Assembly (NCBI RefSeq): GCF_044324875.1 | Contig: NZ_CP172185.1 | Direction: 5' to 3' (one strand) | Source of the DNA: Escherichia coli | Lineage (GTDB): Bacteria > Pseudomonadota > Gammaproteobacteria > Enterobacterales > Enterobacteriaceae | DNA: 64,000 nt | In this document: positions 1 through 64,000 of the stretch, piece by piece | Layout: each line of letters starts with the position of its first letter | Position numbering within the stretch: the stretch's first letter is position 1 | The notes under the pieces: generated by a model | What the model was told of the DNA's origin: nothing | The model's input: only the letters and a program-made list of their open reading frames with translations | Database searches by the model: none | Translations under genes and position numbers: made by a program

Positions 1-111
1 TTCCAGGCCGTCCAGCATATGGTCGGGTAACTCCACCACATGCGTACGAAAATTTGGTTTCTCGTCAATCGACACCAGTTTTGCGGTGCCCTGTACAATC
101 CCCGTAAACAT
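1..111 (-). CDS. ribC: riboflavin synthase, N-terminal part only (gene runs off window start)
   Basis: Reverse complement of 1..111 translates [37 protein letters not shown], a riboflavin synthase N-terminus; ATG at 111..109. Confidence 0.7.
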
Positions 112-304
112 ACTTACAACTCCTGAAATCAGTTAAGACATTCTGTTCAGCACAATAGCAGGTGGCAAACGCCCTTACCAGTGAAGGGGTAAGAATGGCT
201 ATTTTTTCACTGGAGAATTAATAAATCCTCGCTACAATAGACTGAATTTCCCCTGCTTCTTCTTTTTGCTGCCCATTCAGGCGGCTTTTTAGTCTCTCAT
301 ATAA

Positions 305-1699
<1,395 letters not shown>

Positions 1700-1708
1700 T
1701 AAAGACAA

Positions 1709-1742
1709 GGCGCAACCTTCACGGGTTGCGCCTGTGTTTTTA
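1709..1742. terminator. GC hairpin between convergent mdtK and ydhQ, likely bidirectional terminator
   Basis: ggcgcaacc / ggttgcgcc stem followed by tgtgttttt. Confidence 0.45.
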
Positions 1743-2996
1743 CGCAGGCTGGAGCGTTGCGCCAATCCCGTCTTCGTCTGGCTGTAGTTTCAGTGCGTTA
1801 CACAGAGTTTGCCGACTGGCATCTGTTATCTCAACGTGTATATCACCAGTAACTTCCCCTTTCACATTGATGAAGTCAGGTGAAATTTCTTTCGCACTGG
1901 TTTGCAGGCAAATCGCTCCCTCTCCGCGCAGGCGTTTCACTTTCAGTTGCACATGCGTTGCCGCACCAGTGATTAGCCACAGTTTTCCGCCATTGAGATT
2001 GATGTTACCAACACTGAAAGTGACACTGTCACCTTTTACCGTACTGCCGTCGAGAATCAATACACCGCCCTGCTGTACAGTAATCGTTGATTGTTGCAGA
2101 TCTGCGCCATAGCCAATAATCATTGAAGCGCCGTCCAGTAATGCAACACTACCGGTCAGTTCAACCGGTGCGCGATCTTCCTCTACGACAAAATTTTCGT
2201 CCGCGCTGGTGGGTGACAACAGGATGACTGTCCCACCTTGTATTACCGCATTTTCCAGCGTACCGGCATGCACTTCAGCCCGCCCCCCCACATTAACGGA
2301 CAGGTTTTGCGTCTTACCGGAACTGTAGAGCTGAAGACCATCCGTACCCAGACGATAGATGCCTCCATTCTCAACAATAGTGTCAGAGTCTTCACCACCG
2401 AGATTATTCATGGTGCCACCAGCAAGCAATGTATCACTGGCTTTCCCCGCCAGCATAAAAACGCCGCCCTGATTAATCTCACAATTGCTGGCTTCCCCAC
2501 CTGGATACACCAACAATTCACCACCTTCATCTACCACGACCGCTGAGGTTGTCCCATTGACCAACAGGCCACCCTCTTGATCGAGAATAATTTTTTCCGC
2601 GCGATGGCCTTCCAGTACACGCAGGTTACCGCCATTTTCCAGCAACAAACCGCAGGCATAACCTTTATCAACGCTGAATTCACCTTCGGGATGGCGGCCA
2701 TTAACCGTAGCGAGCGTAGAGAGACTAATTGCGCCTCCCTCGGACTGAACAATATCTGTGGCAATGGCACCGTCGCTGACCGATAGCGTGCCATTGTTGC
2801 CGTACTGTGTGCATTTGGCGATCCCACCGGTTGCCACTTTCAACCAGCCAGCCCCCGTGACCACGGTATTTTCGGCTCTTCCGCCAGCTTCAACAATTAA
2901 CTCACCTTCAGTAAGTTGCGTCGCGCCAATGACCTCGCCGGTCTTAACAATTTGCACGTTCCCGTCGCTCATCAAGTTTTTCGCATCAGATCCCAT
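1740..2996 (-). CDS. ydhQ: autotransporter-adhesin-related protein
   Basis: 418-aa ORF, Gly/Thr/Asn-rich beta-helix-like repeats; position between mdtK and the tRNA-Val pair. Confidence 0.8.
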   Translation of the reverse strand: MGSDAKNLMSDGNVQIVKTGEVIGATQLTEGELIVEAGGRAENTVVTGAGWLKVATGGIAKCTQYGNNGTLSVSDGAIATDIVQSEGGAISLSTLATVNGRHPEGEFSVDKGYACGLLLENGGNLRVLEGHRAEKIILDQEGGLLVNGTTSAVVVDEGGELLVYPGGEASNCEINQGGVFMLAGKASDTLLAGGTMNNLGGEDSDTIVENGGIYRLGTDGLQLYSSGKTQNLSVNVGGRAEVHAGTLENAVIQGGTVILLSPTSADENFVVEEDRAPVELTGSVALLDGASMIIGYGADLQQSTITVQQGGVLILDGSTVKGDSVTFSVGNINLNGGKLWLITGAATHVQLKVKRLRGEGAICLQTSAKEISPDFINVKGEVTGDIHVEITDASRQTLCNALKLQPDEDGIGATLQPA

Positions 2997-3304
2997 GATT
3001 TATTCCTTTGCTGCATCTGTGTGCCTTTATTGCTACCTAAGTGTAAAGGCTACGGAGGATTTATCCACGACAGATTTTGAGATGGTGGCAAACAACTCTG
3101 TTTAAACTCTGATACACGGATTATTGGGTTGTATCTGATGTAAATGCGATCCTGAATAAAAATCGCCCTTGCAAATCAACAAAATATAGCCAATTTGCTT
3201 AAAAGCTCTGCAAACGGTCGAAATAGCGCAGAAAATTACGTTTTGCCTCTTGCCACCTTCCCACTCTGCCGCTAATATTCGTCCCCGTTGTCACCTACAA
3301 CGTT

Positions 3305-3381
3305 GCGTTCATAGCTCAGTTGGTTAGAGCACCACCTTGACATGGTGGGGGTCGTTGGTTCGAGTCCAATTGAACGCACCA
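3305..3381 (+). tRNA. valV: tRNA-Val (GAC)
   Basis: GCGTTCATAGCTCAGTTGGTTAGAGCACCACCTTGACATGGTGG...CGCACCA; cloverleaf with GAC anticodon and CCA end. Confidence 0.93.
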
Positions 3382-3385
3382 TCCT

Positions 3386-3462
3386 GCGTCCGTAGCTCAG
3401 TTGGTTAGAGCACCACCTTGACATGGTGGGGGTCGGTGGTTCGAGTCCACTCGGACGCACCA
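3386..3462 (+). tRNA. valW: tRNA-Val (GAC), tandem copy
   Basis: GCGTCCGTAGCTCAGTTGGTTAGAGCACCACCTTGACATGGTGG...CGCACCA; 4-nt spacer after valV. Confidence 0.93.
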
Positions 3463-3570
3463 GATTTTCTTAATCTGGTCTTCTCCTTTTTTCCCTCTGT
3501 TTCTTCTCTGTATCCAATACGTTAAAAGATTTACACTGTCTTCGTATGCGTTATCAGAAGGAGAATCGCT

Positions 3571-3876
3571 ATGGCAACTTTGTTACAACTTCATTTTTCT
3601 TTCAATGGCCCATTTGGCGACGCAATGGCTGAGCAGCTTAAACCGCTTGCTGAGTCGATTAATCAGGAACCTGGTTTTCTGTGGAAGGTATGGACAGAAA
3701 GTGAAAAGAACCACGAAGCCGGTGGGATCTACCTTTTTACTGATGAAAAAAGCGCCCTTGCCTATCTGGAAAAACATACTGCCCGACTGAAAAATCTCGG
3801 CGTTGAGGAAGTTGTCGCCAAAGTTTTCGATGTCAATGAGCCACTTAGTCAAATCAGTCAGGCAAAACTCGCCTGA
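3571..3876 (+). CDS. ydhR: small conserved protein (putative monooxygenase-like)
   Basis: 101-aa ORF with GGAG-type RBS; synteny. Confidence 0.8.
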
Positions 3877-4001
3877 CAGAATTTAATCAAGGGCGGTTAG
3901 CGCCCTTTTCATCCCTGTCTGAAATTTCTCAAATTCTAAAAATCTCAACCAAACTTATCTGATAACACTAAATTCGAAAGAATGCGTACAGGTAAGTAAC
4001 A

Positions 4002-5612
4002 ATGAAAAAAATTGCTATTGTGGGTGCCGGGCCTACGGGGATCTACACCTTATTCTCGCTTCTAAAGCAACAAACTCCACTTTCTATTTCTATCTTCGAG
4101 CAGGCTGATGAAGCCGGTGTCGGGATGCCATACAGTGATGAGGAAAACTCAAAACTGATGCTGGCAAATATTGCCAGTATTGAAATACCGCCGATTTATT
4201 GTACGTATCTCGAATGGCTACAAAAGCAAGAAGCCAGCCATCTCCAGCGTTATGGCGTCAAAAAAGAAACCTTGCACGATCGTCAGTTTTTACCGCGAAT
4301 TCTGCTGGGCGAATATTTCCGCGATCAATTTTTACGATTAGTAGACCAGGCACGACAGCAAAAATTTGCGGTGGCTGTTTATGAATCATGCCAGGTTACC
4401 GATCTGCAAATTACAAATGCTGGCGTCATGCTCGCTACAAATCAGGATTTACCCAGCGAGACGTTTGATTTAGCAGTGATCGCCACGGGTCACGTCTGGC
4501 CTGATGAAGAAAAAGTAACCAGAACGTACTTTCCCAGCCCGTGGTCAGGCCTGATGGAAGCAAAGGTCGATGCGTGTAACGTGGGTATTATGGGAACATC
4601 CTTGAGCGGACTGGATGCGGCAATGGCAGTGGCTATTCAGCATGGTTCGTTCATTGAAGATGATAAACAACACGTCATTTTTCACCGCGATAACGCAAGT
4701 GAAAAGCTAAATATTACGTTAATGTCGCGCACAGGTATTTTACCCGAAGCCGATTTCTATTGCCCTATTCCCTACGAGCCCTTACACATCGTCACTGATC
4801 AGGCATTAAATGCTGAGATTCAAAAAGGCGAATATGGCCTTTTGGATCGGGTATTTAGATTGATAGTAGAGGAAATCAAGTTTGCTGATCCAGGCTGGAG
4901 CCAACGCATAGCCTTAGAGAGCCTGAATGTCGATTCCTTTGCTCAAGCCTGGTTTGCCGAGCGCAAACAACGCGCCCCATTCGACTGGGCAGAAAAAAAT
5001 CTCCAGGAAGTCGAACGCAATAAACGAGAAAAACATACTGTTCCCTGGCGTTATGTCATTCTGCGCCTGCATGAAGCAGTACAGGAAATTGTTCCACATC
5101 TGAATGAACACGACCATAAACGGTTCAGTAAAGGCCTTGCCCGGGTTTTCATCGATAATTATGCGGCAATCCCTTCAGAGTCTATTCGTCGACTACTGGC
5201 CTTACGTGAAGCGGGAATCATTCATATTCTCGCCCTCGGTGAAGACTACGAAATGGAAATTAATGAGTCGCGCACCGTCCTGAAAACGGAAGACAATAGC
5301 TACTCGTTTGACGTTTTTATTGATGCCCGCGGGCAGCGTCCGCTTAAAGTGAAAGATATTCCTTTCCCTGGACTACGCGAACAATTACAGAAAACAGGGG
5401 ATGAAATCCCTGATGTTGGCGAAGATTATACGCTACAGCAACCCGAAGAAATTCGTGGGCGCGTAGCGTTCGGCGCGTTGCCCTGGTTGATGCACGACCA
5501 GCCATTCGTACAGGGACTTACGGCATGTGCAGAAATTGGTGAGGCGATGGCTCAGGCGGTCGTAAAGCCTGCATACCGTGCTCGTCGGCGTCTTTCGTTT
5601 AATCAAATGTAA
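4002..5612 (+). CDS. ydhS: FAD/NAD(P)-binding protein
   Basis: 536-aa ORF; N-terminal IAIVGAGPTGIY dinucleotide-binding motif. Confidence 0.8.
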   Translation: MKKIAIVGAGPTGIYTLFSLLKQQTPLSISIFEQADEAGVGMPYSDEENSKLMLANIASIEIPPIYCTYLEWLQKQEASHLQRYGVKKETLHDRQFLPRILLGEYFRDQFLRLVDQARQQKFAVAVYESCQVTDLQITNAGVMLATNQDLPSETFDLAVIATGHVWPDEEKVTRTYFPSPWSGLMEAKVDACNVGIMGTSLSGLDAAMAVAIQHGSFIEDDKQHVIFHRDNASEKLNITLMSRTGILPEADFYCPIPYEPLHIVTDQALNAEIQKGEYGLLDRVFRLIVEEIKFADPGWSQRIALESLNVDSFAQAWFAERKQRAPFDWAEKNLQEVERNKREKHTVPWRYVILRLHEAVQEIVPHLNEHDHKRFSKGLARVFIDNYAAIPSESIRRLLALREAGIIHILALGEDYEMEINESRTVLKTEDNSYSFDVFIDARGQRPLKVKDIPFPGLREQLQKTGDEIPDVGEDYTLQQPEEIRGRVAFGALPWLMHDQPFVQGLTACAEIGEAMAQAVVKPAYRARRRLSFNQM

Positions 5613-5617
5613 AGCTA

Positions 5618-6430
5618 TCAGCACTCAACAAACTGATGCTGTTCATTAAGGTGATAGCGGACTCCGGCTCGAATATTGTTTTCACCTTCAATGGCGACGG
5701 CGAAGCGAACTCTTTCGCCGTCATGATATGCCAGTGCGGCGCTTCCTCCTGGCCCGAGAATAATTGAGTCGACCACGCCCGTGCTCACTACCGTTGAATT
5801 TTCACCGCTGGCAATGATGTGTACATTGTCGCCGCTGTTGGCAATTCTGGCGTTTGCGCCAAAGCTGGCGATTTGCACCAGGTCACCATTACTGGCGACA
5901 TGACATCGTTCACCCAATGTACAAACGCGTACTCGCATTCCGGTATTCGCAATCCGACTACTATCTCCAGCGCTGCTTATCCGCGAAGAATTACCGGTTA
6001 CAGCAACCCGTGCGCGTTCACCGGAGCTGCCAATGTGACTGTTAAAGCCGACACTTCCAATCCGCACGCTATAACCCATACTGGCAATTTGCGCGGCATA
6101 CCCAGCAGTTGCGATTCTGGCATTATCCTCACAACAGCCGATGCGAGCATGATCGTCGCTGCGGGCAAACTGACTGCAAAATGGTCTCTCTCCGGGATCT
6201 GTGGCCAGTTTTTGCATAGAAGAAACTTCCTGATGCGCGAAGTTTTCATCCGCCAGCCATTTTTTCCACGCATACTCAACCAGACTCTCCGCCCAGTCCG
6301 TATATCCTTCCTCAATCAGTGCATGATGAATATCGGCATAACTACCGCCGCGTGGGAAATGGCGCAGGAACCAGCGATACATCACCGCTCCGATACGCCA
6401 TTCTCGCAGGTCTGCTCGTGTAATGATCAT
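5618..6430 (-). CDS. ydhT: uncharacterised protein of the ydhYVWXUT cluster
   Basis: 270-aa ORF with repetitive Gly/Ser/Asn-rich segments; synteny. Confidence 0.75.
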   Translation of the reverse strand: MIITRADLREWRIGAVMYRWFLRHFPRGGSYADIHHALIEEGYTDWAESLVEYAWKKWLADENFAHQEVSSMQKLATDPGERPFCSQFARSDDHARIGCCEDNARIATAGYAAQIASMGYSVRIGSVGFNSHIGSSGERARVAVTGNSSRISSAGDSSRIANTGMRVRVCTLGERCHVASNGDLVQIASFGANARIANSGDNVHIIASGENSTVVSTGVVDSIILGPGGSAALAYHDGERVRFAVAIEGENNIRAGVRYHLNEQHQFVEC

Positions 6431-6433
6431 TCG

Positions 6434-7219
6434 TTAGTGCCGGTGATAGCCATCGACCATGCTTTTAAAGGTTTCGTGTGGCGTACGCCCCGTGGTGCAA
6501 AGATAAAGATGACCGAAGATAAAAAAGAGGCTTATAAATGCCAGAGCAAAATGCGCCTGCAATAACCAGTATCTTACACCAGGAAACACATCTCCCACGG
6601 CTTGCGGATAGAGACACAGCAGCCCCGTCAATAGTAACAACGGCAGCAATCCATACATGACACCAATATAGGCAACCTGCTGTAAGGGATTAAATTTAGA
6701 CTGGGTTGTTGCCGGGAAAGGATGTTCTTCCCCCTGCATAATGCCAAACAAATAAAATCGCGTTTGTTTTGCCGCTCGCTCCAGCCACCCCTGACGACGA
6801 ATGCGATAGTGGTGACCATTACCCCCAACGGCATTGATCAGAACAAAGCCGAGCCAACATGCCAGTAACAAAAATCCGCAAACTTCATGCACCGCAACCA
6901 GACTTTTAACCGCAGTTGCGCCCACCAGCGCAAAGTGATTTATCAGCCCACTTGCCAGCAACAATACAAAGAGTAACGCATTCGACCAGTGCCATAATCT
7001 GACCGCTTTGCTGTAAAGATAAACCTTCTCACCATGGTCGGTGGCTGATTTCTTCACGCCACGAGCACGAAGCAAGGCATGCAGCCCCAGCACAAACCAC
7101 ATCCCTACCAGCAATAGTCCGGCAATGATCAACCACACCGGCCAAAATTGGGGAGTGAACTGTGGCACATAGTTCGCCAACTGGCTCTGAAACTGTTCAG
7201 CATGTTGCGACGGGTTCAT
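6434..7219 (-). CDS. ydhU: membrane b-type cytochrome-like subunit
   Basis: 261-aa ORF with several hydrophobic helices; 4-bp overlap with ydhX. Confidence 0.8.
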   Translation of the reverse strand: MNPSQHAEQFQSQLANYVPQFTPQFWPVWLIIAGLLLVGMWFVLGLHALLRARGVKKSATDHGEKVYLYSKAVRLWHWSNALLFVLLLASGLINHFALVGATAVKSLVAVHEVCGFLLLACWLGFVLINAVGGNGHHYRIRRQGWLERAAKQTRFYLFGIMQGEEHPFPATTQSKFNPLQQVAYIGVMYGLLPLLLLTGLLCLYPQAVGDVFPGVRYWLLQAHFALAFISLFFIFGHLYLCTTGRTPHETFKSMVDGYHRH

Positions 7220-7884
7220 ACATTTTCCTTTTTAATCAAATGTTGACCGAACCGGCGATACAGGTGCGGTTTCCCAGCACCAGGTAGCTGATATTGATAG
7301 TATTTATTTTCCTGCAACCACGCCTGAATTTCTGGGCTATCTTCGCGACCAAAGATCAATGCGTGTTCCGGACAGGCGCTGACGCAAATGGGCGGAAAGC
7401 CTTTTGCCAGTCGGGACTCAGCGCAGAAATCACATTTATCTGCCACTTTAGTGACAGGGTTAAGGTAGCGAACCTGGTAAGGACAAGCGCCAATGCAATA
7501 ACTGCAGCCGATGCACTGCGATTTTTCTACCCGCACGATCCCCTGCTCATCACGCCACGACGCCCCTGTCGGGCATACGTCGATGCAAGGAGCATCTTCA
7601 CAGTGCTGGCATGACTGGCGAAAATAGTGATACTGCGTTTCGTTGTCGTTATCGGTGACTGGAATGTGTGCTATCGATAAACGGCTTCCCTGAGCGGGGA
7701 CGTGGTTAGTTTTACGGCATGCGCGGGCGCAAATATTACAGCCATTGCACCGTGACTCGTCATGAATCATGGCATACCGAACTTTCTTTTCTTGCCTCGT
7801 GTTCGCTAACAGAGAAGACGCAGAACCAGTAAAAAAGATTACTGTTCCCATCCCCAGAACAAATTTGCGTCGAGTGAAGGACAT
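7216..7884 (-). CDS. ydhX: ferredoxin-like 4Fe-4S protein with Tat signal
   Basis: Twin-arginine motif RRKFVLG after the internal Met; several CxxCxxCxxxCP clusters; start chosen at the internal Met (222 aa). Confidence 0.75.
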   Translation of the reverse strand: MSFTRRKFVLGMGTVIFFTGSASSLLANTRQEKKVRYAMIHDESRCNGCNICARACRKTNHVPAQGSRLSIAHIPVTDNDNETQYHYFRQSCQHCEDAPCIDVCPTGASWRDEQGIVRVEKSQCIGCSYCIGACPYQVRYLNPVTKVADKCDFCAESRLAKGFPPICVSACPEHALIFGREDSPEIQAWLQENKYYQYQLPGAGKPHLYRRFGQHLIKKENV

Positions 7885-7947
7885 CTGATTATCCCCTAAT
7901 GCAGTGGCTGCAACTGTCCACCCTATCCATGACATCTCCCTGAAATT

Positions 7948-8595
7948 TCAGGGGTTCTGAAACTGCTCTACCTCGAACCATTCGCATAAGCCATACGCCT
8001 TGCCATAGGTCATAAATCGCTCGCTAAACAAGTACAACACCGCCGTCGATGACTCCACCTGCCGTATATCAGCATATTCAGGTGCAATATCCATCGCGGC
8101 GATCGCGGATTCGATCTGCGCTTCCTGGAAGTAATATGGCGCTTGCATCAGCATGGCGACTTTGTAAGGACGAGGATACGTCTGGCACTCAAAACGAACG
8201 GCGTGTGCAATGGCGCGACAAATGTCCTGCTCCACAACTTGCAAAGACATCGCCGCGTAGTTTTCACTCATGGCCTGAGTTGAGTAATAGTAATCATCCT
8301 GGCTTCCCGTCAAACAAGCGATATCCGCGTGGTCTCCGTTCTGCTTAATGCTTTCCAGCAAAACTGACAGTTCCTCTTCTGCAACCGAATAGGGTGGCGA
8401 AAGAAACACGGCGCGCGCCACCAGCTGCCCAGCCGCAGAATGCTGACGAATGAACTCTGCCAGGATTTCAGCAGGTTCTGGTTCGGTTACCGTATCAACG
8501 GGGTGACGCATCCCCTGCAACCATTGCCGCTTCGCCTCATCAACTTCGCTGACTTTCGCTAACGGCAATTCATCCTGATGGTTCATCTCACCCAT
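7948..8595 (-). CDS. ydhW: uncharacterised protein
   Basis: 215-aa ORF between ydhX and ydhV. Confidence 0.7.
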   Translation of the reverse strand: MGEMNHQDELPLAKVSEVDEAKRQWLQGMRHPVDTVTEPEPAEILAEFIRQHSAAGQLVARAVFLSPPYSVAEEELSVLLESIKQNGDHADIACLTGSQDDYYYSTQAMSENYAAMSLQVVEQDICRAIAHAVRFECQTYPRPYKVAMLMQAPYYFQEAQIESAIAAMDIAPEYADIRQVESSTAVLYLFSERFMTYGKAYGLCEWFEVEQFQNP

Positions 8596-8598
8596 TCC

Positions 8599-11348
<2,750 letters not shown>

Positions 11349-11803
11349 TTATTTCGCATCCTCTTCGCAAACACAGTGCTGACAATTCAGCAGACTGATA
11401 TTAAGCATTCAACTAATACGCTGCTGACTCTGTCCCCAACACCAGATATTTTCCCTAACCCGATAGTGTATGAGAAAAGATTTAACGCTGATAAACTAAT
11501 CCTTTATGGTTAGGAGAAAAAATAATGTGATTATTCTGAGCTCTTAACATTGATCGTTATCAATTAAAATCACTAAGCAAGAAATTATAAGTGAACTGAT
11601 ATTTATTATCATTTGAAATAAATTTAACTTAAACGACAATTATTTGTGACGTTCATTGCAGAAAATAAAAATAACATTATCGTTATAAATTAAAATACAT
11701 ACCGAAATTCGTATAATTTCAGCAGTTGTTATTTAGAATGATTAACTGGACCACAACTAAACTAACAATATCAGGATGAAGCTTACCGCCTCATCCTGAA
11801 TGG

Positions 11804-12013
11804 TCATTTTACCAGTGCGTTAATGACGGTTTCCATCGCCTGCTTTTCTAGCTCACTGCGCTGAATGCGTTTATTGGCTAATGCTGTACGTAACACGCCT
11901 GCGATAACAATATGCTTTGGTTCCTGCCCCAGATCGCGCATTTCCAGCACAACTTTACCGACAACTCTGCACATTTCTCGGTACAGTTCATCCTCTTTTG
12001 TCCGGTTTCCCAT
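11804..12013 (-). CDS. fumD: small protein (fumarase D)
   Basis: 69-aa ORF; position between ydhY and pykF. Confidence 0.65.
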   Translation of the reverse strand: MGNRTKEDELYREMCRVVGKVVLEMRDLGQEPKHIVIAGVLRTALANKRIQRSELEKQAMETVINALVK

Positions 12014-12283
12014 TCTTTATACCTATTTATCATGCCAACTATCAGCATATATCAATCTAACCAATTAAACAAAAACCAAACAAAATCAGACAAATAACGC
12101 GATAAATTATTTTAACTGTAGCAATTGAGCGATGATGTATTTATACACCGGATGAACTTTCACTTATCTTCACACTGACAACTTCGGCACCAGACGTTGC
12201 GCAAACAGCGAAGTTTTTGCGTAACCTTTTCCCTGGAACGTTAAATCTTTGATAACAATTTATTGTCTTACAAGTTGTATATT

Positions 12284-12298
12284 TTTTGAAACGCTGTT
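12284..12298. promoter_or_regulatory. possible Cra (FruR)-type box upstream of pykF
   Basis: tgaaacgctg motif in the pykF upstream region; weak by-eye match. Confidence 0.25.
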
Positions 12299-12569
12299 TT
12301 TGTTTTCCTTTTGGATTAATTTCAGCGTATAATGCGCGCCAATTGACTCTTGAATGGTTTCAGCACTTTGGACTGTAGAACTCAACGACTCAAAAACAGG
12401 CACTCACGTTGGGCTGAGACACAAGCACACATTCCTCTGCACGCTTTTTCGATGTCACCTATCCTTAGAGCGAGGCAACACCACTTTCGTAATACCGGAT
12501 TCGCTTTCCGGCAGTGCGCCCAGAAAGCAAGTTTCTCCCATCCTTCTCAACTTAAAGACTAAGACTGTC

Positions 12570-13982
12570 ATGAAAAAGACCAAAATTGTTTGCACCATCG
12601 GACCGAAAACCGAATCTGAAGAGATGTTAGCTAAAATGCTGGACGCTGGCATGAACGTTATGCGTCTGAACTTCTCTCATGGTGACTATGCAGAACACGG
12701 TCAGCGCATTCAGAATCTGCGCAACGTGATGAGCAAAACTGGTAAAACCGCCGCTATCCTGCTTGATACCAAAGGTCCGGAAATCCGCACCATGAAACTG
12801 GAAGGCGGTAACGACGTTTCTCTGAAAGCGGGTCAGACCTTTACTTTCACCACTGATAAATCTGTTATCGGCAACAGCGAAATGGTTGCGGTAACGTATG
12901 AAGGTTTCACTACTGACCTGTCTGTTGGCAACACCGTACTGGTTGACGATGGTCTGATCGGTATGGAAGTTACCGCCATTGAAGGTAACAAAGTTATCTG
13001 TAAAGTGCTGAACAACGGCGACCTGGGTGAAAACAAAGGTGTGAACCTGCCTGGCGTTTCCATTGCCCTGCCAGCACTGGCTGAAAAAGACAAACAGGAC
13101 CTGATCTTTGGTTGCGAACAAGGCGTAGACTTTGTCGCTGCTTCCTTTATTCGTAAGCGTTCTGACGTTATCGAAATCCGTGAGCACCTGAAAGCGCACG
13201 GCGGCGAAAACATCCACATCATCTCCAAAATCGAAAACCAGGAAGGCCTCAACAACTTCGACGAAATCCTCGAAGCCTCTGACGGCATCATGGTTGCGCG
13301 TGGCGACCTGGGTGTAGAAATCCCGGTAGAAGAAGTTATCTTCGCCCAGAAGATGATGATCGAAAAATGTATCCGTGCACGTAAAGTCGTTATCACTGCG
13401 ACCCAGATGCTGGATTCCATGATCAAAAACCCACGCCCGACTCGCGCAGAAGCCGGTGACGTTGCAAACGCCATCCTCGACGGTACTGACGCAGTGATGC
13501 TGTCTGGTGAATCCGCAAAAGGTAAATACCCGCTGGAAGCGGTTTCTATCATGGCGACCATCTGCGAACGTACCGACCGCGTGATGAACAGCCGTCTCGA
13601 GTTCAACAATGACAACCGTAAACTGCGCATTACCGAAGCGGTATGCCGTGGTGCCGTTGAAACTGCTGAAAAACTGGATGCTCCGCTGATCGTGGTTGCC
13701 ACCCAGGGCGGTAAATCTGCTCGCGCAGTACGTAAATACTTCCCGGATGCCACCATCCTGGCACTGACCACCAACGAAAAAACGGCTCATCAGTTGGTAC
13801 TGAGCAAAGGCGTTGTGCCGCAGCTGGTTAAAGAGATCACTTCTACTGATGATTTCTACCGTCTGGGTAAAGAACTGGCTCTGCAGAGCGGTCTGGCACA
13901 CAAAGGCGACGTCGTAGTTATGGTTTCTGGTGCACTGGTACCGAGCGGCACTACTAACACCGCATCTGTTCACGTCCTGTAA
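12570..13982 (+). CDS. pykF: pyruvate kinase I
   Basis: [38 protein letters not shown]...; 470 aa from the ATG at 12570; the longer 12354 ORF is an upstream extension. Confidence 0.95.
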
Positions 13983-14011
13983 TATTGCTTTTGTGAATTA
14001 ATTTGTATATC

Positions 14012-14038
14012 GAAGCGCCCTGATGGGCGCTTTTTTTA
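14012..14038 (+). terminator. rho-independent terminator of pykF
   Basis: aagcgccc tgat gggcgct followed by a T-run. Confidence 0.6.
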
Positions 14039-14280
14039 TTTAATCGATAACCAGAAGCAATAAAAAATCAAATCGGATTTCACTATATAATCTCACTTTA
14101 TCTAAGATGAATCCGATGGAAGCATCCTGTTTTCTCTCAATTTTTTTATCTAAAACCCAGCGTTCGATGCTTCTTTGAGCGAACGATCAAAAATAAGTGC
14201 CTTCCCATCAAAAAAATATTCTCAACATAAAAAACTTTGTGTAATACTTGTAACGCTACATGGAGATTAACTCAATCTAG

Positions 14281-14529
<249 letters not shown>

Positions 14530-14545
14530 TAGTACCTGTGAAGTG

Positions 14546-14577
14546 AAAAATGGCGCACATTGTGCGCCATTTTTTTT
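14546..14577 (+). terminator. rho-independent terminator of lpp
   Basis: aaaaatggcgcac attg tgcgccatttttttt. Confidence 0.75.
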
Positions 14578-14592
14578 GCCTGCCATTTACCG

Positions 14593-15597
14593 CTACTGCG
14601 TCGCGCGTAACATATTCCCTTGCTCTGGTTCACCATTCTGCGCTGACTCTACTAAAGGCGCATTGCTGGCTGCGGGAGTTGCTCCACTGCTCACCGCAAC
14701 CGGATACCCTGCCCGACGATACAACGCTTTATCGACTAATTTCTGATCTACACCCTTATTGTCTTTAAATTGCGTAAAGCCTGCTGGCAGTGTGTATGGC
14801 ATTGTCTGAACGTTCTGCTGTTCTTCTGCTGATAGTGGTCGATGTACTTCAACATAACGCATCCCGTTCGGTTCCACGGAATATTTCACCGGTTCGTTGA
14901 TCACTTTCACCGGCGTTCCCGTCCGCACGCTGGAGAATAAGGCTTTAATATCCGGCGCATTCATGCGAATACAGCCCGAACTGACGCGCAAACCGACGCT
15001 GTCCGGCGCACTGGTGCCATGAATGAGGTATTCGCCATTACCATGCGCGAGGCGCAGTGCGTAACGTCCTAGTGGGTTATTTGGCCCGGCAGGAACGACT
15101 GGCGGTAATTTAATGCCACGCTCCAACGAACGCTGACGAATGCCCGCCGTAGGCGTCCAGGTTGGGTTAGGGATTTTCTGCCCCACACGCGTTTCCATCA
15201 CTGGCGTTTCCAGCCCCTGCAAACCAATACCTATCGGATAGACCTGCACGATATTTTCTCCCGGCGGATAATAATAAAGGCGCAGCTCTGCCAGGTTAAC
15301 GATAATCCCCTGACGCGGCGCATCAGGTAATAACAGTTGCGAAGGAATAGTTATCGTCGTACCAGGTTTTGGCACCGGGGCGATAGTGTTATTGGCTTCA
15401 AGGATCAACATTGCCGCAGTATCAAAACGTCGGGCGATGGCCTGAAGGTTTTTATCCCCTTCTTGCACCGTATACGTTTGATTTTGCCCAACCAGTCGGC
15501 TTCCGGTTGGAGGTAGCGGATAATCAACCGCCCAGGCAGCCTGGATGGCGCTAAAAGCGCCGATAAGCGTGAGTGTAAGCAAAGACGCGCGTTTCAT
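14593..15597 (-). CDS. ldtE: L,D-transpeptidase (LysM + YkuD domains)
   Basis: 334-aa ORF with signal peptide and catalytic [20 protein letters not shown] motif. Confidence 0.85.
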
Positions 15598-15745
15598 TGT
15601 AAACCTCCTGTATTTGCCGGAGACTCACGCTGAAACGTCGGATGGCACTTATGTTCACCTGAAACCGAAACACTCCTGTGCAGGTCAGTGTAAACATTGA
15701 CCATCCGGCAATGTGAGCCAACCGGATGAAAGCTGTCCCTTTAGT

Positions 15746-16162
15746 TTAGCTAAGTGCAGCGGCTTTGGCGCGAATTGCGCGAATCATCGCTTCCAGACCT
15801 TGTGAACGAGATGGGGTGAGATGTTGGGTGAGCGCCATTTTTTCAAACCACGGACGCACATCGAAATTGACAATATCCTGCGGCGTCATTTGATCATAGA
15901 GAATAAAGACGACCGCAATAAGCCCTTTCACAATCGCCGCATCGCTATCGCCCTGTAATTCAATAATTCCCTGGGCATTCTGACGCATCACAATCCACAC
16001 CTGACTCTGGCAACCCTGAATGCTATTTTGTGGGCTTCGGTCTTCGTCGCGTAATTCTGGCAGACGCTGGCCCAGCTCAATAATGTAGAGATATTTCTCT
16101 TCCCAGTTGGCGCAGCGTAAAAAATTACGCAGCAATTTTTCTTTATCCGGCAATAAAGCCAT
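15746..16162 (-). CDS. sufE: cysteine desulfuration protein SufE
   Basis: 138-aa ORF at the distal end of the suf operon. Confidence 0.85.
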
Positions 16163-16174
16163 AGTGCCTCCCTG

Positions 16175-17395
16175 TTATCCCAGCAAACGGTGAATACGTT
16201 GCAGGCCGGTCACCAGACGATCCACTTCTTCATGGGTGTTATACATGGCCAGCGACGCCCGACACATAGCAGGAACGTTGTAATAGGCCATTAATGGCAT
16301 AGCGCAGTGATGTCCGGTACGCACAGCAATGCCGTAGTTATCGAGAAAACTGCCAACATCATAGGCGTGGTGTTTACCGAGATTAAAAGCAATAACGCCA
16401 AGCCTGTTCTGCGGGCCATAGAGAGTGAGATCCGGTACAGATTCCAGCTGTGATAGCGCGTAGTGCATCAGATTCTGTTCATACTCGGCTATGTTATTAA
16501 GCCCCAGCGCCGAAACATACTCCAGCGCCGCGCCAAGACCAATGATGCCCCCGGTATTGGGTGTACCGGCTTCAAACCGCCAAGGTGCTTTGGTCCAGGT
16601 AGTGCCTTCACTCAGGCTGACGGTGGCGATCATAGAACCGCCCCCTTCCCACGGCGGCATCTCCTGCAACAAGGCTTCTTTGACATAAAGAATGCCAATC
16701 CCGGTGGGGCCATACAGTTTATGCCCGGAAAACACGTAAAAATCGCAATCCAGCGCCTGAACATCCACCGGATGATGCATCACCGCCTGAGCGCCATCCA
16801 CCAGCACTTTTGCGCCATGCTGGTGCGCAAGCGTGATCATTTCCGCCAGCGGATTTTCCGTTCCCAGCACGTTGGAGACATGAGTAATTGCCAGCAGGCG
16901 AGTTTTCTCATCGAACAGATTAGGTAGCATCTCCAGTTGCAGCGTACCGTCGGGGTTGAGCGGGATCACACGCAGCTCTGCGCCAACGCGTGCGCAAAGC
17001 ATCTGCCAGGGTACAATGTTAGCGTGGTGCTCCATCTGACTGATGATGATGTTATCGCCCGCCCGCACATTGCTGTTACCCCAGCTATTGGCGACCAGAT
17101 TGATCCCTTCCGTCGTGCCGCGGACGAACACCAGCTCTTCCGCCGAACGGGCATTAATAAACAGCGATGCCCGCTTGCGCACGTTCTCCATTTTCTCGGT
17201 CGCCTGGGCGCTTAAGGTATGAATACCGCGATGCACCGCGGCGTAGCCGTGACGATAAAACTCGGCCTCGGCGTCAATTACCTGGCTCGGTTTCTGCGCA
17301 CTGGCGGCGCTGTCGAGATAAGCCAGCGGCAAACCGTTTACCTCACGAGAAAGCACCGGAAAGTCGGCCCGCACTTTGTCGACGGAAAAAGTCAT
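16175..17395 (-). CDS. sufS: cysteine desulfurase SufS (PLP-dependent)
   Basis: 406-aa aminotransferase class V-like ORF; 4-bp overlap with sufD. Confidence 0.9.
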
Positions 17396-18663
17396 CTTGC
17401 ACCTCCTGGCAGTCGTTGACCGATTCGGGCCAGCACCTGCTGTTTAAGCCCCTCATCACGCAGTGCTTCCGTCAGTTCAGCAGCAAAGGCGTAGATGATC
17501 ATCTGCTGGGCATCCTGCTGATTGATCCCGCGCGAGCGCAGATAAAACATCTGTTCGTCATCAATACGCCCCACCGTCGCGCCGTGGCTGCATTTCACAT
17601 CATCTGCATAGATTTCCAGCTGCGGTTTCGTATCCACTTCCGCCAGTTTGCCCATCAGCAGATTATTGTTGGTCATCTGACCATCCGTTTTGATGGCGTG
17701 CTGCGCGACGTTGATCAAACCGTTAAATACCGCGCGGCCTTTGTCGCTGACGATAGTTTTGTGCAACTGTCGGCTGTTACAAAAACCTTTATTGTGTTCC
17801 AGCCAGGTACGAGTATCACACACCTCGTTTTTCACCGGCATCGCCAGGCTATTGATCCGCAGCGTGCTGTTTTCGCCATTGAGTTGCGTACTGGTGTTGT
17901 GTCGTAACACTGCGCCACCCAGCAGGAAACTGTGGCTAAATGCGGTGGCATCGTCAGCCAGCAACAAATCGTTATGAGCAAAGTGGTGACTGAGCGGGTT
18001 TTCAAACGCCAGCTTGATATGCTGCAAGTGGGCGTTCGCTGCGACGTTGATAGTGAACCGTGCGCCGGTGAAGTGACGAGCATCATTAAGGCTGACAAAA
18101 TGTTCGATCACCGTTGCTTCGGCACCTTCCGCCAGATCCAGATGATGTCGGTAATGGGCAGTGTTCACCTCTTCACCTGCCACGCCCTGGGTGATATGCA
18201 TTAACAGCAATGGCTTTGCCGGTCGTTGACCGCGCTTCACGACGATATGCGTCACGCTTTGTGCCAGGCTTTCCGTCAAATGCAGAAACACTTCCGCCTG
18301 AATAGCGTCGGGTAACCCCTGGCGGTCATCGTTAATGCTCACTTCATATCCGCTACCTTCAGTTGCATCGCTCAGTGCTGACACGTAACGTCCATCGACA
18401 AACACCAGCCGCACAGCGTCTAACGTTAACGCTAAGGCATCTCGCTGCTGTGGGGATATCTCTCCCGCAATGCAGACAAACTGGCTATTGGTCAGCCCTT
18501 CCAGCGGCGTATATTTCCAGTTTTCATGTTTCCGTGTCGGCAGTCCGGTACGCAGCAATTGTTGTAAATGCTGCTGTGCTTGCGGGGAGCGTTTTGCACC
18601 CTCGGCTTCAAACAAATGATGCCACTGTTGCAGCGCGTTACTACTGTTCGGTAAGCCAGCCAT
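17392..18663 (-). CDS. sufD: Fe-S cluster assembly protein SufD
   Basis: 423-aa ORF beginning [18 protein letters not shown]. Confidence 0.9.
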
Positions 18664-19384
18664 AACCCTGCTCCTCCAGTTGTTTGACCAACGTGAAATC
18701 TCCGGATTTCACAATTCGTCCCTGATACAGCACATGGACGTAATCAGGCTTGATGTAGTCGAGAATGCGTTGGTAGTGCGTAACAATGATGAATGAACGC
18801 TTGCCGTCACGCAGCGAGTTCACGCCATCGGCAACCACTTTTAATGCGTCAATATCCAGCCCGGAGTCCGACTCATCAAGAATGCATAACTCCGGTTCCA
18901 GCACCGCCATTTGCAAAATATCGTTGCGCTTTTTCTCGCCGCCGGAAAAACCAACGTTTACCGAACGGGTTAATAAATCCTCCGGCATCTTCAGGAGAGC
19001 GATTTTCTCTTCCATCAAATCCTGAAAATCAAAGCGGTCGAGCGTTTCCTGGCCGCGATAGCTGCGCACCGCATTAAGTGCCGTTTGCAGGAAAAACTGG
19101 TTACTGACGCCGGGAATTTCCACCGGATACTGGAAGGCCATAAAGATGCCTTCACCTGCACGATCTTCCGGCGACAGCGCAAGCAAATCTTTGCCTTTGA
19201 ACTCAACTGCGCCGCCCGTCACCTCATAATCTTCTCGCCCGGCAAGCGTTGCCGATAAGGTACTTTTGCCAGAACCGTTTGGCCCCATAATGGCGTGAAC
19301 TTCGCCGGGACGAACGTCGAGGCTTAATCCACGCAGGATAGCTTTATCTTCCACGCTGACGTGTAAATCTTTAATACTTAACAT
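18641..19384 (-). CDS. sufC: Fe-S cluster assembly ATPase SufC
   Basis: Walker A GPNGSGKST and ABC signature; overlaps sufD start. Confidence 0.9.
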   Translation of the reverse strand: MLSIKDLHVSVEDKAILRGLSLDVRPGEVHAIMGPNGSGKSTLSATLAGREDYEVTGGAVEFKGKDLLALSPEDRAGEGIFMAFQYPVEIPGVSNQFFLQTALNAVRSYRGQETLDRFDFQDLMEEKIALLKMPEDLLTRSVNVGFSGGEKKRNDILQMAVLEPELCILDESDSGLDIDALKVVADGVNSLRDGKRSFIIVTHYQRILDYIKPDYVHVLYQGRIVKSGDFTLVKQLEEQGYGWLTEQ

Positions 19385-19393
19385 GTTTATTCC

Positions 19394-20881
19394 TTATCCG
19401 ACGCTGTGTTCAAGACTGATGGCGAGGAGTTTTTGTGCTTCAACGGCAAATTCCAGCGGCAGTTCTGAGAACACGTCTTTGCAGAAACCGTTAACAATCA
19501 TCGAGATGGCGTCTTCTTCGCTGATCCCGCGTTGCAGGCAGTAAAACAGTTGATCTTCACCAATACGTGATGTCGTTGCCTCGTGCTCCAGTTGTGCGCT
19601 GTTATTGCGACATTCGACATACGGGAAGGTATGCGCCCCACAATTAGCGCCAATCAGCATTGAGTCGCACTGAGTGAAATTGCGCGCATTGGTTGCCGTC
19701 GGCATGATTTTCACTAAGCCGCGATAACTGTTCTGACTATGTCCGGCAGAGATCCCTTTCGAGATAATGGTCGATTTGGTGTTTTTACCGATGTGGATCA
19801 TCTTGGTGCCGGTATCCGCTTGCTGATGACCGCTGGTCAGTGCCACTGAGTAAAACTCACCAATGGAGTTATCGCCGCGCAAAATGCAGCTGGGATATTT
19901 CCACGTAATCGCTGACCCGGTTTCTGATTGCGTCCATGACATTTTGCTGTTTTCGCCTTCGCACAAAGCACGCTTGGTGACGAAGTTGAGAATACCGCCG
20001 GTGTTGTTATCGCCAGGGAACCAGTTTTGTACCGTGGAATATTTCACCTCGGCGTTTTTATGGATGATGACTTCCACCACCGCCGCGTGTAACTGATAGC
20101 TGTCACGCACCGGAGCGGAACAGCCTTCAATGTAGCTGACGTAGCTGTCTTCGTCGGCCACCAGAATGGTGCGCTCAAACTGCCCGGTTTTTTCCGCGTT
20201 AATACGAAAATAGGTGGAAAGTTCCATCGGGCAGCGCACGCCTTTAGGCACATAAATAAACGTACCGTCAGAGGCTACCGCCGCATTAAGTGCGGCAAAG
20301 AAGTTGTCATTCCCCGGCACCACGGTGCCGAGATATTTACGCACCAGTTCCGGGTGATCGTGGATCGCCTCGCCAAAGGAACAGAAAATAATTCCCTGCT
20401 CCGCCAGTTTTTCGCGATAAGTGGTGGCAACCGAAACAGAGTCGAAAATGGCATCCACCGCCACCTCTTTGCCTTCCCGCACGGGAACGCCCAACTGCTC
20501 AAACGCCGCCTCCACCTCTTTACTTAAAAAGGCGTTCGCGCCAGTTTGCTGCACCGCGCCGGGTTCAGACGCGCAGTTGTCGTCACAATTACCGCACGAT
20601 GGTGCTGAGTAGTAGCTGTAATCCTGATAATTCAGCTTGTCGTAGTGCGCTTTCAACCAGTGCGGCTCTTCCATCTCCAGCCATGCGCGATAGGCGTTGA
20701 GACGAAACTCCAGCATCCACTCCGGCTCATTACGCTTCGCCGAAATTGCGCGCACCACCTCTTCGTTTATCCCCTTTGCCAGCTCATCGGTGGCTAACTG
20801 GGTGAAGAATCCTTCTTTATAATTCAGCGGGCCGCCGGTCCAGGTTTTGACATCGTCAGTTGCTTCAGTATTACGAGACAT
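19394..20881 (-). CDS. sufB: Fe-S cluster assembly scaffold SufB
   Basis: Start set at [10 protein letters not shown] (495 aa) inside the 508-aa ORF. Confidence 0.9.
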
Positions 20882-20889
20882 AGTACCGC

Positions 20890-21258
20890 CTATACCCCAA
20901 AGCTTTCGCCACAGCCACATTCATTCTGGGCTTTAGGGTTGTGAAATTTGAATATCTGATTAAGTCCTTCACGAACGAAATCGACTTCCGTGCCATCAAT
21001 AAACGGCATCGCTTGCAGCGGGACAAACAGCTTCGCGCCGTCGTGTTCAAACAGCAGATCGTCTTTGTCCGGCTCGCTAACACTGTCGAGCACATAGCCA
21101 AAGCCCGCGCAGCCCGTTTGCTTCACGCCTAAGCGCACGCCGACCATACCCGGCTGCTTTGCCACCAGCTCGCGTATGTGGACAGCGGCTGCGGGTGTCA
21201 GCGTTAAGCCCTGCCAGGCGAAATCCTGTGGATTAAAGGTTCCTGAATGCATGTCCAT
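20890..21258 (-). CDS. sufA: Fe-S cluster A-type carrier SufA
   Basis: 122-aa ORF with the C-terminal CGCGESF motif. Confidence 0.9.
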
Positions 21259-21300
21259 CGATTTACCTCACTTCATCGCTTTCAGCGTATAACAGCATGT

Positions 21301-21320
21301 TAGTGATAATGATTATCAGT
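21301..21320. promoter_or_regulatory. Fur box in the suf promoter region
   Basis: tagtgataatgattatcag, a GATAATGATTATC-type Fur iron box just upstream of sufA. Confidence 0.5.
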
Positions 21321-21430
21321 TCAACCCAGCAAACGCAGGGGCTTTACCGTAAAACATGCTTTTTTCCTGCTTTTAATAAGCATAGACCCTGATGTGTGGG
21401 TTAACAGGCACGCTAAGAATTAGGTATCTC

Positions 21431-21453
21431 ATTGTTAGATAATGATTATTATC
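21431..21453. promoter_or_regulatory. second Fur-like AT-rich repeat (gttagataatgattattatcta)
   Basis: Resembles a Fur box; unverified. Confidence 0.25.
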
Positions 21454-21539
21454 TAAGGAGCATTAAGGCTGTGATGAAAAAGAAAAAGTTGTATTGAAAA
21501 TGACTATTTAAGAGATAGGTAAAAAAGTGCAGCGTTCAG

Positions 21540-21610
21540 AAATAAGAAAACCCTTAAGTCTGTGCGACACAGGCTTAAGGGTTTCTACCCCATCCGGCGC
21601 TTATCTCCGG
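21540..21610 (-). ncRNA. rydB: small RNA, probably RydB, with its terminator
   Basis: Minus-strand hairpin aacccttaag...cttaagggtt followed by a U-run between sufA and ydiH; identity from remembered synteny, boundaries approximate. Confidence 0.35.
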
Positions 21611-21806
21611 CACTCTCAGTGGCTTAGCTCTTGAAGGGGCGATAAGAATAATCTCATAAAGCTAACCCGCCGTTTTAACACAAACTGCGATTAGTATTAT
21701 TTTTGAACAATATCAGGCGGGTAGATAAGCAGTATTAAGAAGGTCATCGAACCTGGACGGAGGTTAATCCAGGTCGATTTGGCGAAATTGCGGCATTAAG
21801 TCAGGA

Positions 21807-21995
21807 TCAATGCACGCCCAGACGCCAGGCAAAGTAGATTTCTTCTTTTAATTCAGCAGAAGAGAGAGTAAGCAGGTCAGCAAATTCAAGTTCTAGTTGT
21901 TTCAGACGTTTGAGATATTGGGCAGGTGAAAGATTGCTCTGGTCACGGCGTAAAAATTCAATGGCCAGCTGGGTGGGATCAAGTTGAGTAGACAT
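21807..21995 (-). CDS. ydiH: small conserved protein
   Basis: 62-aa reading from the internal Met MSTQLDPTQLAIEF of the 89-aa ORF. Confidence 0.55.
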   Translation of the reverse strand: MSTQLDPTQLAIEFLRRDQSNLSPAQYLKRLKQLELEFADLLTLSSAELKEEIYFAWRLGVH

Positions 21996-22094
21996 AGCAT
22001 CCTCGCTTTTAGACAAGACCTGCACAGTATACCACCGTTTACTGTGCAGATAATGACCAAAAGCAATATGCGTCACACTTTTCTGGTGACAACG

Positions 22095-22505
22095 TCACAA
22101 AATGGCGGTCGTCAATCGTGACGAACAGCACAAACGCCCTTTCTCATCGAAGATTTCAATCTGCCAGACCTGGTGACGCGAACCGAGATGCAACGGTTTG
22201 CATACGCCGCGCACCCGCCCTTCTCGTGCCGAGCGGACGTGGTTAGCATTGATTTCCAGACCAACCACCTTTTGCTCACCTTCGGTACATAAATAACCGG
22301 CAACGGAACCGATACTTTCGGCCAGTACCACGGATGCCCCTCCATGCAGCAACCCGAAAGGCTGCTTTGTCCGCGAGTCTACTGGCATTGTCGCTTCAAG
22401 GGTGTCATCACCAATATGTTCAAAGCGAATATCCAGCAACCCCACCATGTTTCCTTCACCCATGGCATTCAGTGCTTCCAGGGTGATTTTTCGTTTCCAT
22501 ATCAT
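22095..22505 (-). CDS. menI: hotdog-fold thioesterase (1,4-dihydroxy-2-naphthoyl-CoA hydrolase)
   Basis: 136-aa PaaI-type ORF; 4-bp overlap with ydiJ. Confidence 0.8.
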   Translation of the reverse strand: MIWKRKITLEALNAMGEGNMVGLLDIRFEHIGDDTLEATMPVDSRTKQPFGLLHGGASVVLAESIGSVAGYLCTEGEQKVVGLEINANHVRSAREGRVRGVCKPLHLGSRHQVWQIEIFDEKGRLCCSSRLTTAIL

Positions 22506-25500
22506 TTAATAATCTCCAGTAAAGCCTGCACAGGATGGCGTACCCCCGTGCCTTCGACCCGTTTTACCTGGCTACGGCAGGAATATCCGGTCGCCAGACA
22601 GCGATTACGCGGCAGTCGCTGCATCGCCTGATGCCAGGATAACTCATAGATCCCGAGCGAATTTTTATGGTTTTTCGCTTCATGTCCGTAAGTCCCTGCC
22701 ATGCCGCAGCAACCCACGCTGACATTTTCCAGTTTCGCGCCAAAACGGGCAAATATCGCGGCCCATTGTGCTGGCGCGCCCGGCAAAGCGGTAACTTCGG
22801 TACAGTGACCAAAGAAATACCATGATTCACCGCTGACTGTAGCCACTGGCTGTGAGTCAAGTGCGCTTGCCAGCCATTCATTCGCCAGTAAGACGTTAAA
22901 CTCGCCACGTTCCTCGCCCAGCGCCAGTTTATATTCATCGCGATAACAAAGTACCAGCGCCGGATCGACGCCCACCATTGGCATCCCCAGCTTCGCCATA
23001 CGGTTGAGGAAATCCGCCGTCTTTTTCGCCGTCTTCGCAAAACGATTAAGAAAGCCTTTGATATGCTGGGCTTTGCCATTTGGCGAAAATGGCAGTAACA
23101 CAGGCTGGAAACCTAATTTTTCGACCAGACGGACAAAATCCGCCACCACTTGCGCATCGTAATAGCTGGTAAAGGGGTCCTGCACCACCAACACCGTGCG
23201 CGCTTTCTGCTCTGCATTGAGAGCTTCAAGCTGTTCCAGCGTCATATTCGCCGAGCGATGCCCCACCATTTGTTGTTGCAGCGAGGGGACCGACAGCAGC
23301 GGCAAATCAACCATGCCAATATGTTTTTCCGAGAGTTTGCGCACCAGCGGCTGGTTAATGAAGAAGTTAAAGGTTTTCGGCGCGCGTGCCATCAGCGGTG
23401 CGTAGCTCTCGACCGTAGCGACAAGGTGGTCGCGCAGAGGGCGTAAATAACGGGTGTGATAGAGCTGCAGAAAACGAGAGCGAAACTCCGGCACATCAAT
23501 TTTGATGGGGCACTGGGTCGAACAAGCTTTACAGGCCAGACAGCCCGACATCGCCTCTTTGACTTCGTGGGAGAAGTCATATTCGCCTTTATTCGCATGC
23601 CAGCTATTGCGCGTGCGGGCAATTAACGTCCGCAAACTGACGCCGGATTCAGGCAGTTCTTGTTCCAGTTTGAGTGGGTCAACGCCGCGATCCGCCAACA
23701 AGCGCAGCCATTCACGCACCAGCGTTGCGCGCCCTTTCGGTGAATGAATCCGGTTCTGGGTGATCTTCATCGACGGACACATCGGACTACGGACATCAAA
23801 GTTGAAGCATAAACCGTTGCCGTTACACTCCATCGCACCGCGCCACTGCTGGCGTACCGCAATGGGGATCTGCCGATCGAATGTACCGCGCTTCACCGCG
23901 TCCACTTTCATCATCGGCGCATCGAGACCTTCTGGCGGGCAAATCTTCCCAGGGTTGAGTCGGTTATGCGGGTCAAATGCCGCTTTCACTTTGCGCAGTT
24001 CTGCAAAAAGTTCCTCACCGAAAAACGCCGGGCTGTATTCAGCGCGAAAACCTTTGCCGTGCTCGCCCCACAACAAACCACCGTATTTCGCGGTAAGCGC
24101 CACTACGTCATCAGAGATTTGCTTCATCAAAATCTCTTGTTGCGGATCGCACATATCCAGCGCAGGACGGACGTGCAAGACACCTGCGTCGACGTGACCG
24201 AACATACCGTAGCTTAAGCCGTGGCTGTCGAGCAGCGCGCGAAATTCAGCAATATAATCGGCCAGATGTTCCGGCGGTACGCAGGTATCCTCAGCAAACG
24301 GAATTGGCTTGGCTGCTCCTTTGGCATTACCGAGCAGGCCGACAGCTTTTTTGCGCATCGCATAAATACGCTCAACACCTGCCAGCTCACTGCATACCTG
24401 CCAGCCGATCACACCTGCCTGTTGGCTGGCGATAAGTTCATCCAGCCGCGCACAGAGTGCATTTACTCGCTCATCAATCAGCGTCTCATCATCACCAGCA
24501 AATTCCACAATGTTCAGCCCGAGCATCTCTTTGTCTGGCACATCGGTAATCAACTCGCTGACGGAATGCCAGACGATATCTTCCCGCGCCAGATTCAGCA
24601 CTTTTGAGTCCACCGTCTCTACCGACAGCGCCCGCGCCTCAACCATAAACGGCGCGTTACGCAGCGCGGAGTCAAAAGAGTCATATTTGACGTTCACCAG
24701 ACGGCGCACTTTAGGCAAGGGCGTAATATCCAGCCGCGCTTCGGTAATAAAGGCCAGCGTCCCTTCTGAACCCGTCAGAATGCGCGTCAGGTCGAACTCG
24801 GTCATCTCATCGTTAAAGACATGACGCAGATCGTAACCGGTAAGAAAGCGGTTAAGTTTGGGGAAGTTGTCGATGATTAACTGGCGTTGCTGACGGCAAC
24901 GTTGATAAACCGTGTTATAAATTCGCCCGATTGTGGTATTGGATTTACCCAGCGTTTCCGCCAGCTCGACGGGTAAAGGTTGCGTATCGAGAATATCGCC
25001 CCCCAACAATACCGCACGTAGGCCAAGTACGTGATCTGACGTTTTGCCATAGACCAGCGATCCCTGACCGGATGCATCGGTATTGATCATCCCGCCGAGC
25101 GTTGCCCGGTTGCTGGTCGAAAGCTCCGGCGCAAAAAAGTAGCCGAACGGTTTCAGGTACTGATTGAGTTGGTCTTTTATCACCCCGGCCTCAACGCGCA
25201 CCCAGCCCTCTTCAGGGTTAATTTCGATGATGCGGTTCATATGGCGGGACATATCAACAATAATCCCCTGGTTGAGCGCCTGACCGTTAGTGCCGGTGCC
25301 GCCGCCGCGGGGGGTAAAGATCAGCGATGAATAGCGTTCCTGCGCGGCAAGACGGGCGATCAGCGCCACATCTGCGGTTGAACGCGGAAATACCACCGCA
25401 TCGGGGAGAAGTTGGTAAATACTATTGTCGGTCGACATTGTCAGACGATCGGCATAACTTGTCGCCGTATCGCCGGTAAACCCCTGTTGCTCCAGCTCTT

Positions 25501-25558
25501 GCAAAAAATTAAGCACCAGTTGAACGACGCCGGGTGCCTGGGAAATCTGTGGAATCAT
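22502..25558 (-). CDS. ydiJ: FAD-linked oxidase fused to Fe-S/CCG domains
   Basis: 1018-aa ORF with FAD-binding N-terminal region and Cys-rich C-terminal region. Confidence 0.9.
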   Translation of the reverse strand: MIPQISQAPGVVQLVLNFLQELEQQGFTGDTATSYADRLTMSTDNSIYQLLPDAVVFPRSTADVALIARLAAQERYSSLIFTPRGGGTGTNGQALNQGIIVDMSRHMNRIIEINPEEGWVRVEAGVIKDQLNQYLKPFGYFFAPELSTSNRATLGGMINTDASGQGSLVYGKTSDHVLGLRAVLLGGDILDTQPLPVELAETLGKSNTTIGRIYNTVYQRCRQQRQLIIDNFPKLNRFLTGYDLRHVFNDEMTEFDLTRILTGSEGTLAFITEARLDITPLPKVRRLVNVKYDSFDSALRNAPFMVEARALSVETVDSKVLNLAREDIVWHSVSELITDVPDKEMLGLNIVEFAGDDETLIDERVNALCARLDELIASQQAGVIGWQVCSELAGVERIYAMRKKAVGLLGNAKGAAKPIPFAEDTCVPPEHLADYIAEFRALLDSHGLSYGMFGHVDAGVLHVRPALDMCDPQQEILMKQISDDVVALTAKYGGLLWGEHGKGFRAEYSPAFFGEELFAELRKVKAAFDPHNRLNPGKICPPEGLDAPMMKVDAVKRGTFDRQIPIAVRQQWRGAMECNGNGLCFNFDVRSPMCPSMKITQNRIHSPKGRATLVREWLRLLADRGVDPLKLEQELPESGVSLRTLIARTRNSWHANKGEYDFSHEVKEAMSGCLACKACSTQCPIKIDVPEFRSRFLQLYHTRYLRPLRDHLVATVESYAPLMARAPKTFNFFINQPLVRKLSEKHIGMVDLPLLSVPSLQQQMVGHRSANMTLEQLEALNAEQKARTVLVVQDPFTSYYDAQVVADFVRLVEKLGFQPVLLPFSPNGKAQHIKGFLNRFAKTAKKTADFLNRMAKLGMPMVGVDPALVLCYRDEYKLALGEERGEFNVLLANEWLASALDSQPVATVSGESWYFFGHCTEVTALPGAPAQWAAIFARFGAKLENVSVGCCGMAGTYGHEAKNHKNSLGIYELSWHQAMQRLPRNRCLATGYSCRSQVKRVEGTGVRHPVQALLEIIK

Positions 25559-25946
25559 TATATTGACCCTTTCCTGCGGTCTGTGATGTAGGTCGATACA
25601 CTATTCTTTCAGGCGGCTGCAATAGCGCACTGAAAGGTGATGTTTATTTACTCTATGGATTTCGAGTTGCAGGAAGGCGGCAAGCGAGTGAACTCCAGGA
25701 GCTTACAATAGTAAGTGACTGGGGTGAACGAACGTAGCCGCAGCACATGCAACTTGAAATACGACGAGTAAATCGTTTGCGTGTTGCCTGAGTTGTTGTA
25801 CCACATTTTTTTCTAACACGCCCATCAGAATTAAGGGCAGAATCGGCCTGTTAAAAACCGCTGAAATTGCTCATCATTATGCAGGTGAGTTTCGCGTGTT
25901 CACGTCGCGTCGACGATTTGACGCACAAAAAAGGTGAAAAGTTGTT

Positions 25947-27059
25947 ATGGTAAATGTTCGTCAGCCCAGGGATGTCGCACAAATTCTGCTTTCGGTGCTC
26001 TTTTTAGCCATCATGATTGTGGCATGTCTGTGGATTGTACAACCCTTTATTCTCGGCTTTGCATGGGCTGGTACGGTGGTTATCGCCACCTGGCCGGTAT
26101 TGTTACGTTTGCAAAAGATCATGTTTGGTCGCCGCTCTCTCGCCGTTCTGGTGATGACGCTGTTATTAGTGATGGTGTTTATCATCCCTATTGCCTTGCT
26201 GGTTAACAGTATCGTCGACGGCAGCGGCCCGCTAATTAAAGCCATTTCCAGCGGTGACATGACGTTACCCGATCTGGCGTGGCTTAATACCATTCCGGTG
26301 ATTGGCGCGAAGCTATATGCAGGCTGGCACAACTTGCTGGATATGGGGGGGACGGCGATCATGGCGAAAGTCCGCCCTTATATTGGCACCACCACCACCT
26401 GGTTCGTTGGGCAAGCGGCGCATATCGGGCGCTTTATGGTGCATTGTGCGCTGATGCTTCTCTTCAGTGCCCTGCTGTACTGGCGCGGTGAACAGGTGGC
26501 ACAAGGCATTCGCCATTTTGCAACCCGTCTGGCAGGCGTTCGTGGAGATGCCGCCGTGCTGCTGGCGGCACAAGCTATCCGCGCGGTGGCGCTGGGTGTT
26601 GTGGTGACAGCGTTAGTACAGGCAGTGCTTGGCGGTATCGGGCTCGCCGTATCCGGCGTACCTTATGCAACTTTGCTCACGGTGTTAATGATCCTCTCCT
26701 GCCTTGTCCAGCTTGGACCGTTGCCGGTACTGATTCCGGCGATTATCTGGCTCTACTGGACTGGCGATACCACCTGGGGAACGGTACTGTTAGTTTGGAG
26801 CGGTGTGGTTGGCACGCTGGATAACGTCATCCGCCCAATGTTAATTCGCATGGGTGCCGATTTACCGCTGATCCTGATTCTCTCTGGCGTTATTGGTGGT
26901 TTGATTGCTTTCGGGATGATCGGCCTGTTTATTGGTCCGGTTCTGTTAGCCGTTTCCTGGCGTCTTTTTGCCGCGTGGGTGGAAGAAGTCCCACCGCCGA
27001 CGGACCAACCGGAAGAAATTCTCGAAGAACTTGGCGAAATCGAGAAATCGAATAAGTAA
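25947..27059 (+). CDS. ydiK: AI-2E-family (PerM-like) inner-membrane transporter
   Basis: 370-aa polytopic ORF. Confidence 0.85.
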   Translation: MVNVRQPRDVAQILLSVLFLAIMIVACLWIVQPFILGFAWAGTVVIATWPVLLRLQKIMFGRRSLAVLVMTLLLVMVFIIPIALLVNSIVDGSGPLIKAISSGDMTLPDLAWLNTIPVIGAKLYAGWHNLLDMGGTAIMAKVRPYIGTTTTWFVGQAAHIGRFMVHCALMLLFSALLYWRGEQVAQGIRHFATRLAGVRGDAAVLLAAQAIRAVALGVVVTALVQAVLGGIGLAVSGVPYATLLTVLMILSCLVQLGPLPVLIPAIIWLYWTGDTTWGTVLLVWSGVVGTLDNVIRPMLIRMGADLPLILILSGVIGGLIAFGMIGLFIGPVLLAVSWRLFAAWVEEVPPPTDQPEEILEELGEIEKSNK

Positions 27060-27244
27060 TTTCTCATCAGGCGGCTCTGCCGCCTGATTGTTAACCCCTG
27101 CTAATTGATATTTGCTTGCTCTTCCCCATATTTTCCTGCTTACCGCCATTCAGCTGGTAGTACCTGTCGCAAATTCTTTACAGTTTTTAAACTAATGAGA
27201 CGAATCTGATCGACACAAAAAGTCCGTATGCCTACTATTAGCTC

Positions 27245-27349
27245 ACGGTTATAAATCAACTTATTGATTTATAAGCATGGAAATCCCCTGAGTGAAACAA
27301 CGAATTGCTGTGTGTAGTCTTTGCCCATCTCCCACGATGGGCTTTTTTT
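27245..27349 (+). ncRNA. rprA: RprA small regulatory RNA
   Basis: ACGGTTATAAATCAAC...CCCATCTCCCACGATGGGCTTTTTTTT matches the RprA sequence as remembered, including its terminator. Confidence 0.9.
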
Positions 27350-27487
27350 TAACATTTTTCCGCTTCGCTATCTCGCCCCTCACTCTTTCCAATAATGTTG
27401 CACAAGATACTGTGACTCTCTTCAAGCCGTCAGCAGGCTGATAATGTTATTTATATTTTATTGTTTATTTCATGCAGCCATTACACG

Positions 27488-27844
27488 ATGAACGCTTATG
27501 AACTCCAGGCACTCCGCCATATTTTTGCCATGACTATTGATGAATGCGCGACCTGGATTGCCCAGACCGGTGACAGTGAAAGCTGGCGTCAATGGGAAAA
27601 TGGCAAATACGCCATTCCTGATCGTGTAGTCGAGCAACTGTTGGCTATGCGTCAGCAAAGAAAAAAACATCTTCATGCCATCATAGAGAAAATAAATAAC
27701 CGCATCGGCAACAACACCATGCGTTTTTTCCCCGACTTAACCGCGTTTCAACAAGTCTACCCTGATGGCAATTTTATTGACTGGAAGATCTATCAATCGG
27801 TAGCCGCTGAATTATATGCACACGATCTGGAGCGCCTTTGTTAA
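27488..27844 (+). CDS. ydiL: uncharacterised protein
   Basis: Start at MNAYELQALRH (118 aa). Confidence 0.7.
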   Translation: MNAYELQALRHIFAMTIDECATWIAQTGDSESWRQWENGKYAIPDRVVEQLLAMRQQRKKHLHAIIEKINNRIGNNTMRFFPDLTAFQQVYPDGNFIDWKIYQSVAAELYAHDLERLC

Positions 27845-27942
27845 TTTTCCAAAGAAAGGAATTGTCGTTGTTACAACAATAATGAACGGATGCTGACACA
27901 ACATCGCTTCACTTTTTAAAGCACCTTTGCTAAGTAGAACCT

Positions 27943-29157
27943 ATGAAAAATCCCTATTACCCTACCGCACTGGGGTTGTATTTTAATTACCTGGTGCATG
28001 GTATGGGCGTCATTTTGATGAGCCTGAATATGGCCTCGCTGGAGACGCTTTGGCAGACTAATGCCGCGGGCGTCTCGATAGTTATCTCATCACTGGGCAT
28101 TGGTCGATTAAGTGTCTTGCTTTTTGCAGGATTATTATCCGATCGCTTTGGTCGCCGCCCTTTTATCATGCTCGGGATGTGCTGCTATATGGCCTTCTTT
28201 TTTGGCATCCTGCACACCAATAACATCATTATCGCTTATGTTTTTGGCTTTCTGGCGGGAATGGCAAACAGTTTTCTCGATGCAGGCACCTATCCCAGTT
28301 TGATGGAAGCTTTTCCACGCTCACCGGGTACAGCCAATATTTTAATTAAAGCATTTGTTTCCAGCGGGCAATTTTTATTACCGCTAATCATTAGCCTGTT
28401 AGTGTGGGCTGAACTGTGGTTCGGTTGGTCCTTTATGATTGCCGCAGGCATTATGTTTATTAACGCTCTGTTTTTATGCCGTTGTACGTTCCCACCCCAT
28501 CCGGGTCGTCGCTTACCTGTCATAAAGAAAACCACCAGCTCTACGGAACATCGCTGTTCAATTATCGATTTAGCCAGTTATACCTTATATGGCTATATCT
28601 CAATGGCAACGTTTTATCTGGTTAGCCAGTGGCTGGCACAGTACGGACAATTTGTTGCAGGCATGTCATACACTATGTCGATCAAACTACTTAGTATCTA
28701 CACCGTGGGTTCGCTGCTTTGTGTATTTATTACCGCTCCACTCATTCGTAATACCGTTCGCCCAACAACATTACTGATGCTGTACACCTTTATCTCATTT
28801 ATTGCTCTGTTTACCGTCTGCCTGCATCCCACATTTTATGTGGTGATAATATTTGCTTTTGTCATTGGTTTTACCTCTGCTGGAGGTGTTGTGCAAATTG
28901 GCCTGACGTTAATGGCTGAACGTTTCCCCTATGCTAAAGGTAAAGCTACAGGGATCTATTACAGTGCGGGCAGTATTGCAACATTTACCATTCCGTTGAT
29001 TACGGCTCATCTGTCCCAAAGAAGTATTGCCGATATTATGTGGTTCGATACCGCCATCGCTGCCATCGGCTTTTTACTGGCACTGTTTATCGGCTTACGC
29101 AGCCGCAAAGAAACGCGGCATCACTCGCTAAAGGAAAATGTCGCTCCGGGTGGGTAA
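27943..29157 (+). CDS. ydiM: MFS transporter
   Basis: 404-aa 12-TM-like ORF. Confidence 0.85.
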   Translation: MKNPYYPTALGLYFNYLVHGMGVILMSLNMASLETLWQTNAAGVSIVISSLGIGRLSVLLFAGLLSDRFGRRPFIMLGMCCYMAFFFGILHTNNIIIAYVFGFLAGMANSFLDAGTYPSLMEAFPRSPGTANILIKAFVSSGQFLLPLIISLLVWAELWFGWSFMIAAGIMFINALFLCRCTFPPHPGRRLPVIKKTTSSTEHRCSIIDLASYTLYGYISMATFYLVSQWLAQYGQFVAGMSYTMSIKLLSIYTVGSLLCVFITAPLIRNTVRPTTLLMLYTFISFIALFTVCLHPTFYVVIIFAFVIGFTSAGGVVQIGLTLMAERFPYAKGKATGIYYSAGSIATFTIPLITAHLSQRSIADIMWFDTAIAAIGFLLALFIGLRSRKETRHHSLKENVAPGG

Positions 29158-29383
29158 TGCAATATTCTTTTCAGGTCATGCAAGATCTTACGGATAAATA
29201 ACTCTTTCTGCGCTAACTAAGGAAAATCGCGATCAAAAACAAACTATGACATGCAATATTCCTGGAAACATAAACTTTATGCCATGTACCCAGGGAAAAT
29301 CATCTTCAGTATAGTAATTATGTAAACCGTCGGAGAACAATACGTACGGTAACGAAATTATCTTTCAGCAAGGAGCTGTGAAA

Positions 29384-30649
29384 ATGTCTCAAAATAAGGC
29401 TTTCAGCACGCCATTTATCCTGGCTGTTCTTTGTATTTACTTCAGCTATTTCCTGCACGGCATTAGTGTTATTACGCTTGCCCAAAATATGTCATCTCTG
29501 GCAGAAAAGTTTTCCACTGACAACGCGGGCATTGCCTATTTAATTTCCGGTATCGGTTTGGGGCGATTGATCAGTATTTTATTCTTCGGTGTGATCTCCG
29601 ATAAGTTTGGTCGTCGGGCGGTAATATTAATGGCAGTAATAATGTATCTGCTATTCTTCTTTGGTATCCCTGCTTGCCCGAATTTAACTCTCGCCTACTG
29701 TCTGGCAGTGTGCGTAGGTATCGCTAACTCAGCGCTGGATACGGGTGGCTACCCCGCGCTCATGGAATGCTTTCCGAAAGCCTCTGGTTCGGCGGTCATA
29801 CTGGTTAAAGCGATGGTGTCATTCGGGCAAATGTTCTACCCAATGCTGGTGAGCTATATGTTGCTCAATAACATCTGGTACGGCTATGGGCTGATTATTC
29901 CGGGTATTCTGTTTGTACTGATCACACTGATGCTGTTGAAAAGCAAATTCCCCAGCCAGTTGGTGGACGCCAGCGTAGCTCATGAATTACCGCAAATGAA
30001 CAGCAAACCGTTAGTCTGGCTGGAAGGTGTTTCATCGGTACTGTTCGGTGTAGCCGCATTCTCGACCTTTTATGTGATTGTGGTGTGGATGCCCAAATAT
30101 GCGATGGCTTTTGCTGGTATGTCAGAAGCTGAAGCATTAAAAACCATCTCTTATTACAGTATGGGCTCGTTGGTCTGTGTCTTTATTTTTGCCGCACTAC
30201 TGAAAAAAATGGTCCGGCCCATCTGGGCTAATGTATTTAACTCTGCACTGGCCACAATAACAGCAGCCATTATCTACCTGTACCCTTCTCCACTGGTGTG
30301 TAATGCCGGAGCCTTTGTTATCGGTTTCTCAGCAGCTGGCGGCATTTTACAGCTCGGCGTTTCGGTCATGTCAGAGTTTTTCCCCAAAAGCAAAGCCAAA
30401 GTCACCAGTATTTATATGATGATGGGTGGACTGGCTAACTTTGTTATTCCGCTGATTACCGGTTATCTGTCGAACATCGGCCTGCAATATATCATTGCTC
30501 TCGATTTTACTTTCGCGCTGCTGGCCCTGATTACCGCAATTATTGTCTTTATCCGCTATTACCGCGTTTTCATTATTCCTGAAAATGATGTGCGGTTTGG
30601 CGAGCGTAAATTTAGCACCCGGTTAAACACAATTAAGCATAGAGGTTAA
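29384..30649 (+). CDS. ydiN: MFS transporter
   Basis: Paralogous to ydiM; start at MSQNKAF. Confidence 0.8.
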
Positions 30650-30660
30650 AGGAGTTAATT

Positions 30661-31527
30661 ATGGATGTTACCGCAAAATACGAATTGATTGGGCTGATGG
30701 CCTATCCCATCCGCCACAGTTTATCGCCTGAAATGCAGAATAAAGCCTTAGAAAAAGCGGGATTGCCATTTACCTATATGGCCTTTGAAGTGGATAACGA
30801 TAGTTTTCCCGGAGCAATTGAAGGATTAAAAGCCCTCAAAATGCGCGGAACTGGTGTATCAATGCCGAACAAACAACTGGCGTGTGAATATGTTGATGAA
30901 TTAACGCCAGCGGCCAAACTGGTGGGTGCCATCAACACCATCGTTAATGATGATGGCTATCTGCGTGGCTATAACACCGACGGCACGGGCCATATTCGCG
31001 CCATTAAAGAGAGCGGTTTTGATATCAAAGGCAAAACAATGGTGCTGCTGGGTGCCGGCGGTGCCTCAACGGCAATTGGCGCGCAGGGGGCAATTGAAGG
31101 TTTAAAAGAAATTAAACTCTTTAACCGTCGGGATGAGTTCTTCGATAAAGCCCTCGCCTTCGCGCAGCGGGTTAATGAAAACACCGATTGTGTCGTCACG
31201 GTCACCGATCTCGCCGATCAGCAAGCCTTTGCTGAAGCCCTGGCTTCCGCCGACATTTTAACCAATGGCACAAAAGTGGGCATGAACCCCCTTGAGAATG
31301 AATCATTGGTTAATGATATCAGTCTGTTACATCCGGGACTTCTGGTCACTGAATGCGTGTATAACCCGCATATGACGAAGTTATTGCAGCAGGCGCAACA
31401 AGCTGGTTGCAAAACGATTGATGGATACGGCATGTTGTTGTGGCAAGGGGCTGAACAGTTCACGTTATGGACTGGCAAAGATTTCCCTCTGGAATATGTT
31501 AAACAGGTCATGGGGTTCGGTGCCTGA
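30661..31527 (+). CDS. ydiB: quinate/shikimate 5-dehydrogenase
   Basis: 288-aa AroE-like ORF with LGAGGAS Rossmann motif. Confidence 0.9.
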
Positions 31528-31557
31528 CAGGCTGACCGCGTGCAGAAAGGGTAAAAA

Positions 31558-32316
31558 ATGAAAACCGTAACTGTAAAAGATCTCGTCATTGGTACGGGCG
31601 CACCTAAAATCATCGTCTCGCTGATGGCGAAAGATATCGCCAGCGTGAAATCCGAAGCTCTCGCCTATCGTGAAGCGGACTTTGATATTCTGGAATGGCG
31701 TGTGGACCACTATGCCGACCTCTCCAATGTGGAGTCTGTCATGGCGGCAGCAAAAATTCTCCGTGAAACCATGCCAGAAAAACCGCTGCTGTTTACCTTC
31801 CGCAGTGCCAAAGAAGGCGGCGAGCAGGCGATTTCCACCGAGGCTTATATTGCACTCAATCGTGCAGCCATCGACAGCGGCCTGGTTGATATAATCGATC
31901 TGGAGTTATTTACCGGCGATGATCAGGTTAAAGAAACCGTCGCCTACGCCCACGCGCATGATGTGAAAGTTGTCATGTCCAACCATGACTTCCATAAAAC
32001 GCCGGAAGCCGAAGAAATCATTGCCCGTCTGCGCAAAATGCAGTCCTTCGATGCCGATATTCCTAAGATTGCGCTGATGCCGCAAAGTACCAGCGATGTG
32101 CTGACGTTGCTTGCTGCGACCCTGGAGATGCAGGAGCAGTATGCCGATCGTCCAATCATCACGATGTCAATGGCAAAAACTGGCGTAATTTCTCGTCTGG
32201 CTGGTGAAGTATTTGGCTCGGCGGCAACTTTTGGTGCGGTAAAAAAAGCCTCTGCACCAGGGCAAATCTCGGTAAATGATTTGCGCACAGTATTAACTAT
32301 TTTACATCAGGCATAA
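31558..32316 (+). CDS. aroD: 3-dehydroquinate dehydratase, type I
   Basis: [27 protein letters not shown]...; 252 aa. Confidence 0.92.
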
Positions 32317-32460
32317 GCAATAATATTTCGGCGGGAATATCCTCCCCCGCCGAACTAAAAAAATATATTTAACCGTATTTAATAAAAATATTTCGTGAGT
32401 CTCTGTGCGCTAATTCTCCATCTGGCGTAGGGAAAATCACATCTGAATCAGGAATTAACA

Positions 32461-34056
32461 ATGAAACCTGTAAAACCACCTCGTATTAATGGACGAGTGC
32501 CGGTCCTGTCGGCACAGGAAGCGGTGAATTATATTCCCGACGAAGCAACACTTTGTGTGTTAGGCGCTGGCGGCGGTATTCTGGAAGCCACCACGTTAAT
32601 TACAGCTCTTGCTGATAAATATAAACAGACTCAAACGCCACGTAATTTATCGATTATTAGTCCGACAGGGCTTGGCGATCGCGCCGACCGTGGTATTAGT
32701 CCGCTGGCGCAAGAAGGTCTGGTGAAATGGGCATTATGCGGTCACTGGGGACAATCGCCGCGTATTTCTGATCTCGCAGAACAAAATAAAATTATTGCTT
32801 ATAACTATCCACAAGGTGTACTTACACAAACCTTACGCGCCGCCGCAGCCCACCAGCCTGGTATTATTAGTGATATTGGCATCGGGACATTTGTAGATCC
32901 ACGCCAGCAAGGCGGCAAACTGAATGAAGTCACTAAAGAAGACCTGATTAAACTGGTCGAGTTTGATAACCAAGAATATCTCTATTACAAAGCGATTGCG
33001 CCAGATATCGCCTTCATTCGCGCTACCACCTGCGACAGCGAAGGCTACGCCACTTTTGAAGATGAGGTGATGTATCTCGACGCATTGGTTATTGCCCAGG
33101 CGGTGCACAATAACGGCGGTATTGTGATGATGCAGGTGCAGAAAATGGTTAAGAAAGCCACGCTGCATCCTAAATCTGTCCGTATTCCGGGTTATCTGGT
33201 GGATATTGTGGTGGTCGATCCGGATCAAACCCAACTGTATGGCGGTGCGCCGGTTAACCGCTTTATTTCTGGTGACTTCACCCTTGATGACAGCACCAAA
33301 CTTAGCCTGCCCCTAAACCAACGTAAATTAGTTGCACGGCGCGCATTATTCGAAATGCGTAAAGGCGCGGTGGGGAATGTCGGCGTCGGTATTGCTGACG
33401 GCATTGGCCTGGTCGCCCGGGAAGAAGGTTGTGCTGATGACTTTATTCTGACGGTAGAAACAGGTCCGATTGGCGGAATTACTTCACAGGGTATCGCCTT
33501 TGGCGCGAACGTGAATACCCGCGCCATTCTGGATATGACGTCCCAGTTTGATTTTTATCACGGTGGTGGTCTGGATGTTTGTTATTTGAGTTTTGCTGAA
33601 GTCGACCAGCACGGTAACGTCGGCGTGCATAAATTCAATGGCAAAATCATGGGCACCGGTGGATTTATTGATATCAGTGCCACTTCGAAGAAAATCGTTT
33701 TCTGCGGCACATTAACTGCGGGCAGTTTAAAAACAGAAATTACCGACGGCAAATTAAATATCGTCCAGGAAGGACGGGTGAAGAAATTTATTCGGGAACT
33801 ACCGGAAATTACTTTCAGCGGAAAAATCGCTCTCGAGCGAGGGCTGGATGTTCGTTATATCACTGAGCGCGCAGTATTCACGCTGAAAGAAGACGGCCTG
33901 CATTTAATCGAAATCGCCCCTGGCGTCGATTTACAAAAAGATATTCTCGACAAAATGGATTTCACCCCAGTGATTTCGCCAGAACTCAAACTGATGGACG
34001 AAAGATTATTTATCGATGCGGCGATGGGTTTTGTCCTGCCTGAAGCGGCTCATTAA
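32461..34056 (+). CDS. ydiF: fused CoA-transferase (alpha/beta)
   Basis: 531-aa ORF. Confidence 0.85.
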   Translation: MKPVKPPRINGRVPVLSAQEAVNYIPDEATLCVLGAGGGILEATTLITALADKYKQTQTPRNLSIISPTGLGDRADRGISPLAQEGLVKWALCGHWGQSPRISDLAEQNKIIAYNYPQGVLTQTLRAAAAHQPGIISDIGIGTFVDPRQQGGKLNEVTKEDLIKLVEFDNQEYLYYKAIAPDIAFIRATTCDSEGYATFEDEVMYLDALVIAQAVHNNGGIVMMQVQKMVKKATLHPKSVRIPGYLVDIVVVDPDQTQLYGGAPVNRFISGDFTLDDSTKLSLPLNQRKLVARRALFEMRKGAVGNVGVGIADGIGLVAREEGCADDFILTVETGPIGGITSQGIAFGANVNTRAILDMTSQFDFYHGGGLDVCYLSFAEVDQHGNVGVHKFNGKIMGTGGFIDISATSKKIVFCGTLTAGSLKTEITDGKLNIVQEGRVKKFIRELPEITFSGKIALERGLDVRYITERAVFTLKEDGLHLIEIAPGVDLQKDILDKMDFTPVISPELKLMDERLFIDAAMGFVLPEAAH

Positions 34057-34069
34057 CAGGAGTATCACG

Positions 34070-35212
34070 ATGGATTTTTCTTTAACTGAAGAACAAGAAC
34101 TGCTGCTGGCCAGTATTCGCGAACTGATTACGACTAACTTTCCGGAAGAGTATTTCCGCACCTGCGATCAAAACGGGACATACCCGCGTGAATTTATGCG
34201 GGCACTGGCGGATAACGGTATTTCCATGCTTGGCGTGCCGGAAGAATTTGGTGGTATCCCTGCGGATTACGTCACCCAAATGCTGGCGCTGATGGAAGTG
34301 TCAAAATGCGGTGCCCCGGCATTTTTGATCACCAACGGTCAATGTATTCACAGTATGCGCCGTTTCGGTTCTGCAGAGCAGCTACGTAAAACGGCGGAAA
34401 GCACCCTGGAAACGGGTGATCCCGCCTATGCCCTGGCATTGACGGAACCAGGCGCAGGCTCAGATAACAACAGCGCCACCACCACTTACACGCGTAAAAA
34501 CGGCAAGGTTTACATCAACGGCCAGAAAACCTTTATTACCGGTGCGAAAGAGTACCCGTATATGCTGGTGCTGGCGCGCGATCCGCAACCGACAGATCCC
34601 AAAAAAGCCTTCACCCTGTGGTGGGTCGACTCCAGTAAGCCCGGCATTAAGATTAACCCGCTGCATAAAATCGGCTGGCATATGCTCAGCACCTGCGAAG
34701 TCTATCTCGACAACGTGGAAGTTGAAGAGAGCGACATGGTGGGCGAAGAAGGAATGGGTTTCCTCAATGTGATGTATAACTTTGAGATGGAGCGCCTGAT
34801 CAACGCCGCGCGCAGCACCGGCTTTGCCGAGTGTGCCTTTGAAGATGCCGCCCGCTATGCCAACCAGCGTATCGCTTTTGGTAAACCCATTGGTCATAAC
34901 CAGATGATCCAGGAAAAACTGGCGCTGATGGCGATTAAGATCGACAACATGCGCAACATGGTGTTGAAAGTGGCATGGCAAGCCGATCAGCATCAGTCAC
35001 TGCGCACCAGCGCGGCGCTGGCAAAACTGTACTGCGCACGTACCGCAATGGAAGTTATTGATGATGCGATTCAAATCATGGGCGGTCTGGGCTATACCGA
35101 TGAGGCGCGCGTCTCTCGCTTCTGGCGTGATGTCCGTTGTGAACGTATCGGCGGCGGTACAGACGAAATTATGATTTACGTAGCGGGTCGGCAGATCCTG
35201 AAAGATTATTAG
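34070..35212 (+). CDS. ydiO: acyl-CoA dehydrogenase
   Basis: Start at MDFSLTEEQELL (383 aa); ACAD-family sequence. Confidence 0.85.
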   Translation: MDFSLTEEQELLLASIRELITTNFPEEYFRTCDQNGTYPREFMRALADNGISMLGVPEEFGGIPADYVTQMLALMEVSKCGAPAFLITNGQCIHSMRRFGSAEQLRKTAESTLETGDPAYALALTEPGAGSDNNSATTTYTRKNGKVYINGQKTFITGAKEYPYMLVLARDPQPTDPKKAFTLWWVDSSKPGIKINPLHKIGWHMLSTCEVYLDNVEVEESDMVGEEGMGFLNVMYNFEMERLINAARSTGFAECAFEDAARYANQRIAFGKPIGHNQMIQEKLALMAIKIDNMRNMVLKVAWQADQHQSLRTSAALAKLYCARTAMEVIDDAIQIMGGLGYTDEARVSRFWRDVRCERIGGGTDEIMIYVAGRQILKDY

Positions 35213-35263
35213 AACAAATAATCTGCAGGCGGCGCAGCTTCTTAACAAACTGCGCCGCCAGAT

Positions 35264-36175
35264 TTATCCAACAAGACTTACCGGTTGAGGAAATTCAGAT
35301 AAGATTTCTTGTTCCGCAAAACAGTTTTTAAATTGCCTGCGGTAATCGCTGGGCGAACAGCCGACATGGCGCAAAAACAGTTTGGCAAAGTGATCGACAT
35401 TTTCATAACCCACACGCCAGGAGATCTCTGCCTGTGATAATTCAGTATTAGTGAGTGACCATTTCGCTTCCGTCATACGCCGTTGAATAACATAGTTAAT
35501 AGGGGAAATGCGATACTCTTTGGTAAATTCATGGCAAATATAACTGACGCTGGCACGAAACTTTTTCGATAACTGCTCTAAAGTGATTTTTTCGCGATAG
35601 TTATTATTCAGATAGAAAAGAATATCTTTTATCAGAACATCTTTTTTAATATATCCCTGCTCCGAACGATAAGCATTTTTAAAGTTTTCGTAGTAAAGAA
35701 TTGCTAACGTATAGGCAAAGGCGTCCCATAACGAAGATGTTTGGCTATTTTTACTTTGCGGCAAAATCACACTTAGCTCATTAAATAAGGTTTTAATGAC
35801 TTCTTTTCCCTGCCCTGCGGCAATTACCGGGCAAGAATGCGGTTGCAGTAGCTGATTTTCCTCAGCCCCCTGAAACTGAAAGCCGTACAGCGCACAGGTA
35901 CACGTCGTTGCCGGATCGTTAACGTCAGAGGCCACCGCATGCAGCCTGCCACGTTCTATCACCACAATGTCATCGGCGTGCGCGACATATAACGAAGAAT
36001 CGATGGTAAACCTTGCTACCCCTTTCTTGACGTAAATCAACTCAGTTTCATTGTCATGAACGTGATGTCCGGACTCCCATTTTGGATCATCGCTAAATGC
36101 AAAACGTGAAAGCCGTGGCGTTTTACCGGCGACAAACAGCGTTTCGCTGGCGTTATCAAAACAGTGTTGATACAT
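35264..36175 (-). CDS. ydiP: AraC-family transcriptional regulator
   Basis: 303-aa ORF with C-terminal AraC HTH. Confidence 0.85.
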   Translation of the reverse strand: MYQHCFDNASETLFVAGKTPRLSRFAFSDDPKWESGHHVHDNETELIYVKKGVARFTIDSSLYVAHADDIVVIERGRLHAVASDVNDPATTCTCALYGFQFQGAEENQLLQPHSCPVIAAGQGKEVIKTLFNELSVILPQSKNSQTSSLWDAFAYTLAILYYENFKNAYRSEQGYIKKDVLIKDILFYLNNNYREKITLEQLSKKFRASVSYICHEFTKEYRISPINYVIQRRMTEAKWSLTNTELSQAEISWRVGYENVDHFAKLFLRHVGCSPSDYRRQFKNCFAEQEILSEFPQPVSLVG

Positions 36176-36490
36176 GACAACCTCCCTATTCCATGAGCAA
36201 GCAAAAACAATATATGCCGGATAAAATACGGCGTGTATTGCGGTTATACAACCGCGTTTAGCGAGAGCTAAACAAGATTATTTACACTGAATGCAAGATT
36301 GTACGGTCATGGAATAACTATATTGCCGCAAATTGTACTTTTGTTTTAGCGATCGCATTTTTTTTGCAAGATTGTTGGCAAGGAAAACAGCTTGCTCCGT
36401 CGAAAACCCCGCACCGCTATCGCACACTATTTTCAGACCATTTTTACCTTCCATCGGAGATGGTTCCGTATGCGACTCACAGGAGAAATC

Positions 36491-37255
36491 ATGAAAATAA
36501 TAACCTGCTTTAAGCTGGTGCCTGAAGAACAGGACATTGTTGTCACTCCAGAATATACCCTGAATTTCGACAATGCCGACGCCAAAATCAGCCAGTTCGA
36601 TCTCAATGCCATTGAAGCTGCAAGCCAGATTGCAACAGATGACGATGAGATAGCCGCGCTGACCATTGGCGGCTCATTGTTGCAGAACTCGAAAGTGCGT
36701 AAAGACGTGCTATCCCGCGGGCCGCACAGCCTGTATTTGGTGCAGGATGCGCAACTTGAACATGCACTACCTCTCGATACCGCAAAAGCACTGGCGGCAG
36801 CAGTTGAAAAGATCGGCTTCGATTTACTGATCTTTGGTGAAGGTTCCGGCGACCTTTATGCCCAGCAGGTTGGCTTGCTGGTCGGAGAAATTCTGCAACT
36901 TCCGGTGATTAATGCAGTGAGTGCTATTCAGCGTCAGGGCAATACACTGGTGATTGAACGCACGCTTGAAGATGATGTTGAAGTTATTGAGCTCTCTGTT
37001 CCAGCCGTGCTCTGCGTCACCTCCGATATTAACATGCCACGCATTCCTTCGATGAAAGCCATTCTCGGCGCGGGTAAAAAACCGATAAATCAGTGGCAGG
37101 CAAGTGACATTGGCTGGAGCCAGAGCGCGCCACTTGCTGAACTGACCGGCATTCGCGTACCGCCGCAAACAGAACGTAAGCACATCATTCTCGATAACGA
37201 TTCGCCGGAGGCCATTGCCGAGCTGGCGGAACATCTGAAAAAAGCCCTGAACTGA
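36491..37255 (+). CDS. ydiQ: electron-transfer flavoprotein beta subunit (FixA-like)
   Basis: Start at MKIITCFKLVPEE (254 aa). Confidence 0.85.
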   Translation: MKIITCFKLVPEEQDIVVTPEYTLNFDNADAKISQFDLNAIEAASQIATDDDEIAALTIGGSLLQNSKVRKDVLSRGPHSLYLVQDAQLEHALPLDTAKALAAAVEKIGFDLLIFGEGSGDLYAQQVGLLVGEILQLPVINAVSAIQRQGNTLVIERTLEDDVEVIELSVPAVLCVTSDINMPRIPSMKAILGAGKKPINQWQASDIGWSQSAPLAELTGIRVPPQTERKHIILDNDSPEAIAELAEHLKKALN

Positions 37256-37274
37256 AGCCTACGGAGAAGAAACG

Positions 37275-38213
37275 ATGAGTCAATTAAACAGCGTCTGGGT
37301 CTTTAGCGATAATCCTGAACGTTATGCTGAACTGTTTGGCGGCGCTCAGCAATGGGGCCAACAGGTGTATGCCATTGTACAAAATACCGACCAGGCGCAG
37401 GCAGTTATGCCTTATGGTCCAAAATGTATTTATGTTCTTGAGCAAAATGATGCGCTGCAACGTACTGAAAATTACGCCGAAAGCATTGCTGCCCTGCTGA
37501 AAGATAAACATCCTTCTATGTTGCTGCTGGCCGCGACGAAACGCGGTAAAGCTCTGGCAGCACGGTTAAGTGTGCAACTGAATGCGGCGCTGGTGAACGA
37601 TGCCACTGCGGTGGATATTGTCGATGGTCACATTTGCGCCGAACACCGGATGTATGGCGGGTTAGCGTTCGCACAGGAAAAGATCAATAGCCCGCTGGCG
37701 ATCATTACCCTTGCGCCCGGTGTTCAGGAACCGTGCACCAGTGATACCTCTCATCAGTGCCCGACAGAAACGGTACCTTATGTTGCCCCGCGTCATGAAA
37801 TTCTCTGTCGCGAACGCCGTGCGAAAGCGGCAAGCAGCGTGGACCTGAGCAAAGCAAAACGTGTGGTTGGCGTCGGTCGTGGTCTGGCAGCGCAGGATGA
37901 CCTGAAAATGGTCCACGAACTGGCGGCGGTGCTGAATGCTGAAGTCGGCTGTTCACGTCCAATTGCCGAAGGCGAGAACTGGATGGAGCGTGAACGTTAT
38001 ATCGGTGTCTCCGGCGTGTTGCTGAAATCCGATCTCTACCTGACGCTGGGGATCTCCGGGCAGATCCAGCATATGGTTGGCGGCAACGGCGCAAAAGTGA
38101 TTGTCGCCATCAATAAAGATAAAAATGCGCCAATCTTCAACTATGCCGACTACGGTCTGGTGGGCGATATCTACAAAGTCGTCCCTGCCCTGATTAGCCA
38201 GTTGAGCCGCTAA
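37275..38213 (+). CDS. ydiR: electron-transfer flavoprotein alpha subunit (FixB-like)
   Basis: 312-aa ORF. Confidence 0.85.
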   Translation: MSQLNSVWVFSDNPERYAELFGGAQQWGQQVYAIVQNTDQAQAVMPYGPKCIYVLEQNDALQRTENYAESIAALLKDKHPSMLLLAATKRGKALAARLSVQLNAALVNDATAVDIVDGHICAEHRMYGGLAFAQEKINSPLAIITLAPGVQEPCTSDTSHQCPTETVPYVAPRHEILCRERRAKAASSVDLSKAKRVVGVGRGLAAQDDLKMVHELAAVLNAEVGCSRPIAEGENWMERERYIGVSGVLLKSDLYLTLGISGQIQHMVGGNGAKVIVAINKDKNAPIFNYADYGLVGDIYKVVPALISQLSR

Positions 38214-38268
38214 TTCCCCTTTCAACCACATCTCCCGCTGTAAACGCAGCGGGAAGGGAGCATAACGC

Positions 38269-39558
38269 ATGTCGGATGACAAATTTGATGCCATTGTGGT
38301 CGGTGCGGGCGTTGCTGGTAGCGTTGCCGCACTGGTCATGGCGCGAGCCGGGCTGGATGTCCTGGTGATAGAACGCGGCGACAGTGCCGGATGTAAAAAC
38401 ATGACCGGCGGGCGTCTTTATGCCCACACACTTGAAGCGATTATTCCAGGCTTTGCAGCATCAGCGCCGGTAGAACGCAAGGTCACACGCGAGAAAATCT
38501 CCTTCTTAACCGAAGAGAGTGCCGTTACCCTCGATTTTCACCGCGAGCAACCAGATGTTCCGCAACACGCGTCTTATACCGTATTGCGTAATCGTCTGGA
38601 CCCGTGGTTGATGGATCAAGCCGAACAGGCTGGCGCGCAGTTTATCCCGGGCGTTCGTGTCGATGCGCTGGTTCGTGAAGGAAACAAGGTCACTGGCGTG
38701 CAGGCCGGGGATGATATTCTCGAAGCGAATGTGGTGATTCTGGCTGATGGCGTTAACTCGATGCTTGGCCGCTCGCTGGGAATGGTTCCCGCTTCCGATC
38801 CGCATCATTACGCTGTTGGTGTTAAAGAGGTTATTGGCCTCACACCAGAACAGATCAACGATCGCTTTAATGTTACGGGCGAGGAAGGTGCCGCCTGGCT
38901 GTTTGCCGGTTCCCCTTCGGACGGCCTGATGGGTGGCGGATTCCTCTATACCAACAATGATTCCGTATCGTTGGGGCTGGTTTGTGGATTGGGTGATATC
39001 GCCCATGCGCAAAAAAGTGTGCCGCAAATGCTGGAAGATTTTAAACAACACCCCGCCATTCGCCCGCTGATTAGCGGCGGCAAACTGCTTGAATACTCCG
39101 CGCATATGGTACCGGAAGGCGGTCTGGCGATGGTGCCGCAGCTGGTTAACGATGGCGTGATTATCGTTGGTGACGCCGCAGGCTTCTGCCTGAATTTGGG
39201 TTTTACGGTCCGCGGCATGGATTTAGCCATTGCATCGGCTCAGGCTGCCGCCACAACGGTGATCGCCGCCAAAGAACGCGCGGATTTCTCCGCCAGCAGT
39301 CTTGCGCAATACAAACGTGAGCTGGAACAAAGCTGCGTCATGCGTGATATGCAGCATTTTCGCAAGATCCCGGCGCTGATGGAAAATCCGCGCCTGTTTA
39401 GTCAGTATCCGCGCATGGTCGCCGACATCATGAACGATATGTTCACCATTGACGGCAAACCAAACCAGCCGGTACGCAAAATGATCATGGGACACGCGAA
39501 GAAAATTGGGCTGATCAACTTGCTGAAAGATGGCATTAAGGGAGCAACCGCGCTATGA
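38269..39558 (+). CDS. ydiS: ETF-quinone oxidoreductase-like flavoprotein (FixC-like)
   Basis: N-terminal AIVVGAGVAGS FAD motif; 429 aa. Confidence 0.85.
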   Translation: MSDDKFDAIVVGAGVAGSVAALVMARAGLDVLVIERGDSAGCKNMTGGRLYAHTLEAIIPGFAASAPVERKVTREKISFLTEESAVTLDFHREQPDVPQHASYTVLRNRLDPWLMDQAEQAGAQFIPGVRVDALVREGNKVTGVQAGDDILEANVVILADGVNSMLGRSLGMVPASDPHHYAVGVKEVIGLTPEQINDRFNVTGEEGAAWLFAGSPSDGLMGGGFLYTNNDSVSLGLVCGLGDIAHAQKSVPQMLEDFKQHPAIRPLISGGKLLEYSAHMVPEGGLAMVPQLVNDGVIIVGDAAGFCLNLGFTVRGMDLAIASAQAAATTVIAAKERADFSASSLAQYKRELEQSCVMRDMQHFRKIPALMENPRLFSQYPRMVADIMNDMFTIDGKPNQPVRKMIMGHAKKIGLINLLKDGIKGATAL

Positions 39559-39848
39559 GCCAGAACGCTACGGTTAACGTCGACATCAAATTAGGCGTCA
39601 ATAAATTCCATGTTGATGAGGGCCACCCGCATATCATTTTGGCGGCAAATCCCGATATCAATGAATTCCGTAAATTAATGAAAGCCTGCCCTGCCGGACT
39701 TTATAAGCAGGATGATGCCGGCAACATTCATTTTGATTCTGCCGGTTGTCTGGAGTGCGGCACCTGTCGGGTGCTGTGCGGTAACACTATTCTCGAACAG
39801 TGGCAATATCCCGCAGGCACCTTCGGTATTGATTTTCGCTACGGCTAA
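39555..39848 (+). CDS. ydiT: ferredoxin-like protein (FixX-like)
   Basis: 97-aa ORF with CLECGTCRVLC motif; 4-bp overlap with ydiS. Confidence 0.85.
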   Translation: MSQNATVNVDIKLGVNKFHVDEGHPHIILAANPDINEFRKLMKACPAGLYKQDDAGNIHFDSAGCLECGTCRVLCGNTILEQWQYPAGTFGIDFRYG

Positions 39849-39904
39849 TCATGCATCCCACAGGCCCGCATCTCGGGCCTGATGCTCTGTTTCGAGAGTC
39901 CAAA

Positions 39905-41551
39905 ATGAAAGTGACATTAACGTTTAACGAACAACGTCGTGCGGCGTATCGTCAGCAAGGGCTATGGGGCGATGCTTCGCTGGCCGATTACTGGCAGCAG
40001 ACCGCTCGTGCGATGCCAGACAAAATTGCCGTGGTCGATAATCATGGTGCATCGTACACCTATAGCGCGCTCGATCACGCCGCGAGCTGTCTGGCAAACT
40101 GGATGTTAGCGAAGGGTATTGAATCAGGCGATCGCATCGCATTTCAACTGCCTGGCTGGTGTGAATTTACCGTTATCTATCTTGCCTGCCTGAAAATCGG
40201 TGCGGTTTCCGTGCCGCTGTTGCCTTCCTGGCGAGAAGCAGAACTGGTGTGGGTGCTCAATAAGTGTCAGGCAAAAATGTTCTTTGCACCGACGTTGTTT
40301 AAACAAACGCGTCCGGTAGATTTAATCTTGCCGCTGCAAAATCAGCTTCCACAACTACAACAAATTGTCGGCGTGGACAAACTGGCTCCCGCCACCTCTG
40401 CTCTCTCATTAAGTCAGATTATCGCCGACAATACTCCTCTGACCACGGCGATAACGGTCCACGGCGATGAATTAGCCGCGGTGCTGTTTACCTCCGGAAC
40501 CGAGGGTCTGCCAAAGGGCGTGATGCTAACGCATAACAATATTCTCGCCAGTGAGCGGGCTTATTGCGCGCGGTTGAATCTGACCTGGCAGGATGTCTTT
40601 ATGATGCCTGCGCCACTTGGTCATGCAACGGGCTTTCTGCATGGCGTAACGGCACCATTTTTAATTGGTGCTCGCAGCGTGTTGTTAGATATTTTCACTC
40701 CTGCTGCGTGTCTCGCGCTGCTTGAGCAGCAGCGTTGCACCTGTATGCTCGGCGCAACGCCGTTTGTCTATGATCTTTTGAATTTACTGGAGAAACAGCC
40801 CGCTGACCTTTCAGCGCTGCGTTTCTTTCTTTGCGGCGGTACCACAATCCCCAAAAAAGTGGCGCGTGAATGCCAGCAGCGCGGCATTAAATTATTAAGT
40901 GTTTATGGTTCCACAGAAAGTTCGCCGCACGCAGTGGTGAATCTCGATGATCCTTTGTCGCGCTTTATGCATACCGATGGTTACGCTGCCGCAGGAGTTG
41001 AGATTAAAGTGGTCGATGACGCACGCAAGACCTTACCGCCAGGTTGCGAAGGTGAAGAAGCCTCGCGTGGCCCCAATGTGTTTATGGGGTATTTTGATGA
41101 ACCTGAATTAACCGCCCGTGCGCTGGATGAAGAAGGCTGGTATTACAGCGGCGATCTCTGCCGCATGGATGAAGCTGGCTATATAAAAATAACCGGGCGC
41201 AAGAAAGATATTATTGTCCGCGGCGGCGAAAATATTAGCAGCCGTGAAGTAGAAGATATTTTATTGCAGCATCCTAAAATTCACGATGCCTGTGTGGTTG
41301 CGATGCCCGATGAACGTTTAGGTGAACGCTCATGCGCTTATGTCGTGCTGAAAGCCCCGCATCATTCATTATCGCTGGAAGACGTGGTGACTTTTTTTAG
41401 CCGTAAACGGGTCGCGAAATATAAATATCCTGAACATATCGTGGTAATCGAAAAACTACCTCGCACTGCCTCAGGTAAAATACAAAAGTTTTTGTTAAGG
41501 AAAGATATTATGCTGCGATTAACTCAGGATGTCTGTGAAGAGATTGAATAA
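39905..41551 (+). CDS. fadK: short-chain acyl-CoA synthetase
   Basis: Start at MKVTLTFNEQ (548 aa); AMP-binding TSGTEGLPKG motif. Confidence 0.85.
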   Translation: MKVTLTFNEQRRAAYRQQGLWGDASLADYWQQTARAMPDKIAVVDNHGASYTYSALDHAASCLANWMLAKGIESGDRIAFQLPGWCEFTVIYLACLKIGAVSVPLLPSWREAELVWVLNKCQAKMFFAPTLFKQTRPVDLILPLQNQLPQLQQIVGVDKLAPATSALSLSQIIADNTPLTTAITVHGDELAAVLFTSGTEGLPKGVMLTHNNILASERAYCARLNLTWQDVFMMPAPLGHATGFLHGVTAPFLIGARSVLLDIFTPAACLALLEQQRCTCMLGATPFVYDLLNLLEKQPADLSALRFFLCGGTTIPKKVARECQQRGIKLLSVYGSTESSPHAVVNLDDPLSRFMHTDGYAAAGVEIKVVDDARKTLPPGCEGEEASRGPNVFMGYFDEPELTARALDEEGWYYSGDLCRMDEAGYIKITGRKKDIIVRGGENISSREVEDILLQHPKIHDACVVAMPDERLGERSCAYVVLKAPHHSLSLEDVVTFFSRKRVAKYKYPEHIVVIEKLPRTASGKIQKFLLRKDIMLRLTQDVCEEIE

Positions 41552-41576
41552 GTTTCATCTTCGGGGATCACATAAA

Positions 41577-41612
41577 CCCGGCGACAAAACGCCGCCGGGT
41601 ATTTATTTTATT
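41577..41612 (+). terminator. rho-independent terminator after fadK, convergent with ppsA
   Basis: cccggcg...cgccggg stem followed by tatttattttatttc. Confidence 0.55.
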
Positions 41613-43986
41613 TCTTCAGTTCAGCCAGGCTTAACCAGGTTTGCACCACGGTATCCGGGTTCAGAGACAGGCTATCGATCCCTTCTTCCATCAACCATGC
41701 GGCAAAGTCTTCGTGGTCGGACGGGCCCTGACCGCAAATCCCGACATATTTGCCCTGTTTCTTCGCGGCACGAATCGCCATCGACAGCAGTGCTTTCACC
41801 GCATCGTTGCGCTCATCGAACAGTTCAGACACCACGCCGGAGTCACGATCCAGACCGAGCGCCAGCTGTGTCATGTCGTTTGAGCCAATTGAGAAGCCGT
41901 CGAAATATTCGAGGAACTGCTCTGCCAGTAAGGCGTTGGACGGAATTTCACACATCATGATGATTTTCAGTCCGTTCTCACCACGTTTCAGCCCCTGACG
42001 CGCCAGTTCGTCAACCACCGCTTTCGCCTGATCTACGGTACGCACGAACGGGATCATGATCTCAACGTTGGTCAGCCCCATATCGTTGCGCACACGTTTC
42101 ACTGCTTCACACTCCAGCGCGAAGCAGTCGCGGAAGCTGTCGGAAACATAGCGGCCCGCGCCACGGAAGCCGAGCATCGGGTTCTCTTCATCTGGCTCGT
42201 AACGCTCACCACCGACCAGGTTGGCATATTCGTTCGATTTAAAATCAGAGAGACGGACAATGACGCGCTTCGGATAAAACGCGGCACCCAGCGTCGCGAT
42301 CCCTTCAGTCAGACGACCAACGTAAAATTCACGCGGAGAATCAAAACCTTTCATCATCTCGCGGATTTCGTTTTGCAACTGCGGTTCCTGATCGTCAAAC
42401 TCAAGCAGTGCGCGTGGGTGGACGCCAATCATACGGTTGATGATAAATTCCAGACGCGCAAGGCCGACGCCTTCGTTCGGCAGGCAGGCGAAGTCGAAAG
42501 CACGGTCCGGGTTACCGACGTTCATCATTACTTTCAACGGCAGATCCGGCATCGTTTCTACGCTGGAGCTTTTCACGCTAAATTCCAGCAACTCCGCATA
42601 GACATAACCGGTATCACCTTCGGCACAAGAAACAGTGACGTTCTCACCGTCTTTCATCCGTTCTGTTGCATCACCACAGCCCACTACCGCCGGAATGCCG
42701 AGTTCACGAGCGATGATCGCCGCGTGACAGGTACGCCCCCCACGGTTGGTGACGATGGCAGATGCCTTCTTCATGATCGGTTCCCAGTCCGGGTCGGTCA
42801 TGTCAGTAACCAGCACGTCGCCAGGTTCGATGCGGTTCATTTCGCTGATGTCATGGATGACTTTCACCGGACCCGCGCCGATGCGATGACCGATAGCACG
42901 GCCTTCGGCGATAATCTTACCCTGTGAATGCAGCGTATAACGCTCCATGACCTGACCGCGTGAGCGCACGGTTTCCGGACGCGCCTGCACAATGAACAGT
43001 TTGCCGGTGTGGCCATCTTTCGCCCACTCAATATCCATTGGGCGACCGTAGTGTTTCTCAATTTGTACGGCCTGTTTTGCCAGTTCCTGCACTTCTTCGT
43101 TGGTCAGCGAGAAGATGTCACGCTGTTCCTGCGGTACGTCTTCGATTTTAACCTGCTTGCCGTGCTCCTGGGTCGGCGCGTAAACCATGCGGATTTTTTT
43201 CGACCCCATGGTGCGGCGCACGATAGCCGGGCGATTCGCCGCCAGTGTCGGTTTGTGCACGTAAAACTCATCCGGGTTAACCGCACCCTGCACGACCATT
43301 TCACCAAGGCCCCATGCGGAAGTGATAAACACCACCTGGTCAAAGCCGGATTCGGTATCAATGGAGAACATCACGCCAGAAGATGCGAGGTCGGAGCGCA
43401 CCATCCGCTGAACACCGGCGGAGAGCGCCACGCCACGGTGATCGTAACCCTGGTGCACACGATAAGAGATGGCGCGATCGTTAAACAGAGAAGCAAATAC
43501 ATGTTTCACTGCCACGAGAACGGCGTCAAAACCCTGAACGTTGAGGAAAGTTTCCTGCTGACCGGCAAAAGAAGCGTCCGGCATATCTTCTGCAGTAGCG
43601 GAGGAACGCACCGCAAACGAGGCGTTTTCGTCATCGGCGGAAAGCTGTGCATAGGCTTCGCGGATGGCGTTTTCCAGCTCAGGCTGGAAGGGAGTGTCGA
43701 TAATCCACTGGCGGATTTGCGCGCCCGCTTTCGCAAGCTGGGTAACATCGTCAATATCCGTTTTATCCAGCAGTTCATAAATGCGCTGGTTTACGCCGCT
43801 TTGGTCCAGAAACTGGTTAAACGCGTCGGCGGTTGTGGCGAAACCATTCGGAACGGAAACACCCATTCCGGAAAGGTTAGTAATCATTTCACCCAGGGAG
43901 GCATTTTTGCCCCCAACCCTGTCTACATCATTCATGCCGAGTTGGTTATACCAAAGCACCAGCGGTGACGAGCCATTGTTGGACAT
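41608..43986 (-). CDS. ppsA: phosphoenolpyruvate synthase
   Basis: 792-aa ORF beginning [21 protein letters not shown]. Confidence 0.95.
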
Positions 43987-44317
43987 CGAACAATCCTTTT
44001 GTGATAAATGAACGGTTTGAGAAACACATTTCTGCGCATTTATCTTTGCATATTTAACCGGATGAAAAAAACGGTGAATCGTTCAAGCAAATATATTTTT
44101 TTACTTTTTAAGACTGATCCCAGCGTTGCGCAAATCTGCTCTCTTCGACAATTTCCACATAAACCATCGGTATAAACGAAACCATAAAAATGAAATGCTG
44201 TTTTCATAAAAAATAAAATTGAAGGTTCATTTATAAACCAGACATAACGTTCTACGCTTCTGTGCGTTTTTAATTTATGCTTTCATAGAATTATGTCTGC
44301 ATCACGGGAAGAACAAA

Positions 44318-45151
44318 ATGGATAATGCTGTTGATCGCCACGTTTTTTATATTTCTGATGGTACGGCAATAACTGCGGAGGTATTAGGACACGCAGTAAT
44401 GTCACAATTTCCCGTCACTATCAGCAGCATTACGCTGCCGTTTGTCGAAAATGAGAGCCGTGCACGGGCAGTGAAGGATCAGATTGACGCAATTTATCAC
44501 CAGACAGGTGTGCGCCCGCTGGTCTTCTACTCCATCGTGTTGCCGGAGATTCGCGCCATCATCTTGCAAAGTGAGGGCTTTTGCCAGGATATCGTTCAGG
44601 CGCTGGTTGCCCCGCTACAACAAGAGATGAAACTGGATCCAACGCCGATTGCTCATCGTACCCATGGCCTGAACCCTAATAACCTCAATAAATATGACGC
44701 GCGTATTGCGGCGATTGATTACACCCTCGCCCACGATGATGGCATTTCGTTGCGCAATCTGGACCAGGCTCAGGTGATCCTGCTCGGTGTTTCTCGCTGT
44801 GGTAAAACCCCCACCAGTCTGTATCTGGCAATGCAATTTGGTATCCGCGCGGCAAACTACCCCTTTATTGCCGACGATATGGATAATCTGGTGCTACCCG
44901 CGTCGCTCAAACCGCTTCAGCATAAATTGTTCGGCCTGACTATCGACCCGGAACGTCTGGCGGCGATTCGCGAGGAACGTCGGGAGAACAGTCGCTATGC
45001 CTCGCTTCGTCAGTGCAGGATGGAAGTCGCGGAAGTGGAAGCATTGTACCGTAAAAATCAGATCCCGTGGATTAACAGTACCAATTATTCGGTAGAAGAG
45101 ATTGCTACCAAGATCCTCGATATCATGGGCCTTAGCCGCCGAATGTACTAG
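44318..45151 (+). CDS. ppsR: PEP synthase regulatory kinase/phosphorylase
   Basis: 277-aa ORF divergent from ppsA. Confidence 0.9.
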
Positions 45152-45165
45152 AGAACTAGTGCATT
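45145..45165. promoter_or_regulatory. TrpR operator of aroH
   Basis: gtactagagaactagtgcat, a GTACTAG-n-CTAGT palindrome upstream of aroH. Confidence 0.55.
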
Positions 45166-45307
45166 AACTTGTTTTTTTGTTATCATGCTAACCACCCGGC
45201 GAGGTGTGACACACCTCGCACTTGAAATCAGCTGCGATTGGTTTATCGTGATGCGCATCACTTCCCGGTAGTCCTGCCGTAGAAGCAACAAATTTCTGAG
45301 ACTTGTA

Positions 45308-46354
45308 ATGAACAGAACTGACGAACTCCGTACTGCGCGTATTGAGAGCCTGGTAACGCCCGCCGAACTCGCGCTACGGTATCCCGTAACGCCTGGCGTC
45401 GCCACCCATGTCACCGACTCCCGCCGCAGAATTGAAAAAATACTGAATGGTGAAGATAAGCGACTGTTGGTCATTATTGGCCCCTGCTCGATCCACGATC
45501 TCACCGCTGCAATGGAGTACGCCACCCGTCTGCAGTCGCTGCGCAACCAGTACCAGTCACGGCTGGAAATCGTAATGCGCACCTATTTTGAAAAACCACG
45601 AACTGTTGTCGGCTGGAAAGGGCTAATCTCCGATCCGGATTTAAACGGCAGCTATCGGGTAAATCACGGTCTGGAGCTGGCGCGCAAATTACTTTTACAG
45701 GTAAATGAGCTGGGCGTCCCCACCGCGACTGAGTTCCTCGATATGGTGACCGGTCAGTTTATTGCTGATTTAATCAGTTGGGGCGCGATTGGCGCACGTA
45801 CTACCGAAAGTCAGATCCACCGTGAAATGGCTTCGGCACTCTCCTGTCCGGTAGGTTTTAAAAATGGTACCGATGGCAACACGCGGATTGCTGTGGATGC
45901 TATCCGCGCAGCCCGCGCCAGCCATATGTTCCTCTCGCCAGACAAAAATGGTCAGATGACCATCTATCAGACCAGCGGCAACCCGTATGGCCACATTATT
46001 ATGCGTGGCGGCAAAAAACCGAATTATCATGCCGATGATATCGCCGCAGCCTGCGATACGCTGCACGAATTTGATTTGCCTGAACATCTGGTGGTGGATT
46101 TCAGCCACGGTAACTGCCAGAAGCAGCACCGTCGCCAGTTAGAAGTTTGTGAGGATATTTGTCAGCAAATCCGCAATGGCTCTACGGCGATTGCTGGAAT
46201 TATGGCGGAAAGTTTCCTGCGCGAAGGAACGCAAAAAATCGTCGGCGGTCAGCCGCTCACTTACGGTCAATCCATTACCGACCCGTGTCTGGGCTGGGAA
46301 GATACAGAACGCCTGGTCGAAAAACTCGCCTCTGCGGTTGATACCCGCTTCTGA
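45308..46354 (+). CDS. aroH: DAHP synthase, Trp-sensitive
   Basis: 348-aa ORF. Confidence 0.92.
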   Translation: MNRTDELRTARIESLVTPAELALRYPVTPGVATHVTDSRRRIEKILNGEDKRLLVIIGPCSIHDLTAAMEYATRLQSLRNQYQSRLEIVMRTYFEKPRTVVGWKGLISDPDLNGSYRVNHGLELARKLLLQVNELGVPTATEFLDMVTGQFIADLISWGAIGARTTESQIHREMASALSCPVGFKNGTDGNTRIAVDAIRAARASHMFLSPDKNGQMTIYQTSGNPYGHIIMRGGKKPNYHADDIAAACDTLHEFDLPEHLVVDFSHGNCQKQHRRQLEVCEDICQQIRNGSTAIAGIMAESFLREGTQKIVGGQPLTYGQSITDPCLGWEDTERLVEKLASAVDTRF

Positions 46355-46435
46355 ATGCGTGCCCATTCCTGACGGAATGGGCATTTCTGCGCAACTTGTT
46401 GTCTCCTCAACAAATTACTGCTTGCTCTGGTTCGC

Positions 46436-46472
46436 CATAATATTGATAATAAGAATCATTGTTATATCAATT
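46436..46472. promoter_or_regulatory. Fur-box-like AT-rich repeats upstream of ydiE
   Basis: gataataagaatcattgttatatcaattattatt. Confidence 0.4.
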
Positions 46473-46485
46473 ATTATTAATTTTT

Positions 46486-46677
46486 ATGCGTTATACGGAT
46501 AGCAGAAAACTCACGCCTGAAACGGATGCCAATCACAAGACCGCTTCCCCGCAGCCCATCCGGCGAATTACCAGCCAGACACTGTTAGGTCCGGATGGCA
46601 AACTGATTATCGATCATGACGGGCAAGAATATCTGCTCCGTAAAACTCAGGCTGGCAAGCTGCTGTTGACCAAGTAG
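46486..46677 (+). CDS. ydiE: HemP-like small protein
   Basis: 63-aa reading from [10 protein letters not shown] inside the 72-aa ORF. Confidence 0.7.
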
Positions 46678-46680
46678 CCT

Positions 46681-48156
<1,476 letters not shown>

Positions 48157-48179
48157 TTAAACACCAGCAAACAGGAGGG

Positions 48180-48893
48180 TTATCGCTGAACCAACGTCGT
48201 TATCTGATTTATGGGAACGGCAGGCCACAGGCATCCCTGGAGAGCATGGAAATCAAAGGGGGTAATCTGTGCCATTATTTCTAGCGTATCAATGCCCCCC
48301 GCGATGATGCAATTGCAACATGGGGAAATTTGCGCCTGGATCGCACGAATAAACGGTTCGAAGGAGCGATGCGTGATTTGTTGCTGAATAAAACTTTTAT
48401 CCAGCATGACGCGGGTGAAAAGACCATCAAAAACCGCTTTCATTGTGCTATTGCCTGCGCCCAAATTACCTAACACAAGGGGATACATTTGCGATAAGGA
48501 AAAAAGATCGCGATTATCTTTTCCTTCATCGAGATGCGGGTAATTCTCATTAATCAACAGTTCAATAAACGGATATTTTAATAGTTCGCCTGCGTAATTA
48601 TCCCTGTCTAATAATAAAGTAGCCACTTGTGGCGTTAAATTAAGCCAGGCAAAGAGTTTATGTTGAATAAAAAAGTGTTGGCATGATTTTAGTAATTCCA
48701 ACTGCTCTGAAAATAATTGCCAATGTTGCTCCTCGGTAAGTTGCGCTATAACCCGACTCGTCGGGATACGAACCGTACCATCTTCACTGGAGAAATGGGT
48801 AATTAACTCAACGCCGACAAGGTCTTGCTGGTTATCTCTTATCGGCAGGAAATAGCAATCAGAATGATAAAGATTCTCCAAAAAAATCTTCAT
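48180..48893 (-). CDS. ydiV: EAL-like anti-FlhDC factor
   Basis: 237-aa ORF. Confidence 0.85.
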   Translation of the reverse strand: MKIFLENLYHSDCYFLPIRDNQQDLVGVELITHFSSEDGTVRIPTSRVIAQLTEEQHWQLFSEQLELLKSCQHFFIQHKLFAWLNLTPQVATLLLDRDNYAGELLKYPFIELLINENYPHLDEGKDNRDLFSLSQMYPLVLGNLGAGNSTMKAVFDGLFTRVMLDKSFIQQQITHRSFEPFIRAIQAQISPCCNCIIAGGIDTLEIMAQITPFDFHALQGCLWPAVPINQITTLVQR

Positions 48894-49139
48894 GGTAACC
48901 GTCCCTCTCGAAGGATGTTTTTCAGTATCCGGCTAAAAGGGATGAGGCCATAAGACATAACAATTACAGAAGGAGTAACTTTCATTTGTTCCATGTTAAC
49001 CACTTTTTCAGGGGTCCTTTTTTTAGATTATCCTGATTATAAACGAATAATCCATTTACGGAATTTTTGTCTGCAAAATACTACCGTATTCTGGAGTAAA
49101 TTGACGGCGATGTATCATCGCCGTCAATTTTTCGACATA

Positions 49140-49604
49140 CTAGATTCGTCTCGCCTGCCAGAAATTTTTCTGCCAATAGACATTATCAAGTGAGGAACGC
49201 ATCACTCCCTTGCTGGTAGAGGCGTGGATAAATTGGTTGTTGGTATCGTAAATACCTACATGCAAACCATTTTGTCCGGAGCCCGTTTTGAAAAAGACCA
49301 GGTCACCTGGCAGCAACTCGTCTTTATCAATTTGCGTGCCGATAGAGGCTTGTTCTTTAGTTTCTCGGGGCAGCTGCAAATCGAAACGATCGCGCATCGT
49401 CACAACCACAAACCCCGAACAGTCCACACCGCGCCGCGTCATGCCACCATAACGATACGGCGTGCCATGCCAGCTCTGTAGCTGGTCGTTCAAACCGGCA
49501 ATAACGGTAATCGAATCAGAAAGTCTGGCATTTGGCGGCGGTGCTTTATGGTGGCTACACCCGGCCAGAAACAGTGCTGTGATCAAAATAAGGCAGAAAC
49601 GCAT
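49140..49604 (-). CDS. nlpC: NlpC/P60-family lipoprotein
   Basis: 154-aa ORF with lipobox LFLAGC and NlpC/P60 Cys motif. Confidence 0.9.
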   Translation of the reverse strand: MRFCLILITALFLAGCSHHKAPPPNARLSDSITVIAGLNDQLQSWHGTPYRYGGMTRRGVDCSGFVVVTMRDRFDLQLPRETKEQASIGTQIDKDELLPGDLVFFKTGSGQNGLHVGIYDTNNQFIHASTSKGVMRSSLDNVYWQKNFWQARRI

Positions 49605-49681
49605 TCCGTACGGTTCCTCTGTTTTTTATTCTTGCATTAATTTAGCGTCGTAATTACCCGATTTTCAAGATACTAATGAAA

Positions 49682-50431
49682 TCAGATGGTCGAAATCAGC
49701 ATTCTGTGACCTTCGATATCCAGACGGCGAAAATTCATCCCATAGGCCTGCGCCAGATTTGGCGGCGTGAGCACCTCTTCCCTGCGTCCACTGGCCAGCA
49801 TTTTTCCACCTTTTAGCAACCACGCCCGATGCGCATGACGCAATGTATGGTTGAGATCGTGACTGCTCATCACAATCGCCAGTCCTTGCTGACACAGCGC
49901 GCTCAGAATTTTGTCTAATGCACTTTGTTGCGCAACATCAAGACTGTTCATCGGCTCATCAAGAAGCAGCAATTGGCCTGCGGGATTGGCTTGTGGTGTG
50001 ATTTGCAGCACCACCGCAGCAAGACGTACGCGTTGCCATTCGCCGCCGGAAAGTTGATTGGTGCTACGTCCGAGTTTGTCATCAAGAGTCAGCGCCCCTG
50101 CGACATCATTCAGTAGTTCGGTACGCGTTTTATCGTGCTGATGCAGTGTCAGGTAGTGCCAGACCGGCATTGCAAACGGTGGCGTCTGTTGTTGTGAAAG
50201 ATAGGCGCGATGCAGCGCGAGTTTTGTTGCGGACCATGCTTCCAGTGGTTGCCCCGCGAACTGAATGCTTCCCTTACCGCTGGTCATTCCGGCCATTCGC
50301 GCCAGTAAGGTACTCTTACCCGCGCCATTCGGCCCCACCAGGTGCAGGATCTCCCCAGCCCGAACCTCGCCAGAAAGCGGCCCCAGGCGGGTAGACTCCG
50401 CAACATCCTGTAACTGCATCACAATAGACAT
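49682..50431 (-). CDS. btuD: vitamin B12 ABC transporter ATPase
   Basis: Walker [10 protein letters not shown]; 249 aa. Confidence 0.92.
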
Positions 50432-50982
50432 TATTTTGCCAACGCCAGTTTAATGCTTTCCATCACAATGGGATCTTCCGGCGTCATATCCGGGGAAAAA
50501 CGCTGGATGACCAATCCGTCCCTGCCAACTAAAAATTTCTCAAAATTCCATAAGATATCATCAGGGTACAGCGGTGCACGACCTTTGCTGACCATACGGG
50601 CATAGAATCCGCTCTCTTCCGGCGCGACTGCGGTCGGCGCTGCGGCAATCAATTTTTGATACAGCGGATGGCGTCCTTCACCATTAACTTCAATCTTACT
50701 GAACATCGGGAACGTCACCCCCCATGTAGTGGTGCAGTAAGTTTTAATCTCTTCATCGCTGCCCGGTTCTTGCTCCAGAAACTGGTTGCACGGGAATCCC
50801 AGCACCACAAAACCACGATCGGCCCAGGCTTTCTGAATATTCTCCAACTGCTCATATTGCGGCGTTAAGCCACACTTTGAGGCGACATTGACAATCAACA
50901 GCACATTACCGGCGTACTTCTCCAGCGTGGTCACTTCACCGTCGATATCTTTCACTACGGTCGTCAGAATGGAATCTTGCAT
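50431..50982 (-). CDS. btuE: glutathione peroxidase-like BtuE
   Basis: 183-aa ORF. Confidence 0.9.
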
Positions 50983-51044
50983 CGTTTCTCCTGGGTGTGG
51001 TCAGTAAAAATCTTAGCTTTTAATCATAGACCGTCTTTTTGCGG

Positions 51045-52025
51045 CTAACGTCCTGCTTTTAACAATAACCAGATAAACACCGGCGCACCCAACGTTGCGG
51101 TGACCACGCCAATAGGCAGCTCTGCGGCAGCTAATGCCAGGCGCGCTACAACATCGGCCAGCAGCAATGCGCTCGCCCCTGCCAGCGCGCAGCCGGGAAG
51201 TAATACGCGATGATCGGTCAAACCACATAACCGGAGAATATGTGGGATCACCAGACCAATAAAGCCGATAGCACCCGCCAACGCCACACTGACGCCAACC
51301 ATCCAGCCGGTCGCTGCCACCAGCACATTGCGCCAGAACCACAGGGGTAAACCCAGTTGCCGCGCCGAGATCTCGCCAAGTGCTAACATATTCATCGGCC
51401 TGGACTGACAACAGATCCACAACAACACGGGGATCAATGCCAGCATCAGCCAGCTTTGCCGCCAGTCTACGCCGCCAAAACCGCCCATCATCCAGTACAT
51501 CAGCTGACGTAAATCAACAGAGGTGGAAAAGTAGATAGCCCACGTCATTAGTGCGCTACAGATAATCCCTAATGCAACGCCAGCCAGCAATAACCGACTG
51601 GTCGAAAGATGACGACGGGCGAAACGTAAGAGTATTAAAGTGATGATAAGCGCGCCAGCAATCGCACACAGCCCCAGCGCCCAGTTGGGGAGTTGCCCTT
51701 GCCCAAGCAATACAGCGGCGATAAGCCCCACGCCTGCGCCATTAGAGACGCCAAGTAGTCCAGGTTCTGCCAGAGGATTTTCAAATAACGCCTGCATTAC
51801 AGCGCCGGATATAGCCAACGCCGCACCAACCAGCAATACAGCCAGCGTACGTGGCAGGCGAATCTGCCAGACGAACAGTTCGCCTCGAGGAGAAAACCAG
51901 TCACCTGGCGAGATCCATTGTTCACCGGCGCAAAGGCTTAAGAGAAGCGCCAGCAGCATCAAAACTGACAGGCATAATAACCAGCGAATATTTTGTCGCT
52001 GTTGTTGGCGGGCAAGTGTCAGCAT
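51045..52025 (-). CDS. btuC: vitamin B12 ABC transporter permease
   Basis: 326-aa polytopic ORF. Confidence 0.92.
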
Positions 52026-52080
52026 GGTATCCGTTCTGCTGAAGTGTCATGGCGTTGATTTTACGGTGACTCTTCGACAG

Positions 52081-52108
52081 TGAAAAGAAAAAAGGCCGCA
52101 GAGCGGCC
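52081..52108 (-). terminator. rho-independent terminator (minus strand) between prophage gene 52215..52610 and btuC
   Basis: Minus strand reads ggccgc tct gcggcc followed by ttttttcttttc. Confidence 0.55.
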
Positions 52109-52214
52109 ATAATTGCAATCAAAAATCAATAATTTAAATACTTATCAATCACTTAAGAACACATTAAAATACAAGCAACCACGCAAAACGACGTGAATGT
52201 GGTCACTTTGTGGA

Positions 52215-52610
52215 TCATTCGTCCCCTTCTTTCTCTTTGTTCTGTTGAACGCTAATTGCGACACACGTAGCAATCAAATCTTTACATTTCTCCATATCTT
52301 CTGTCTTGCGCAACTTGATGCTTGCCACCGATTGTGGATTATCCGCTGTGGCACAATGCATTGTTATTTCAATGTCGTTTCGATGAAAGAGTCCCATAAT
52401 AGCTTTTGCAACCTCCGTCCCTTTTTCCGCGATATCAAAGATCAAAGCAAGTTTATACAAAATATCACCAGAAAAACACTCAACCCTGCTAAGACCAACA
52501 TCACATAATGAAAAATATTGCTCAACGTCCCCCTGGAGTTCGGGAGCACACACAATATCTATTTTTCCGTACTGGCCTGAATAAAAGTCACTATTAACTG
52601 TTTTTTTCAC
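52215..52610 (-). CDS. hypothetical protein coupled to the 3' end of int (unknown function)
   Basis: GTG at 52610 preceded by a perfect AAGGAGG SD; start overlaps the int stop by 17 nt (track ORF begins at an upstream TTG, 52631). Visibly AT-rich relative to flanks. Confidence 0.6.
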   Translation of the reverse strand: MKKTVNSDFYSGQYGKIDIVCAPELQGDVEQYFSLCDVGLSRVECFSGDILYKLALIFDIAEKGTEVAKAIMGLFHRNDIEITMHCATADNPQSVASIKLRKTEDMEKCKDLIATCVAISVQQNKEKEGDE

Positions 52611-53595
52611 AACATCCTCCTTCTTCAGCAATTGGATTAAACCTCACCGCATCCTGCAAATAATCCGGTGCAAGATGGGCATAAATCATCGTTGTCTGAA
52701 TCTTTGCGTGCCCCAGAATTTTCTGGAGCGTCAGAATATTGCCGCCGTTCATCATGAAATGACTGGCGAAAGTGTGGCGCAGCGCGTGAACGGCCTGCCC
52801 GTCAGGAATGGAAGGGGCAACCGCTTTTATCGAATCGCGCACCAGTGAATAATCCAGCGCCGGAAATACCAGCTTTCCGCCCCGTTTTTTAATTTTGTCA
52901 AACAGGCTTTCAGAAATTGGAACAGTCCGGTTTTTACTGTTTTTGGTTCTGGAAAATGTGATCCGGGAATGCAGAACGCGGCGCTGTTCAAGTGCCACCA
53001 CCTCACCCCATCGCGCCCCGGTAGATAAAAGAATTTCAGTAGCTAGCCGTTCGTCGGGATGCTCTACCAGAACGTCAAGCAGCTGGAGGCACTCCTGCCT
53101 GTTCAGATACCCCATTTCGCGCTCGCTGACCTTCATCCCTTTCAGTCCGCTAACAGGGTTATCATTCTGGAAGTGACCGGATGAGATGAGTGCGGAAAAC
53201 ATCGCGCTAAGCGCACCAACCTCGCGGTTTATGGTACTTGGCTGAATCCCCTCCTCCGCTCTTGCCACGCGTAATTCCGTTAACGTGGTGGCGTTGACGT
53301 TGTTAACACGCGGATCCCCCATCGCTTCACACACGCGCTGTAATTTGAGGCGTGTGTTCCACCCCGATTTCATCAGTTGCCCGTGAAACTTCCACCATAA
53401 TTCGATAAGTTCGGACAACGAACGGCGATCGGTCGGCGCACTGTTCCATGCGTTATTTTGGTGTTGAGCTAAAACCCAGCGTTCGAACTGGATAGCCTCC
53501 GACTTTGTTTTGAACTTTTTACGAATGCGTTTACCTTTGCGCCCATCAGGACGCATATCAACCATGTAGCCACCAGGGATTGATTTTATGCTCAT
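52594..53595 (-). CDS. int: tyrosine-type site-specific integrase (P2-like)
   Basis: C-terminal HALRHTFASHF...LGHAKIQTTMIYAHL catalytic region; start set at MSIKSIPGGY. Confidence 0.9.
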   Translation of the reverse strand: MSIKSIPGGYMVDMRPDGRKGKRIRKKFKTKSEAIQFERWVLAQHQNNAWNSAPTDRRSLSELIELWWKFHGQLMKSGWNTRLKLQRVCEAMGDPRVNNVNATTLTELRVARAEEGIQPSTINREVGALSAMFSALISSGHFQNDNPVSGLKGMKVSEREMGYLNRQECLQLLDVLVEHPDERLATEILLSTGARWGEVVALEQRRVLHSRITFSRTKNSKNRTVPISESLFDKIKKRGGKLVFPALDYSLVRDSIKAVAPSIPDGQAVHALRHTFASHFMMNGGNILTLQKILGHAKIQTTMIYAHLAPDYLQDAVRFNPIAEEGGCCEKNS

Positions 53596-53644
53596 TGGCA
53601 TACCCCCAGCGTCACAAGCCCACCGTGCCCCCAGCGTTCCATAA

Positions 53645-53953
53645 TCAGCCGTGCAGTGTGCCAGTCTTGCGGACTTTTTGAGAAGGTGATGTGCTTTCTG
53701 GCCCATCAGGGGAGAGAGTCGGGCTGATCTGCCCAGCAGCCTCGTTTGTTTTTCCCGTCATGAGCCAATTCATGTACTTAAAAAAACGAGGATGATTAAC
53801 AATCTTGACGAGAGCTTCGCCGCCGACATTCTCAATCCGACCTGTCTCATAACGGCGTAGAGTACCGATAGGTACATCAATCAGTTCACAAAACTCTTCA
53901 CGCGTTAACCCTTCCGACTCACGAATTACTCTGATTTTTTCACCAATAAACAT
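53645..53953 (-). CDS. P2 C-type immunity repressor
   Basis: 102-aa HTH protein immediately upstream of and co-oriented with int, divergent from the early operon. Confidence 0.7.
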   Translation of the reverse strand: MFIGEKIRVIRESEGLTREEFCELIDVPIGTLRRYETGRIENVGGEALVKIVNHPRFFKYMNWLMTGKTNEAAGQISPTLSPDGPESTSPSQKVRKTGTLHG

Positions 53954-53975
53954 TGACAGTGTTCCTATCAGTACA

Positions 53976-54018
53976 GTATTCTTGATTTCAAGGTGTACTT
54001 ATAAGTACACAAGAATAC
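53976..54018. promoter_or_regulatory. operator/promoter region between repressor and early operon
   Basis: Perfect 18-bp palindrome GTGTACTTATAAGTACAC (53993..54010) flanked by gtattcttg / caagaatac; TTGACA at 53954..53959. Confidence 0.6.
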
Positions 54019-54050
54019 AAATAGCCACAGACTGGAAAGGTTACCACATC

Positions 54051-54329
54051 ATGACAAAAGTCTTGAACACATACGGGGAGACGGACTTCAACAAGCTGGC
54101 GGCAATGTACCCCTACCGTGATGAGCATGGACTGCCAGTTCTTGAGGAAAGCCTTGAGGACTACGCCAAACGAACCAATCAAGCCCTGAACACTGTTAAA
54201 AAACAGGTCGACAGAGCGCAGATCCCTATAAATCAGCATAAAAAAGGCGGGAAACGCACAGTAAATCTCTACGCAATTTTTCTGAAAACCATCATAAACG
54301 CAGAGAAATATGTACTCATGACGAAATAA
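54051..54329 (+). CDS. first early-operon gene in the Cox/Apl position (putative small DNA-binding regulator)
   Basis: 92-aa ORF from the ATG at 54051 with ggaaagg RBS; function by position only. Confidence 0.5.
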   Translation: MTKVLNTYGETDFNKLAAMYPYRDEHGLPVLEESLEDYAKRTNQALNTVKKQVDRAQIPINQHKKGGKRTVNLYAIFLKTIINAEKYVLMTK

Positions 54330-54359
54330 CTATTTTCCGCAAATAACGAGGGCAACAAC

Positions 54360-54575
54360 ATGACCCCAAGACAAAAATTAACTACCAGCAATAATGATGT
54401 ATTAATCTGTTCAAATAAACACGTAGTGGCTGCAACAAAGGTCGGCTCATTAATCACTATTCACTTTGCTAATTTCAGCCTGGAGATACAGACCAATAAC
54501 GAGGGAGAAGCCGCAGCATACATGAATGTATTGAAAAACTCCCTGCGAGAAAAAAGAAACACCGAGGTGCAATAA
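54360..54575 (+). CDS. hypothetical early protein
   Basis: 71-aa ORF with acgaggg RBS. Confidence 0.5.
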   Translation: MTPRQKLTTSNNDVLICSNKHVVAATKVGSLITIHFANFSLEIQTNNEGEAAAYMNVLKNSLREKRNTEVQ

Positions 54576-54883
54576 TGCGAAAACATTATTCACAACCATA
54601 TATCCGTAACAGTGCGCCACGCAGCAATAACCGCTGGAGCCTGCGCGAAACACACGCAACACCGGGCGGTCACGTTGTAAAACAAACTGGCGAACACACC
54701 TGGCTGATTGAGCAGGCTGGACTCGTGATCCACAGATGTAACCGCAATCCGTTTACCGGAAACCGCATCTTTGCGCTGAGCAGCGGCGACAACCAGTTCG
54801 GGCAGGATTTCACGCTACACGAAGCCCTGCGAACTGCCGACCGCTTAATTGCGGGGCGCAGCTTTCAGCACCCGGATTATTAA
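54575..54883 (+). CDS. hypothetical early protein
   Basis: 102-aa ORF whose ATG overlaps the previous stop. Confidence 0.5.
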   Translation: MRKHYSQPYIRNSAPRSNNRWSLRETHATPGGHVVKQTGEHTWLIEQAGLVIHRCNRNPFTGNRIFALSSGDNQFGQDFTLHEALRTADRLIAGRSFQHPDY

Positions 54884-54937
54884 AAGTCGGCTTAATAAGC
54901 CGTGAACCAGTCTTAATAAGACATGAGAGGCGATAAG

Positions 54938-55180
54938 ATGAAAAGAGCCTACAAAGAAATCGCTAACGACATACTTCAGAATTATCACCTAACCCTTGCA
55001 AACGAGGGTGTCGCCTATGATGAGCAATCGTTCCGCGCAATGCAGGGTGGGATTCTTGGGCTGTATATCGCCGCCACAGCCAGCGGCGACCTCGAAGCGC
55101 TGGCAGAATTAAAGGTTATCTATCCGAAAGAACTTGGCGAAGACCTGATTAAACCCTATCTCATTGAGGAGCTGGCATGA
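54938..55180 (+). CDS. hypothetical early protein
   Basis: Start at second ATG (MKRAYKEIAND) with gagagg RBS; longer ORF from 54923 possible. Confidence 0.5.
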   Translation: MKRAYKEIANDILQNYHLTLANEGVAYDEQSFRAMQGGILGLYIAATASGDLEALAELKVIYPKELGEDLIKPYLIEELA

Positions 55181-55302
55181 ATATTCTTATCTCGTGGTTA
55201 ATTCTCATCCTCGCCATTATTTGCGCGGTGGGAATCATGCGAATTATTAACGGCATTAAAACCATCGAATCATTATTTACTGGCGACAAGCGCCATAAAT
55301 AA
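55177..55302 (+). CDS. 41-aa hydrophobic micro-protein
   Basis: ATGA overlap with the preceding stop; MNILISWLILILAIICAVGIMRIINGIKTIESLFTGDKRHK; not in the ORF track (below length cut-off). Confidence 0.4.
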   Translation: MNILISWLILILAIICAVGIMRIINGIKTIESLFTGDKRHK

Positions 55303-55382
55303 ATAACCGGAAATTACCAGAAAGCAAGAAAACATCCGCAACGGCGGAGGGATTCCCTTACGCCTGAAATAAGGAGCAGCGA

Positions 55383-55598
55383 ATGAGTAAACCACTAACC
55401 AGCATTGAGCGAAAAATTGTTTTTATGAATGTGGCAGGCGTGCAGTTCGAAGTGGATAAGCAGGTCATCGTCTCCGAAACGAGATGCCCGGCAGCAGGTG
55501 AGCAATGCACCTACCTGACACTGGCAGACGGCACGCAAATAACCGCCGTCACCGACACCATTCGCGAGCTTGTGATTATCAGAGGGGTTAAACGATGA
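55383..55598 (+). CDS. hypothetical early protein
   Basis: 71-aa ORF with aaggag RBS. Confidence 0.55.
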   Translation: MSKPLTSIERKIVFMNVAGVQFEVDKQVIVSETRCPAAGEQCTYLTLADGTQITAVTDTIRELVIIRGVKR

Positions 55599-55807
55599 CC
55601 AGCAAATACACCACCAACGCACGCAAGCCAGGCAAGGAGGCACGTCATCACATTGCCGTTCTGCGCAATCTCATCATGTGCGAAATCGACGACTTTGTGG
55701 CGGGACTGGGCCAGCCGGGCGAGCCAGCAACACCGGGCGAAATACACAAAGAACTACGCCGCCGCATAGAAAGCGCGGTGGATTACGTCATGAACCCGAA
55801 CGACTGA
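55595..55807 (+). CDS. hypothetical early protein
   Basis: 70-aa ORF, ATGA overlap with previous gene. Confidence 0.5.
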   Translation: MTSKYTTNARKPGKEARHHIAVLRNLIMCEIDDFVAGLGQPGEPATPGEIHKELRRRIESAVDYVMNPND

Positions 55808-55847
55808 CCAGAACGCGAGCGCGCGCCGGATGACGCACGCATAACGC

Positions 55848-56333
55848 TTAGCGGGAAGCGCCAACCGTAAGGCTGGCAATGATTTTTTCGGAGAGTGAGA
55901 GAGATTCGCGATGATTAAGACCAAGAGCAGCACAAGCTTTATTGCGCGCCGGGTTGTCCATGCATTCAAGCACCGGAGAGTCCTGCTTCTCAATTTCCAC
56001 CAGTCGCGCCAGCAACACCTCCGTGCTGAGACCGTCGCTTTCAGTAATCAGGACGTTATAGCGATGAGCCTGTTCTTTTGCAGCCTGAGCGCGTCGCCCA
56101 AATTTCCAGGCGATATTGCAGCCACTAAGCACAGCCACGATACCACCCAGCAACCAACTGAAATTGCTGTCTGCAAACACAGTAGCCCCAGACGTAAGGA
56201 TGACAGCATTAATCACCGTATCCATACGGCGGTTAAACACCTCCGAAATATGTTCAAGCCAGTAACTGTTCCAGAGACGAAACATGACCTCGTGTCGCCG
56301 TTCGGCATGATTTTCAGTTGGTTGTCTGTTCAT
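55848..56333 (-). CDS. 2-TM hairpin membrane protein encoded antisense to the early operon
   Basis: 161-aa ORF with AGGAGGG SD 10 nt upstream of the ATG; two adjacent hydrophobic helices (TVINAVILTSGATVFA / WLLGGIVAVLSGCNIAW) flanked by charged helices. Confidence 0.6.
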   Translation of the reverse strand: MNRQPTENHAERRHEVMFRLWNSYWLEHISEVFNRRMDTVINAVILTSGATVFADSNFSWLLGGIVAVLSGCNIAWKFGRRAQAAKEQAHRYNVLITESDGLSTEVLLARLVEIEKQDSPVLECMDNPARNKACAALGLNHRESLSLSEKIIASLTVGASR

Positions 56334-56576
56334 TGCGGTTTAACCCTCCTCATCATCTCGCCCCTGCCCTTTTTCAGGCGCGGGAGCCGGTTGCCGTGGC
56401 ACATGAAATTTATCGCTATCAGACATTTATTTTTTCCCGTGTGTTGTTGAACAAAGTGCCCGCACAGTTTTGACGGAACGGCGGGCGCTTCAAGCGTAAC
56501 ACACCCTTCTTTTCCGGTTGAAGGCGAAAAAAACCGGACAGCTACCCGACACAAACCAGACCAGCGGAGAACTGCC

Positions 56577-57131
56577 ATGTACGCACTTAAACCTATGGGG
56601 ATACCAGGCAAAGCCCCGGCGCATGTGAAAGCCTGGACACAGCAGGAAGATGATTTGCTGATCACCCTGTACCCGCAGCACACAGCACGAGATATCGCCG
56701 GGCGTCTGGGGCGCAGCCACGAAGGCGTGAAGAGCCGCATTTGTCGTCTGCGTGAACAGGGCAGGATTGGCATCAAGCAGCAAAGACTAAGCGATGAGAT
56801 GATCGCCACGCTCATCAGGAACCGCCACACCAGGTCCCTCAAGGAACTGGCACACATGGCGAAAGTTTCGACACGCACGGTAACCAACCGATTGAGGGCG
56901 CTGGGCTACAGCCTGATCAAATGCGGGGATCTGCATAAAAACACCGTCTACAGCGACCGCATCGTTGAGATTATCAGACAGTTACACGACGAGCAGGGCC
57001 TGACGTTCAGGGAAATCGCACAGCGCCTTAGCCACGAACTACAGCCGAACCCTACCCCGACACTGGCTCAACGTCTCTACTGGCGGTGCACAGCATCCGA
57101 CGCCGTATTCCGTGAACTGTTACCAGATTGA
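56577..57131 (+). CDS. DNA-binding protein with three tandem HTH (Myb/SANT-like) repeats
   Basis: 184-aa ORF with ggaga RBS; three ~45-aa repeats each containing an HTH-like segment. Confidence 0.55.
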   Translation: MYALKPMGIPGKAPAHVKAWTQQEDDLLITLYPQHTARDIAGRLGRSHEGVKSRICRLREQGRIGIKQQRLSDEMIATLIRNRHTRSLKELAHMAKVSTRTVTNRLRALGYSLIKCGDLHKNTVYSDRIVEIIRQLHDEQGLTFREIAQRLSHELQPNPTPTLAQRLYWRCTASDAVFRELLPD

Positions 57132-57454
57132 GCAATCACCATGTACACACAAAAAAACCGCTTGCAACAACAAACCGGAACAGGGTACGCTTCCCCCGCA
57201 CCTCATAAAGCGGGTGCCGGGTTTCGCAGCCTGCTGACTAGCAAAGCGCACAACCGCGCCAGCGGTTTTTTTGTGCGTACTGTATTGCCACGTCTTTTTC
57301 GCATCAGAATTATGGTGGGGCGTACGGGGCCGACTTCGGTCGGGCCGGTTTCTTCGTTTGCCGGTGTTGAGAACCCCGTACGTCTCGCCACCCCGAGATT
57401 CTCAACTCTGGTTGGTGAGTATCCAAAAACTCACAAACGAAGAGGCCAAACACC

Positions 57455-57673
57455 ATGGCAAACCGCAAACAGCGCCGCGCTATCGCTGCGCAGCGTCACA
57501 TCCAGACCGAAATCAACCGCAGACTCTTCCGCGCCCACAACATCGCGCGAATCATGCACGCCAACATGCTGCATGAACGCAGTAACGCGTTATCAAACCT
57601 CTATTCCGCTTCCGTTTTCAGCTATCTGGCGGACGACCTGCGCGAGCTGCAAGACCTCATTAACCAGCACTGA
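57455..57673 (+). CDS. hypothetical protein
   Basis: 72-aa ORF with aagagg RBS. Confidence 0.5.
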   Translation: MANRKQRRAIAAQRHIQTEINRRLFRAHNIARIMHANMLHERSNALSNLYSASVFSYLADDLRELQDLINQH

Positions 57674-57745
57674 TAAACAACCCGAAGCCATCCTGCGCCC
57701 GTTCGCGGGAGGCTTCCGCACATCTGTAGTCGGGAGGATTGCGCC

Positions 57746-58114
57746 ATGATTCTGGCTGACGATTTTCTGGAGTACCTGAACAACACCGAGCGCGACCTGT
57801 ACGCGCGCGTTCTCACCCGTTACGAGAAATACAAACTTTCGCTGCCAGAACATCAACTCCGCGAAGGCGATATCGACATTGAAGGGCGCTACATCGTCAG
57901 GCACCTCATAGCGGGCTACGGCATCTGGCGTGTCACCGGACGTGAGCATTCATTGCTGACCATCTGCCAGAGTCCGTCCGGCGTGATAACGGAGATCGTC
58001 GCTGATAGTCTGCGACTCACCCATCACAGCGCCACCCCGGAAGAAACGCTGGCAGAAACCCAGCGTCTGTGTCGCGTCATTGCCAACGCCGCCCTCCGCG
58101 CAGACAGGAGGTAA
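57746..58114 (+). CDS. hypothetical protein immediately upstream of gene A
   Basis: 122-aa ORF with gggagg RBS; 3-nt gap to the A start. Confidence 0.55.
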   Translation: MILADDFLEYLNNTERDLYARVLTRYEKYKLSLPEHQLREGDIDIEGRYIVRHLIAGYGIWRVTGREHSLLTICQSPSGVITEIVADSLRLTHHSATPEETLAETQRLCRVIANAALRADRR

Positions 58115-58117
58115 GCG

Positions 58118-60292
58118 ATGGAGTTCGTCAGAGACTGGCAAAAACCGCGCCCCGCTATCGGGCGCGAAGGCTTACCCGTACCTGAAACCGCACTGGATAC
58201 CATCCTGAAGTGTTACCGCGCGGACGAAGAGCGCGCCCTGAACGCTGAAGAGCAGGGTCATCCGCTTGCGGGCACAACCATCGGTAACGCGATCGACAAG
58301 TGGGAAGGCGCACAGGAGCGCCAGGAAGAGGCCATCACGCTCACACAGGAAGCGAAGAGACGCCCACCCACCCTCATTGAGGAAACCCTCAAAGAGCTGG
58401 ACACCCTGCCAAAGTGGTTGAGGCTGCCACTGATTAAGTACCTGAACTTCTTAAGGCGCAAACAGGAGGACGAACAGCAGAAAGGCAAGCGCGGCAAGGA
58501 CACCCGCAAATATGAGCGCTTCCTGAAAAACGGCATCCCCGCACGTCTTCGCCGTATTCGTGAGATTAACGCTCGCTTTGCACCGTTAAGTTTTCAGGCC
58601 GCTGCCATGCGCGAGAGTCTGGAAGAGTTAATCACACTGCCGAACCTGAGCCGTGAACGCATCCAGAAAATAGCCGTACTGCTTGCCAGCGCCGTTAAAA
58701 TGCATCTTGCCGACGCAATGGACAAGGCCCGCGAAATAACAGGGAACGACAAAGACGACAACCTGAACAACTGGCTGATTGCCTACCAGTATATTGGTCG
58801 CCGTGTCCTGAAGCTGGGGATCACCCCACCATACTGGAGCGCCCTTGAACTCCGTCCCGACCGCAGAAGCCCCCCGGACCTGACACTGGTACCGGGCGCT
58901 GTTTTGCGCCTGAACGACGCCGAATGGTGGAATAAAAAACTTCGCCAGATGCACGACGTCTGGCGTGAGGAACTTTTACGTGCAGCGGGCCTTGTATCCC
59001 GCCAGACCTCCATTTATGTGAGCCGGGAAGCGCTGGCAGACTTCCGCGAGAAACAGGCCCGTACCCGCGATTTTCTCAAAGCGCACGACGTGGAGAACGA
59101 AGACGGCGAACGCATCAGCCTGGAAGATATCTACTACGCCAGTACATCCAACCCGCATAACCGCCGCAACGAGATGATGGCGTGCGTCAAGGGAATGGAG
59201 CTTATCGCACAGGAACGTGGCGACGTGGCCTTCTTCGTCACGGTCACAGCCCCGTCTCGTTTTCACAGCGTCACCGACGCCGGTACCCTTAACCCGAAAT
59301 ACAAAGGCACAACAGTAAAAGACGCCAGCGACTATCTGGTTTATAACTTCTTCGCCTCCGCCCGCAAACTCATCAAAAAAGAGAAGCGGGGCTGGTACGG
59401 CATTCGCACCGTGGAGCCTCACCACGACGGCACGCCCCACTGGCACATGCTGGTATTCACAAGCCCCGAGAACGAAGCGCGCATCACGGAAATCATGTGC
59501 AATGCCGCCATCCGTGAAGACCGTGCAGAGCTGGGCGACGACATTACCCCGCGCTTCAAGTGCGAGAAGATAGACCCCGAAAAAGGTACGCCAACCAGCT
59601 ACATCGCCACCTACATCGGCAAAGGCATTGACGCCGCCGCATTCGGCGACACGGATCCCAAAACAGGCAAACCGCCCGTTGACCACGAAAGCGGAAAACC
59701 TATGGCGGACACCGTGGAAAACGCCGTCGCCTGGGCACGCCTGCATCGCATTCGCCAGTTCCAGTTCTTTGGCCTTCCCTCACGTCAGGTGTGGCGCGAG
59801 TTCCGCCGCCTTGCCGGACAAATGGCACGCAACCCGAAGGGGCCGCAGGCACTGACCAACCCCAAAGCCGACGCCCTCCTTGTTGCAGCCGATACGGGGT
59901 GTTTTGCCAGCTACATCATGCATCAGGGCGGTGTGCTCATTCCCCGCAGTGAATATCTGGCCCGCACGGCCTACGTCACCGCAGAAGAGCCGAACAACTA
60001 CGGCGAGTTCCCCGACCGTATTTACGGTGTACGGATGCCGGAACTGGGCGATGAGTTCACGTTATGTACCCACCCGGAAGAGTGGAAAATCGTCAGAAAG
60101 GAACCGGAACCAGACAACCGCACGGGCGAGGGTTTTGACCTTCAGGGCGACCCCGTCGCCCCTTGGACTCGTGGCAATAACTGTCACCCTGACGAAAAAA
60201 ACAACCAACAACAGCACACAAACAGAACAGTCAGAGTGGGCAAAACTGCCCCCCTTACCCCCATCGTCGGACGGTTTTGTGAGCTGGTTTAA
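58118..60292 (+). CDS. replication initiation endonuclease (P2 gpA / 186 A family, rolling-circle)
   Basis: 724-aa ORF with caggagg RBS; HDGTPHWHMLVF metal-binding motif and YIATYIGKG active-site tyrosine region. Confidence 0.85.
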   Translation: MEFVRDWQKPRPAIGREGLPVPETALDTILKCYRADEERALNAEEQGHPLAGTTIGNAIDKWEGAQERQEEAITLTQEAKRRPPTLIEETLKELDTLPKWLRLPLIKYLNFLRRKQEDEQQKGKRGKDTRKYERFLKNGIPARLRRIREINARFAPLSFQAAAMRESLEELITLPNLSRERIQKIAVLLASAVKMHLADAMDKAREITGNDKDDNLNNWLIAYQYIGRRVLKLGITPPYWSALELRPDRRSPPDLTLVPGAVLRLNDAEWWNKKLRQMHDVWREELLRAAGLVSRQTSIYVSREALADFREKQARTRDFLKAHDVENEDGERISLEDIYYASTSNPHNRRNEMMACVKGMELIAQERGDVAFFVTVTAPSRFHSVTDAGTLNPKYKGTTVKDASDYLVYNFFASARKLIKKEKRGWYGIRTVEPHHDGTPHWHMLVFTSPENEARITEIMCNAAIREDRAELGDDITPRFKCEKIDPEKGTPTSYIATYIGKGIDAAAFGDTDPKTGKPPVDHESGKPMADTVENAVAWARLHRIRQFQFFGLPSRQVWREFRRLAGQMARNPKGPQALTNPKADALLVAADTGCFASYIMHQGGVLIPRSEYLARTAYVTAEEPNNYGEFPDRIYGVRMPELGDEFTLCTHPEEWKIVRKEPEPDNRTGEGFDLQGDPVAPWTRGNNCHPDEKNNQQQHTNRTVRVGKTAPLTPIVGRFCELV

Positions 60293-60608
60293 GTCGCTTA
60301 AGAGGCCGGACAGGAAAAAACTACAAAGATTGCTCAAAAAACGCACCGAAGAGAGTCGCCAGAACGCCAGCGGCGGCACCGACACACCCACCGACACCAT
60401 TAACCTGGGCGTTGTGCTGCCGGAACTGCCGGAAATCGTGCAAGTCCGCCGCGATCTGGAAGCGCTGGGCGCGGACTTCCCCGAAGCAATGGCCCATTCC
60501 GTCTTTATGGGTGCCCGCGTTCGTCTGGGTGACGGTCGCACCGTTCACCGCGACGAGCAGACCGGGCGCATCACCGTCACCAGTCTGCAACCGGAGGCGA
60601 AACCATGA
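60279..60608 (+). CDS. possible small protein coupled to the A stop (start uncertain)
   Basis: In-frame GTG at 60279 overlapping the A stop; C-terminal part looks coding and ends in an ATGA overlap with the next gene. The upstream part of track ORF 59880..60608 lies inside A in another frame. Confidence 0.35.
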   Translation: MSWFKSLKRPDRKKLQRLLKKRTEESRQNASGGTDTPTDTINLGVVLPELPEIVQVRRDLEALGADFPEAMAHSVFMGARVRLGDGRTVHRDEQTGRITVTSLQPEAKP

Positions 60609-61015
60609 ACCGTTATCATTGTGTACTGCCGCGCCACTACTTCGGTCAGATTATGCGCTCGCGTATTCCGGCGGTCACGCTGCGAAACCTGAGCACGGTA
60701 CCGCAGCCGGGCGATGAGCTGGAAATCGCCGTAGCAGGCCCTGACCGTTCAGCCAGCTGCGTGACCGCCGACGTGCTGAACGCCGTGCCCGTAGGTGGTG
60801 ACTGGCTGGTTGCCATCCGCTTCCGCCAAGACCCGTTCGCACCTGAACCGCTCACCCCCGCAGGCCGCATCATGCAGAACTGGCGGGATGAAGGCGCGAA
60901 GGCGAACTGCGAAAAACTGATTAACAGGATTGCCACGACAAACCGACATGCCGCGCTGGCGCGCCGGATATACCCCGCAAAATCAACACAACCAACAGGA
61001 GTAAAAGGCCCATGA
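60605..61015 (+). CDS. ASCH/PUA-like domain protein
   Basis: 136-aa ORF; N-terminal pattern YHCVLPRHYFGQIMRSRIPAVTLRN...GDELEI resembles ASCH domains. Confidence 0.5.
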   Translation: MNRYHCVLPRHYFGQIMRSRIPAVTLRNLSTVPQPGDELEIAVAGPDRSASCVTADVLNAVPVGGDWLVAIRFRQDPFAPEPLTPAGRIMQNWRDEGAKANCEKLINRIATTNRHAALARRIYPAKSTQPTGVKGP

Positions 61016-61278
61016 AAAGAATCGCCGGAACTGACTACCAGGAGCTGCTTAAAGCGGTGGAAAACTACCGTTCAGCGCTGGTGTGGTGTGAGATTAAGCC
61101 CTGTGACCCGGGAGCAGTTAAGGATTGCAACCGGGCGCGTGAGGACATTCAGCGCGTAATTGGCTACCGCTATGTAGCAGCCATTATTGACCTTGTGAAT
61201 GAACTGGAGGAAGCAAAAGAGCGCATCGCAGAACTGGAAACCCAGAATAACCCCAACCAGCAGGAGCAGAAGCCATGA
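61012..61278 (+). CDS. hypothetical protein
   Basis: 88-aa ORF, ATGA overlap on both sides. Confidence 0.5.
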   Translation: MKRIAGTDYQELLKAVENYRSALVWCEIKPCDPGAVKDCNRAREDIQRVIGYRYVAAIIDLVNELEEAKERIAELETQNNPNQQEQKP

Positions 61279-61856
61279 AAAAAAGAGACCTTAAAAAACA
61301 CCTCCGTAGTCAGATTGAATATTTTGAAGATAAGGCTGCAAAAACAGGGCTTTCCGGTAAAGAGAACATGAACTTCAGGGCACACCTCCTGACGTGGAGA
61401 ATACTTAATATCACGAGAGATGGACTTGAGCCGCTAGCCTACCTGATGGAAGATGGCGAGACCCTCATACAGGATCCCAATGTGGAAATGGAGAAGAAAG
61501 AGATGGACCTGCCGATAATCGGGCTGTTTGAGATCCCTGAACTAATAGGACGTTATGAACACGAAAACCGCCAGCTTGCCGCCTTTTTATCCGTGACAAT
61601 CGAACGACTGGAAGCCGTGAAACACGATATTCCGTTCGGTTTTGATGAGCGCACCGAGGGTGATTTGCTCAGCTTTCAGATTGCCCTGAACGTGCTCACC
61701 GCAGAGCCTTCTGCGTGGCTACGCCCGGAACGGCACCACAACACGTTCGCATTTACCGTAATTCCCTACGATGCCGCACAGGAAGAGGATAACTTCGAGA
61801 CCAGGCTTGTTCCCCTGTATCAGATTGCGGATTTCTATACGTTGATTCGCTGGTAA
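61275..61856 (+). CDS. hypothetical protein, last gene of the coupled block
   Basis: 193-aa ORF followed by a strong terminator. Confidence 0.55.
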   Translation: MKKRDLKKHLRSQIEYFEDKAAKTGLSGKENMNFRAHLLTWRILNITRDGLEPLAYLMEDGETLIQDPNVEMEKKEMDLPIIGLFEIPELIGRYEHENRQLAAFLSVTIERLEAVKHDIPFGFDERTEGDLLSFQIALNVLTAEPSAWLRPERHHNTFAFTVIPYDAAQEEDNFETRLVPLYQIADFYTLIRW

Positions 61857-61870
61857 TCCCCCACAGTAAA

Positions 61871-61895
61871 ACAGCCCGACCGGGCTGTTTTTTTA
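61871..61895 (+). terminator. rho-independent terminator ending the early/replication operon
   Basis: acagcccg ac cgggctgt followed by ttttttt. Confidence 0.8.
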
Positions 61896-61951
61896 TCTGA
61901 TATTTTTGATAACGTTGACCGGCTCATTAGCAAAAAAGCAAAGAGGAAAAC

Positions 61952-62338
61952 ATGAAAGCCCGTATCGGGATCATCCCGGAAAAAGCCCTGCGCCAGCACC
62001 TGATTGATATTGCCAGAGGGAAGCGAAAACCACAGCCCGACGAGCCAAAGGTATGGTTTTCATCCATCAATGCGGCAGGCCAGACGCTGAGCAATGAAAA
62101 TATCGCCCTTCTGCGTCTTATGAATGAGGAGAAGCCGCAGACCATGACCGCACTTGCGGAGTTATCCGGCAGAAAACTGAGCAACCTGTCTGTAACCCTG
62201 AAAATGCTGAGCAGCTACGGTTTTGTCAGTCTGGAAAAGAAAGGGAATACTGTACACCCGAAAGCACTTTTTACCGATTTTGAAATCATCGTTGATCCGT
62301 CCGTGGGTTCAGTACATCGCGCCACCGCCCGGCCCTGA
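61952..62338 (+). CDS. putative winged-helix transcriptional regulator
   Basis: 128-aa ORF with aagagga RBS; HTH-like segment MTALAELSGRKLSNLSVTLKMLSSYGFVS. Confidence 0.55.
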   Translation: MKARIGIIPEKALRQHLIDIARGKRKPQPDEPKVWFSSINAAGQTLSNENIALLRLMNEEKPQTMTALAELSGRKLSNLSVTLKMLSSYGFVSLEKKGNTVHPKALFTDFEIIVDPSVGSVHRATARP

Positions 62339-62350
62339 AGTGCGCAATAA

Positions 62351-62375
62351 ACAGCCCCGTTCGGGGCTGTTATTT
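62351..62375. terminator. bidirectional terminator between convergent genes
   Basis: acagcccc gttc ggggctgt with T-rich flanks on both strands. Confidence 0.7.
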
Positions 62376-62748
62376 ATTCCAGAATCAGCTGTTCAGGTGT
62401 GCAGCCGTACAGTCTGGCAAGGCGCTCAATATTTGCCCTGCGCGGGCGTTCCGTTCTTTCGAATTCGGACACGGTAGCCTGCCTGATACCCAGCGCATCC
62501 GCCACCTGCTTTTGCGTCATTCCGCGATAGATTCGCCACGCCGCCTGCATTGTGCAGCCACGCTCCGAGAGAATGTTAACCACCTCGTTGGGATACAGCG
62601 TATCAGGCGATGCACACGGTTCGTTCTGGACGTCCTCGTAGAGTTCGTCAAGGTCGCTGTCTCCTGCCAGTTTTTCAAACAACGCCACTGGCAGAATGAC
62701 GGACACCCTGTTACCCGCACCGTCAGTAATAAACTGAATCTGACTCAT
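62374..62748 (-). CDS. HigA-like antitoxin (XRE-family HTH at C-terminus)
   Basis: 124-aa ORF with aggaggg RBS; C-terminal MTQKQVADALGIRQATVSEFERT HTH. Confidence 0.65.
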   Translation of the reverse strand: MSQIQFITDGAGNRVSVILPVALFEKLAGDSDLDELYEDVQNEPCASPDTLYPNEVVNILSERGCTMQAAWRIYRGMTQKQVADALGIRQATVSEFERTERPRRANIERLARLYGCTPEQLILE

Positions 62749-62802
62749 TTACCCCTCCTGCTAAACATCGGTTTATTTTTTAATTTGCTGCCGGTGATAA
62801 AA

Positions 62803-62821
62803 AACGGCGGGTCGCCCCGCC
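62803..62821 (-). terminator. intrinsic-terminator-like hairpin between toxin and antitoxin ORFs
   Basis: Minus strand reads taa-ggcggg gcga cccgcc-GTTTTTT immediately after the toxin stop. Confidence 0.5.
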
Positions 62822-63073
62822 TTAGTATGTTGTCGAGGTTCTCCGCTGAATACGGAGGATCCTGATAACCACTATCTGCCCTCCCTCAATCGTGAACCTG
62901 ACACGGTAATGATTTACCCTGAGTCTGTACTCCCCGCCCGAGTCAGTGAGCTTTTTAATATCCAGATTCTGGAACTTCGGATAGCCATAAAGCGCGTTAA
63001 CTTTCTCGCGTAAGGATTTCTGATCCCTCGCTGGCAAAACCCGTAAATCTTTGATTGCCCGAGGGGTCCACAT
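62822..63073 (-). CDS. RelE/ParE-superfamily toxin (HigB-like)
   Basis: ...KKLTDSGGEYRLRVNHYRVRFTIEGGQIVVIRILRIQRR pattern; start may be 63073 (MWTPRAIKDL) or 63094. Confidence 0.65.
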   Translation of the reverse strand: MWTPRAIKDLRVLPARDQKSLREKVNALYGYPKFQNLDIKKLTDSGGEYRLRVNHYRVRFTIEGGQIVVIRILRIQRRTSTTY

Positions 63074-63139
63074 GATTTCAGTCGTCATAAACACACCGGA
63101 AGCAAATTATTAAAGAGCCGTGCCCGCTGGCACACCTTA

Positions 63140-63183
63140 AATATAGGTTTTAACCCCTATATTGTCAAACAAAATCCCTATAT
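63140..63183. promoter_or_regulatory. repeat cluster upstream of the toxin gene, putative operator
   Basis: Inverted repeat AATATAGG-n8-CCTATATT plus a third CCCTATAT copy 13 bp further. Confidence 0.45.
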
Positions 63184-63677
63184 CATGAAGTAAAAAAGCA
63201 CCTCCCGCGACCTCCCTTTCCGGTGCACGAAAGTGCACAAATTTGCACAATTTTTTTGAACGACTTTTTGCCCTTCCGGCCCGTGTGGCGTCTGGATCCG
63301 TCGGGGATCCGTGCGTGCACGAAAAAAGGCCTTTTTCTGCGCGCAGGTGACGGGGGAACAGCCCGCGTTTCAGGGGGTAAATAGCATTCCCTGAACGATG
63401 TTGCAGTGACACAACAGAATGGCTGTATTTCTCACGCTGAGCGTGAAAAAGACGTAAGGGCTTTTGATTTGATGGGGTGAAAGATAAGGCCGTCAAAATC
63501 GCACTGAGGCAGCGAGAATATGTCGTCAGAGTTGCGGGGTTGCGTAAGCATCCGCCCGGCGATGATGGCTACAGGGCTGGAGATGTTGTGAAATTATCTG
63601 AAGGAATAACCAGCTTGCAGGAGAACCCGGGCAAAGTCAGAATAGCGGCAGGCATCAACTCAAAAGAGGATAATGTC

Positions 63678-64000
63678 ATGAGCCACTTTAATGATTTATG
63701 CCAGATCAATCGTGAAGCTGAAGAAAAACGCGCTGAGGCAGCTCAAATTTTGCGGGATGAAGCGGCAAGGCTGATTGATTTCTATGAAGAATGGCTGGGG
63801 CTTCCATCCATGTACTGGGAAGACGATGATGGCGACCTGCACCGCTACGTGGAGACAGGCTTGCCATGTAAGACAGCGGCGGATTTTAGTCCTCTTTCAG
63901 TCCACAATATCGCATCTGCACCAGACAATATTTTCCGCATGGCCGTGCGAACCTGGGTTAAGTCATCTGACAGCAGCTACCCGGTAAGCGTGGTTATTGC
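63678..64000 (+). CDS. hypothetical protein, 5' part only (runs off window end)
   Basis: ATG at 63678 with aaagagga RBS; frame open to 64000. Not in the ORF track because no stop is reached; in-frame GTG/TTG alternatives up to 63477. Confidence 0.5.
   Translation, partial: MSHFNDLCQINREAEEKRAEAAQILRDEAARLIDFYEEWLGLPSMYWEDDDGDLHRYVETGLPCKTAADFSPLSVHNIASAPDNIFRMAVRTWVKSSDSSYPVSVVI

Follow-up and report, generated by a model that had tools for sequence, protein, structure and literature searches.

SLATT proteins are predicted pore-forming (suicide) effectors of the CBASS, RADAR, DRT3, UG17 and AbiA systems (PMC9226505). A 161-aa protein encoded in the 64,000-nucleotide stretch of Escherichia coli DNA analysed here (contig NZ_CP172185.1 of assembly GCF_044324875.1; hereafter the window) resembles these effectors. 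It is small and, as predicted, all-helical, with cytoplasmic helices on either side of a two-transmembrane (two-TM) hairpin; its matches to SLATT_4 and SLATT_1 are weak but recurrent, and SLATT proteins head its weak fold matches; and its family resides on mobile elements, sometimes beside defence genes (loci L051 and L052). It differs from them in that the matches are sub-threshold and that no nucleotide-signal generator, SLOG/SAVED sensor or reverse transcriptase adjoins the gene. Its constant neighbour is instead a proline-rich peptide of 26-56 aa.

Other described systems share parts of this arrangement. Type II toxin-antitoxin and two-gene abortive-infection modules have in common with it a small, disordered, acidic first product encoded upstream, tight linkage and a conserved bicistronic order. 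As with type II toxin-antitoxin pairs, the cassette is prophage-borne, its orientation suits expression in the lysogen, and its genes seem to decay together in one lineage. Unlike a type II antitoxin, the peptide carries no DNA-binding domain, falls into no recognised antitoxin family and is far shorter than typical antitoxins, and a sister subfamily of the membrane protein does without it. SecM-secA, MifM-yidC2 and VemP-secDF2 likewise place a short conserved ORF directly 5' of a membrane-related gene, with the ribosome-binding site (RBS) overlapping or abutting the end of that ORF. In contrast to these, the present locus has no conserved RNA structure, no N-terminal membrane or secretion signal and a variable distance from motif to stop, and a stalled ribosome here would block the downstream start, not expose it. 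Phage morons and lysogenic exclusion genes include lambda rexAB, P22 sieB and HK97 gp15. Like them, the cassette is an autonomous promoter-gene unit set between phage genes, running against the lytic operon, patchy in distribution and encoding an inner-membrane protein; no sequence or fold relation to them was found, however, and the bicistron of peptide and SLATT-like gene, the extended -10 element and the 5'-hairpin leader are specific to the cassette. Finally, the peptide motif loosely resembles the pattern aromatic-x-hydrophobic-P-R-x-P-x-P, which we take to be that of oncocin, pyrrhocoricin and apidaecin, and which we treat as a lead only. Unlike proline-rich antimicrobial peptides, the window peptide has an acidic composition, is produced intracellularly and is not rich in Arg. 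The pair is best described as a putative SLATT-type effector with an unusual micro-protein partner. We found no account of such a pair in Pfam, NCBIfam, the PHROG annotations, PADLOC or the searchable literature (queried for P2-like defence and for SLATT with prophage or small protein).

Within the window lies an E. coli prophage of the P2-like type. Its genes run, left to right, from the integrase (52594-53706) through a repressor-like HTH gene and a rightward early operon to the replication endonuclease (from 58118), with portal and terminase genes beyond. The pair under study, a 28-codon micro-ORF followed by the gene for the 161-aa protein, points against the early operon. Upstream of it, on the opposite strand, lie a gene for a 184-aa multi-HTH protein (56577-57131), homologues of the isrK and C4 antisense RNAs (57185-57395) and a 'derepression protein' gene. 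The region is present in 10 of 5426 complete E. coli genomes, nearly identical in nine and 80% identical in one; in E. coli CS5L and 23CRST011 the cassette has 100% identity. RefSeq lists the 161-aa gene as hypothetical and leaves the micro-ORF unannotated in every E. coli copy inspected. The elements of the cassette, in 5' to 3' order, are as follows.

56514..56550, minus strand: hairpin(s) and T-run found by a terminator scan, made up of a terminator-like hairpin (56550..56533) followed by T7 and an inverted repeat CCGGTT/AACCGG (56537..56514).
56493..56501, minus strand: extended -10-like element TGTTACGCT (TGnTAnnnT), with a putative transcription start near 56485-56488.
56456..56488, minus strand: 5' leader hairpin GCGCCCGC-N17-GCGGGCAC, seen in the sequence and in the alignment.
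56435..56438, minus strand: weak Shine-Dalgarno sequence GGGA, 8 nt 5' of the micro-ORF start codon; at this place AAGGAG or GGAGGA is found in homologues.
56340..56426, minus strand: micro-protein gene of 28 codons and TAA, with core FHVPRQPAP (residues 7-15) and kept in 27 loci.
56345..56351, minus strand: Shine-Dalgarno sequence GAGGAGG of the 161-aa gene, inside codons 26-28 of the micro-ORF.
55848..56333, minus strand: gene of the 161-aa two-TM protein, matching phrog_6315 at 5.6e-51 and remotely SLATT-like.

The micro-ORF starts with an ATG at 56426, encodes MSDSDKFHVPRQPAPAPEKGQGRDDEEG in 28 sense codons and ends in TAA at 56342..56340; the spacer ACCGCA (56339..56334) separates it from the ATG of the 161-aa ORF at 56333. 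Its last codons, GAT GAG GAG GGT, hold GAGGAGG (56351..56345), the sole Shine-Dalgarno-like sequence ahead of the 161-aa gene in the window. A preliminary description of this DNA had reported a 28-codon minus-strand ORF that stops 6 nt before the 161-aa ATG and contains the Shine-Dalgarno sequence of that gene in its last codons, and both statements hold when checked against the sequence. In the window the micro-ORF is also in frame with the 161-aa gene (TAA ACC GCA ATG, that is, a stop, two codons and the ATG), a relation absent from that description. Taken singly, this anatomy is marginally beyond chance: when the 243-nt intergenic region was shuffled with dinucleotides preserved, 259 of 5000 shuffles, or about 5%, contained an ORF that opens with ATG, is 28 codons long or longer and stops no more than 10 nt from the gene start.

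Loci for comparison were gathered through homologues of the 161-aa protein, and the DNA upstream of each membrane gene was read for small ORFs. In 27 loci a small ORF of 26-56 aa ends 3-20 nt ahead of the membrane gene, and the peptides share the core [F/Y]-H-x-[V/L/I]-[H/R/P]-x-P-x-P. Conservation of the reading frame at homologous loci was the check that the preliminary description had proposed, and both the frame and the peptide motif proved to be kept throughout the 27 loci. The closest diverged copy is that of the AVS0542 prophage (E. coli, 80% identical), whose peptide MSDSDKFHVPRQPAPAPEKGQGWDDEED is identical to the window copy at 26 of 28 residues; the two micro-ORFs differ by 8 synonymous and 2 non-synonymous changes and by TAG for TAA, and have the same 6-nt gap. 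Further homologous peptides are MSDTDKFHVPRKPAPSPEKGKGGEEDED, MLNTASSAEQDTDNFHVPPRPAPKPTKKGGCQ, MERCVDKYEERHVPLRQKPPVPPKPPKEN and MSDKPNPPPSDGIRANVPPRPTPTGVLPPGGGTKK, one beginning MSEDRKDYHRIHRPAPAEQ, and one ending DTDDFHVLHKPAPPEEKDDEE that is found in a Pectobacterium-type locus and in Yersinia phage vB_YenM_42.18. At the three most distant of these loci (L050-L052) the membrane protein shares just 21-28% identity with that of the window. Homologous peptides are 74-78% identical to the window copies and membrane proteins 55-63%; by this measure the partner is conserved no better than the peptide. Prophages of three kinds carry the loci, namely P2/186-like, Mu-like (L042, L045) and lambdoid (L043, L047), and two loci stand in defence-island-like contexts, one beside a PIN gene (L051) and the other beside Nmad2 and a DpnII-type enzyme (L052). 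This comparison of loci, made at the level of sequence, shows that the peptide core motif and its position ahead of the membrane gene are kept among distantly related temperate phages.

In the window clade the acidic tail, DDEE(D/G), corresponds to the GA-rich Shine-Dalgarno sequence of the membrane gene read as codons; distant clades have not kept it, their tails being KPKE, QDKK or PKEN. A profile search with the peptide retrieved 10 database entries, seven of them already read from the loci (some N-terminally extended) and three close variants; five of the 10 bear a source name, in each case 'hypothetical' or 'uncharacterised'. Searches with the peptide family gave no match in Pfam or NCBIfam (E up to 10) or in PHROG or PADLOC (E up to 1). 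Searching for the motif elsewhere in the window turned up one unrelated chance match, at 38998. A scan of genome contigs for homologues of the 161-aa protein found 2 loci only.

Substitution patterns argue that the peptide itself is what selection has kept. Over the first 19 codons of seven close loci, variable columns are distributed 4/3/14 by codon position, and the summed Nei-Gojobori pN/pS of the micro-ORF frame is 0.11 at a pS of 0.62, near saturation (pairwise sums that ignore kinship). A second, independent group of Pectobacterium-, Yersinia- and Serratia-type loci again gives 0.11 by the same kinship-blind pairwise sums, and synonymous divergence among the micro-ORFs is saturated (pS 0.62-0.68). 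One further frame alone has a low ratio (0.20-0.23), the antisense frame whose wobble positions coincide with those of the micro-ORF, and it is not open. These ratios show the signature of purifying selection on the amino-acid sequence of the peptide. On the plus strand a 179-aa ORF (55911..56450) overlaps both the micro-ORF and the 161-aa gene and runs in the direction of the phage early operon; AVS0542 and the Yersinia phage likewise have a long plus-strand ORF across the region. The frame of this ORF has pN/pS of 2.05 and 1.10 in the two groups (again pairwise sums with kinship ignored) vs 0.11 in the micro-ORF frame, and because of these values we regard the 179-aa ORF as a shadow ORF and reject it as a true gene. 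The record of Yersinia phage vB_YenM_42.18 annotates this shadow ORF as gp08, and the real genes are absent from it. With a high degree of confidence, then, the micro-ORF is a real, selected micro-protein gene, a judgement we make because it is conserved across loci and not because of its anatomy in a single sequence.

The junction between the two genes is built alike throughout the family. Every micro-ORF has its own Shine-Dalgarno sequence 6-10 nt upstream, usually AAGGAG or GGAGGA, that of the window being weaker (GGGA), and at every homologous locus the Shine-Dalgarno sequence of the membrane gene falls within the final codons of the micro-ORF or across its stop (e.g., TAAGGA). In 27 loci, therefore, the short ORF ends at or next to the downstream RBS, as expected of a coupled upstream ORF. 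The gaps measure 3, 5, 6, 7, 8, 9, 11, 12, 13 or 20 nt, and frame relations 0, 1 and 2 are all represented. The window and 12 other loci have the in-frame 6-nt gap, with a stop that varies (TAA, TAG or TGA) and a frame that is kept within the clade; since the frame relation varies among loci, the in-frame stop of the window is incidental. Homologues of the 161-aa protein all begin at the same Met, each with its own Shine-Dalgarno sequence. Across 7 loci, RNAalifold detected a single invariant hairpin, of 5 bp and within the 5' end of the ORF, and nothing conserved over the junction. An RNA structure that masks the downstream start and is opened by translation of the upstream ORF was considered and set aside on this result. 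The junction anatomy fits termination-reinitiation, and translational coupling of the micro-ORF and the membrane gene is probable.

Ribosome arrest within the peptide accounts less well for these data. The distance from the conserved His to the stop is 20 residues in the window, 15 in L013, 14 in L018 and 21 in L016, and greater in L039, L040 and L052, so that the fixed motif-to-stop distance expected of arrest peptides of the SecM, MifM or TnaC type is not seen. PP, PPP and PPG motifs pause ribosomes that lack EF-P. About 10 of the 27 peptides contain one of them, whereas the window clade has no consecutive prolines. Arrest or EF-P-dependent pausing as a general mechanism is disfavoured because of the variable motif-stop spacing together with this lack of consecutive prolines in the window clade.

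A set of shared, putative transcription signals precedes the micro-ORF. TGnTAnnnT comprises the critical bases of an extended -10 promoter. Of 23 loci, 22 have it 44-78 nt ahead of the micro-ORF start codon, vs 17% of shuffles, and GTG.TA...T is invariant across the upstream alignment compared. A generic sigma-70 promoter scan returned no sites in the region, and the promoter-like element emerged by comparison alone. In the leader that follows, 16 loci retain the stem GCCC/GGGC, three of whose four predicted pairs show compensatory changes, and the AVS0542 hairpin has a perfect 8-bp stem with altered bases; a CA-rich stretch and then the Shine-Dalgarno sequence of the micro-ORF come after the hairpin. 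Immediately 5' of the -10 element stands the hairpin and T-run, and most homologous loci have equivalent GC-rich hairpins followed by TTTTGTGGTA; this part of the cassette is probably an insulator against incoming transcription. No Rfam family matches the leader or the upstream element, the Rfam hits being C4 and isrK further upstream and fragments of tmRNA, IsrM and Hrs13 elsewhere.

In all annotated contexts the cassette is oriented opposite to its neighbours, which are ordinary phage early, lysis or immunity genes, the micro-ORF being the only constant neighbour of the membrane gene. The cassette has a promoter-like element of its own, an independent orientation and a patchy presence, as phage morons do, and its promoter element, antisense orientation and patchy distribution are together the anatomy of a putative moron. 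Expression in the lysogen is likely, and we infer that transcription of the early operon would oppose the cassette during lytic growth.

The second gene encodes a member of phrog_6315, which is annotated as of unknown function. The protein has two hydrophobic stretches, VINAVILTSGATVFA and WLLGGIVAVLSGCNIAW. In the AF2 prediction, helices 7-53 and 59-101 form a hairpin that crosses the membrane twice, and three short helices make up a small C-terminal domain, at a pLDDT of 79.5 with 22 sequences and 92-98 with 74; the model thus displays the two-TM hairpin flanked by cytoplasmic helices that marks the SLATT architecture. An exhaustive HMM search collected 202 cluster representatives of the family. 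When 79 members were scanned against NCBIfam, 38 matched SLATT_4 (best 8.6e-7) and 13 matched SLATT_1, all below the curated cut-off; the window protein itself scores 12.5 bits with SLATT_4 (E-value 0.099), where the cut-off is 55. Pfam SLATT_fungal was matched by one family member at 0.005. In a Foldseek search of viral models (BFVD), SLATT-annotated proteins ranked top (E 4.5e-3, prob about 1.0). Fold searches of the PDB gave no informative match, and the window protein has no meaningful match in Pfam and none among the PADLOC-DB v2.0.0 families. Among the neighbours examined, no signal-generating or sensing partner (SMODS, SLOG, SAVED or RT) lies beside the gene. On these weak profile and fold matches we call the protein SLATT-like, which is not an assignment to the SLATT family.

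Whether the peptide acts on this protein was approached with an AF2 fusion model, peptide-(GGGGS)6-membrane protein, built on an alignment of 22 paired and 52 unpaired sequences. Averaged in blocks of ten residues, pLDDT was 58, 81 and 54 along the peptide, about 50 in the linker and 92-98 in the membrane protein. The block at 81 comprises peptide residues 11-20 (RQPAPAPEKG) and coincides with the conserved motif, which, to judge by pLDDT, may dock as an extended segment on the membrane protein. One E. coli lineage (L010-L012) has a micro-ORF interrupted by a frameshift and a TAG, together with a membrane protein (P0017) that deviates at many near-invariant residues, a joint decay that would, as an anecdote, fit a functional linkage. 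A sister subfamily of 15 loci (L020-L034; 33-39% identity) has no peptide nearby by motif search, and the promoters there are ordinary sigma-70 promoters (TTGCGT-17-TATAAT/TAGAAT) adjoining the isrK/C4 region. Because these membrane proteins exist without the peptide, the model of an obligatory antitoxin is weakened. A C-terminal G-I/L-P motif of the membrane protein, tied by eye to the presence of the peptide, was dropped, as L050 and L051 have the peptide without the motif. We put the chances that the peptide directly binds or regulates the SLATT-like protein at about even.

Taking these lines together, we lean, by a modest measure, towards a genuine micro-protein of 28 aa that resides in the cytoplasm, is co-translated with the SLATT-like two-TM protein, probably binds it and belongs to a prophage moron, with antitoxin-like gating as its likeliest role. 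The two genes would form an operon with the micro-ORF as first cistron, in the order hairpin insulator, extended -10 promoter, 5' hairpin, Shine-Dalgarno sequence, 28-aa peptide and 161-aa protein, and the whole would be a self-contained moron placed antisense in the early region of the P2-like prophage. Ribosomes that have finished the peptide would re-initiate on the membrane gene, so that both products are made together. The disordered, acidic, proline-rich peptide would stay in the cytoplasm, bind the cytoplasmic face of the membrane protein through its conserved motif (FHVPRxPxP) and restrain a pore-former-like effector, as a labile antitoxin or a gatekeeper. Were the peptide lost or titrated away, as on infection by another phage, the effector might be freed and the infection aborted or excluded. 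Antitoxin-like gating in the service of phage exclusion is a tentative proposal, and we hold with similar reserve the wider possibility that the peptide and the SLATT-like protein make up an undescribed, widespread two-gene prophage immunity module in which the peptide gates the pore as an antitoxin or as bait removed by a phage.

Several other explanations have to be weighed against this one. The micro-protein might work independently of its neighbour, on a host or incoming-phage component such as a chaperone, the ribosome or a reader of proline motifs, the membrane gene being merely co-expressed. Short proline-rich motifs within disordered, acidic peptides are typically ligands that fit the binding grooves of other proteins, the L020-L034 membrane proteins do without the peptide, and the peptide shows no demonstrable co-variation with the membrane protein. 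On the other side, it is never found apart from the membrane gene, and the profile search recovered only the peptide types of these loci; the adjacency holds over three phage types, even where the partners are as distant as 21-28% identity; the motif has a raised pLDDT in the AF2 fusion; and both genes decay together in L010-L012. An independent target is accordingly rather unlikely. Somewhat less likely still is a purely cis-acting leader, in which translation of the micro-ORF delivers or pauses ribosomes and the peptide is constrained inside the tunnel, with no function once free. The position of the downstream Shine-Dalgarno sequence inside the micro-ORF end at every locus, the short gaps and the PP, PPP or PPG motifs of some peptides all speak for such a leader. 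They are countered by the lack of conserved structure over the downstream RBS, by a window clade without consecutive prolines and by a motif that lies at least 14-21 residues from the stop at variable spacing, unlike arrest of the SecM, MifM or TnaC type. A ribosome paused at the stop would, moreover, hide the downstream Shine-Dalgarno sequence and ATG, not expose them, and a pN/pS of 0.11 over the N-terminal 19 codons (a kinship-blind pairwise sum) exceeds what pausing requires. Of the leader-peptide or coupling role that the preliminary description had suggested, the coupling part is thus borne out by conserved anatomy, with the Shine-Dalgarno sequence at the micro-ORF end and gaps of 3-20 nt, whereas a pure leader or coupling element leaves the selection on amino acids unexplained.

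The two remaining readings are very improbable. That the micro-ORF is no gene, and instead a chance ORF (an option that the preliminary description had left standing) or the mirror of the plus-strand 179-aa ORF, draws on the single-sequence chance level and on the recurrence of the long plus-strand ORF in the window, AVS0542 and the Yersinia phage. It runs against the retention of frame and motif in 27 loci, including those with the most distant partners, and against the retention of the micro-ORF with its own Shine-Dalgarno sequence at saturated synonymous divergence. The plus-strand ORF, for its part, is a codon-aligned shadow frame with ratios far above those of the micro-ORF, and the 161-aa protein of the minus strand belongs to a family that is both large and coherent. 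Equally improbable is readthrough of the micro-ORF stop into a 191-aa, N-terminally extended fusion. The in-frame 6-nt gap of the window and the 12 other loci, where the stop varies and the frame is kept, is what would be expected of it; other clades, though, have gaps of 5, 7, 8, 11 or 20 nt in frames 0, 1 and 2 and still keep the motif, and the 161-aa homologues share a start Met with its own Shine-Dalgarno sequence. The fusion was rejected because the frame relation differs among clades while the peptide motif persists.

The reading we favour, a co-translated micro-protein that probably acts on its SLATT-like neighbour, makes the cassette a good candidate for a peptide-controlled phage-exclusion module. 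Micro-proteins are routinely missed by annotation, and in one phage record an antisense shadow ORF has taken the place of both genes. The loci compared here define a family of micro-proteins that share a clear motif, stand in strict synteny with a SLATT-like protein and are preceded by a conserved promoter and leader, in at least three types of temperate phage. Even if the peptide does not control the membrane protein, the annotation is corrected, and the cassette, at about 700 bp, can be cloned and tested directly. If it does, the pair would offer a simple, tractable model for how a pore-former-like effector is silenced in a lysogen, and a new candidate for the catalogue of prophage-encoded exclusion systems. 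Should the gating module prove true, lysogens of P2-like, Mu-like and lambdoid phages would abort or exclude superinfection by this means, and no protein regulator of a SLATT-type effector smaller than this peptide would be known.

A 179-aa shadow ORF runs antisense to the cassette formed by the micro-ORF and the 161-aa SLATT-like membrane gene:

55911-56450, plus strand: shadow ORF of 179 aa, antisense to both the micro-ORF and the 161-aa gene

Across the two independent groups of loci, the pN/pS of the shadow ORF frame was 2.05 and 1.10, respectively. The corresponding shadow ORF of Yersinia phage vB_YenM_42.18 (NC_070913.1, 2950-3615) carries the annotation gp08, in a record that annotates neither the SLATT-like gene nor the micro-ORF.

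In most loci, the region upstream of the micro-ORF (56427-56455 in the window; 2790-2910 in L006, a homologous locus in local coordinates) has a CA-rich stretch immediately 5' of the SD, which frequently reads ACCACAAGGAG. The consensus for CsrA binding is ACA-GGA, to which ACCACAAGGAG bears a resemblance at the sequence level. RNAalifold paired the TTGTG in the -10 region with CACAA ahead of the micro-ORF SD, but this pairing is uninformative because its base pairs are mostly invariant.

Beyond the cassette, the P2-like prophage carries the following features:

56577-57131, plus strand: phrog_323 protein ('D5-like transcriptional regulator'), 184 aa, with several HTH motifs
within 57185-57395, plus strand: C4 antisense RNA (Rfam, 2.3e-15)
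within 57185-57395, plus strand: isrK Hfq-binding RNA (Rfam, 4.7e-13)
within 57185-57395, plus strand: c4-a1b1 target match (Rfam, E 0.0045, under the gathering score)
57455-57673, plus strand: 72-aa 'derepression protein' gene (PF25738), after the Rfam matches
58118-60292: gene A, gpA-like replication endonuclease, with a frame shift at ~60195

The phrog_323 gene is flanked in the window lineage by the cassette on one side and the isrK/C4 region on the other; it is missing from the 80%-identical prophage of strain AVS0542 and broken into two ORFs in strain Ch1. Together, the three Rfam matches and the PF25738 gene, which are divergent from the cassette, look like an antirepressor module under antisense-RNA control, similar to immI of P1/P7, in a P2-like prophage. 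The gpA-like ORF comprises 724 aa in the window versus 829 aa in E. coli strain CS5L because one additional A in a homopolymer (A7 versus A6 in CS5L) shifts the frame, and the rest of the coding sequence runs on in an ORF ending at 60608. Either the prophage is defective or the extra A is a sequencing error in the homopolymer. Between gene A and the portal gene lies the P2 'hotspot' (2993-4500 in homologous locus L001), which contains RelE-type toxin, HTH and DUF6516 genes in CS5L and ParM plus partition genes in AVS0542, typical variable cargo with no relation to the micro-ORF.

In the E. coli lineage L010-L012, the micro-ORF is pseudogenised (about 2880-2967 in L010) by a frameshift between the ATG and KFH and an in-frame TAG, and the adjacent P0017-type membrane protein has lost many near-invariant residues. 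Loci L020-L034 lack the peptide and encode a sister subfamily of the SLATT-like protein with 33-39% identity, in which the membrane gene, starting at about 2962-2980 in L023 and L027, immediately adjoins the isrK/C4 region and the promoters are near-consensus sigma-70 (TTGCGT-17-TAGAAT/TATAAT). In the first clade of this subfamily, the protein N-terminus, MSDKLPSD, is similar to the micro-ORF start, MSD(S/T)DK, a likeness that makes an old deletion fusion conceivable.

Follow-up and report, generated by a model that had tools for sequence, protein, structure and literature searches.

An IsrK-like leader RNA, a C4 antisense RNA and their target sites upstream of an epsilon-like gene in a P88-like prophage of Escherichia coli

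The DNA analysed here is a stretch of 64,000 nucleotides from Escherichia coli (contig NZ_CP172185.1), referred to as the window, which carries a P2-like element with an integrase, a C-like repressor, a Cox-like protein and a P2-type replication endonuclease, gpA. The element belongs to the P88-like prophages (Xuanwuvirus, P2 family), and its C repressor is encoded at 53645–53953. Closely related to it are complete phages of the P88-like type, 34–37 kb in size, and a portal gene lies close by in E. coli Ch1. A P4-like satellite (alpha primase-helicase, sid, delta, psu) is ruled out by the P2-type gpA, the integrase, the C-like repressor and the Cox-like protein. Within the early operon, positions 57132–57454 had been described in a sequence-only reading as a highly structured, non-coding stretch of about 320 bp and as a candidate small RNA, attenuator or cis-acting site. 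This stretch is a phage regulatory module made up of an IsrK-like leader RNA, a C4 antisense RNA and the target sites of the latter (Table 1).

The module sits directly upstream of a gene for a 72-aa protein that matches the Pfam family Derepression (PF25738, E = 2.1e-8) and phrog_3688 (E = 2e-38). By BLASTP it is 29% identical to P4 epsilon over 66 aa (E = 6e-10), and records of P88 and of E. coli label its homologues derepression protein. The next genes are orf122 and gpA, the latter matching phrog_91, 'nicking at origin of replication' (E = 8e-216), and the order of these three genes is shared with P88, P88_4B11 and E. coli prophages. None of the neighbouring genes has a significant match in NCBIfam, and the only tRNA or tmRNA genes found by ARAGORN are two for tRNA-Val, elsewhere in the window.

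Table 1. Coordinates of the module and of the genes downstream of it, numbered from the first nucleotide of the window.
Feature	Position	Strand	Remarks
Long stop-free frame	57141–57749	+	202 codons; spans leader RNA, C4, targets and the whole epsilon-like gene (other frame)
Upstream arm, candidate antiterminator	57143–57165	+	23-nt inverted repeat, 91% complementary to 57258–57280
Putative module promoter (PisrK / P4 PLE position)	57162–57191	+	-35 TTGCAA 57162–57167, 18-nt spacer, -10 TACGCT 57186–57191
IsrK-like leader RNA (a1b1 element, equivalent to P4 seqA)	57198–57272	+	Rfam isrK, terminator scan
Leader hairpin 1	57198–57217	+	98.8% paired in 42 relatives
Leader hairpin 2	57218–57233	+	88.6% paired in 42 relatives
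a1 site, TTCGCAGC	57223–57230	+	in leader hairpin 2; specificity differs from resident C4
b1 site, CTAGCAAAG	57238–57246	+	in linker before terminator; specificity differs from resident C4
Intrinsic terminator	stem 57252–57267, U-run 57268–57274, outer arms 57247–57253 / 57271–57277	+	terminator scan
C4 antisense RNA gene	57308–57395	+	Rfam RF01695, 79.2 bits; homology
b' loop of C4, TTTCTTCGTTTG	57349–57360	+	pairs with b2; specificity determinant
a' segment of C4, GTTGAGAA	57366–57373	+	pairs with a2; specificity determinant; inverted repeat I3
a2 target, TTCTCAAC	57399–57406	+	in leader of epsilon-like gene; 8-nt a'-a2 match
b2 target, CAAACGAAGA	57434–57445	+	runs into Shine-Dalgarno AAGAGG (57440–57445) of epsilon-like gene
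Epsilon-like 'derepression protein'	57455–57673	+	72 aa; candidate anti-repressor; predicted first gene under C4 control
orf122	57746–58114	+	phrog_3237; same operon
Replication endonuclease gpA, P2-type	58118–60292, remainder to ~60608	+	frameshifted here

The plus strand of 57132–57470 folds with a minimum free energy of -130.8 kcal/mol, compared to -102.6 +/- 5.0 kcal/mol for 100 dinucleotide shuffles, none of which was as good (z = -5.65). This bears out the description of the stretch as highly structured; the minus strand gives z = -3.85. Terminator-like sites are also frequent in the scan of 56400–58200, with 8 seen where 2.3 +/- 1.3 were expected. The Rfam search that had been suggested returned isrK (RF01394) at 57198–57272, at 64.7 bits against a gathering score of 50 (model positions 1–77), and C4 (RF01695) at 57308–57395, at 79.2 bits against a gathering score of 45 (model positions 1–87, E = 1.6e-14). 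With two families matched at full length above their gathering scores, the candidate small RNA turns out to be two. A third model, c4-a1b1 (RF03163), overlaps the isrK element at 23.3 bits, below its threshold of 46.7; since the isrK and c4-a1b1 models overlap on P1 and Gifsy-1 as well, they describe one element. The region is 80–93% identical across more than 80 phage contigs, and the module was found in 1041 of 5426 complete E. coli genomes, about one in five. A seemingly non-coding gap in a very common type of E. coli prophage is explained in this way.

The first RNA of the module ends at an intrinsic terminator, as the suggestion of an attenuator would have it. The repeat gcgcacaa..ttgtgcg around accgcgccagcggt, with its T-run, is this terminator, whose stem is invariant and paired in 42 of 42 relatives. 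Upstream of the leader, the putative promoter has a predicted transcription start at about 57198. All 42 distinct relatives keep TTGC of the -35 element and, in the -10 element, T, A and the last T, while the spacer varies at many positions; in most relatives the promoter reads TTGCCA-18-TACATT. Its position is that of the isrK promoter of Gifsy-1, which has been defined experimentally (PMC4825925), and that of the c4 promoters which precede a1/b1 in P1. We infer that 57162–57191 is the module promoter; TTGCAA-18-TACGCT is weak by consensus and was not called in a consensus promoter scan. The sole consensus match, TTGCCA-17-AATTAT at 57285–57313 directly before C4, would start transcription inside the C4 5' stem. 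Its -35 element reads TCGCCA in about one third of relatives, its AATTAT belongs to the conserved 5' junction of C4, and in P1 this place is without a promoter; it is treated as fortuitous. Only an unconserved LexA half-site (CTGT...ACGT) was seen by eye at 57275–57300, and SOS control is not proposed.

In the minimum free energy fold of C4 (57313–57393, -48.5 kcal/mol), an outer stem encloses two hairpins and leaves a' and b' exposed. Two of the repeats noticed previously are parts of this fold: cgtacgggg..ccccgtacg lies within the 17-bp outer stem (57313–57329 / 57374–57390), and ggccgac-ttcg-gtcgggcc is the first inner hairpin (57330–57343). The three stems of C4 are 100% paired in 42 relatives, with compensatory changes at 4 pairs. 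Both the 5' junction, between AAUUAU and GG, and the GCCACC 3' end are as in annotated P1 c4. By homology with the annotated P1 c4 ends, taken from the curated record, mature C4 is predicted to span 57314–57392 (79 nt).

The fourth repeat, gttgagaa..ttctcaac (57366–57373 / 57399–57406), is present but is not a hairpin within a single RNA; it consists of a' of C4 and its target a2, which lies at the same distance from the C4 3' end as the annotated P1 a2. The b' loop is perfectly complementary over 10 nt to 57434–57443 and so reaches the Shine-Dalgarno (SD) sequence of the epsilon-like gene, whose start codon is 11 nt past b2, as in P1 icd. In every relative, b2 overlaps this SD. The duplex energies in the window are -20.5 kcal/mol for b'-b2 and -17.6 kcal/mol for a'-a2. 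These local energies were used in place of cofolding of full-length C4 with the leader, which showed no net gain and is uninformative; the stable C4 fold must open via loop-loop contacts, which the cofolding program does not model.

Covariation was assessed in 42 distinct homologues. The a'-a2 and b'-b2 pairings are 91% paired with 160 double-change cells, and their covariation score of 0.529 compares to 0.121 for shuffles (0 of 500) and to at most 0.164 for slid controls. The a'-a1 and b'-b1 pairings are 95.9% paired with 165 double-change cells and score 0.629, compared to 0.118. In all, 37 intermolecular pairs between C4 and its targets covary. Structure and pairing are thus conserved across relatives with compensatory changes, and the remaining repeats, which had been considered a possible cis-acting site, are antisense target sites. 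The Rfam matches and this covariation refute the reading of the region as chance hairpins, or as a plain bidirectional terminator between genes, without any RNA gene, even though a terminator is present and inverted repeats are frequent in GC-rich phage DNA. The z-score of the fold and the identity across phage contigs weigh in the same direction, and we give this reading next to no credence.

Watson-Crick matches of C4 to both target sets, of at least 7 nt (a) and at least 9 nt (b), were found in 90 of the 93 related modules that were parsed. Among these modules there are at least 5 a-types and at least 10 b-types, in 13 or more a/b combinations, with both C4 loops co-varying with both target sets; several immunity specificities are therefore implied. 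The many co-varying alleles amount to ready orthogonal RNA-RNA pairs and to a natural heteroimmunity experiment. Citron and Schuster are said to have reported in 1990 that allelic a'/b' specificities underlie the heteroimmunity of P1 and P7.

The open reading frames across the region had been called non-coding. For the frame 57141–57749 this holds as far as its protein sequence is concerned, which is unconserved, but the frame itself is kept open in relatives. No stop interrupts it in 41 of the 42 distinct relatives, three cases of compensating indels restore it, and it is full-length in about 82 of 89 loci. The variable stop sites number 10, 2 and 8 by frame, and of the two in this frame only one falls inside the ORF (1 of about 19). 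At its end, in ATGA, the frame overlaps the start codon of orf122, and its internal ATG at 57312 is the counterpart of the start of Gifsy-1 orf45. In Gifsy-1, mutations of the orf45 start codons, or a stop replacing the second of these start codons, lower the translation of anrP (PMC4825925). Genome records label the module inconsistently, with hypothetical, 'ash family' and 'transcriptional regulator' proteins.

The openness of the frame and the effect of the orf45 start and stop mutations could be taken to indicate a real gene at 57141–57749 ('Ash family protein', or 'transcriptional regulator' in one phage record) in which the hairpins are incidental. Such a gene would also agree with a weak match of residues 16–87, the translated leader-to-C4 region, to Pfam Phage_ASH (PF10554, E = 2.9e-4), with the annotation of an equivalent ORF in the P884B11 record, and with an analogous 214-codon frame in P4. 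However, in one lineage 55 codons are read in another frame, and where the ORF overlaps the epsilon-like gene its second codon positions are the most variable (38 compared to 24 and 29). Variation clusters in the RNA pairing sites, with changes that compensate for one another in the RNA, and two RNA families match independently. We consider it very improbable that the region is protein-coding with incidental hairpins. The RNA reading stands because the variation follows RNA pairing, not codons, and because of the lineage with the frameshifted stretch of 55 codons. On the best reading, translating the region may be of importance in itself, whereas the protein made from it is not.

The layout of promoter, a1/b1, terminator, C4, and a2/b2 over a ribosome binding site was compared in P1 immI, the P4 immunity region and Gifsy-1 isrK, and it matches all three reference systems. 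It is highly probable that the module is a second immunity module, of the immI type, of the P88-like P2-family prophage, homologous to those of P1, P4 and Gifsy-1. The underlying principle is unchanged and was already worked out for these three. A literature search on P4 immunity and on C4/epsilon in P2-like phages found nothing past the IsrK paper (PMC4825925).

In the case of P4, isrK (8692–8615, 60.8 bits) and C4 (the CI RNA; 8507–8420, 74.9 bits) have the order and spacing seen in the window. As in the window, a1/b1 lie in hairpin 2 and the leader linker, a2/b2 lie downstream with b2 over an SD, a long open frame (the 214-codon ORF) crosses the region, and an epsilon homologue is followed by a replication gene. 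P4 lacks the upstream arm complementary to the terminator. The SD covered by b2 is that of the epsilon-like gene in the window, whereas in P4 it is that of a 65-aa ORF, which we take to be kil, coupled to epsilon. Unlike P4, a satellite, the window element is a P2-type, helper-like phage. Helper-type P2-family phages thus share the RNA immunity cassette and the epsilon-type anti-repressor with their P4 satellites, which bears on helper-satellite cross-talk.

The CI RNA of P4 prevents expression of the replication genes (PMC4825925 summary). A corresponding main action of C4 in the window, in place of silencing the anti-repressor, with C4 pairing to a1/b1 and a2/b2 causing premature termination, so that gene A and orf122 are off in the lysogen and the epsilon-like gene is a passenger, is possible but somewhat doubtful. 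The order of leader RNA, C4, epsilon-like gene, ORF and replication gene is identical in P4, an intrinsic terminator lies between b1 and C4, and the strong selection on a1/b1 matching agrees with upstream pairing taking part in termination. The position of b2 over the epsilon-like SD in every relative, as over P1 icd and Gifsy-1 anrP, points instead to a translational target. The two readings, translational repression as in P1 and control mainly by termination as in P4, are compatible because polarity would follow from a translational block.

The curated layout of P1 is the same, with promoters, a1, b1, c4, a2, b2, a first ORF, icd, and then ant. P1 scores 68.8 bits for C4, 51 bits for c4-a1b1 and 35.1 bits for isrK, the last being below threshold; the window leader passes isrK and fails c4-a1b1, whereas the P1 leader fails isrK. 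The geometry agrees as well, with a1 about 25 nt from the start and the start codon 11 nt past b2. The regulated operon encodes an anti-repressor in P1 and a candidate one in the window. In P1, however, the first regulated gene is icd, the anti-repressor Ant is unrelated to epsilon, and the element, a plasmid prophage, comes from a different family.

Gifsy-1 is a lambdoid prophage with the anti-repressor AnrP. Its isrK (79.3 bits) is followed at once by C4 (69 bits) and then by anrP, whose SD adjoins b2 (TCACCG). Gifsy-1 isrK has its own promoter and partial terminator read-through, the short IsrK acts in trans on the long transcript, and there is a processed, stable downstream RNA, STnc1160 (PMC4825925). 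The published model does not name this downstream RNA C4. The orf45 frame starts at the ATG of a conserved AAUUAUGG motif, which is the ATG at 57312 in the window, and ends in ATGA on anrP; the corresponding frame of the window passes the epsilon-like start and ends on orf122. Hfq binding by the leader RNA and trans activation of downstream translation are known only for Gifsy-1 (PMC4825925).

Based on these comparisons, an internal early-operon promoter at about 57162–57191 would start transcription from about 57198. Most transcripts would end at the terminator (57252–57274), giving an IsrK-like RNA of about 75 nt with a1 and b1. C4-type RNAs are processed by RNase P. The read-through RNA holds C4, and by homology RNase P and 3' trimming would release from this longer transcript a tRNA-like RNA of about 79 nt (57314–57392), which would act as a repressor in trans. 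Its a'/b' would pair with a2/b2, b2 lying over the SD, and block translation of the epsilon-like anti-repressor. In the lysogen, polarity on transcripts from the internal promoter would probably also keep orf122 and the replication nickase off. To judge from the analogous Gifsy-1 IsrK and P4 seqA, a1/b1 on the IsrK-like RNA may be target decoys that modulate C4 action or termination.

Transcripts of lytic growth, from the upstream early promoter Pe, would have to get past the terminator. They alone would carry the upstream arm and the long frame's ATG at 57141, and either of these could allow them to escape both the terminator and C4. The sequence complementary to the arm covers the 3' half of the isrK terminator together with its U-tract, and the helix between the two is the dominant long-range helix in both the minimum free energy and the centroid fold of the whole region. 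The core of the arm, CACAAAAAAACCGC, is near-constant in 42 distinct relatives, three of which have a single-base change or a 1-nt deletion; because it is almost unchanged, it gives no covariation test. The arm is a candidate antiterminator that would be present only on transcripts starting upstream, at the early promoter.

While this type of module is known already, in the copy in the window the leader RNA has ceased to match its partner. Complementarity of the upstream a1/b1 to a'/b', a trait of the C4 family, is present in 90 of 93 related modules and absent here. The longest Watson-Crick run between a1 and its own a' is 3 nt, compared to 7–8 nt in relatives, and the longest match between b1 and its own b' is 4 nt. 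The b'-b1 duplex has -5.9 kcal/mol in the window, compared to -13.7 kcal/mol for the matched version in E. coli LH50-c and -16.5 kcal/mol with a b' of the matching type. Instead, a1 and b1 match the C4 class with a-type ACTGCGAA and b-type GTTCTTTGCTAG, as in E. coli Ch1-type prophages. The mismatch traces to a single crossover, and the copy is probably a recombinant, as opposed to an assembly chimera of two resident P88-like prophages, and not a member of a different family. No second copy of the chimeric arrangement was found in IMG/VR or in GTDB (one genome per species), and no match across the chimeric junction exceeded 96.4% in 5426 E. coli genomes.

The usual role of a1/b1 pairing cannot operate in this copy. 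That the uncoupled leader RNA is a functional cross-specificity decoy, and that the a/b combinations form an RNA-coded incompatibility system, strikes us as very improbable. If true, the leader RNA could titrate C4 made by a rival P88-like prophage, so that the anti-repressor of this rival is triggered while that of its own prophage stays locked, and the incompatibility system would span P2-like phages and their P4-like satellites. Elsewhere in the same copy, gpA differs from its counterparts in two E. coli relatives by one additional A near 60195, in the A-run at 60189–60195. Unless a homopolymer error accounts for it, this frameshift in the replication gene means that the prophage copy may be decaying.

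The stretch at 57132-57454, which a sequence-only reading had flagged as highly structured and non-coding, starts right after the stop codon of a multi-HTH gene (184 aa) and reaches up to the ATG of an ORF of 72 aa. Its + strand folds at -130.8 kcal/mol as compared to -102.6 +/- 5.0 in dinucleotide shuffles (z = -5.65) and is therefore structured beyond chance; the - strand fold has a z of -3.85. An Rfam 15 search at curated thresholds returned two full-length matches above threshold, isrK and C4 antisense RNA, and this check, suggested in the earlier reading, supports the interpretation of the region as RNA. Each of the repeat pairs noted there was recovered by an inverted-repeat search. The hairpin with a T-run is the terminator of the isrK-like RNA, called by a terminator scan as AACCGC-GCCA-GCGGTT followed by T7; ggccgac-ttcg-gtcgggcc has a UUCG loop and forms the first of the inner C4 hairpins, and cgtacgggg..ccccgtacg lies within the 17-bp outer stem of C4. 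The pair gttgagaa/ttctcaac is present but is not a hairpin: it consists of the C4 segment a' and its target a2.

Features of the RNA module, the surrounding early genes and the P2-type switch
Feature	Position	Strand	Evidence or remark
Integrase	52594-53706	-	part of P2-type switch
C-like repressor	53645-53953	-	part of P2-type switch
Cox-like gene	53982-54329	+	part of P2-type switch
Multi-HTH gene, 184 aa	56577-57131	+	phrog_323, 'transcriptional regulator, D5-like'
Long open frame, 202 codons	57141-57749	+	ends in ATGA on orf122 start codon
Upstream arm	57143-57165		complementary to 3' half and U-tract of terminator (23 nt, 91%)
c4-a1b1 (RF03163)	57185-57237		23.3 bits, threshold of 46.7 not reached
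isrK (RF01394)	57198-57272	+	64.7 bits, threshold 50
Terminator	57252-57274		terminator scan
C4 antisense RNA (RF01695)	57308-57395	+	79.2 bits, threshold 45
Mature C4 (predicted)	57314-57392		would follow from homology with annotated P1 c4 ends
SD AAGAGG of epsilon-like gene	57440-57445		overlapped by b2
Epsilon-like gene, 72 aa	57455-57673	+	PF25738 (Derepression), E = 2.1e-8
orf122	57746-58114
Gene A (gpA)	58118-60608		phrog_91, E = 8e-216

Systems of this kind are well known, and Rfam already includes both RNAs; the literature searched contained no account of the module from P88-like or P2-like phages. In phage P4 (minus strand), isrK is matched at 8692-8615 (60.8 bits) and C4 at 8507-8420 (74.9 bits), the latter being the CI RNA. 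As read from the P4 sequence, the leader sites a1 (GTGAGAA) and b1 (TTCACAGG) lie in hairpin 2 and in the linker preceding the terminator, respectively, and the target sites a2 (GTGAGAA) and b2 (TTCACAGGA) lie 3' of CI. P4 b2 reaches the AGGAGG belonging to an ORF of 65 codons, and the stop of this ORF overlaps the epsilon start. The curated P1 record lists promoters P51a and P51b, a1, b1, c4 (48343-48419), a2, b2, icd and ant, and Rfam matches C4 (68.8 bits), c4-a1b1 (51 bits) and an overlapping isrK (35.1 bits) in P1. Gifsy-1 carries isrK (79.3 bits), a 25-nt gap, C4 (69 bits) and then the anti-repressor gene anrP, whose GGAGG is abutted by b2 (TCACCG). The isrK and c4-a1b1 families therefore describe one leader element, and the STnc1160/orf45 RNA of the IsrK paper is a C4 RNA. 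The window shares the P1 geometry: a1 lies approximately 25 nt from where transcription is predicted to start, and 11 nt after b2 comes the start codon.

The module region is 80-84% identical to P88-like phages (genus Xuanwuvirus, Peduoviridae, P2 family), and a P2-type switch lies about 3.2 kb upstream of it. In P88 and P88_4B11 the module occupies the early operon, after a variable cargo gene, and is followed by genes for a derepression protein, a hypothetical protein and a replication endonuclease. In the window, the 72-aa product matches the Derepression family and phage P4 epsilon (29% identity, E = 6e-10), and the 724-aa ORF is a P2 gpA-type nickase. The cargo position, held by the multi-HTH gene in the window, carries a lipoprotein/serine protease in P88, and homology to relatives begins just 3' of the cargo-gene stop codon, at 57140-57148 depending on the relative. 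The module was present at >=80% coverage in 1041 of 5426 complete E. coli genomes. Phage P88 itself came from mitomycin C treatment, an origin that fits an anti-repressor route but is no proof of one.

The pairing sites were compared across 80 loci from IMG/VR, each of which encodes a close relative of the 72-aa protein. All 80 contain the upstream region (80-93% identity), and 42 distinct versions were aligned. Almost nothing changes in the C4 stems, in the terminator and the spacer separating the two, or in the core of the upstream arm; the differences cluster in six short blocks, namely a1, b1, b', a', a2 and b2. Pairing of C4 with its targets (a'-a2/b'-b2) is kept in 91% of cells, with 160 double-change cells and a covariation score of 0.529 (shuffle mean 0.121, none of 500 reaching the observed value; slid controls <=0.164). 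Pairing with the leader (a'-a1/b'-b1) is kept in 95.9%, with 165 double-change cells and a score of 0.629 (shuffle mean 0.118, again 0 of 500; slid controls <=0.159). The C4 stems are paired in 100% of cells, with compensatory change at four pairs. In folding and covariance, another check proposed in the sequence-only reading, the fold beats shuffles and the pairing sites co-vary.

The 93 parsed modules fall into 5 types of a' and at least 10 of b', which occur in 13 real combinations; 90 of these modules show Watson-Crick matches of at least 7 nt (a) and at least 9 nt (b) to both sets of targets. The a and b alleles reassort freely, yet each stays matched in triplicate, a pattern that marks selection for RNA-RNA recognition with several specificities. 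Such a situation is known from P1 versus P7. One relative (IMGVR_UViG_2582580934_000004) has a 17-nt insertion (in the stretch ~283-320 of its locus; alignment columns 225-241) that duplicates the C4 b' hairpin and also disrupts the long open frame described below. Its two b' loops are of different types, ATTCTTTGCTCT and GTTCTTGTGTAG, and dual specificity of this C4 is therefore possible.

A conserved coding frame in homologues would speak against an RNA, and the ORFs across the region had looked compositionally non-coding in the sequence-only reading. The long open frame crosses both RNAs, the targets and, in another frame, the whole epsilon-like gene. It lacks stops in 41 of 42 distinct relatives, is full length in about 82 of 89 loci and is restored by three independent pairs of compensating indels; variable stop sites number 10, 2 and 8 by frame, and of the 2 in this frame one is inside the ORF. 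The frame is thus kept open, but its protein sequence is not conserved. One lineage has 55 codons in another frame, RNA-compensatory changes are non-synonymous, and in the epsilon overlap the second codon positions of this ORF vary most. Residues 16-87 match Pfam Phage_ASH weakly (E = 2.9e-4), and this 'Ash protein family' may itself be, for the most part, the present RNA region read as protein. An analogous frame of 214 codons exists in P4, and Gifsy-1 orf45 starts at the same conserved ATG (57312 in the window) and ends in ATGA on anrP. In Gifsy-1, anrP is translated less when the orf45 start codons are mutated or when a stop codon replaces the second of them (PMC4825925). Ribosome passage through the frame may therefore matter, whereas its product does not, and the interpretation as RNA stands.

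By homology with P1, P4 and Gifsy-1 (the last in PMC4825925), a constitutive internal promoter would drive the module, the terminator would be partly read through and C4 would be processed by RNase P. C4 would then keep the epsilon-like gene from being translated, polarity would extend the effect to orf122 and gene A, and the a1/b1 leader RNA could have a modulating or decoy role. In the candidate promoter hexamers, all 42 versions keep TTGC of the -35 and the T, the A and the last T of the -10, although the spacer has diverged. The sole consensus sigma-70-like site of the region, TTGCCA-17-AATTAT (57285-57313, +), immediately precedes C4 and is probably fortuitous; its -35 is not conserved and its -10 coincides with AAUUAU, the conserved junction at the 5' end of C4. 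Because an intrinsic terminator lies mid-operon and the distal gene A is essential for replication, early-promoter transcripts need a way through. Upstream of the internal start, and hence on these transcripts only, are two conserved features: the upstream arm, which forms the dominant helix in the whole-region fold, and the ATG at 57141 that starts the long open frame. Either could provide the bypass.

The copy in the window is chimeric. Its a1 (TTCGCAGC) and b1 (CTAGCAAAG) do not correspond to its own C4 and a2/b2, which are of type TTCTCAAC / CAAACGAAG. The b'-b1 duplex has -5.9 kcal/mol as compared to -13.7 in a matched version, and the same b1 reaches -16.5 with b' of another class. Three-way comparison with two E. 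coli prophages revealed a single crossover: left of 57243 (segment 57196-57243) the window resembles strain Ch1, whose module is matched and of the other class, and right of 57304 (segment 57304-57449) it resembles strain LH50-c, whose matched module shares the class of the window's C4. The exchange point falls within the invariant terminator and spacer. The window's a1/b1 string occurs in six viral contigs, all with a matching C4. Neither IMG/VR nor a set of one genome per GTDB species yielded the chimeric combination, and across the junction none of the 5426 complete E. coli genomes exceeded 96.4% identity. The copy is therefore either a rare recent recombinant or an assembly chimera of two resident prophages. 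Either way, it stands alone among the 93 modules in being uncoupled, and this rarity argues that a1/b1 matching is under selection. The interest of the module lies in this uncoupled leader, the helper-satellite parallel and the wealth of specificity alleles.

Gene A has one extra A in the A-run at 60189-60195 as compared to two E. coli relatives, a frameshift leaving 724 instead of 829 codons. Either the gene is a pseudogene or the extra A is a homopolymer error of the sequencing; the prophage copy may therefore be decaying, or the assembly may contain such errors. The segments 3' of gene A (61031-61890 and 61952-63100) differ from the E. coli relatives; 61031-61890 has no alignment, and a 193-aa ORF within it has no PHROG match. 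Relatives carry DUF6516/HVO_A0114 and HTH/RelE-type pairs in this neighbourhood, which may be a cargo or defence hotspot. On the chromosomal part, Rfam matches (3305-3587, 21580-21640, 27245-27352 and 52026-52147) include two tRNA-Val genes, HPnc0260, rydB and RprA. The HPnc0260 antisense-family match is on the opposite strand to the second tRNA-Val (3386-3462), overlaps it and extends downstream. Just outside the integrase end of the prophage lies a sub-threshold STnc540-like match (29 bits versus 38) with a terminator.

Follow-up and report, generated by a model that had tools for sequence, protein, structure and literature searches.

The stretch of Escherichia coli DNA that we analyzed (64,000 nucleotides; the window) carries a P2-like (Peduoviridae) prophage beside btuC. 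Very probably, the interval around the end of replication gene A in this prophage is the ordinary distal end of its early lytic (replication) operon, in which a frameshifted gene A is followed by three small, coupled genes and a terminator. The original prediction had placed four small genes after gene A. The first of these (60279-60608) is, on our sequence comparisons, the C-terminal coding part of gene A and is spurious as a separate gene, which leaves three small overlapping genes (ORF2, ORF3, and ORF4). The features on which the analysis turns are as follows.

58118-60292, plus strand: gene A, truncated allele, rolling-circle replication initiator (Pfam Phage_GPA, E value of 9e-101; phrog_91, E value of 8e-216).
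60195-60201, plus strand: A7 homopolymer, the frameshift site (in alignments, A7 in the window and in locus L014, A6 in 13 other loci).
60201-60608, plus strand: C-terminal part of the gene A coding region, displaced into the +1 frame, including the supposed first small gene at 60279-60608.
60605-61015, plus strand: ORF2, 136 amino acids (aa), basic, pI 9.9; predicted ASCH/PUA-like beta-barrel at residues 1 to 73, then a long C-terminal helix at residues 85 to 122.
61012-61278, plus strand: ORF3, 88 aa, acidic, pI 5.0; Cys in the N-terminal part and a heptad-like C terminus.
61032-61889, plus strand: mosaic (cargo) segment that covers the greater part of ORF3, the whole of ORF4, and the terminator; homology to locus L002 breaks off at 61031 and returns at 61890.
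61275-61856, plus strand: ORF4, 193 aa, acidic, pI 5.0; tandem duplication of a module of ∼95 aa.
61868-61891, plus strand: intrinsic terminator closing the early operon; 10-bp stem with five G-C pairs, then a T run.

Gene A of the window encodes a protein of 724 aa, the last 30 of which are out of frame; the exact 724-aa protein is present in NCBI under the name “replication endonuclease.” The relatives with A6 read GAC GAA AAA ACA (D-E-K-T) at the homopolymer, and in these loci gene A reads through to 829 aa, with a TGA stop that overlaps the next ATG (ATGA). According to RefSeq annotations, L002, L006, L015, L017 to L019, and L022 each have an annotated or called 829-aa A that ends where ORF2 starts. 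The extra A in the window shifts the frame, so that A stops at 60292 and its last 135 codons are displaced. Removing one A from the run produced an 829-aa protein with 98.4% identity to the A annotated in L002, which has the same length, and across the A-run region all nine of the complete E. coli genomes that have the region are 1 nt shorter than the window.

Since homopolymers are typical error sites, the extra A could be a sequencing or assembly error, in which case the true genome would hold an intact 829-aa A followed by three coupled genes. The A6 run of thirteen related loci favors this reading, as does L001, another record of the same prophage, in which obvious homopolymer deletions break A elsewhere. 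We nevertheless consider an error unlikely. An independent draft assembly (GCA_049006665.1) also has the A7 run and differs from the window by one SNP in 6687 nt, and the 24.9-kb host flank shows only two indels relative to a close relative, both of them intergenic. That these indels fall outside coding sequence argues that the assembly is not error-ridden, and the A7 run common to an independent assembly makes a true frameshift more probable than a sequencing error.

A real frameshift would truncate A and uncouple ORF2 from it. The HUH-type and tyrosine motifs of A (read from the translation) are located upstream of the frameshift, as is the predicted origin; a sequence like the P2/186 origin nick region is located inside gene A, at 60135-60184, just upstream of the poorly conserved C-terminal tail. 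With A truncated and ORF2 uncoupled, a prophage with the A7 allele would probably be impaired in replication and is probably in the course of becoming replication defective.

The 109-aa ORF at 60279-60608 aligned with residues 729 to 829 of the 836- and 838-aa A proteins of L003 and L004 (35 to 38% identity, E value of about 1e-15). It also matched phrog_6857 at profile positions 633 to 722, after the match of A itself at positions 185 to 620. Synonymous and nonsynonymous differences in the A-tail region stood at 15:16 in the shifted frame, compared to 7:23 and 4:26 in the other two frames. The GTG at 60279 falls inside the gene A frame of every A6 relative, and the valine that it encodes is not conserved, being E or A in L003 and L004. 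The ORF looks separate only as a result of the A7 run in the window, in place of the A6 of 13 other loci, and gene calls of a separate 109-aa gene are confined to the A7 allele (L014). A word-indexed homologue search with the ORF returned two fragments only and was uninformative; direct alignment to annotated relatives decided the matter instead. In addition, tblastn against 50,697 phage records found no match to the ORF. Gene callers make the same error as the original prediction, taking a frameshifted gene end for an extra gene, as with the 109-aa gene in GCA_049006665.1.

Alternatively, there could be four genes, with the 109-aa ORF expressed alone from GTG 60279 by ribosomes that restart after the TAA at 60290-60292, which would yield a putative split-but-working A and restore the coupling of ORF2. 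The GTG is 11 nt upstream of the new A stop, after a weak GGACGG, and the ORF was called by a gene caller in L014 too. Given that this start codon varies among relatives and that the region is the in-frame C terminus of A in 13 of the 15 loci, we find a restart distinctly improbable. The A run could also be a programmed recoding site, at which +1 ribosomal or transcriptional slippage would produce both the 724-aa and the 829-aa A. It is known that tRNA-Lys slips readily on A runs. The heptamer A AAA AAC (60196-60202) is a classic slippery sequence in phase with the A frame, and, from our reading of the sequence, a +1 shift on the run would recreate the exact protein sequence of the relatives. 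However, A AAA AAC favors −1 shifts, and −1 frameshifting was rejected because that frame ends at TGA 60280-60282, short of the A tail. Moreover, the relatives encode the long A in one continuous frame with A6, with no out-of-frame arrangement or slippery site conserved, and we regard programmed recoding as extremely unlikely.

We also think it very unlikely that the A7 allele is alive, with an initiator made as two polypeptides (a catalytic 724-aa protein and a 109-aa tail restarted at GTG 60279) or with a minority of full-length A made by +1 slippage. If true, the rolling-circle initiator would be split or recoded in nature, and the lineage-specific tail downstream of the origin would form a separable module. 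As a separate matter, an ASCH-fold partner of gpA may recur in P2-type replication in the form of ORF2 and P2 Orf91. The reading that we prefer is a real frameshift in gene A ahead of three coupled genes.

Plus-strand ORFs are present at 60279-60608, 60605-61015, 61012-61278, and 61275-61856, and an ATGA overlap is found at all three internal junctions of the 60279-61856 block. An AGGAG or GGAGG lies 7 to 10 nt upstream of each ATG of ORF2, ORF3, and ORF4, and each of these Shine-Dalgarno sequences is inside the preceding gene. These features bear out the proposal that the small genes behind gene A of this P2-like prophage are translationally coupled; ribosomes ending one gene would restart on the next. 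Junctions of the ATGA or GTG type had been proposed; the ATGA overlaps hold, whereas the separate first gene with its “GTG junction” falls away because GTG 60279 lies inside the gene A frame of the A6 relatives. The terminator predicted at the end of the block was found as the hairpin with a 10-bp stem and T run at 61868-61891. An Rfam scan of 57000-64000 found no match inside the interval. We infer that the block would be transcribed from the early promoter only upon infection or induction.

The block of 136, 88, and 193 aa (ORF2-ORF3-ORF4) is identical in eight more assemblies, and the frames of all three ORFs are kept in relatives. ORF2 homologues are 40 to 87% identical and always directly follow A, while L006 has an ORF4 homologue that is 53% identical, in the same place, with a similar hairpin after it. 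The suggestion of conserved phage early functions is not supported for ORF3 and ORF4, which are missing or replaced in close relatives (ORF3, for instance, is absent in L006). The description of the block as being of “low novelty but poorly characterised” is fair.

One of the small genes had been said to carry an ASCH/PUA-like signature at its N terminus, a claim that our HMM searches did not support for ORF2. ORF2 matched no Pfam family at an E value of ≤1, including ASCH (PF04266) and DUF3850 (PF12961), and four of its homologues matched none at an E value of ≤5. The GxKxxExR motif is absent from the alpha1-beta2 region, where residues 18 to 27 read RSRIPAVTLR, without Gly, Lys, or Glu; the family-invariant residues of this region are P22, T25, and L26. 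A profile of the ORF2 family had no meaningful match among PDB sequences, nor did tblastn of ORF2 find a match in 50,697 phage records. In a fold model built from a nine-sequence alignment, ORF2 is predicted to form a beta-barrel with helix alpha1 between strands beta1 and beta2, the arrangement of the ASCH/PUA-like superfamily, and its long C-terminal helix is basic. Since ORF2 has neither a Pfam ASCH or DUF3850 match nor profile similarity to P2 Orf91, its ASCH assignment rests on this predicted model, and the absence of GxKxxExR weakens any transfer of function from ASCH proteins.

Having lost the ASCH cavity motif, ORF2 is probably a binder rather than an enzyme, and its basic pI of 9.9 offers indirect support for binding of RNA, a nucleotide, or a modified base. 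Most likely, ORF2 would bind nucleic acid (ssDNA or RNA) and in this way assist A-dependent replication or the expression of early genes. In phages P88 and 186, which do replicate, no ASCH-like gene follows A, so a replication role cannot be general.

ORF3 and ORF4 are, judging from the alignments, mosaic cargo that is swapped out in relatives. GC content drops from ∼0.62 to ∼0.47 across the mosaic boundary, and L002 carries a DUF6516/HVO_A0114 pair in exchange for ORF3 and ORF4. The possibility that ORF4 is a replacement partner (toxin) of the downstream HVO_A0114 gene was rejected, because a strong terminator lies between the two and the true partner gene (DUF6516) survives as a 3′ remnant at 61890-61951. 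The exact ORF3 sequence occurs on 360 contigs. Its C terminus reads as a likely coiled coil, and it matched phrog_16519 (E value of 2e-10) over a partial stretch of 62 of the 324 profile positions. ORF4 is a near-orphan, each module of which comprises a helical hairpin and a small beta sheet with the motif DIPFGFDExTE...IAL..LTA.P.AW; a lambdoid prophage carries another homologue among its early-left accessory genes. Pfam and NCBIfam scans of ORF2 to ORF4 returned nothing significant, and neither ORF3 nor the ORF4 profile matched PDB sequences. Structural comparison of ORF4 gave no informative match. None of the PADLOC, Pfam, NCBIfam, and PDB searches pointed to a specific target of ORF3 or ORF4.

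The position and mosaic nature of ORF3 and ORF4 could indicate that they form, with or without ORF2, a system for anti-phage defense or superinfection exclusion: their place is the variable A-to-portal region, where P2 has old and tin, they are exchanged for the DUF6516/HVO_A0114 pair in L002, and a RelE/ParE-type toxin-antitoxin pair adjoins them. We judge such a system quite unlikely, because no PADLOC-DB model matched ORF2, ORF3, or ORF4 at an E value of ≤0.1, no enzymatic or sensor domain was detected in them, and they belong to the early lytic operon, ahead of its terminator, where a consensus scan found no promoter of their own. In contrast to old and tin, genes so placed would not be expressed in a lysogen. 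As acidic, fast-evolving, and exchangeable cargo of the early operon, ORF3 and ORF4 would most likely bind a protein of the host or of a competitor phage and so serve host takeover, exclusion, or counter-defense.

Compared to known systems, A of the window shares the GPA domain (Phage_GPA, PF05840) with the P2/186 gene A protein but loses a 135-aa tail by frameshift, and this tail is lineage specific, without a tblastn match among phage records. ORF2, we infer, corresponds in position and fold to P2 Orf91 (NP_046796.1; DUF3850/ASCH). In P2, A occupies 28034-30319 and Orf91 occupies 30316-30645, so that Orf91 immediately follows gene A and their stop and start overlap as ATGA, just as the A stop overlaps the ORF2 ATG in relatives of the window. 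The synteny looked for in P2 and phage 186 was therefore present in P2, with a canonical ASCH/DUF3850 protein, but not in 186, where no gene directly follows A. Orf91 is small at 109 aa, compared to 136 aa for ORF2, and the two would share a PUA-like/ASCH beta-barrel (by model for ORF2). Orf91 has the canonical GKKRAEFR motif where ORF2 has RSRIPAVTLR, and hhalign of the ORF2 family against Orf91 detected no sequence similarity (probability of 0.14%, E value of 0.42). The function of Orf91 is listed as “unknown” in Table 4 of PMC3091744, and a methods passage of the preprint PMC12407873 terms it “an essential protein” in a bare statement. ORF2 is likewise only 12 to 15% identical to ASCH domain proteins (3iuw; PH0355, 2z0t; E. 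coli YqfB, 9kyf; Zymomonas ASCH, 5guq), from which it differs in having no Pfam ASCH match and no GxKxxExR cavity motif, described in PMC6803910 as binding ligand or metal. P2-type phages appear to have repeatedly put an ASCH-fold protein directly behind the replication initiator, translationally coupled, even where no sequence similarity remains, and this recurrence gives reason to look into the long-unknown role of P2 Orf91.

ORF3 and ORF4, in turn, resemble the “ea” accessory genes of lambdoid and P22-like phages (phrog_16519 and phrog_660), and all of these are small, non-essential-looking early genes. By tblastn, residues 12 to 71 of ORF3 show a weak, partial similarity to the N terminus of the EaA protein from P22-like Salmonella phages (E value of 4e-4, 36.7% identity), and the ORF4 module matches phrog_660. 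These matches are weak (E values of 4e-4 to 5e-3) and partial, and, unlike the lambdoid and P22-like “ea” genes, ORF3 and ORF4 reside in a P2-like early-right operon.

The window is E. coli chromosomal DNA, and its positions 27000-51900 match the ydiK-btuC region in complete E. coli genomes at 99.4% identity. A P2-like (Peduoviridae) prophage starts just beyond btuC, with integrase, repressor, early genes, gene A and then portal and terminase, in the order annotated in a relative (L001). It also includes matches above the Rfam gathering score to the Hfq-binding RNA isrK (57198-57272, +, 64.7 bits) and to C4 antisense RNA (57308-57395, +, 79.2 bits), just upstream of a "derepression protein" gene (57455-57673); this arrangement looks like P1/P7-type antisense-RNA control of an antirepressor, here in a P2-like prophage. 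Gene A, encoding the rolling-circle replication initiator, matches Pfam Phage_GPA (E 9e-101) and phrog_91, "nicking at origin of replication" (E 8e-216). Behind it, the original prediction placed four translationally coupled small genes ending at a terminator, and all four open reading frames are present.

Features at the end of the early operon
58118-60292, + strand: gene A, 724 aa
60279-60608, + strand: predicted first small gene, GTG start, 109 aa
60605-61015, + strand: ORF2, 136 aa
61012-61278, + strand: ORF3, 88 aa
61275-61856, + strand: ORF4, 193 aa
61868-61891, + strand: terminator-like hairpin, 10-bp stem, then T run

All three internal junctions are ATGA, so that each stop TGA overlaps the next ATG. 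Shine-Dalgarno sequences lie inside the upstream gene before each ATG (GGAGG at 60593-60597, AGGAG at 60997-61001 and AGGAG at 61262-61266), spaced 7, 10 and 8 nt from the starts of ORF2, ORF3 and ORF4. The coupling and the terminator thus stand, but the block is one of three genes, and the predicted first gene is the frameshifted end of gene A.

In the close relative L002 (E. coli LH50-c), RefSeq annotates a replication endonuclease of 2490 nt (829 aa) that ends exactly at the ORF2 start, with no separate small gene between A and ORF2. Base-by-base alignment with the window over 3.6 kb revealed a single indel, a run of seven A's (A7) at window positions 60195-60201 against six (A6) in L002, and deleting one A in silico yielded an 829-aa protein 98.4% identical to the L002 A protein. 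All nine complete E. coli genomes with the region are 1 nt shorter over its length, and the annotation there reads "replication endonuclease" followed by "hypothetical protein." Among all loci fetched, A6 occurs in 13 (counting L001 and L016, which are the same genome record) and A7 only in the window and L014. Two more distant prophages (L003 and L004) encode A proteins of 836 and 838 aa (∼55% identical); the 109-aa frame aligns to residues 729 to 829 of these continuous proteins (35 to 38% identity, E about 1e-15), where the valine of GTG 60279 is replaced by E or A. Substitutions between the window and a further relative, L006, number 15 synonymous to 16 nonsynonymous in the tail frame, and the two alternative frames give 7:23 and 4:26; at the level of sequence, these ratios favor the A-tail frame. 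As expected for one protein, positions 185 to 620 of the phrog_6857 profile match A and 633 to 722 match the 109-aa frame. Continuous with A in A6 relatives and lacking a conserved start, this sequence is the gene A C terminus rather than a separate gene.

The additional A could be an assembly error, which we consider improbable. An independent draft assembly, GCA_049006665.1 (L014), carries the same A7 with one SNP relative to the window in 6687 nt, and there too the gene caller called the 109-aa gene; the exact truncated 724-aa protein appears under three NCBI accessions; and the host flank differs from a close relative by two indels in 24.9 kb, both intergenic. Given these observations, A7 is probably a real frameshift allele of a small clone. 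In L001 (NZ_CP182371.1), the same prophage lacks single bases in C runs at two places, matching window positions 58035 and 58870, and gene A is consequently annotated in three pieces (462, 765 and 1704 nt); these deletions are probably homopolymer errors of that assembly.

Through the frameshift, A loses its final 135 residues and ends in 30 out-of-frame residues instead. Both the HUH-like motif (PHWHMLVF) and the tyrosine motif (YIATYIGK), read from the window translation, lie upstream of the shift. Within gene A, 60135-60184 (+) can be aligned to the origin nick regions annotated in P2 and 186 (...GGACTCGTGGCAATAACTGT), which places the predicted origin about 10 nt upstream of the A run. DNA homology to other P2-like A genes runs out shortly beyond this origin sequence, at about 60200-60240, and the lost tail is thus the lineage-variable part of A. 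A programmed frameshift at the run is unlikely, because relatives encode the A protein in one continuous frame. The heptamer A AAA AAC favors -1 slippage; at the in-phase A AAA AAC here, the -1 frame is closed by TGA 60280-60282.

ORF3 and ORF4 had been taken for probably conserved early functions, and this did not hold. The window and L002 are homologous up to 61031, where GC content drops from about 0.62 to about 0.47, and again from 61890; in between, L002 instead has a DUF6516 gene together with a 20-nt ORF3 remnant. L006 lacks ORF3, and its ORF4 homologue (53% identity) directly follows ORF2. Together, these differences indicate that ORF3 and ORF4 are exchangeable cargo rather than part of the early core. 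In two assemblies, L020 and L021 (gene A at 1024-3597), the same ORF2-ORF3-ORF4 block sits behind an A protein of 857 aa, not 829 aa, implying that the block has been combined with different A alleles. The L002 DUF6516 gene overlaps an HVO_A0114-family DNA-binding gene; the window retains only the last ∼60 nt of the former (61890-61951), so its own HVO_A0114-family gene (61952-62338, +), having lost its usual upstream partner, looks like the orphaned half of a two-gene module. Also in the variable region between gene A and portal, 62374-63094 (-) holds a convergent toxin-antitoxin pair, an XRE-type HTH gene and a RelE/ParE-family toxin gene.

ORF3 is acidic (pI 5.0) and bears a weak resemblance to the EaA N terminus in P22-like phages (E 4e-4) and to phrog_16519. 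ORF4, also acidic (net charge about -11), is a near-orphan with 5 matches among 1.84 billion representatives; homologues occupy the same slot in other P2-like prophages (L007 to L009) and, in a lambdoid prophage (L010), the early-left accessory region. Its structural model (pLDDT 86, pTM 0.82) contains one module twice, a helical hairpin, small sheet and helix. At the sequence level, shuffle tests found the duplication significant in the homologue P0014 (score, 84 versus 23±4 for shuffles) and not in ORF4 itself. In L010, P0015 (6001-6567, 188 aa), encoded after RecT, joins a single N-terminal module copy (EIPFGFDEDTE...IAL..LTAQP..W) to a different C-terminal part, so the module moves between phage types. 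We tentatively suggest protein-binding accessory roles for both proteins, and the uncharacterized duplicated module is a useful lead. A consensus promoter scan found none belonging to ORF3 or ORF4, which also precede the operon terminator and so would be expressed in lytic growth; P2 old and tin, by contrast, are expressed in the lysogen.

ORF2 directly follows and overlaps A in every context seen (L002 to L004, L006 to L009 and L015 to L022). Its family comprises 8 clusters among 5.8 billion proteins, 45 to 99% identical to ORF2, with identities of 40 to 87% in our nine-sequence alignment. An AlphaFold2 model from that alignment (mean pLDDT 81) has a small barrel (strands 3-9, 23-26, 38-44, 50-63 and 66-73; helix 10-18) and then a long helix (85-122). 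The predicted ASCH-like character holds for the fold, but ORF2 matched no Pfam, NCBIfam or PADLOC family, and the ASCH signature GxKxxExR, which lies in the alpha1-beta2 region and lines the ligand cavity (PMC6803910), is absent. RSRIPAVTLR stands there instead, and P22, T25 and L26 do not vary across the family. ORF2 is basic (pI 9.9) and might assist A-dependent replication or early expression by binding nucleic acid, rather than act as an enzyme.

The proposed comparison shows synteny with P2, where Orf91 (start 30316) lies in the same slot and forms an ATGA junction with the A stop (30319). Orf91 has matches to DUF3850 (E 1e-16) and ASCH (E 2e-10), and its sequence reads GKKRAEFR where ORF2 has RSRIPAVTLR. 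The two proteins have no detectable sequence similarity. The function of Orf91 is listed as unknown (PMC3091744), and one preprint refers to it in passing as essential (PMC12407873). Phage 186 has no gene directly after A, and phage P88 has ParM there. P2 and the window prophage thus both place a coupled ASCH-fold protein after A, and this recurring A-ASCH pairing in P2-type phages is a useful lead.

Follow-up and report, generated by a model that had tools for sequence, protein, structure and literature searches.

A toxin-first type II toxin–antitoxin pair carried by a P2-like prophage of Escherichia coli is, in our judgement, reasonably likely to form an autoregulated operon whose read-through mRNA folds back on itself and locks the ribosome-binding site of the toxin gene. 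The pair lies in a stretch of 64,000 nucleotides from contig NZ_CP172185.1 (assembly GCF_044324875.1), referred to here as the window. Between its two genes we describe a candidate RNA element with two parts, namely a GC hairpin capped by a GNRA loop and, just 3' of it, a stretch that can pair with the toxin's own 5' UTR and ribosome-binding site. Once this spacer is transcribed, the mRNA would fold back over about 300 nt and close the toxin ribosome-binding site, while the antitoxin cistron, with its AGGAGG sequence, would stay translatable. With the toxin site locked and the antitoxin translatable, antitoxin could be made in excess over toxin even though its gene comes second. An earlier, sequence-only reading of the window had called a toxin-first type II pair; gene order and domains confirm this, and the pair is conserved in relatives.

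The whole gene pair and its promoter lie on the minus strand, and the opposite strand holds P2-like phage genes, as had been described. The RelE-type toxin gene (62822-63088, minus strand) encodes 88 aa followed by TAA and is separated by a spacer of 73 nt from the antitoxin gene (62374-62748, minus strand), which encodes an XRE-HTH protein of 124 aa and putative autorepressor. Within the P2-like prophage, the pair sits between the replication endonuclease gene and the portal gene, in the variable gpA-gpQ cargo region, a recognised hotspot of anti-phage cargo (PMC9122126). Assignment to a catalogued defence system was rejected, as PADLOC gave no match for the toxin and only generic matches for the HTH protein. 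A sequence scan places a bidirectional terminator-like hairpin at the operon end (62350..62371), shared with the convergent gene at 61952..62338, and the 3-kb region contains 8 terminator-like sites as compared with 3.7 +/- 1.4 in shuffles. A cos site adjoining the promoter was considered and dropped, since the match to P88-like phages only marks the end of shared sequence, at about 63224. Relatives of the pair were found in P2-like and other prophages, on plasmids and in chromosomes of Enterobacterales, Pasteurellaceae and Neisseriaceae.

By profile and by structural model, the toxin is RelE-like and not of the HigB family in the Pfam sense. Its sole Pfam match is ParE_toxin (PF05016, E=4.4e-9), with no match to HigB_toxin (PF05015); PHROG 1213, 'RelE-like toxin', matches with E=1.1e-14, and NCBIfam RelE_StbE gives 22.7 bits, under the curated cut-off of 27.9. 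The AlphaFold model (pLDDT 79) has two N-terminal helices on an antiparallel beta-sheet, and Foldseek aligns it with the RelE structures 3bpq, 1wmi, 2khe, 4fxe and 9g12 (E 7e-6 to 2.5e-4, TM 0.71-0.77), with the HigB-type structures 6af4 and 7nbu ranking below the RelE proteins at higher rmsd. The best fold matches include RelE of M. jannaschii, P. horikoshii and E. coli (3bpq, 1wmi, 4fxe; TM 0.72-0.77), although sequence identity to RelE is only about 20-25%. In RelBE, moreover, the antitoxin gene comes first and RelB is a ribbon-helix-helix protein, whereas the window pair is toxin-first with an XRE HTH antitoxin. The RelE/ParE type first called from the letters is thus borne out by the PF05016 profile, by the modelled RelE fold and by alignment of the family profile to E. 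coli RelE residues 8-87. A cluster of Arg/Lys residues and a C-terminal Tyr mark RelE-type catalysis, in contrast to the gyrase-poisoning ParE, and across the toxin family Y61, R62, R83 and Y88 are invariant. The conserved C-terminal R-R-x-x-x-x-Y seems to correspond to R81...Y87 of RelE, and R61, R81 and Y87 of RelE may be the counterparts of the invariant Arg and Tyr residues. The toxin is probably a ribosome-dependent mRNA nuclease of the RelE type, and would be toxic as such.

The protein had been counted at 90 aa, which does describe the longest ORF, from GTG at 63094 (62822..63094), and this ORF carries the RelE/ParE fold; as the likely product, it gives way to the 88-aa protein, since comparison with relatives favours ATG 63088 as the start. 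ATG 63073 is a further candidate, and RefSeq starts near-identical E. coli copies at either 63088 or 63073. The only Shine-Dalgarno-like sequence of the toxin is CCGGUG (63099..63094), a very weak site.

The antitoxin was likewise recognised correctly as an XRE-HTH protein, with HTH_3 matching residues 72-121 (Pfam, E=8.6e-11) and PHROG 7241 matching with E=2e-29. Its structure model comprises an N-terminal beta-beta-alpha module (residues 5-30), a linker of low confidence (about 31-53) and a C-terminal XRE HTH domain (54-121), and a weak RelB-like match covers residues 5-28. On this model, the N-terminal module may bind the toxin and so neutralise it. As read from the sequence, the antitoxin gene has a strong Shine-Dalgarno sequence, AGGAGG (62754..62759, minus strand), 5 nt ahead of its ATG. 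Of the 175 loci recovered by antitoxin match, which include phages, plasmids and chromosomes, 150 have a RelE-like toxin gene upstream in the same orientation, and in distant relatives the toxin and antitoxin genes overlap by 17-23 nt. Similarity to HigA2 was rejected, as PDB sequence and profile searches returned only generic XRE domains; the fold search, too, gave only HTH-domain matches, with 3kxa the best.

A strong sigma-70-type promoter with 11 of 12 consensus matches precedes the operon (63140..63168, minus strand). It consists of a -35 element TTGACA at 63168..63163, a 17-nt spacer and a -10 element TATATT at 63145..63140; the transcription start, at about 63133, is placed by the consensus match only. 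The same layout is kept in relatives from Kosakonia and a Klebsiella phage. The inverted repeats previously noticed in the promoter are indeed there: an 8-nt inverted repeat, AATATAGG/CCTATATT (63140-63147 and 63156-63163), overlaps the -10 element and the edge of the -35 element, and CCTATAT occurs a third time 21 nt farther upstream (63177-63183). Together, these CCTATAT/ATATAGG repeats, located by repeat search, form a putative operator at 63140..63183, and the aligned relatives all carry the ATATAGGG/CCCTATAT motifs without change. The promoter is probably repressed by the HTH antitoxin, which we infer to bind the CCTATAT repeats. Downstream of the promoter, the mRNA would begin with a 5' stem-loop, UGUGCC-AGCG-GGCACG (63119..63134, minus strand), which appears in both the minimum-energy and the centroid fold and is followed by a conserved GCUCUUUAA motif; relatives have a palindrome of other sequence at the stem-loop position.

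Separate transcription of the antitoxin, one of two consequences that the sequence-only reading had drawn from the intercistronic hairpin, was rejected. The sequence scan gave no promoter-like site in the spacer or toxin ORF of the window, and among family spacers such a site occurred in 1 of 38, where it was weak, which is fewer than in shuffles. On the opposite strand, no promoter-like site, and hence no antisense promoter, was seen within 62749-63140. Given this absence of internal promoters, a single transcript from one promoter for both genes forms a fairly probable part of the explanation that we favour.

The hairpin GGCGGG-GCGA-CCCGCC (62806..62821, minus strand) has an all-GC stem of 6 bp and a GNRA loop, with a predicted energy of -12.6 kcal/mol. 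It had rightly been placed between the genes, together with a U-run and ahead of the antitoxin AGGAGG, with one correction: rather than 1 nt after the toxin stop, it begins 0 nt after the TAA (62824..62822), and is then followed by GTTTTTTAT. The U-run GUUUUUUA (62798..62805, minus strand) has 6 U within 8 nt after the hairpin. In the window, hairpin and U-run match the intrinsic-terminator consensus, with a score of +8.3 by the d'Aubenton-Carafa formula. An Rfam scan of 61800-63500 at E<=10 returned nothing at the hairpin or spacer.

One might regard hairpin and U-run as merely a terminator or attenuator, which sets the toxin:antitoxin mRNA ratio or splits the transcription units, with the complementarity to the 5' UTR being incidental. 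The consensus match of the hairpin with its six U speaks for this, and so does the computed conservation of the hairpin in relatives, where a GC hairpin lies <=10 nt from the toxin stop in 33 of the 46 toxin clusters, whereas random positions give about 5% and shuffles 4%. These 33 hairpins have 13 distinct inner stems, with GNRA loops in 22 of them, and in most orphan-antitoxin loci hairpin and toxin gene have disappeared together. The U-run, however, is not conserved: toxin-proximal hairpins are followed by a mean of 2.5 T per 8 nt as opposed to 4.2 after hairpins 3' of the antitoxin gene, at least 5 T in 8 nt occur in only 2 of the 33 clusters, and the terminator score is positive in 1 of the 33, the window copy, a singular value that can be counted in favour of termination in this copy. 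By the sequence comparison, then, the U-run is specific to the window's lineage and the conserved feature is the hairpin itself, and generic termination was rejected as the conserved hairpin function on the T-run and terminator-score comparison with post-antitoxin hairpins. A separate antitoxin transcript would lack a promoter, as described above. Moreover, a stop before the antitoxin gene would favour toxin mRNA, which is the wrong direction for a toxin–antitoxin pair, and the co-varying helix described below would be left unexplained. We consider this reading unlikely. The attenuation suggested earlier holds as far as a terminator-like hairpin and U-run are present; the U-run is lineage-specific, and the conserved complementarity points instead to translational fold-back.

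The complementary stretch required for such a fold-back is present in the window as two arms of 21 nt each, 86% complementary and 297 nt apart. The 5' arm (63094..63114, minus strand) occupies -26 to -6 of the toxin 5' UTR relative to ATG 63088 and includes CCGGUG; the 3' arm (62776..62796, minus strand) lies just 3' of the hairpin, with its core CACCGGCAGCAAAUUA corresponding to spacer nt 26-41. The helix is paired in both the minimum-energy and the centroid fold. Folded alone, the spacer forms only the hairpin (z = -0.17), and only together with the 5' UTR does it give a folding signal (394-nt RNA, z = -3.9). The observed helix score was reached by 1 of 3000 spacer shuffles and by 0 of 3000 shuffles of the toxin initiation region. 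CCGGUG is 34% unpaired in an RNA whose 3' end is the hairpin or the U-run, compared with 0-3% in read-through RNA. In the window, the drop in accessibility is limited to this Shine-Dalgarno-like hexamer and the -21..+3 region, and accessibility of -13..-1 does not fall with the spacer (0.28 to 0.38). If ATG 63073 were the start, the helix would lie 21-41 nt upstream of the start codon, which counts against a lock. A further point against it is that a real terminator 5' of the locking sequence would yield unlocked toxin-only RNA constitutively, which is awkward for the lock unless termination is weak or conditional.

The complementarity recurs in the relatives. When each locus was paired as its own ribosome-binding region with its own spacer, the mean pairing score was 18.2, as compared with 14.9 for mismatched loci; 14 of the 39 loci exceeded the 95th percentile of mismatched combinations, and the permutation test gave 0 of 5000. 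Where the helix is clear, one arm spans -13..-1 relative to the toxin start and the other follows the hairpin by 0-10 nt. Helix sequences vary by lineage (CATGGAGAGGCA/TGCCTCTCCATG, TGAGGAAAC/GTTTCCTCA, AGAGAGGGC/GCCCTCTCT and AATAGGGGAAA/TTTCCTCTATT). For 8 relatives, RNAalifold predicts the helix without guidance, with compensatory changes at 6 of its 13 helix pairs and 82.5% of cells paired versus 35-56% in slid controls, shuffle-based covariation statistics being inflated by the relatedness of the sequences. Across the family, accessibility of -13..-1 is 0.42 in truncated RNA, 0.41 with a shuffled spacer and 0.34 with the native spacer (p = 5e-4 against truncated, 2e-3 against shuffled spacer). 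The family-average thermodynamic effect, 0.42 to 0.34, is thus modest, and roughly a third of the clusters have no convincing helix. This conserved complementarity between spacer and initiation region argues for control at translation, by fold-back, rather than for plain attenuation of transcription, and the fold-back would lower toxin translation.

Two other roles for these elements were weighed. The long-range duplex might be a processing site, with an RNase III-type cut of a 16-21-bp helix that removes the toxin 5' UTR and lets the cistrons decay separately. Helices bracketing a cistron are classic RNase III sites, and RNase III substrates require a minimum helix length, which the window helix, with its 21 nt at 86% complementarity, approaches. 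In most relatives, however, the helix has only 8-13 contiguous pairs, which is short for RNase III, and its centre falls on the Shine-Dalgarno sequence, where an occluding helix would be expected; we regard processing as improbable. Alternatively, the hairpin and flanking inverted repeat could act as DNA, that is, as a cassette boundary or a recombination or protein-binding site with no RNA role. The pair belongs to the cargo of a phage hotspot, and orphan-antitoxin loci have lost the hairpin along with the toxin gene. The comparison of G.U with A.C between strands, in which the strong helices contain 16 G.U pairs, gave no clear strand preference, a point for a DNA-level role and against the RNA lock. 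Yet those same 16 G.U pairs tell against it, as do the GNRA loops that dominate among the hairpins and matter only in RNA. Where the helix is clear, one of its arms takes in the toxin Shine-Dalgarno region, and the arms differ by lineage while staying complementary, whereas a shared recombinase or binding protein would keep a common motif. A purely DNA-level role is therefore very hard to credit. The hairpin region of three relatives has 15 nt in common with the P2 left cohesive end, cosL, a likeness that can be set on the side of the DNA-level role.

Returning to the fold-back lock, an RNA that ends at the hairpin would be without the locking sequence, and its toxin ribosome-binding site would be more open. 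Such RNAs could arise by termination at the hairpin and U-run in this copy, or by 3'-to-5' trimming in general. A more tentative extension, to which we give limited weight, rests on analogy with hok: the hairpin may mark where an activated toxin mRNA ends, with toxin released at the RNA level by decay. Full-length transcripts would then be locked for toxin and make antitoxin. When operon transcription stops, upon prophage loss or phage host shut-off, 3'-to-5' decay would remove the antitoxin cistron and the locking sequence and halt at the GNRA-capped GC hairpin, leaving a stable, unlocked, toxin-only mRNA. U-run termination in the window's E. coli copy could give the same toxin-only RNA directly. 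If so, a type II toxin could be released with no need for antitoxin proteolysis.

The mRNAs of the type I systems hok/sok, aapA1 and timP have 5' and 3' stem-loops and a 5'-3' interaction that sequesters the toxin Shine-Dalgarno sequence, and translation opens when the 3' partner is removed (PMC8594479; PMC13000454). By prediction and covariation, the toxin cistron of the window has all three of these structural features. The antidote differs, being an antisense RNA in hok-type systems and apparently the HTH protein encoded downstream on the same transcript here, and so does the toxin, which is a small membrane peptide in the former and an 88-aa RelE-fold enzyme in the latter. In the type III system ToxIN, a Rho-independent terminator inside the operon sets the component ratio (PMC5086642). 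That terminator lies behind the RNA antitoxin repeats and restricts toxin transcription, whereas the window hairpin follows the toxin gene, so that termination would limit antitoxin.

Among type II systems, HigBA is operationally defined by a toxin gene that precedes one for an HTH antitoxin and by a toxin of the RelE/ParE superfamily (PMC5416850), and the window pair falls under this definition by gene order and domains. The HigBA-like label given to it earlier stands in these respects and fails for the toxin family, with no PF05015 match and RelE proteins as the best structures. HigBA2 of Vibrio cholerae likewise combines inverted gene order with a RelE-like ribosome-dependent toxin, and its antitoxin arrangement is matched by the predicted layout of the 124-aa protein, although its N-terminal module is helix-then-strand and that of the window antitoxin is predicted as beta-beta-alpha. 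PDB sequence searches detected no similarity of HigA2 or HigB2 to the window proteins, and we found no description of a hairpin between the genes, or of a fold-back element, for HigBA2.

HicAB, MqsRA, RnlAB and Rts1 HigBA face the same problem, in that excess antitoxin is needed from the downstream gene. The solutions described for toxin-first type II modules are extra or internal promoters or unequal strength of the ribosome-binding sites, and long-range sequestration of a toxin ribosome-binding site does not appear in the survey of E. coli K-12 systems (PMC5535158). In the part of the full-text literature covered, a terminator, stem-loop or ribosome-binding-site sequestration between type II genes was not found, and the precedents came only from types I and III. 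An RNA lock of the toxin ribosome-binding site thus seems to have been described for toxins with RNA antidotes and was not found for those with protein antidotes. If the proposed lock is true, the hairpin and pairing spacer would be a further solution to the excess-antitoxin problem of toxin-first type II modules, one that imports type I RNA logic into a protein-antitoxin system. Placed in a hotspot of anti-phage cargo, the module could bear on firing at phage infection or upon loss of the mobile element, and the element itself is widespread across relatives from the three groups named above, Enterobacterales, Pasteurellaceae and Neisseriaceae.

The toxin-first arrangement of a RelE/ParE-type and an XRE-HTH gene with promoter repeats, proposed in a sequence-only reading, was found on the minus strand with all of its described elements. 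The toxin ORF (62822..63094) encodes 90 aa from a GTG; ATG 63088, giving 88 aa, fits the family alignment better. A spacer of 73 nt follows, with a hairpin at its start and at its end AGGAGG, the Shine-Dalgarno sequence lying 5 nt before the ATG of the antitoxin ORF (62374..62748, minus strand, 124 aa). Upstream of the toxin, a near-consensus promoter, TTGACA-17-TATATT (63168..63140, minus strand), carries 8-nt inverted repeats, AATATAGG/CCTATATT, across its hexamers, and a third repeat copy occurs 21 nt farther upstream.

Among 5,426 complete E. coli genomes, 9 carry the 961-bp region (98.4–99.8% identity), chromosomal in every case. In strain 23CRST011 the pair lies within a P2-like prophage, flanked by the portal gene and by the genes 3′ of the replication endonuclease. 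The gpA–gpQ interval of P2-like phages is a documented hotspot of anti-phage cargo (PMC9122126). Because the sequence common to P88-like phages (Xuanwuvirus) ends or begins at ~63224, the promoter and both genes are cargo, whose variable part this position delimits. The ~480 nt upstream of the promoter (63183..63660) hold no convincing ORF, a 14-nt palindrome (63230–63253) and a direct repeat, ACCTCCC x2 (63200–63216); a cos site may lie nearby. On the other side, a 128-aa winged-helix gene (61952..62338, plus strand) converges on the antitoxin gene, shares a bidirectional terminator (62350..62371) with it, and accompanies the pair in 9/9 E. coli copies. Its product, named ‘HVO_A0114 family putative DNA-binding protein’ in RefSeq, has weak ArsR/SmtB and PADLOC CasR-like matches and falls in PHROG 11214, a function-unknown family.

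RefSeq already names the pair ‘type II toxin-antitoxin system RelE family toxin’ and ‘helix-turn-helix domain-containing protein’. The toxin matches Pfam ParE_toxin (E = 4.4e-9) and PHROG 1213 ‘RelE-like toxin’, and its AlphaFold model (pLDDT 79) is closest to RelE structures (TM 0.71–0.77, E 7e-6 to 2.5e-4), with M. jannaschii RelE3, P. horikoshii RelE, T. thermophilus RelE, E. coli RelE and M. tuberculosis RelE1 at the top and ParE, YoeB, YafQ and HigB ranked lower. A profile alignment of 11 family toxins covers E. coli RelE residues 8–87, and no family member varies at Y61, R62, R83 or the C-terminal Y88. We conclude that the toxin resembles RelE and, by Pfam’s definition, is not a HigB; the earlier HigB/HigA-like label holds for gene order and antitoxin type, but not for the toxin, for which HigB structures rank behind RelE. 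The antitoxin has an XRE-type HTH_3 domain (residues 72–121, E = 8.6e-11), with residues 5–28 giving a weak RelB-like match. In its model (pLDDT 81), a pair of short strands plus a helix (residues 5–30) is joined by a linker of low confidence to an XRE domain of five helices. This domain order is like that of V. cholerae HigA2, solved with an N-terminal neutralising module and a C-terminal HTH domain (PMC5416850). No sequence similarity between the antitoxin and HigA2 was detectable.

About 175 loci that match the antitoxin came from protein-level searches in phage and plasmid records and from scanning viral and genomic contigs for patterns. Of these, 153 have a detected RelE-like ORF, which in 150 precedes the HTH gene in the same orientation; none was detected in the other 22 (L030, L035, L079, L089, L103–L111 and others). 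Overlapping genes are the usual type II layout, and the two genes overlap by 17–23 nt in the distant relatives from Pseudomonas and Alcanivorax. The intergenic distance is 30–190 nt in relatives from Enterobacterales, Pasteurellaceae and Neisseriaceae. Spacers of 170–186 nt occur in Klebsiella P2-like phage contigs (L017–L023, L039), where a short ORF of 16–19 codons with a good Shine-Dalgarno sequence lies 3′ of the hairpin, encoding basic, variable peptides (e.g., MPKNISSGLRSRIRIS, MSKTVSSRSLNRRRIR), and is followed by an AT-rich palindrome, GTTAAAAAT..ATTTTTTAAC.

The terminator-like element claimed between the genes is present in the window as GGCGGG-GCGA-CCCGCC followed by GTTTTTTAT, although it begins 0 nt, not 1 nt, from the TAA stop. 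We clustered toxins at 80% identity; 46 clusters had a spacer of 25 nt or more and were assessed for a perfect stem of 5 or more base pairs, at least 4 of them G-C, starting 0–9 nt past the toxin stop. Such a hairpin was found in 33/46 clusters, compared with 5% of random positions in these loci and 4% of shuffled sequences. Its inner stem occurs in 13 versions (e.g., GCGGG/CCCGC, GGGGA/TCCCC, TGAGG/CCTCA, AGGGC/GCCCT, GGCGA/TCGCC), and 22 of the 33 loops are GNRA tetraloops, a bias that makes sense for RNA alone. The 8 nt past these hairpins contain 2.5 T on average, with 5 or more in only two clusters, versus 4.2 T past the antitoxin gene, where the usual A-tract and U-tract flanks are found. 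By the d’Aubenton-Carafa formula, the window’s copy alone among the 33 has a positive terminator score, against at least 11 of 34 hairpins past the antitoxin gene. Thus, of the attenuation that had been proposed, the hairpin is conserved, but the T-run and the positive score are not, and canonical termination would be a peculiarity of the window’s E. coli lineage rather than a conserved function. Separate transcription of the antitoxin, the other possibility raised, finds no support, given the lack of promoter-like sites in the window’s spacer and toxin ORF and their occurrence in only 1/38 family spacers, below the shuffle rate. The antitoxin is normally transcribed by read-through of the hairpin.

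Most orphan antitoxin genes examined (Photorhabdus, Xenorhabdus, other genera) have lost the hairpin along with the toxin gene, hence we assign it to the toxin 3′ end. Part of the spacer is kept in some of these loci (e.g., L035 vs. L032); the exception, L016, is a cut contig end retaining the toxin 3′ end and hairpin. In L007, L031 and L036 (1431–1445), the 15 nt directly past the toxin stop, GGCGAGGCGGGGAAA, which form the hairpin 5′ arm and loop, match the start of the P2 left cohesive end cosL, GGCGAGGCGGGGAAAGCAC (P2 genome 1–15, L176), at every position; the window’s own hairpin has only GGCGGGG in common with cosL. This identity may be a coincidence or a relic.

Comparison of close relatives revealed that the spacer 3′ of the hairpin is complementary to the toxin 5′ UTR. 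In the window, the arms of this fold-back helix (62776–62796 and 63094–63114, minus strand) are 21 nt each, 86% complementary and 297 nt apart. Its core, UAAUUUGCUUCCGGUG, at −21..−6 of ATG 63088, contains the sole Shine-Dalgarno-like sequence of the toxin and pairs with CACCGGCAGCAAAUUA, spacer nt 26–41. The helix appears in both the minimum-energy and the centroid structures of a 394-nt RNA that is unusually stable (z = −3.9, 0/100 shuffles), and its score was equalled by 1/3000 spacer shuffles and 0/3000 shuffles of the toxin initiation region. By partition function, CCGGUG is unpaired at 34% in RNA ending at the hairpin/U-run versus 0–3% in read-through RNA, and the −21..+3 region falls from 55% to ~30%; unlike these, the wider −13..−1 accessibility measure shows no fall in the window.

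Many clusters have their own helix, of their own sequence, between the toxin Shine-Dalgarno region (−13..−1) and a stretch 0–10 nt past the hairpin (e.g., CATGGAGAGGCA/TGCCTCTCCATG, AAATTGAGGG/CCCTCAATTT, AGAGAGGGC/GCCCTCTCT, AATAGGGGAAA/TTTCCTCTATT, TGAGGAAAC/GTTTCCTCA, GGGGCATA/TATGCTCC); about a third lack a clear one. The mean pairing score is 18.2 for a locus’s own spacer and initiation region versus 14.9 for mismatched cross-locus combinations, and 14/39 loci exceed the 95th percentile of the latter (permutation test 0/5000), shuffle statistics that are inflated by the phylogenetic relatedness of the loci. Predicted accessibility of −13..−1 drops to 0.34 with the native spacer from 0.42 in hairpin-cut RNA and 0.41 when the spacer is shuffled, an average shift that is modest (Wilcoxon p = 5e-4 and 2e-3, respectively). 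For eight alignable relatives, both the long-range helix and the hairpin emerged from an unguided RNAalifold prediction; 6 of the 13 pairs counted changed at both partners, and paired cells make up 82.5% versus 35–56% when the partner is slid by 1–3 columns, with 3–4/500 shuffles equalling the observed values among these kindred sequences. The pyrimidine- or T-rich tracts found past many hairpins are thereby explained; Xenorhabdus TGCTTTTTCCTCTATT, for one, is an arm of the helix and not a terminator tail.

Fold-back control of toxin translation on one transcript is the best-supported reading of this computational evidence. One autoregulated promoter would yield one transcript, with the transcription start and toxin start codon as we infer them; the weak toxin ribosome-binding site would be accessible only as long as the spacer is untranscribed, after which the helix would lock it, while the antitoxin’s strong site would stay open, so that antitoxin exceeds toxin despite the gene order. 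Since an RNA ending at the hairpin would be without the lock, the hairpin is best seen as defining or protecting such a 3′ end, in the window’s copy as a terminator that would probably be partial and in other copies as a would-be barrier to 3′ exonucleases, and the unlocked RNA might, as in hok, be ‘armed’ in a regulated way. Safe expression is difficult to square with a true terminator placed before the lock, except where termination is weak or a ribosome arriving at the adjacent stop codon overrides it.

The pair itself is of kinds already known: its toxin is RelE-type, its antitoxin HigA2-style and its location the P2 hotspot. No description of the intercistronic hairpin and pairing arm was found in the searchable literature; reviews and an E. 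coli K-12 type II survey cover promoters, ribosome-binding-site strength, terminators and degradation, with no long-range sequestration, and the precedents found come from type I and type III systems only. Type I toxin mRNAs are marked by 5′ and 3′ stem-loops and a 5′–3′ interaction hiding the Shine-Dalgarno sequence (PMC8594479), a resemblance completed by the window’s 5′ stem-loop (63134..63119).

Nearly all family 5′ UTRs carry a YTCTTTAA motif ~20–25 nt ahead of the toxin start codon, with a palindrome in front of it (63109..63134, minus strand, for the two together in the window). In most loci the palindrome reads ATCCC-N3-5-GGGAT; the window has GTGCC-AGCG-GGCAC, which a scan flagged as terminator-like. 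From a weak second promoter-like site in the window (63133..63106, 9/12 matches), transcripts would begin within the helix 5′ arm. In L082, L083, L085 and similar Pectobacterium/Photorhabdus loci, the first 26 nt past the toxin stop hold a pairing arm, GUUUCCUC, that can pair with either the toxin Shine-Dalgarno region, GAGGAAAC, or the hairpin’s own 5′ arm and loop, GGGGAAAC, an alternative not seen in the window’s copy; these mutually exclusive structures could form a possible switch.

Follow-up and report, generated by a model that had tools for sequence, protein, structure and literature searches.

A candidate cos region and a single-gene accessory cassette next to the portal gene of a P88-like prophage in Escherichia coli

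Near its right end, the stretch of Escherichia coli DNA analyzed here (64,000 nucleotides of contig NZ_CP172185.1, referred to as the window) contains a long non-coding tract with short repeats, followed by an open reading frame (ORF) that runs off the end. This arrangement raises the question of what the tract does and whether it belongs to the ORF behind it. An earlier note, which had been made from the sequence alone, took the tract as the repeat-rich leader of an unknown ORF in an accessory island continuing past the window, at the position where P2-like phages are reported to carry variable defence cargo (tin/old position). The elements it listed, i.e., the TGCAC repeats, two copies of GGATCCGT, the non-coding stretch and the promoter of a toxin-antitoxin (TA) pair, are all present. 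Comparison with related phages points to a different division of the locus, and we think it likely that positions 63224 to 63601 represent a P88-type cos region, and that positions 63602 to ~64190 are a cassette with a single gene (here termed orfX), which was inserted between cos and the portal terminator.

Gene content and sequence matches assigned the end of the window to a P2-family prophage, whose integrase adjoins glsA at the opposite prophage end. As the earlier note had recognized, the region follows the replication gene, where P2-like phages carry variable cargo; the published variable hotspot comprises everything between gpA and gpQ, cos included (Rousset et al. 2022; PMC9122126). 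The features of the locus are listed in Table 1. Between 63095 and 63677, no annotated or credible gene was found. The TA promoter, upstream of the RelE-family gene, is sigma-70-like (TTGACA-17-TATATT, 11/12 matches; minus strand, 63168-63140, converted from positions 9069-9041 of L001 in the promoter scan) and is flanked by operator-like repeats, including an inverted repeat (AATATAGG/CCTATATT) and a 21-nt direct repeat. In alignments, sequences upstream of 63224 were unrelated between copies of the conserved block that begins there; the block is constant, and the cargo varies. This cargo consists of ParM and partition genes in P88 and the ST131 prophage, of the TA pair in the window, and of other genes elsewhere.

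Table 1. Features at the right end of the window, given in window coordinates
Feature	Position	Strand	Remarks
Replication endonuclease gene	58118-60292		Followed by several small ORFs
DNA-binding gene	61952-62338		After the small ORFs
HTH antitoxin gene	62374-62748	minus	From annotation
RelE-family toxin gene	62822-63094	minus	From annotation
RelE/HTH TA promoter and operator region	63140-63193	minus	Ends the variable cargo
Final stretch of lineage-specific cargo	63194-63223		Homology to other P88-like phages begins at 63224
Proposed cos core	63224-63383		Common to satellite-like elements (L026-window alignment)
Three TGCAC(A/G)A boxes in 10-bp phase	63224-63253		Putative packaging-enzyme binding sites
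T-run, CCCTTCCGGCCC motif and GC-rich dyad with GGATCCGT twice	63254-63315		
Fourth TGCAC box, A-run and 14-nt palindrome AAAAAGGCCTTTTT (63323-63336)	63316-63337		
TGCGCGCAGGTGACGGGGG	63338-63356		Most conserved GC-rich 19-mer of the block
Remainder of the block, lineage-specific	63384-63601		Between core and portal terminator; hairpin and 42-codon open frame
Cassette, 5' part	63602-64000	plus	Whole cassette ~590 bp, to ~64190; carries orfX
orfX coding sequence (codons 1-107 of 167)	63678-64000	plus	Stop at window-equivalent 64181

The non-coding block of ~380 bp (63224-63601, equivalent to positions 125-502 of a query starting at 63100) was present in 1101 of 5426 complete E. coli genomes with ~88% identity, and no annotated feature was found at these matches. 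The ~1100 E. coli matches and every phage match started at query position 125, i.e., at 63224 of the window. Copies were also found in P88, P88_4B11, Citrobacter phage Shae_phiSM and other Xuanwuvirus records (P88-like; Peduoviridae), and an Enterobacter Novemvirus matched the first 145 nt of the block. In P88 and P88_4B11, the block runs directly into the portal terminator and the portal gene. Compared to P88, the block was 87.6% identical at the nucleotide level, and the neighbouring portal gene 81%. An exact-pattern scan of IMG/VR with a conserved 16-mer of the block (GCGCAGGTGACGGGGG) yielded ~110 peduovirus loci, whose portal proteins are 65 to 99% identical to that of the window prophage. 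The portal C terminus was included in 100 of these loci, and in 90 of them the 16-mer is separated from the stop codon of the portal gene by 207 to 337 nt, with no further element between the two. Since the block adjoins the portal gene without any intervening ORF in ~90% of the related phages and is better conserved than the portal gene itself, we regard it as a constrained phage element in its own right and not, as the earlier note had proposed, as the leader of the ORF.

Within this block, the motif TGCACRA occurs head to tail at 63224, 63234 and 63244 with a spacing of exactly 10 bp, and a fourth copy is present at 63316. Over the whole window, the motif was found 7 times compared to 4.5 expected occurrences, which is not significant alone; what is informative about the boxes is their tandem phasing and conservation, not their count. 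Exactly three boxes were present in 70 of 100 distinct homologous blocks, and four in 9 more. The two GGATCCGT copies (63294-63301 and 63305-63312) are kept only in the E. coli/Citrobacter lineage, and other lineages have a different GC palindrome at that position, with the dyad GGCGCGGTCTGAGGCCGG, resembling CCGGCGCGGTCTGAG of P4. Similarly, the palindrome of the window (A5-GGCC-T5) is replaced by AAAAAACGCGTTTTTT in the most common variant of the E. coli lineage (e.g., L013), so that compared to AAAAAGGCCTTTTT the centre is changed, but the symmetry is preserved. The segment between the fourth box and GCGCAGG is constant in length across lineages (24 to 26 nt), but variable in sequence. A small hairpin (63425-63453) is located in the right part of the block; for 63384-63601, no alignment was obtained with other genera or with the satellite-like elements described below.

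The position of the block, with the cargo that follows the replication gene on one side and the 3' end of the portal gene on the other, corresponds to the arrangement in P2 and 186. Their cohesive ends have been mapped to the equivalent interval, which is flanked by the portal terminator and by the old (P2) or orf97 (186) cargo. On its right-end side, cos of P2, 186 and P4 displays three TGCAT boxes with ~10- to 12-bp spacing, followed by a GC-rich dyad (CCGCGCCATTCCCGGCGCGGTCTGAG in P4), a fourth TGCAT box with TAAAACC (TGCATTAAAACC), a short hairpin, the 19-nt cohesive end and (T/C)GCGCGC. Directly past the cohesive ends, P2 has TGCGCGCTGACGG and 186 has TGCGCGCCAGAGG, comparable to TGCGCGCAGGTGACGGGGG of the window. 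The elements of the block follow each other in the same order as in P2, 186 and P4, with TGCAY boxes (three, in phase) ahead of a dyad, then a fourth box with an A-run, and finally TGCGCGC. As for the cos sites of P2 and P4, the region also occurs in small integrative elements that lack packaging genes. There are also differences. The boxes read TGCAC in the P88 type instead of TGCAT, only ~12 to 17 nt separate the fourth box from TGCGCGC compared to ~38 nt (hairpin plus cohesive end) in P2, and the conserved tract of the P88 type extends ~220 bp further toward the portal gene than cos of P2, 186 and P4.

The canonical cohesive end, GGCG(A/T)GGCGGGGAAAGCA(C/T), had no match in the window even if up to 3 mismatches were allowed; exact matches were confined to the P2, 186 and P4 loci, with none among the P88-type loci. 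BLAST with the P2 cos core against phage records gave 107 matches, none of which had an organism name beginning with Xuanwuvirus or Citrobacter, and no other P88-type record was among the 60 matches listed of the 107. Because the canonical cohesive end is absent, the homology to P2-family cos is one of architecture, not of cut-site sequence identity. Judged from its position, conservation and architecture, the region most likely functions in packaging.

No experimentally determined virion ends for P88-type phages were found in the phage records and literature searched; the P88 genome paper does not discuss cos, and no description of cos in P88-like prophages was found in the literature searched. 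The linear record of P88_4B11 begins inside the block, at the equivalent of 63269, and is the sole linear record that does so; its first nucleotide was set by comparison with reference genomes, not by experiment (PMC6969025). Ends of IMG/VR contigs scattered from approximately -77 to approximately +180 nt around the 16-mer (e.g., L030, L102, L064 and L073), which is uninformative with regard to the cut, and probably are assembly breaks at repeated sequence. A second search of the phage database, using the block of another lineage, retrieved no record ending in the block.

On the cos reading, a P88-type prophage would excise and replicate, and its terminase (homologues of P2 gpM/gpP) would recognize the cos region on circular DNA, probably via the phased TGCAC boxes and the dyad elements as predicted binding sites. 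Staggered nicks between ~63269 and ~63356 would then create the ends of the virion DNA; the cut could fall within the palindrome, within the conserved 19-mer, or further left. Phage lambda cos (cosN and the cosB repeats) follows the same logic, with protein-binding boxes beside a symmetric cut region close to head and packaging genes. However, it has no sequence relationship to the block, and both terminase family and gene order differ, so that lambda provides an analogy only.

A group of ~11-kb integrase-primase elements (L026, L143, L144, L145 and the more distant L122) shared only the core of the block. L026 was colinear with the window from the first TGCAC box to GGGGGTAAAT (63224 to ~63383) and diverged thereafter. 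Because the satellite-like elements match only that far, these ~160 bp were taken as the functional core. Genes of these elements specify a large primase, a repressor, an integrase of the P4-like type and a further integrase-like protein. Past the block, a gene for a coiled-coil protein is accompanied by one for a diverged capsid protein of the P2 family, and the elements end ~1 kb after the capsid gene. Their gene content included no portal, terminase, scaffold or head-completion gene. On the basis of this gene content, L026 and its relatives are putative satellites, which would depend on a P88-like helper. The sharing of the core alone would parallel the relationship between P2 and P4, which have essentially only a cos region of ~55 bp in common (PMC9594776 and PMC9122126, both citing Ziermann & Calendar 1990).

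Three other explanations of the block were considered. It might serve as a 5' leader, promoter region or structured noncoding RNA (ncRNA) for the ORF, as in retron or defence reverse transcriptase loci, since it immediately precedes the ORF on the same strand, contains hairpins and repeats, and has a frame that is open from 63477 into the ORF. However, no ORF follows ~90% of the block copies, the cassette supplies its own 76-nt upstream segment and Shine-Dalgarno sequence, Rfam yielded no match at E ≤ 1 on either strand of 61500-64000, and orfX encodes neither a reverse transcriptase nor a known defence protein, all of which makes a leader or ncRNA extremely improbable. Direct repeats in 10-bp phase are also typical of centromeres, and ParM and a partition protein are encoded within 1.5 kb upstream of the block in P88, the ST131 prophage and Shae_phiSM; the TGCAC repeats could hence be iterons unrelated to packaging, such as a parC-like centromere for the ParM/ParR-type partition genes found immediately upstream in many P88-like phages, or a replication or regulatory site. 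Against such a function, the window prophage carries the block without partition genes, the satellite-like elements have the boxes but no ParM, and P2, 186 and P4 possess analogous TGCAT boxes next to mapped cohesive ends, likewise without ParM. We therefore consider iterons of this kind very improbable. The remaining alternative, that the right part of the block encodes a genuine 42-amino-acid protein (frame 63477-63602) which is fused to orfX here, draws on a frame open in 35 of 40 distinct copies, with a conserved stop in P88-type copies, on its annotation in P88 and P88_4B11, and on the fusion implied by the RefSeq and JGI gene calls. Yet the entropies of the three codon phases (7.95, 10.95 and 8.27 bits) revealed no third-position excess, 5 of the 40 copies are frameshifted, and the most conserved stretch lacks synonymous variation, which indicates constraint at the DNA level. 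Moreover, the phrog_5091 profile, to which the product of orfX belongs, starts only at the methionine encoded at 63678. A real protein from this frame is thus highly improbable, and a P88-type cos region remains our preferred reading of the block.

For downstream extension of the locus, the last 901 bases of the window were aligned to complete E. coli genomes. Nine genomes matched end to end with at least 98.9% identity, and the H1 match was identical at 900 of 901 positions (99.9%). The ORF, which according to the earlier note starts at 63678 and runs past 64000, indeed begins with an ATG at 63678, and its stop was placed at ~64181 by alignment; the complete gene was read in L001 (9579-10082). 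In support of this start, a Shine-Dalgarno sequence is present at 63664-63670 (AAGAGGA), and the product matches phrog_5091 over its full length. RefSeq places the start at a GTG at 63588 (197 amino acids) and JGI at a GTG at 63477 (234 amino acids), and both extensions enter the conserved non-coding block. The junctions of the cassette were apparent from P88 and P88_4B11, in which GTGAAATTATCTGA and AGCTGGAGAGTCGGGGCATAAATTTTTTATGCCCC are separated by at most 12 nt, compared to ~590 bp in the lineage of the window. The GC content of the cassette is 48% versus 58% for the portal gene. A promoter scan detected no strong promoter for orfX; a weak candidate read by eye, TTGCAG (63615-63620) followed after 17 nt by CAGAAT (63638-63643), has 7/12 matches and is below the threshold of the scan.

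The accessory island that had been expected to continue past the window comprises only one more gene, of 167 codons. The orfX stop is followed by a hairpin terminator and, at a distance of 66 bp, by the portal gene, which has the opposite orientation; next come the large terminase gene and the P2-type head genes. The ORF itself is not a conserved structural or packaging gene, but an accessory gene of the phrog_5091 family. Assignment to the tin/old position was correct insofar as orfX is accessory and located within the gpA-gpQ interval; cargo at the tin/old position proper, however, ends at 63223 with the TA pair, and orfX resides on the other side of the block, in a slot on the portal side where P2, 186 and P88 have nothing.

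The same slot is occupied by a second allele of orfX in the ST131 prophage, whose product is only 24% identical but belongs to the same PHROG. Its junction differs, being located after the terminator hairpin, with the last portal codons replaced. Among the 100 IMG/VR loci, the slot contained the window allele in 2 and the ST131 allele in 7, and nothing but members of the orfX family was inserted there. In complete E. coli genomes, the window allele was found in 26 and the ST131 allele in 397. The published table of hotspot loci lists the ST131 allele (WP_000236495) 167 times, and also contains WP_024211219, together with three different sets of upstream cargo (PMC9122126). The latter protein, we infer, is the window allele, and its occurrence with three cargo sets suggests that orfX assorts independently of the cargo across cos. 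In H29/H30, orfX is interrupted by an IS21-family element, which had at first been considered as a mosaic allele; this was rejected, as the sequence represents an insertion into orfX. Because one copy is interrupted in this way, orfX appears dispensable for maintenance of the prophage.

The predicted product of orfX is a soluble protein of 167 amino acids (19 kDa; pI 5.4). Residues 1 to 166 aligned to positions 2 to 163 of the 164 positions in the phrog_5091 profile (E = 3.1e-52), and the ST131 allele matched over its full length (E = 1e-67). OrfX is thus a full-length member of this family, which has no assigned function, so that the match provides a name without an explanation. A profile search of 1.84 billion representatives recovered 102 family clusters, nearly all comprising stand-alone proteins of 155 to 185 amino acids. 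AlphaFold predicted a helix/beta-sheet/helix sandwich (pLDDT 93). Nearly invariant residues of the family are only L40, L42, W47, Y57 and F88, and conserved polar residues are lacking. Since the conserved residues are exclusively hydrophobic or aromatic, the modelled protein most likely binds another macromolecule rather than acting as a catalyst.

Pfam domains were detected neither in OrfX nor in any of 70 family members, NCBIfam gave no match, and PADLOC returned no family at E ≤ 1. A sequence profile search of the PDB yielded chance-level matches only. With the OrfX model, Foldseek retrieved only uncharacterized family members from AFDB50 and nothing below E = 0.06 from BFVD. A hidden Markov model (HMM) of the family, searched against the reading frames of P2, 186 and P4 and against the window, detected no further copy and did not link the family to tin, old, orf91 or orf97. 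The literature search found no papers that name phrog_5091 or the accessions of OrfX proteins.

Relatives of orfX occupied several other slots typical of accessory genes. One position is directly behind gpA, another within the hotspot ahead of a cos-like region, and a third at the edge of the prophage, behind ogr. Further relatives were located between gpR and the lysis genes, and in the tail operon of another myovirus, where the gene is translationally coupled, a possible sign of a role related to the virion. An association of orfX with hicAB was seen in both of the first 2 informative contexts, failed in later ones, and was dropped.

With respect to function, the earlier note's suggestion of defence cargo held for the location in the hotspot, but not for the protein, which matched no known defence family in PADLOC. 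A stand-alone gene for anti-phage defence or superinfection exclusion, comparable to tin, old and 186 orf97, would fit with the position of orfX inside a gpA-gpQ interval rich in validated defence systems (PMC9122126), with its presence or absence among close relatives, its low GC content and its recurrence at slots for accessory genes. In addition, orf97, on the opposite side of cos, blocks infection by 186 according to its record. Like orfX, tin and old of P2 and orf97 of 186 are accessory, nonessential and variable genes within the gpA-gpQ interval near cos. Unlike them, orfX is situated between cos and the portal gene, and it resembles none of tin, old, orf91 and orf97 in sequence. It encodes no nuclease, ATPase or other enzymatic or sensor domain; its product also lacks conserved polar residues and a PADLOC match. 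Furthermore, assignment to the hotspot is based solely on location, and in the published screen no more than ~1/3 of the cloned loci were validated (PMC9122126). Overall, a defence or exclusion gene of this type is conceivable but doubtful. Alternatively, OrfX might be an optional helper of virion assembly or packaging, for instance a chaperone or a factor binding DNA ends. This is unlikely, as orfX is missing from ~60 to 90% of the P88-like phages, including P88, and is transcribed convergently to the portal operon. In addition, family members occur behind gpA and, at the edge of the prophage, behind ogr, and one copy is disrupted by an insertion sequence. We consider orfX a mobile and dispensable single-gene accessory function, with predicted expression in the lysogen. 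Our best guess, made with low confidence, is that it acts as an inhibitor in phage-phage or phage-host conflict. Its partner could belong to a rival phage, to a defence system of the host, or to the assembly line of its own phage.

In kind, these findings are ordinary and refine known P2-family biology. What is new is modest: a cos variant without the classical cohesive end in common E. coli prophages, satellite-like elements that share it, and an uncharacterized protein family. With regard to annotation, one-fifth of the complete E. coli genomes carry an unannotated block of 380 bp, and gene callers extend orfX into it, resulting in forms of 197, 234 and 236 amino acids instead of the 167 given by the start of the family. 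Surveys that treat everything between gpA and gpQ as one hotspot mix two compartments split by cos, and the compartment on the portal side holds only one gene family. The P88-type cos differs from the textbook P2/P4 site in the cut region, which bears on the satellites that can be mobilized and on the design of P2/P4-style transducing particles. A more speculative reading, which we consider less likely than not, is that the block defines a second packaging-specificity class of the P2 family, the "P88-type cos," and that OrfX represents a new single-protein inhibitor in phage conflict. If so, helper-satellite networks would be divided by this class, which lacks the classical 19-nt end. The P88-like phages, found in ~20% of the sequenced E. 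coli, would not act as helpers for the classical P4-type cos, and would instead be exploited by distinct satellites of ~11 kb, which possess the cos core together with a diverged P2-family capsid gene of their own.

The core of the conserved non-coding block, which we read as a P88-type cos, was also present in IMG/VR integrative elements of ∼11 kb (L026, also labelled L142, together with L143, L144 and L145), and by a more distant one (L122). In the L026-type elements, a P4-like integrase, a repressor, an 897-aa primase and a second integrase-like gene precede the P88-type cos core, which is followed by a 236-aa coiled-coil open reading frame (ORF) and the elements' own homologue of the P2-family major capsid protein. 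This homologue was 33 to 36% identical to the major capsid protein of the putative P88-like helper. In their gene content, the elements lacked portal, terminase and scaffold genes, as well as psu, sid and delta. They look like a putative satellite family that supplies its own capsid protein.

In public gene calls, the start of the accessory gene orfX falls within the conserved non-coding block, yielding forms of 197 aa (RefSeq), 234 aa and 236 aa. The longer forms arise from a chance in-frame junction between the insertion and a 42-codon open frame; Met 63678 is where the orfX family profile begins. In L141 (NZ_CP158426.1; also NZ_LT599825.1), orfX is split after ∼34 codons by ISEc12, an IS21-family element. 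The ST131-type orfX cassette was inserted past the terminator hairpin, substitutes for the last few portal codons and carries its own bidirectional terminator. This junction and terminator therefore indicate that the two orfX alleles are independent insertions into the same ∼100-bp interval.

A distant orfX relative in L195 lies in a non-P2 myovirus, within a tail operon, where it overlaps by 8 nt the 5' end of the gene for a Dit-like baseplate protein. Of all the contexts, only this one hints at a virion-related role. In P0021, a 1,449-aa protein from the profile search, residues 41 to 85 of the orfX profile were matched eight separate times, and it may be a repeat protein made of this small motif.

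On the other side of the block, the promoter of the minus-strand toxin-antitoxin pair sits inside an inverted repeat (AATATAGG/CCTATATT) and is also surrounded by a 21-nt direct repeat; both are likely autoregulation operators.

Positions of the features in the window and in compared loci
Feature	Window	Other locus
Toxin-antitoxin promoter with repeats	63140-63193	
orfX start in public gene calls	63477-63677	L001 9489
ISEc12 insertion in orfX	equivalent to ∼63780	L141
ST131-type orfX cassette		L002 5455-6066 vs L004 5440-5460
Distant orfX relative		L195 4001-4480
Block copy with internal deletion		L111 ∼5589

The block copy in L111 (IMG/VR) has TGCAC box 2 fused to box 4 by an internal deletion, and the adjoining portal gene was just 30% identical; this copy may represent a cos that has degenerated or recombined. 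One P2-type and one P88-type cos were found in each of the pairs PV340563/PV340564 (PhiR44_1/PhiR44_2) and ON470601/ON470599 (569R9/569R5), whose common name prefixes suggest the same source strain for each pair. If the members of a pair do come from one strain, P2-type and P88-type packaging classes coexist in single hosts.
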